Origin: Kofleriaceae bacterium
GTDB taxonomy: Bacteria > Myxococcota_A > Polyangia > Haliangiales > Haliangiaceae
Length of the DNA: 11,820 bases
Direction of reading: 5' to 3'
Assembly (NCBI GenBank): GCA_965215005.1
Contig: CBDCCZ010000008.1
Span: forward strand, 1-11,820
In this document: positions 1 through 11,820 of the stretch, piece by piece
Layout: every line of letters begins with the position of its first letter
Numbering within the stretch: the stretch's first letter is position 1
Position numbers and translations under genes: made by a program
The notes under the pieces: generated by a model
Told to the model about the DNA's origin: nothing
The model's database searches: none
Seen by the model: the letters and a program-made list of their open reading frames with translations, nothing else

Positions 1-424
1 ACATTTTCAGCCGGCATGGGTGCGGTCTTCACCACCGAGGAGGGCATTCGTCGCCTCGCCAAGGAGATGAGCCTGCCCAAAGAAGTGGCCGGATATCTGG
101 CCAACACGGCGGGTGGCGCAAAGGACGAGATCATTCGTATCGTCGCCGGCGAGGTGCGTGAGTTTCTCCAAACGGTGAACCTCTCCGACGAGATCGCGAA
201 GATGCTCACCACGCTCTCGTTTGAGGTGAAGACCGAGATTCGCTTCATCCCGAACGAGGAAAAAATATGCCGGCGTGAGCCCCGACGTGAAAGCGCGGGT
301 TCGAATCAAGAAGCAGGAAGAGAAAGAGCGTCGGCGGCGCCGGCGTCGGCGGCGCGGCGGCGTGCCCGAAGGCGAGGGTAGCGGCGAGGGCACCGGCGAG
401 GGCAGCGGCGAAGGTGACCCATAG
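1..424 (+). CDS. Hypothetical protein, 5'-truncated, with an apparent +1 frameshift in the A6 run at 260-265; Arg9 and (GEG[S/T/D])x4 tail
   Basis: Frame 1 is open from base 1 (TFSAGMGAVFTTEEGIRRLAKEMSLPKEVAGYL...EVKTEIRFIPNEEK) with GC3-rich codons. Removing one A at 260-265 continues it as YAGVSPDVKARVRIKKQEEKERRRRRRRRRGGVPEGEGSGEGTGEGSGEGDP to TAG at 422-424, 18 nt from the convergent DUF192 stop. From memory it resembles a myxobacterial conserved hypothetical family (unverified). Confidence 0.75.
371..418 (+). repeat. Coding 12-bp tandem repeat, 4 copies (GEGS/GEGT/GEGS/GEGD)
   Basis: ggcgagggtagc ggcgagggcacc ggcgagggcagc ggcgaaggtgac read directly at 371-418. Confidence 0.9.
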
Positions 425-442
425 GGGGCGCGAGCGGCAGAC

Positions 443-914
443 TCACTTCGCGTTGGCGAGGCGCACGTTGTCGAACTCGACGCGGGTGCCTTCGGTGACG
501 CCATGCTCGGCGGCCCATCCCGCATTGACCTCGACGACGTAATGCGCCGGCCGGATCGAGCGGTAGTTCCCGTCGGTGAGCGGCGTGGTGTCGGCCGCGA
601 CGTTGACGACGCGCAGCTCGCTATCGATGAAGATCATGTCGAGAGGGATATAGGTGTTGCGCATCCAAAACGACTGGATCTCCTCCCGCGGCATGAGAAA
701 GAGCATGCCGCGGTCGGGCTCGAGATGTTTGCGATACATGAGCCCGCGCCGGGTTTCCTTCGCGCGTCTGCACGATCTCGACCCGCACCTGTGCCGTTCC
801 TCGTTCGGTCGCGAACGTCACCGTCGGCGGGCGCCAAACCGCCGGCTCTGCCTTGCCGCAGCTAGAAACCAACAGCATTGCGAAGGCCACGGTCCCTAAT
901 AACGTCTCGCCCAT
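443..914 (-). CDS. DUF192 family protein, probable lipoprotein; apparent +1 frameshift at about 757-760
   Basis: The C-terminal ORF has DUF192 motifs (GLMYR, GMLF, SFWMRNTYIPLDMIFID, YVVEVNAG). ORF 621..920 supplies a signal peptide with a lipobox-like LLVSS-C and VRVEIVQT. Deleting one base in minus-strand GAAGGAAACC joins them as EIVQTREETRRGLMYR. ATG at 914-912. Confidence 0.9.
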
Positions 915-920
915 TGCCAA

Positions 921-926
921 ACGATA
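921..926 (-). promoter_or_regulatory. Putative -10 element (TATCGT) 6 nt before the DUF192 ATG, leaderless geometry
   Basis: Minus strand reads gctt-TATCGT-ttggca-ATG with no Shine-Dalgarno sequence. Confidence 0.5.
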
Positions 927-971
927 AAGCGCGCGTTTGGGCGCAGCAAGCCGCGGACGTGCATCGTGCCT

Positions 972-1400
972 TCAGGGCTTGACGCTGGCAACGGCGACGC
1001 CACCGGAGAGCAGCACCACCCGCTGCACGCAGCTACCTTCGGCGGCTTCGAGGACCGGCTCGACGTTGACGTGAAACCGATCGCTCACGAGCGGCGGGTC
1101 GAACTGCAATCCGCGCGAGGTGGCGCCGTGCAGGTGAACCAGGCGCTGGCCATTGCCGCCATCGACGCGGACATCGACCGCGCCGGTGGCGGGGGAGGCC
1201 GGCGACATGAGAACCCGAATCTCGTCGACCGAGTGCCGCCCCGGCAACACCAGGGTCTCGATGGCGGCTGGCACACACGCTGGCTCCGGCCGCCCCGGTC
1301 GCGGCTCGAGCCATGGAGCCGCGGCGCCAGCGGTAGCGAACGCAGTGAGCGCTACGGTGGTAGCCAACAGGAGCCGATGCGCGCGCGACGGAATCATCAT
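972..1400 (-). CDS. Hypothetical exported protein, about 142 aa
   Basis: A start at ATG 1400 or 1397 gives a Sec-like signal (MIPSRAHRLLLATTVALTAFATAGAAA). The mature part has alternating beta-strand patterns and two Cys. It fills the gap between DUF192 and cobA. The start is uncertain because the ORF is open to 1445. Confidence 0.65.
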   Translation of the reverse strand: MMIPSRAHRLLLATTVALTAFATAGAAAPWLEPRPGRPEPACVPAAIETLVLPGRHSVDEIRVLMSPASPATGAVDVRVDGGNGQRLVHLHGATSRGLQFDPPLVSDRFHVNVEPVLEAAEGSCVQRVVLLSGGVAVASVKP

Positions 1401-1581
1401 GAGCTGGAGCCAGTGCTGCAACTGGATAAGCAACTCACGCACCATGATGATCGCAGCGCTAACCTCCCGAGATCCATGCTTGGCAACGGCCGGCGCGGGC
1501 GTTGAGTGGGACTTTGGCCACCGCTGTCGCCACCGGGCTGGGGAGCGGACCGACCAGCGCGCGCGTGGCGCAACCTTCGTA

Positions 1582-1587
1582 TACAGT
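1582..1587 (+). promoter_or_regulatory. Putative -10 element (TACAGT) 6 nt before the cobA/hemD GTG, leaderless geometry
   Basis: cgta-TACAGT-cgcccg-GTG GCT GGT GTG GTC TAT; no Shine-Dalgarno sequence before the homology-supported start. Confidence 0.55.
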
Positions 1588-1593
1588 CGCCCG

Positions 1594-3144
1594 GTGGCTG
1601 GTGTGGTCTATCTCGTCGGCGCTGGACCTGGCGACCCGGCGCTCTTGACGCGGCGCGGTGCGGATCTTTTGCGACGCGCGCAGGCGGTGGTCTACGACGG
1701 CCTTGTAAACGCGGTGCTTCTCGACTTGGCGCCGCCCGATTGTGAGCGCATTTACGCCGGTAAGAAACACGCCGCGGAAGGCACGCCGCCGCTCAGCCAA
1801 GAGGCCATCAATCAAACCCTGGTGCGGCTCGGCTGCGAGGGCAAACGGGTGGTGCGTCTCAAAGGCGGCGACCCCTTCGTATTCGGGCGCGGCGCCGAAG
1901 AATGTCATGCGCTGCTTGCGGCCGGCGTTCGCTTCGAGGTCGTTCCCGGAGTCACCTCGGCGACGGCGGTGGCGGCCTATGCGGGCATTCCGCTCACCGC
2001 CCGGAGCACGGCTTCGACGGTGGTGTTTGCCACCGGCCACGAAGCAGCGGGTAAGCCGAGCTCGCATGTTGACTGGCAGGCACTCGCGCACGCCGGGACC
2101 GTGGTGTTGTTCATGGCGCTCAAGACGATCCGCGAATGCGCCGCGTCGCTGATCGCCGCGGGCAAGCCGGCGGCGACGCCAGCGGCGGCGGTGTACTGGG
2201 GCACCACGGCGTCGCAGCGGACCATCGCGACGCGGCTCGATGCGTTGGCCGATGCGGTTGCCGGTGCAGGGCTGCGACCGCCAGTGCTGATTGTGGTGGG
2301 GGAGGTCGTCGAGCTGCGCGCCGAGCTGGCCTGGTACGAGCGCCGGCCGCTATTTGGTACCCGTGTGCTCATCACCCGCGGCCTCGAGCAGGCGCGCGAA
2401 TTCGCCGGCGCCATGGCTGAGCTCGGTGCTGAGCCGGTGATCGCCCCGGTGACGCGGCTGCAGGGGCCAGATGCCGCCCAAGCTGCGGCGCTCGCTGCCG
2501 CGCTCGATCGGCTCGGGGAGTACCGCTGGGTGCTATTTACCAGCGCCAATGGCGTCGCCCAATTCTTCGATGCGCTGGCAGCGCGAGAGCGCGACGCGCG
2601 TGCGTTGGCGGCGCTGCGTATCGCGTGCGTGGGCGCTGCGACCGCGGCGGCGGCGGCACAACGCGGCGTGCGCGCCGATTTGGTTCCAGCGCGCGGCGAC
2701 GGCGCGGGCGTCGGTGCGGCGATGATTACCGCTGATTCAAATATGCGTGGTGCGCGGGTGTTGTTTCCCCGCGCTGCCGATGGCCGCGATGATGCGGTGG
2801 AGGCGTTGACCGCTGCAGGTGCCGCGGTCGACGTCGTGCCGGTGTATCGCACCGCAGCGACCGAGCGAGACGATCCCCGCATGGGTCATCCGCTGGAGCT
2901 TCTGCACCAGGACGCCATCGATGTCGTCGCGTTCTTCGCACCCTCGCAGGTCGAGGCGCTGTATGTGCTCCTCGGTGAGCGAGCCGCGGCGATTCTCGGC
3001 GGTTGTCGCGTCATCGCCGCCATCGGTCGCAGCACCGCCGCTGCTTGTGAGGCCCGCGGGCTTGCGGTTCATGTCGTGGCCAGCGCACCAAACACGGCCT
3101 CCATGGCGAGCGCTATCGCCGCCTATTTCCAGCGAGATTCCTGA
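1594..3144 (+). CDS. cobA: Fused uroporphyrinogen-III C-methyltransferase / uroporphyrinogen-III synthase (CobA-HemD)
   Basis: SUMT motifs: VYLVGAGPGDPALLT, VYDGLV, RLKGGDPFVFGRGAEE, VVPGVTSA, YAGIPLT. Linker WYERRPLFG. HemD motifs: VLITR, LFTSANGV, CVGAAT, VPVYRT, AAIGRST. Homology begins at GTG 1594. Confidence 0.95.
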   Translation: MAGVVYLVGAGPGDPALLTRRGADLLRRAQAVVYDGLVNAVLLDLAPPDCERIYAGKKHAAEGTPPLSQEAINQTLVRLGCEGKRVVRLKGGDPFVFGRGAEECHALLAAGVRFEVVPGVTSATAVAAYAGIPLTARSTASTVVFATGHEAAGKPSSHVDWQALAHAGTVVLFMALKTIRECAASLIAAGKPAATPAAAVYWGTTASQRTIATRLDALADAVAGAGLRPPVLIVVGEVVELRAELAWYERRPLFGTRVLITRGLEQAREFAGAMAELGAEPVIAPVTRLQGPDAAQAAALAAALDRLGEYRWVLFTSANGVAQFFDALAARERDARALAALRIACVGAATAAAAAQRGVRADLVPARGDGAGVGAAMITADSNMRGARVLFPRAADGRDDAVEALTAAGAAVDVVPVYRTAATERDDPRMGHPLELLHQDAIDVVAFFAPSQVEALYVLLGERAAAILGGCRVIAAIGRSTAAACEARGLAVHVVASAPNTASMASAIAAYFQRDS

Positions 3145-4085
3145 TGCAATACCCCGATTATCGTACCCGCCGTCTGCGTCGCACTTCGGCGCTTCGCCGT
3201 CTCATTCGCGAGACTCGCCCGAGCCGCGAGCAGCTCATTGCGCCGCTGCATATCGTCGCTGAATCGGGTGGCCAGAAAGCTGGCCTCGAGCTCGTCTCTC
3301 CCGAGCATGCAGGAGAGCGAGCGCGTGGGCTCATGGAAGCCGGGGTCGGCACCGTCTATCTCACGAGCGAGGCCAGCCGCAAGGATGCCGTGGGCTCGGA
3401 AGCATGGAGTAAGAAGGCCGCGCTGCATCGCGCGGTGCAGGCCATCAAAGCCGCGTGTCCCCAGCTGGTGGTCATCGCAGAGGTCGCCTTCAGCGGTTAC
3501 ACGACCGCTCGCGTGAGCGGTGTGATGGTCGAGGACCGTCTCGATAACGACGCCACGCTCGAAAACTTGGCGCGTGCGGCAGTGTCTCTCGCTGCCGTCG
3601 GTGTCGACGTGGTCGCCACCTCCAGCACGCTCGATGGCGCTGTCGCGGCGTGTCGCGAGTCGCTCGATGCCGATGACTTCGAAGACGTGGCGCTGCTCGC
3701 CGTGTCTGCGGCCTATGAGTCGGTATTTGCGGGTGCGTCTCGCGAAGCCGATGCGAGCCGCGCCGACCTCGATCCTGCCAACGTTGCCGAGGCAATTCGC
3801 GAAGTCACGTTGGACGTCGCGGAAGGCGCGGACCTGGTTGCCGTCGAGCCTGCGCTAACGTCGCTCGATGTCGTACGGGCGCTGGCCGACGAGGTTGACG
3901 TGCCGGTGGTGGCGATCGTCGGTGCGGGTATGTGGTCGCTGTTCGAGGCGGCTATCGACCGCGATGGCCTCGATCGAGAACGGCTCCTGCTCGAGACCCT
4001 CTCGTGCATGGTCCGAGCCGGTGCGAGCGCGATGGTCACGCCGCATTCCGAGCTTGCTGCACGCGCGTTGAGCATCCGTGAATGA
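3144..4085 (+). CDS. hemB: Porphobilinogen synthase (HemB/ALAD) homologue, predicted catalytically inactive
   Basis: Colinear with PBGS: RRLRR...RETR N-terminal arm, KDAVGSEA, DNDATLENLA, LDGAV, LDPANVAEAIREVTLDVAEGAD, LETLSCMVRAGA. Catalytic motifs are replaced: YSAKY to VSAAY, MVKP to AVEP, metal loop to EVAFSGYTTARVSG. Overlaps the cobA stop (TGATG, 3142-3146). Confidence 0.9.
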   Translation: MQYPDYRTRRLRRTSALRRLIRETRPSREQLIAPLHIVAESGGQKAGLELVSPEHAGERARGLMEAGVGTVYLTSEASRKDAVGSEAWSKKAALHRAVQAIKAACPQLVVIAEVAFSGYTTARVSGVMVEDRLDNDATLENLARAAVSLAAVGVDVVATSSTLDGAVAACRESLDADDFEDVALLAVSAAYESVFAGASREADASRADLDPANVAEAIREVTLDVAEGADLVAVEPALTSLDVVRALADEVDVPVVAIVGAGMWSLFEAAIDRDGLDRERLLLETLSCMVRAGASAMVTPHSELAARALSIRE

Positions 4086-4285
4086 CGCGCGAGCTCGAAT
4101 ACAAGTTCGTCGAGCTATCGATTGTCACCGATGAGACTCTCGAGCGCGCCGCCAACGAATGGGTCGCCGAAGGCTGGCAGCTCGATGGGATTCACTTCGT
4201 CGTCGGGCCGGGCTCACGGCGACCGACGATGGCGTTCATGGCGTTCGTTCGCGAGGCTGCGGCCAATCCCGACGACGCGCACTAG
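4082..4285 (+). CDS. Small DUF4177-like protein, 67 aa
   Basis: The pattern EYKFVEL...LERAANEWVAEGWQL resembles DUF4177 (EYKxV...LNxxGxEGWEL). ATGA overlap with the hemB-like stop at 4082-4085. Confidence 0.75.
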   Translation: MTRELEYKFVELSIVTDETLERAANEWVAEGWQLDGIHFVVGPGSRRPTMAFMAFVREAAANPDDAH

Positions 4286-4317
4286 GGTCCAAGCCGCGCT
4301 TGATGGGTAGACGACTG

Positions 4318-6342
4318 TTATGGGTCCGGGAACGGCGTTAGCTGAAGGGCGTAAGGCACGTCGAGGCCGGGCAGGGCTTGAGTGATAGGCAGATCGTCAT
4401 CGCGACGACGCAGCTCGATGGCAGCGCCGGTTCGCAACGCGATCGGCCGAACGCGATCGCGGCGGCGCTCGCCATCGTCGACGCGCCACTCGATAGGAAC
4501 CACATCGGCACCATCGAGGCGCAGCTGATAGCGGCCAGCGGCGCCGGTGAAGCGAAAGGTATCGATATCCTGGCGGGCATCGAGATAGCCGGTGACCACG
4601 GTGTTGGCGGCGATGGGCGTCGCGTCGGCGCGGCTGGCGTTGGGCTCGGCTTCGAGTCCGGCTGCCGGCTCTGCCAGCTGCACCGTGAGCTGGTAGGCAT
4701 CGCTTACGTTCTCGGTGGGCAACTTGGACCGGCCGCGCGGCGACTCCGTAACCAACACGTAAAGGCGACCTCGTGTCCGCACGTTATGCAGCCACTCGTC
4801 CTGGCCGATGCCGCCTTCGTTGGCGCTGGCCAGCTGCCGACCTAGCGCGTTGAACAACGTGAGCTCGAGGTCGGCGTTGGGCAGAGCCGTGAGATGGACG
4901 CTGGCGAGCTGCATGCCCGCAGCGTCGGGGAGTCGGAGCTCATAGTAGTCGCGGTCGGGTTCGCGTACCGAGATGCGGCGACCGAGGAAGCCGCTCACTG
5001 GAGTAGCAGCGCCAATCAGCGTTGCAGCCGCTGGCTCGTCGTTCGGCTCGACCTCGCGGCTGTGCACGCTGCGCGGTCGCAGCACCAACTGGTAGATGAC
5101 GCTGGCGGCGGCAAGACCGACGACGAGCGGCACGATCGCCATGCGCAGCGTTTGCCGGCGCCGCAGCGACCGTTCATAGGCGTCTAAGTCGCGGCGCTGA
5201 AGCCGAACGCTGGAGTCGATGCCGTAGTCGACCACGTCGCTCGGCAGTCCCCCGTTTGACGTGCGGCGGCGCCCCGCGGCCGACAGACCATGGAGAGTGA
5301 GCGAGGCATCGGAGCCGGCGTGATCCTCCCACAGCCCCTCCAGCGCATCGATGAGCTCGAGTGCGCGCGAGTAGCGCTTGCTGCGGTCTTTGGCCATGGC
5401 TTTGGCGACGATGGCGTCGACGGCAGGAGCGATCCCGAGGTCGGGACGCCGCTGCGAAGGCGGCACCAGCTCCGCGGTCAGGTGCTTGGTGAGCACCCCC
5501 ACCGGGGTCTTGGCGGTGAAGGGATGGTGGCCGGTGAGCAGCCGATACATCACCGCGCCGAGTGAGTATATATCGGTTCGGCGGTCGACGTCCTCGCCGC
5601 GAATCTGCTCGGGCGACATGAAGTACGGGGTGCCGACAATCGAGCCGCGATCGGTAACCTCGGCGGCCTCCTCGCGCTCCGACAGCTTCGCGAGGCCGTA
5701 GTCGAGCACCTTGACGAAATCGCGGCCGCGGTGGGTGCGGGTGACGATGATGTTTTCGGGCTTGAGATCGCGATGGATGACGCCGAGCTCGTGCGCTTCG
5801 GCGAGCGCGGTGCAGATCTGCGCGACGATCGGCGCGGCGCGAGCAAACTTCATCGGGCCGTCGCGCTTGATGAGTGAGCCGAGGTCGGCCCCGCGGACAT
5901 ACTCCATCACCAAATACATCGCGTCGTCGGCAGTGCCAAAGTCGAAGACCTGGACGCTGTTGGGATGGGTGAGACGAGAGATCGCCTCGGCTTCGCGCCG
6001 GAACCGATGAATGACCTCGGGATCGGCGGCGAGCTCGCGGTGGAGGACCTTCATCGCCGCGACCTTGCCCATGCGCTGATGGGTGACTTTGTAGACCACG
6101 CCCATGCCGCCGCGTCCAAGGACCTCGGTGACGCGGTAGCGCTGATCGACGATGCGGCCGAGCCAGGGATCGGGCCCGCTCGTTCGGCGCTCGCGCCCAG
6201 CGTTCCATTCTCCCGTTGCGCCAGAGGTCGAGGCCGCCCGCGTCGTGGCCATGCCCGCGCCACACACGCCGCAAAAATTCGATGCTTGCTCGAACGCGGC
6301 GCTACAGGCGGGGCAGCGATATGTCGGCAGCGGCGTATTCAT
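4318..6342 (-). CDS. Membrane Ser/Thr protein kinase with N-terminal zinc ribbon and C-terminal PPC-like ExEPN[D/A] repeats
   Basis: CPAC-x10-CGVC; LGRGGMGVVY, AAMKVL, HRDLKPEN, DYG, GTPYFMSPE, DIYSLG; TM helix MAIVPLVVGLAAASVIYQLVL; EVEPND...DRDYY and EAEPNA...DIDTF repeats. Start taken as ATG 6342; TTG 6363 is possible. Confidence 0.92.
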   Translation of the reverse strand: MNTPLPTYRCPACSAAFEQASNFCGVCGAGMATTRAASTSGATGEWNAGRERRTSGPDPWLGRIVDQRYRVTEVLGRGGMGVVYKVTHQRMGKVAAMKVLHRELAADPEVIHRFRREAEAISRLTHPNSVQVFDFGTADDAMYLVMEYVRGADLGSLIKRDGPMKFARAAPIVAQICTALAEAHELGVIHRDLKPENIIVTRTHRGRDFVKVLDYGLAKLSEREEAAEVTDRGSIVGTPYFMSPEQIRGEDVDRRTDIYSLGAVMYRLLTGHHPFTAKTPVGVLTKHLTAELVPPSQRRPDLGIAPAVDAIVAKAMAKDRSKRYSRALELIDALEGLWEDHAGSDASLTLHGLSAAGRRRTSNGGLPSDVVDYGIDSSVRLQRRDLDAYERSLRRRQTLRMAIVPLVVGLAAASVIYQLVLRPRSVHSREVEPNDEPAAATLIGAATPVSGFLGRRISVREPDRDYYELRLPDAAGMQLASVHLTALPNADLELTLFNALGRQLASANEGGIGQDEWLHNVRTRGRLYVLVTESPRGRSKLPTENVSDAYQLTVQLAEPAAGLEAEPNASRADATPIAANTVVTGYLDARQDIDTFRFTGAAGRYQLRLDGADVVPIEWRVDDGERRRDRVRPIALRTGAAIELRRRDDDLPITQALPGLDVPYALQLTPFPDP

Positions 6343-6393
6343 CGGCAAGAGCCGGGCGGGCAAGAGTAGCGCGCTCGCGCAAGTTCGGATTCG

Positions 6394-7407
6394 CTACGGT
6401 GCATCGGCGCTGTTGAGCAAGACGCGGCGCCAGGCTGCGCGCCCTCCCTCGATTGTGACGATCAAAGCCGCGGGATCGTTGCTCGACTGCAGGAATGGAT
6501 CATCTTGCACGGCTCCCGCTGCGAGAATGAGAGGTGCGGCCGTGGTCGAGCGGCCGGCGACGGGACCATCGGTGGGGTCGACCATGGCGTGCAGCACCAC
6601 CGCGGGCGCAGCGGCGGCGGTGGCGTCGGCGAGCGCCGGCTCCCCGACGTGAATGTCACCAGGAGCGACGTCGCTGCCGCGCGGCACGTCCTGCCGTGGC
6701 GGAACGTAGGACAGCAGCACCCCGTGGGTGCCCAGAGCCTGGGCGGCGGCGCGTGCGTCCGCTGGGGCATGCACGCAGCCGTGTGCGCCGGCGACGAGGC
6801 GTTCTTCGTAGGCTGCACCGGGAAAGGTGACCAGTCGGGTGTCGCCGGCTTGCAATAGGCGCGTGCGCCCGCCGTCCCAGATGGCGCGGCCGGCGGCCCG
6901 CAGGCCCGCGATCGCGCGACGATGCGCGCCCACGTCCTCGCGATCGCCTGGAATCGCCACGACCGTCCACCGCGGGTCGGTGAGAGTGCCGAGCACCGCG
7001 GCGATGTCTGCTTGCTGCTCGGCGAGCCCGCCGAGGGACACCACGAGGTCGACGTCGGCGGCGACAAACGCTGCCCGCACGTGTTCCAATCGTTGCAGCG
7101 TCTGCGGCGTCGCGCCGCGAGCATCGGCGACGGCGCCGATAACCAGAGAGCGGCCACTGGTATCGAGCATGCGTGGCTCTGGCGTCGCAGGCCAACGCGC
7201 GCAGCGATACGGCTGCGCGATGGTCGCGGCTGAGTCGAGCGCCGCACTCAGCGCCGCTACCAGCGCCGTGGCTGCCGCTCCGGCGCGCGCCTCGGGACGG
7301 TTGTAACGCCACCGCAGCACCAGCACGATTGCCGCGACCAACACTGCCGCTGCGAGTCCCGCTGCAAGTATCCAGCGCCAGCGGCGGCCAGCTCCGCTAC
7401 TCAGCAT
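6394..7407 (-). CDS. Membrane-anchored protein with a degenerate calcineurin-like metallophosphoesterase fold
   Basis: N-terminal TM helix (WILAAGLAAAVLVAAIVLVL). Five motifs in MPE order and spacing: VIGAVADARG, VDLVVSLGGL, VVAIPGDRED, LLSYVPP, VVLHAMVD. ATG lies 15 nt after the corrected LysM gene stop. Confidence 0.7.
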   Translation of the reverse strand: MLSSGAGRRWRWILAAGLAAAVLVAAIVLVLRWRYNRPEARAGAAATALVAALSAALDSAATIAQPYRCARWPATPEPRMLDTSGRSLVIGAVADARGATPQTLQRLEHVRAAFVAADVDLVVSLGGLAEQQADIAAVLGTLTDPRWTVVAIPGDREDVGAHRRAIAGLRAAGRAIWDGGRTRLLQAGDTRLVTFPGAAYEERLVAGAHGCVHAPADARAAAQALGTHGVLLSYVPPRQDVPRGSDVAPGDIHVGEPALADATAAAAPAVVLHAMVDPTDGPVAGRSTTAAPLILAAGAVQDDPFLQSSNDPAALIVTIEGGRAAWRRVLLNSADAP

Positions 7408-7422
7408 CGCGCCGCTGCGCCT

Positions 7423-8323
7423 TTAGGGCGTGGCGCGGTCCCATACGCCGCGGATCTTTGGTGAGTACGCATAGGCCGCCAGCGTGTGGCTCGGCTTGCG
7501 CTCGCGCACCTTCTTGAAGATTGCGAGGGCGGAGTCGTCATCGCCATAGGCGACATAGGTGGCGCCTAGCAGCACGCCGACCCGAACCGCCAGCGCGGTT
7601 ATCCAGATAATCAGGATCTATCGTGGTGAGAGCGCGTTTGACCGCAGCGAAGTCGCCGTCGCGCCAGGCCCGGCGCGCATCGGGAAGAACGCTTTCAGCG
7701 CGATCTTGCATCTCCAGGCGCTTCTGCACGCGGGCGCGGGATTCCGCATCGGGCGGCGGTAGGCGCGAGGCGCGGACGCTCACGTGGTGAATCGGAACGA
7801 CGATGCTCTCGCTCTTTTCGAGAACGTTCGAGTCGCGAAAATTATACTGTTGCAACAGCTCTGCTTGTCGCTTATCGGCGAAGTAGGCCGCAGCGATTTC
7901 CGCCAGTGTCTCGCGCCCCGCCGCGGTGTGCGTCACGTGAAACGGAATCCGCAACGTCTGCCCCGCCGCCAACGTTTCATCCGCCGGCACGTTGTTGAAC
8001 CGAGCCAGAAATTCAGCTCGTCGCTCGTCGCCGAGGTGCGTCTTTGCAAGCCCTTCGAAGGTGTCACCCACCGCCGTGGTGAGATCGGTCGACACCGGGA
8101 TGTTGAGGCGCTCCCCGCGCTTGAGCTTGCGCGGGTGGGTCATATCGTTAGCCACCATGATGAAGATGGCGTGACGTCGGTCGCCGTAATACTCGGCGGC
8201 AATGAGCTCGAGCGTGTCGTTGTCTTTGACCTTGTAGCGAACCGTTTGGTCGATCTCGGCGCGTGCAGGAGCGGCGATTGCCAACATCACGGCTAGCAGT
8301 TGCCAACTGAGAAAGCTCCTCAT
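7423..8323 (-). CDS. Secreted triple-LysM protein with C-terminal TPR-like helices; apparent +1 frameshift at about 7599-7600
   Basis: Signal peptide ending in A-R-A; three LysM-like units (YKVKDNDTLELIAAEYYG, TTAVGDTFEGLAKTHLG, HTAAGRETLAEIAAAYFA). Removing one base at 7599-7600 extends it as DTALAVRVGVLLGATYVAYGDDDSALAIFKKVRERKPSHTLAAYAYSPKIRGVWDRATP to TAA at 7425-7423 (299 aa). ATGA overlap with the upstream kinase and an AGGAG SD. Confidence 0.85.
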
Positions 8324-9696
8324 GGGGACTCCTGAGCAATGCCGGCGTCTTTCGCTCGCGGCTGTGCGTCGGCTCTCTTGGTGGCTTCTCGCTCGAGGTC
8401 GATGCGCAGCTCGAGTGGGGTTTCTGTAGTGCTCCCTGGCGGAACGTCGATAGACCGCGACACCGGTGAAAAGAAGTCATTCTCGATGGTCACGACGTGC
8501 GTGCCTTCGTTGGCTTCAAAGGGCGTAGCCATGGGAGTGTAGCCAACCTCGTCCCCATCGAGGAAAATCCGCCCCCACGGATGAACGATCACGCGCACAA
8601 AGCCCCGCTCTGGCTGCGCGAGCATCGCTGGCTGCACTGGACGGGCGGCGCCCAGCGGCGCCAAGTGAAAGATTCCCACCATCAGTGCCACCACCGCAAA
8701 GATCGCGGTTTGCACCGTGAAGCTTCGCCGCACTAGCTGTCGCGCGGCGGGGTTGGGTTGGGCCAGCGCTCCGGCACCAGGACCGCCGAGCGCCGGGTTG
8801 AGATATTCGTCAGCTTCGAACTGGGTGATGATGTCCTGGTTCTTGATGAACAGCACCAAGCGAGCGTGGTAGTTCATCTCCACGTGCTTGGCGAGGAAGC
8901 GCTCGAGCGCCATGACCAGGTTTTGCGCCGAGCGCCAGCGATCCCGCGGCTGCTTGTTGAGGCACTTGTCGATGATGCGCTCGAGCTCGCGCGGGATTTC
9001 TGGATTGAGCTTGCGCGCCCGCACGTGCTTCTCTAGGCGAATCTTGTGCATCACCGACTTCTGCTCGTCCTCGACGAAAGGCTTGCCGCCGGTGACCATC
9101 TGATAGAGCACGATGCCGAGCGAGAAGATGTCTGAGCGGGCGTCGAGCTTCTCGCCGAGAATCTGCTCCGGCGACATATAGGCCGGGGTTCCGATACCCG
9201 TGCCTGCTTCGGTGAGATCGTCGAAGCTCTTATCGCGAGCAATCCCGAAATCCATGACCTTCACGCCGCCCTGGCGGGAGATCATGATGTTGGCGGGCTT
9301 GATGTCGCGGTGGAGGATGCCGCGGTAGTGGATGTAATCGAGCGCGCGCGCGACTTGCATCGCAACGATCGCGGCGACGTCGTAAGGCAGCCGGCCACAT
9401 CGATCCAGCAGATCGTAGAGGTCGATGCCCGAGACGTATTCCATCACGATGAAGAACGCGCCGCGTTCGTGATGGAAGTTGTAGATGTGGATGATGTTCT
9501 CGTGCTGTAGGTTCGCCAGCGACTGCGCTTCGCGCTCGAACCGGGTAATGAGCTGCGGCTCGGCGGTGGCCGAGGTCTTGAGCGCTTTGATCGCGACGGT
9601 GCGGTTCAGCGAGTCCTGGATCGCGCGGTAGACCACTGCCATCCCACCGGAGGCAACCTCCTCCACGATCCTACAGTCCCCGATGCGTTCGAGCAT
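8320..9696 (-). CDS. Membrane Ser/Thr protein kinase with C-terminal PEGA-like domain
   Basis: VASGGMAVVY, VAIKAL, HRDIKPAN, KVMDFGIA, GTPAYMSPE, DIFSLG; TM helix TAIFAVVALMVGIFHLA; PEGA-like GFVRVIVHPWGRIFLDGDEVGYTP...GTHVVTIEN. GGAAGG precedes the ATG. Confidence 0.95.
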   Translation of the reverse strand: MLERIGDCRIVEEVASGGMAVVYRAIQDSLNRTVAIKALKTSATAEPQLITRFEREAQSLANLQHENIIHIYNFHHERGAFFIVMEYVSGIDLYDLLDRCGRLPYDVAAIVAMQVARALDYIHYRGILHRDIKPANIMISRQGGVKVMDFGIARDKSFDDLTEAGTGIGTPAYMSPEQILGEKLDARSDIFSLGIVLYQMVTGGKPFVEDEQKSVMHKIRLEKHVRARKLNPEIPRELERIIDKCLNKQPRDRWRSAQNLVMALERFLAKHVEMNYHARLVLFIKNQDIITQFEADEYLNPALGGPGAGALAQPNPAARQLVRRSFTVQTAIFAVVALMVGIFHLAPLGAARPVQPAMLAQPERGFVRVIVHPWGRIFLDGDEVGYTPMATPFEANEGTHVVTIENDFFSPVSRSIDVPPGSTTETPLELRIDLEREATKRADAQPRAKDAGIAQESP

Positions 9697-9805
9697 TGGC
9701 CTTCCAAGCTATCGCAGATCCGTCACTCGAGCGAGCACGCCCTGGTGCCTCATCTCGCAGCAAATTGTCACCTCCCGCCGTTGCCGAACCGGTATCATCA
9801 ACGCA
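9697..9805. promoter_or_regulatory. Divergent promoter region between two kinase genes
   Basis: Minus strand: TAGCTT (9711-9706) 9 nt before ATG 9696. Plus strand: TATCAT (9793-9798) 7 nt before the in-frame GTG 9806. No well-spaced -35 element was seen. Confidence 0.5.
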
Positions 9806-11683
9806 GTGCAGCGCCCGCAGTCTGGACGCCGTCGAGCAGGCATTGAGGAGGGCGCGGCATTGGGCCGCGACGTCGAGCCGCTCGACGACAGCATTTTAGC
9901 ACCGCCGGAGCATCAGGCAGAGGCGCGTTACGAGCTCGGCGAGCTCATCGGTCGGGGCGGGATGGGCGAGGTCAGGGCCGCGTTCGATCGCAGAATCGGC
10001 CGCGAGGTCGCGATCAAGACGCTATTTGCGGGCGAGGTCACTCGTGGCGACGCTCAGGTGCGTTTCGTTCGCGAGGCCCGGGTGCAAGGGTTGCTCGAGC
10101 ATCCGGCAATCGTTCCCGTGCACGACCTCGGGTTCGATGCTCAAGAACGGCCGTTCTTCGTAATGAAACTCATCAGCGGAGTAACGCTCGCCGAGGTGCT
10201 GCGCGACCGGACGGCGGACGAGCCCCTACGAGCGCGCTTCGGACTGCGAACGCTACTGGCTCGATTCGCCGATGTTTGCCTCGCCGTCGATTTCGCGCAC
10301 TCCCGAGGAGTGGTGCACCGCGACCTCAAGCCCACCAACATCATGCTCGGAGCGTTCGGGGAGGTGTGGGTGCTCGACTGGGGCGTGGCCAAGCTCGCGA
10401 CCGACGGCAATGATGTCGAGGCTACGCGCGCCGGCGCGGCGACTCTGAGCGCGGCGGCCAAGGGGCTGCTCGCGACGAGCGATACGGTGGCGAGCACGGT
10501 CCTCGGCACGCCTGGCTACGTTGCGCCCGAACAGCTCATCGAGGGAGCCTCCGCGGATCATCGCGTCGATGTCTACGCGCTCGGGTGTGTGCTGTTTGAG
10601 ATCCTCGCCGGACGACCCGCTCATCCGCGCGGAGAGGCGGCAATTTCGTCCACGTTGCGCGGCGCGCCGCGAGCACCGTCGGCGCATGGTGACGGCGGCG
10701 TTCCTCCGGAGCTCGACGCGGTGTGCCTGCGAGCGATGGCGACGGCACCGGGTGACCGCTTCTCCTCGGTGCGCGAGTTGCATGATGCGGTGCAGGCGTT
10801 TCTCGATGGCGATCGTGACCTGGCGCAACGCCGCCGCCTGGCCCGCAGGCATGTGCGGGGCGCCAAGCGAGCGCTGGAACGGGGCGATCGTCCAACCGCG
10901 ATGCGCGAAGCAGGCGCGGCAATGGCGCTCGATCCCGTCAACGACGCGGCTCCCGCCATCGTCACGAGGGTAATGCTCGAGCCGCCCGAGGGCGACATGC
11001 CAGATGAGGCGCAGTCAGAGCTGGGGCGCAGCTTGAGTCGCGCCGGGCTTCTCCAGGCCAGGGCCCTCGTCATCATTTGCGCCATATATGGCCTGCTTGG
11101 GCCGGCTCTACTGTGGTTAGGGCGAGCCGGTTTGAAGTGGGCACTCGCGATGCTCGCTGGCTCGGTGATGCTGGCGATGCTGGGGTGGATCGGCCAGCGC
11201 CAGCGGGTCCCCGCGGGCAAGCTGATGTGGGTAACCATCGTGGGCAACGCACTGCTTGCAGCGGTGGTCTCTCGTGTCCTCAGCCCCCTCACGATTCCCG
11301 CCGCGCTCGCCACCGCTTCGGTAATGGCGTTCATCGTTCATCCCGTGGTCCGACGGCCTGCCATGGTCATCGGGCTCTACATATTGGTGGTGGTTGGACC
11401 CGCGGCACTCGAGGCTATAGGGGTCCTCCCTCGCACCTTCGAGCTCCGCGACGGCGGGATCTTCCTGCATTCTGACGTCGTCGATGCGGGGCATCCCGCC
11501 ACGATTGTCGCGCTGTTCCTATTTCTGAGCTTTCATCTGATTTCGTCGGGGATTTTCGCGCTCACGTTGCACGGCGAGCGGCTGGAAGCGCAGCGCCAGC
11601 TGCACCGCCAAGCCTGGTACCTGCGCAGTTTGGTACGGCGGCTGCCCGACGATCGAGACCTCGACTCCTCGAGCGACGGGTAA
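9806..11683 (+). CDS. Ser/Thr protein kinase with C-terminal polytopic membrane domain (about 6 TM helices)
   Basis: [46 protein letters not shown]; a helical linker and then about six hydrophobic segments. Start is GTG 9806 or TTG 9860 (GAGGAG at 9845-9850). Confidence 0.92.
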
Positions 11684-11760
11684 CCCGCGCTAGCGGGAGC
11701 CAACTGTCGACCTGATCACGAGGAGTTACGAGCGCCGTGGTCGACAGCGCAGCGGATGCG

Positions 11761-11809
11761 AAAAAAAATCCGATTCCGAGTTGACGCAAAAAAAGAGGCT
11801 GGGTATAAG
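11761..11809 (+). promoter_or_regulatory. Strong sigma70-type promoter with an upstream A-tract, facing out of the window
   Basis: TTGACG (11781-11786), a 17-nt spacer, TATAAG (11804-11809); A8 tract at 11761-11768; followed by CACC. Confidence 0.8.
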
Positions 11810-11820
11810 CACCATCCCTT

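Follow-up and report, generated by a model that had tools for sequence, protein, structure and literature searches.

The gene at positions 3144-4085 (+ strand) of the window, the whole 11,820-nucleotide stretch of DNA analysed here from a Kofleriaceae bacterium, occupies the native hemB position and encodes a full-length homologue of HemB, the porphobilinogen synthase (PBGS). Judged by its residues, the product is catalytically dead and almost certainly not a PBGS. It combines an intact reading frame and a predicted intact fold with targeted catalytic loss, as in a pseudoenzyme. PBGS is a textbook shape-shifting oligomer, and the bacterial form is regarded as a housekeeping enzyme that is always active and has a single function. 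The window gene is a real pseudoenzyme variant of this enzyme and apparently an undescribed one: no report of a HemB pseudoenzyme was found in a literature search outside which most subscription journals and supplements fell.

The open reading frame encodes 313 amino acids with no internal stop and matches the Pfam ALAD family (PF00490; 235 bits, residues 7-306), in agreement with a first-pass annotation made from the letters alone, which had read it as a full-length HemB in an open frame. Against the NCBIfam PBGS equivalog PRK09283 it scores 246.3 bits, below the cut-off of 297; the live copy on contig C14 of the same genome scores 499.3 bits. When the protein is aligned to the E. coli and Chlorobium PBGS structures, Ala190 (GCC, 3711-3713) and Glu235 (GAG, 3846-3848) fall on the first and second Schiff-base lysines, so the loss of both lysines proposed in that annotation is borne out. 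These lysines we take to be K195 and K247 in E. coli numbering. The Ala190 codon is three changes away from either lysine codon and the Glu235 codon a single change from AAG. There is no lysine beyond residue 102. Both Schiff-base lysines are present in all 119 other proteins among the homologue-search matches listed, and where those 119 homologues are at least 97% conserved (180 columns), the window protein departs from them in 67.

The former Zn loop (DACFCEYTDHGHCG in relatives) now reads EVAFSGYTTARVSG (3480-3521, + strand), and a catalytic metal loop of either the three-Cys or the Asp-rich type is absent. The lid region (3729-3779, + strand) is remodelled and shortened. At lid and substrate positions the replacements are R204A, Q208D, S261A and Y300P, in addition to the lid deletion; the roles that we assign to these positions are presumably those of the lid basic residues and of the Ser and Tyr that hold the substrate carboxylates. 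The sequence AIVGAGMW is found at 3912-3935 and MVTPH at 4032-4046, and the substrate-contact tyrosines are missing. The metal-loop, lid, AIVGAGMW and MVTPH changes had all been listed from the letters alone, and each sits where it was placed. A second deletion, of 5 residues after residue 45, was absent from that list; both deletions are in frame.

Other elements are retained, again as first annotated. The N-terminal arm motif RTRRLR (3162-3179, + strand) is kept with P8T as the only change, REVTLDVAEGAD (3798-3833, + strand) in the allosteric-Mg and octamer-interface region is kept with E220 and D224, and RAGA is kept at 4014-4025. The arm arginine (R12 here) and the allosteric-Mg Glu and Asp are, we assume, octamer-interface residues. 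Since what has been retained belongs to the arm and to the octamer-specific allosteric-Mg interface, the protein probably still oligomerises.

Sequencing or assembly error was considered as a source of these changes and rejected: the changes are scattered and number in the dozens, there are no frameshifts, and Logan contigs of run X1 spanning 2765-4400 agree with the window at every position (0 differences, depth 2.6), although this agreement is not independent because X1 is probably the source sample itself. Contamination was rejected as well, as the GC content of the contig (0.661) fits the genome and the neighbouring HemD clusters with those of the family.

The gene sits at the native hemB locus of the family, a cobA-hemD-hemB-sglS-like operon. 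Upstream lies a cobA-hemD fusion encoding uroporphyrinogen-III methyltransferase and synthase (1594-3144, + strand, 1594 being the chosen start codon), with Pfam TP_methylase and HEM4 matches and a TIGR01469 score over the cut-off. Its TGA overlaps the ATG of the window hemB, and its branch length is ordinary (0.54 vs. a median of 0.53). The hemB stop codon in turn overlaps the ATG of a 67-amino-acid SglS/DUF4177-like ORF (4082-4285, + strand; NF058545, 63.5 bits against a cut-off of 170; atlas DUF4177-like, 0.92), a type of ORF that comes after native hemB in many relatives. A convergent Ser/Thr kinase gene (4318-6363, - strand), assigned by profile match and synteny, closes the conserved locus. 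A promoter scan found none. The 67-amino-acid protein resembles the N-terminal half of SglS, a motility protein of Myxococcus, and its gene occurs once in the source genome; in Myxococcus xanthus, according to PMC9108774, sglS adjoins hemB. Beyond the locus, the window holds a two-LysM protein gene (7538-8323), the final stretch of which looks like a different reading frame, suggesting a possible frameshift close to the 3' end. Three Ser/Thr kinases lie within 7.4 kb (4318-6363, 8320-9696 and 9683-11683), two of them convergent with overlapping ends.

The TIM barrel and N-terminal arm of the ALAD family can be recognized in the window protein both from its sequence and from an AlphaFold2 model. 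The alignment behind the model has 86 rows, most of them canonical HemBs; the barrel is predicted in full and the arm with it, at a pLDDT of 92.4, and the model matches E. coli PBGS with a TM of 0.85. Fold and atlas searches returned ALAD alone. With the catalytic face defined by the strands of this model, 39 of 86 invariant positions are kept on the face vs. 74 of 94 elsewhere (p=6e-6). Neutral decay was simulated from three canonical genes at three GC settings each, using substitutions without indels, and a contrast of this size was reached in none of 9000 runs (0/1000 in each of the 9 settings). The concentration of losses at the active site that had been read from the letters is therefore upheld. 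Absence of stop codons was rejected as a test of selection: since 8-127 of every 1000 neutral runs remained stop-free, an open frame is weak evidence by itself, and it is the placing of the losses that carries the argument. Codon use is gene-like (CAI percentile 0.32); GC3 is low (11.5th percentile), which speaks against full constraint.

Selection on the window gene itself is harder to gauge. No relative above 52% identity was found among 8000 scored candidates, 50% representatives and 138 family genomes (133 of these genomes with a match); the nearest named homologues, canonical HemBs of Kofleriaceae-labelled proteins, are about 50% identical. Because close relatives are absent, dN/dS of the window gene is not measurable, and pairwise dN/dS was rejected as a test because every comparison involving it is saturated. 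Purifying selection after the loss of catalysis is suggested only indirectly, by analogy with the parallel copies described below.

A second canonical hemB, for which the first-pass annotation had suggested a search, is present in the source genome (G000:C14:198862-199845). It is intact: the two lysines are in place and the metal loop is Asp-rich, of the Mg type. Its product is 37% identical to the window protein and 78% identical to the Mg-type copies of genus g12, in which the Mg-type copy is the only hemB and lies in a different gene context. Single copies of hemA and hemC are found in the genome, both on contig C59. From these sequences we infer that porphobilinogen synthesis passed to a foreign Mg-type hemB and that the native Zn-type copy was thereby released. 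Three further genomes (G063, G281 and G285) carry two intact hemB genes each, possibly a stage preceding displacement.

A parallel case is found in family f7. ALAD matches occur in 357 of the 401 genomes of the class, and 24 genomes, including the source genome, have two or more. Of the other 23, 14 were examined and the remaining 9, which have weak best scores, were counted as split genes (the unpublished genomes G342 and G373 enter the tallies only). The 14 comprise four dead-plus-live pairs, all in f7, three genomes with two intact copies, and otherwise fragments or frameshifts. In the same survey, family f16 has an ALAD match in 0 of 14 genomes, several of them more than 90% complete. An altered hemB lies at the native locus in five of the six f7 genomes, and four of these five also have a live Mg-type copy. 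The lysine positions hold Thr and Cys in G036 and G092, and Arg and Glu in G048; G075 and G108 (the latter genome 67% complete) have Arg at the first position and keep the second lysine. The Cys loop is gone from all five copies.

The f7 dead copies are under purifying selection. The G036/G092 pair, which has lost both lysines, gives a dN/dS of 0.13 at dS 0.50; the live pair from the same two genomes gives 0.09 at dS 0.51, and the f7 dead copies compared with a metagenome copy give 0.13 and 0.06. Constraint extends equally to what was the catalytic face of the G036/G092 protein, where 11 of 139 positions have changed vs. 21 of 186 elsewhere. No SglS-like gene was found after the G036 or G092 dead hemB, so operon coupling does not explain this constraint. 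The suggestion in the earlier annotation that the scaffold is kept by selection therefore gains support from the f7 copies; for the window gene the absence of a close relative and the fast evolution of its non-catalytic columns count against it.

The window and f7 dead copies likely arose independently, as far as trees and alignment columns indicate. The window protein (P0001) nests among canonical HemBs of its own order (SH-aLRT 95-98), maximum-likelihood trees part it from the f7 dead copies, and among 18 diagnostic columns 9 side with its own order vs. 2 with f7. AU tests did not reject a single clade of the window and f7 dead copies (p=0.33 and p=0.086).

Displacement has also ended in loss of the native gene. 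In G007 and G083 the native hemB is cleanly deleted and hemD is joined directly to the small ORF, whose linkage to the hem operon outlasts the deletion in both genomes; in G011, G021 and G228 the Mg-type copy is alone. In the cases examined, these five genomes make deletion about as frequent as retention after displacement, and since the native gene is deleted in some displaced lineages, any retained job must be dispensable. Neither the displacement by a foreign Mg-type hemB nor the outright deletions formed part of the account given in the first-pass annotation.

The explanation that we favour, and hold to be somewhat more probable than all others together, is that selection maintains the window protein as a HemB oligomer without catalysis, in a binding or scaffold role in which the live enzyme has no part. 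The events would be as follows. A foreign Mg-type hemB takes over porphobilinogen synthesis, and the native copy is freed. The native Zn-type gene, still in its operon, has lost every catalytic element, while its product would still fold as a PBGS barrel and assemble through the arm and the allosteric-Mg interface. Selection would retain it for a protein-binding job that native HemB either already had or gained. In its simplest form, the product would be a homo-oligomeric scaffold for a host partner that the borrowed enzyme cannot serve; candidate partners are the co-translated CobA-HemD, the SglS-like protein and live HemB. A job independent of the live enzyme is favoured because the live copies of f7 come from different clades. 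The ligand-sensor role proposed at first reading is unlikely for ALA or porphobilinogen, as the substrate-contact positions have been lost.

The main competitor, which we consider unlikely but well ahead of the remaining ones, is that the protein is a folded relic with no job of its own. Flanked in the operon by genes whose stop and start codons overlap its own, such a relic would still be translated; selection would remove only stops, frameshifts and misfolding variants, the active site would drift, and deletion would eventually follow. The stop/start overlaps at both ends fit this account, as do the clean deletions in G007 and G083 and the small size of the dead groups, most dead representatives being singletons or clusters of up to 5. 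The branch of the window protein is long even on non-catalytic columns (0.87 vs. a median of 0.23), where 20 of 94 invariants have changed, and selection against misfolding would also spare the core and the helices. However, the relic account leaves unexplained the dN/dS of 0.13 and the constrained barrel mouth of the G036/G092 copies, which no coupled gene follows, as well as retention across four f7 genera. Furthermore, the surface arm arginines and Mg-site acids would not be required for folding of a monomer.

A regulatory subunit, which would join the live Mg-type HemB in hetero-oligomers (dimers or octamers) and tune its activity through a shift between octamer and hexamer or through dilution of active sites, is improbable. 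The kept motifs do belong to the octamer-specific interface of arm and allosteric-Mg site, which controls lid closure according to PMC7729013, and a live copy is present in five of the six genomes with an altered copy, the sixth being 67% complete. On the other hand, the two proteins of the source genome are only 37% identical and differ in ancestry, and their genes are not linked. The origin of the live partner also varies between genomes, with the f7 live copies split between two separate Mg-type clades, which makes a co-evolved interface with live HemB doubtful. That the remodelled barrel mouth has come to bind a new ligand or to carry out new chemistry is very improbable for the window protein, in which most of the new residues are small or apolar (Ala, Ser, Val, Gly, Thr), the barrel has no lysine and the fold and atlas searches pointed to ALAD only, although the residues of one subclade, which has the second lysine and 16 fixed novel positions (P0121-P0126), would fit a single bound ALA or a novel reaction.

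That subclade (L049:1489-2457, L048:1480-2490 and P0121-P0126) keeps the second lysine only. P0121-P0126 are six clusters of f7 type with 66-100% identity to L049. Many of the 16 fixed residues that differ from canonical HemB are at the barrel mouth, and the new fixed motifs are DVGVxAYTxHGHxG, CSxRYxS and FSGSGEY. Judging by these residues, the subclade is a candidate single-ALA binder or new enzyme, and it is arguably a better bench target than the window protein.

Dead HemBs were also sought more widely. No additional dead-plus-live pair was seen in 251 genomes sampled from the phylum (G861 was left out of close examination); the five two-match genomes examined have split genes, and five low scorers keep both lysines. 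A structure scan of named genomes covered 80 loci, none of which lacks a lysine. A profile of six dead copies retrieved, among the matches listed, 149 other representatives, of which 123 have retained both lysines; in 14 both are missing, in 5 the second and in 2 the first, and 5 are gapped there. Two of the 14 are f7 copies and one looks frameshifted. The dead representatives are 27-53% identical to one another, and two carry Bacteroidota names. A second lineage shows stepwise lysine loss (P0406, P0412, P0416, P0421, P0293 and P0280; P0416 and P0421 represent 19 and 11 member sequences, respectively); near one dead representative, 4 of 119 homologues form a graded series of this kind. P0382, named from Saccharicrinis aurantiacus, has Thr at the second lysine and has lost the Cys loop. 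A dead clade in the Bacteroidales was looked for and not found: 201 genomes gave 41 matches, and the six closest to P0382, which were examined, all keep both lysines.

Across 24 dead or altered homologues, found with the dead-copy profile and picked for lysine loss so that the conservation pattern is biased, the arm arginines, E220, D224, EGAD and RAGA are retained in 19-24 sequences (R12 in 23, E220 in 21, D224 in 22, and E227, D230, R291 and G293 in all 24). Y187, Y196 and Y258 are kept in 3, 2 and 1 of the 24, respectively, the range with V260 included being 0-3. Three frameshift-like rows, gapped rows and near-duplicates were left out of this set.

A broader idea can be put forward tentatively, and we think it rather less likely to be right than wrong: bacterial HemB may have a hidden second job as a structural hub, such that each takeover by a foreign Mg-type hemB leads either to deletion of the native gene or to a pseudoenzyme that keeps only that job. 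At least two such events would have taken place in the myxobacteria, and repeated ones outside them, leaving graded series with both lysines, one or none. If so, natural dead copies isolate a moonlighting function, for example a link between tetrapyrrole synthesis and an SglS-like motility protein, or the organisation of CobA-HemD. If selected dead copies do recur, they would constitute a new pseudoenzyme family and would provide a clean handle on a non-catalytic role of bacterial HemB, one that could be tested in Myxococcus, which has hemB beside the motility gene sglS. There is also an annotation trap, as several altered or dead HemBs are named porphobilinogen synthase by their sources, and the altered copy P0121 passes the NCBIfam PBGS cut-off (385.6 bits).

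Among known systems, canonical PBGS/HemB (PF00490; PDB 1b4e, 1i8j, 1w1z) shares with the window protein the fold with its arm, the native operon position and the arm and allosteric-Mg motifs; unlike it, the window protein lacks the Schiff-base lysines, metal ligands, lid basic residues and substrate-contact aromatics, and it scores below the equivalog cut-off. Pseudomonas putida likewise has two hemB genes, one of Zn-type ancestry (HemB1) and one Zn-independent, Mg-type (HemB2); according to PMC2770081, HemB1 still has its Zn cysteines and activity is expected of HemB2, whereas here the Zn-type copy is dead. The same paper describes PyrC', an inactive dihydroorotase needed for assembly of aspartate transcarbamoylase in Pseudomonas. 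PyrC' is a functional analogy to the window protein, being a dead metabolic enzyme beside a live paralogue with its metal ligands lost, but it belongs to another family and has a known partner, as against the candidate partners proposed here. Mammalian PBGS, which according to PMC7435893 moonlights as a proteasome inhibitor, differs in being an active eukaryotic enzyme with a eukaryotic target, yet it provides a precedent for a non-catalytic job of a PBGS oligomer such as that proposed here.
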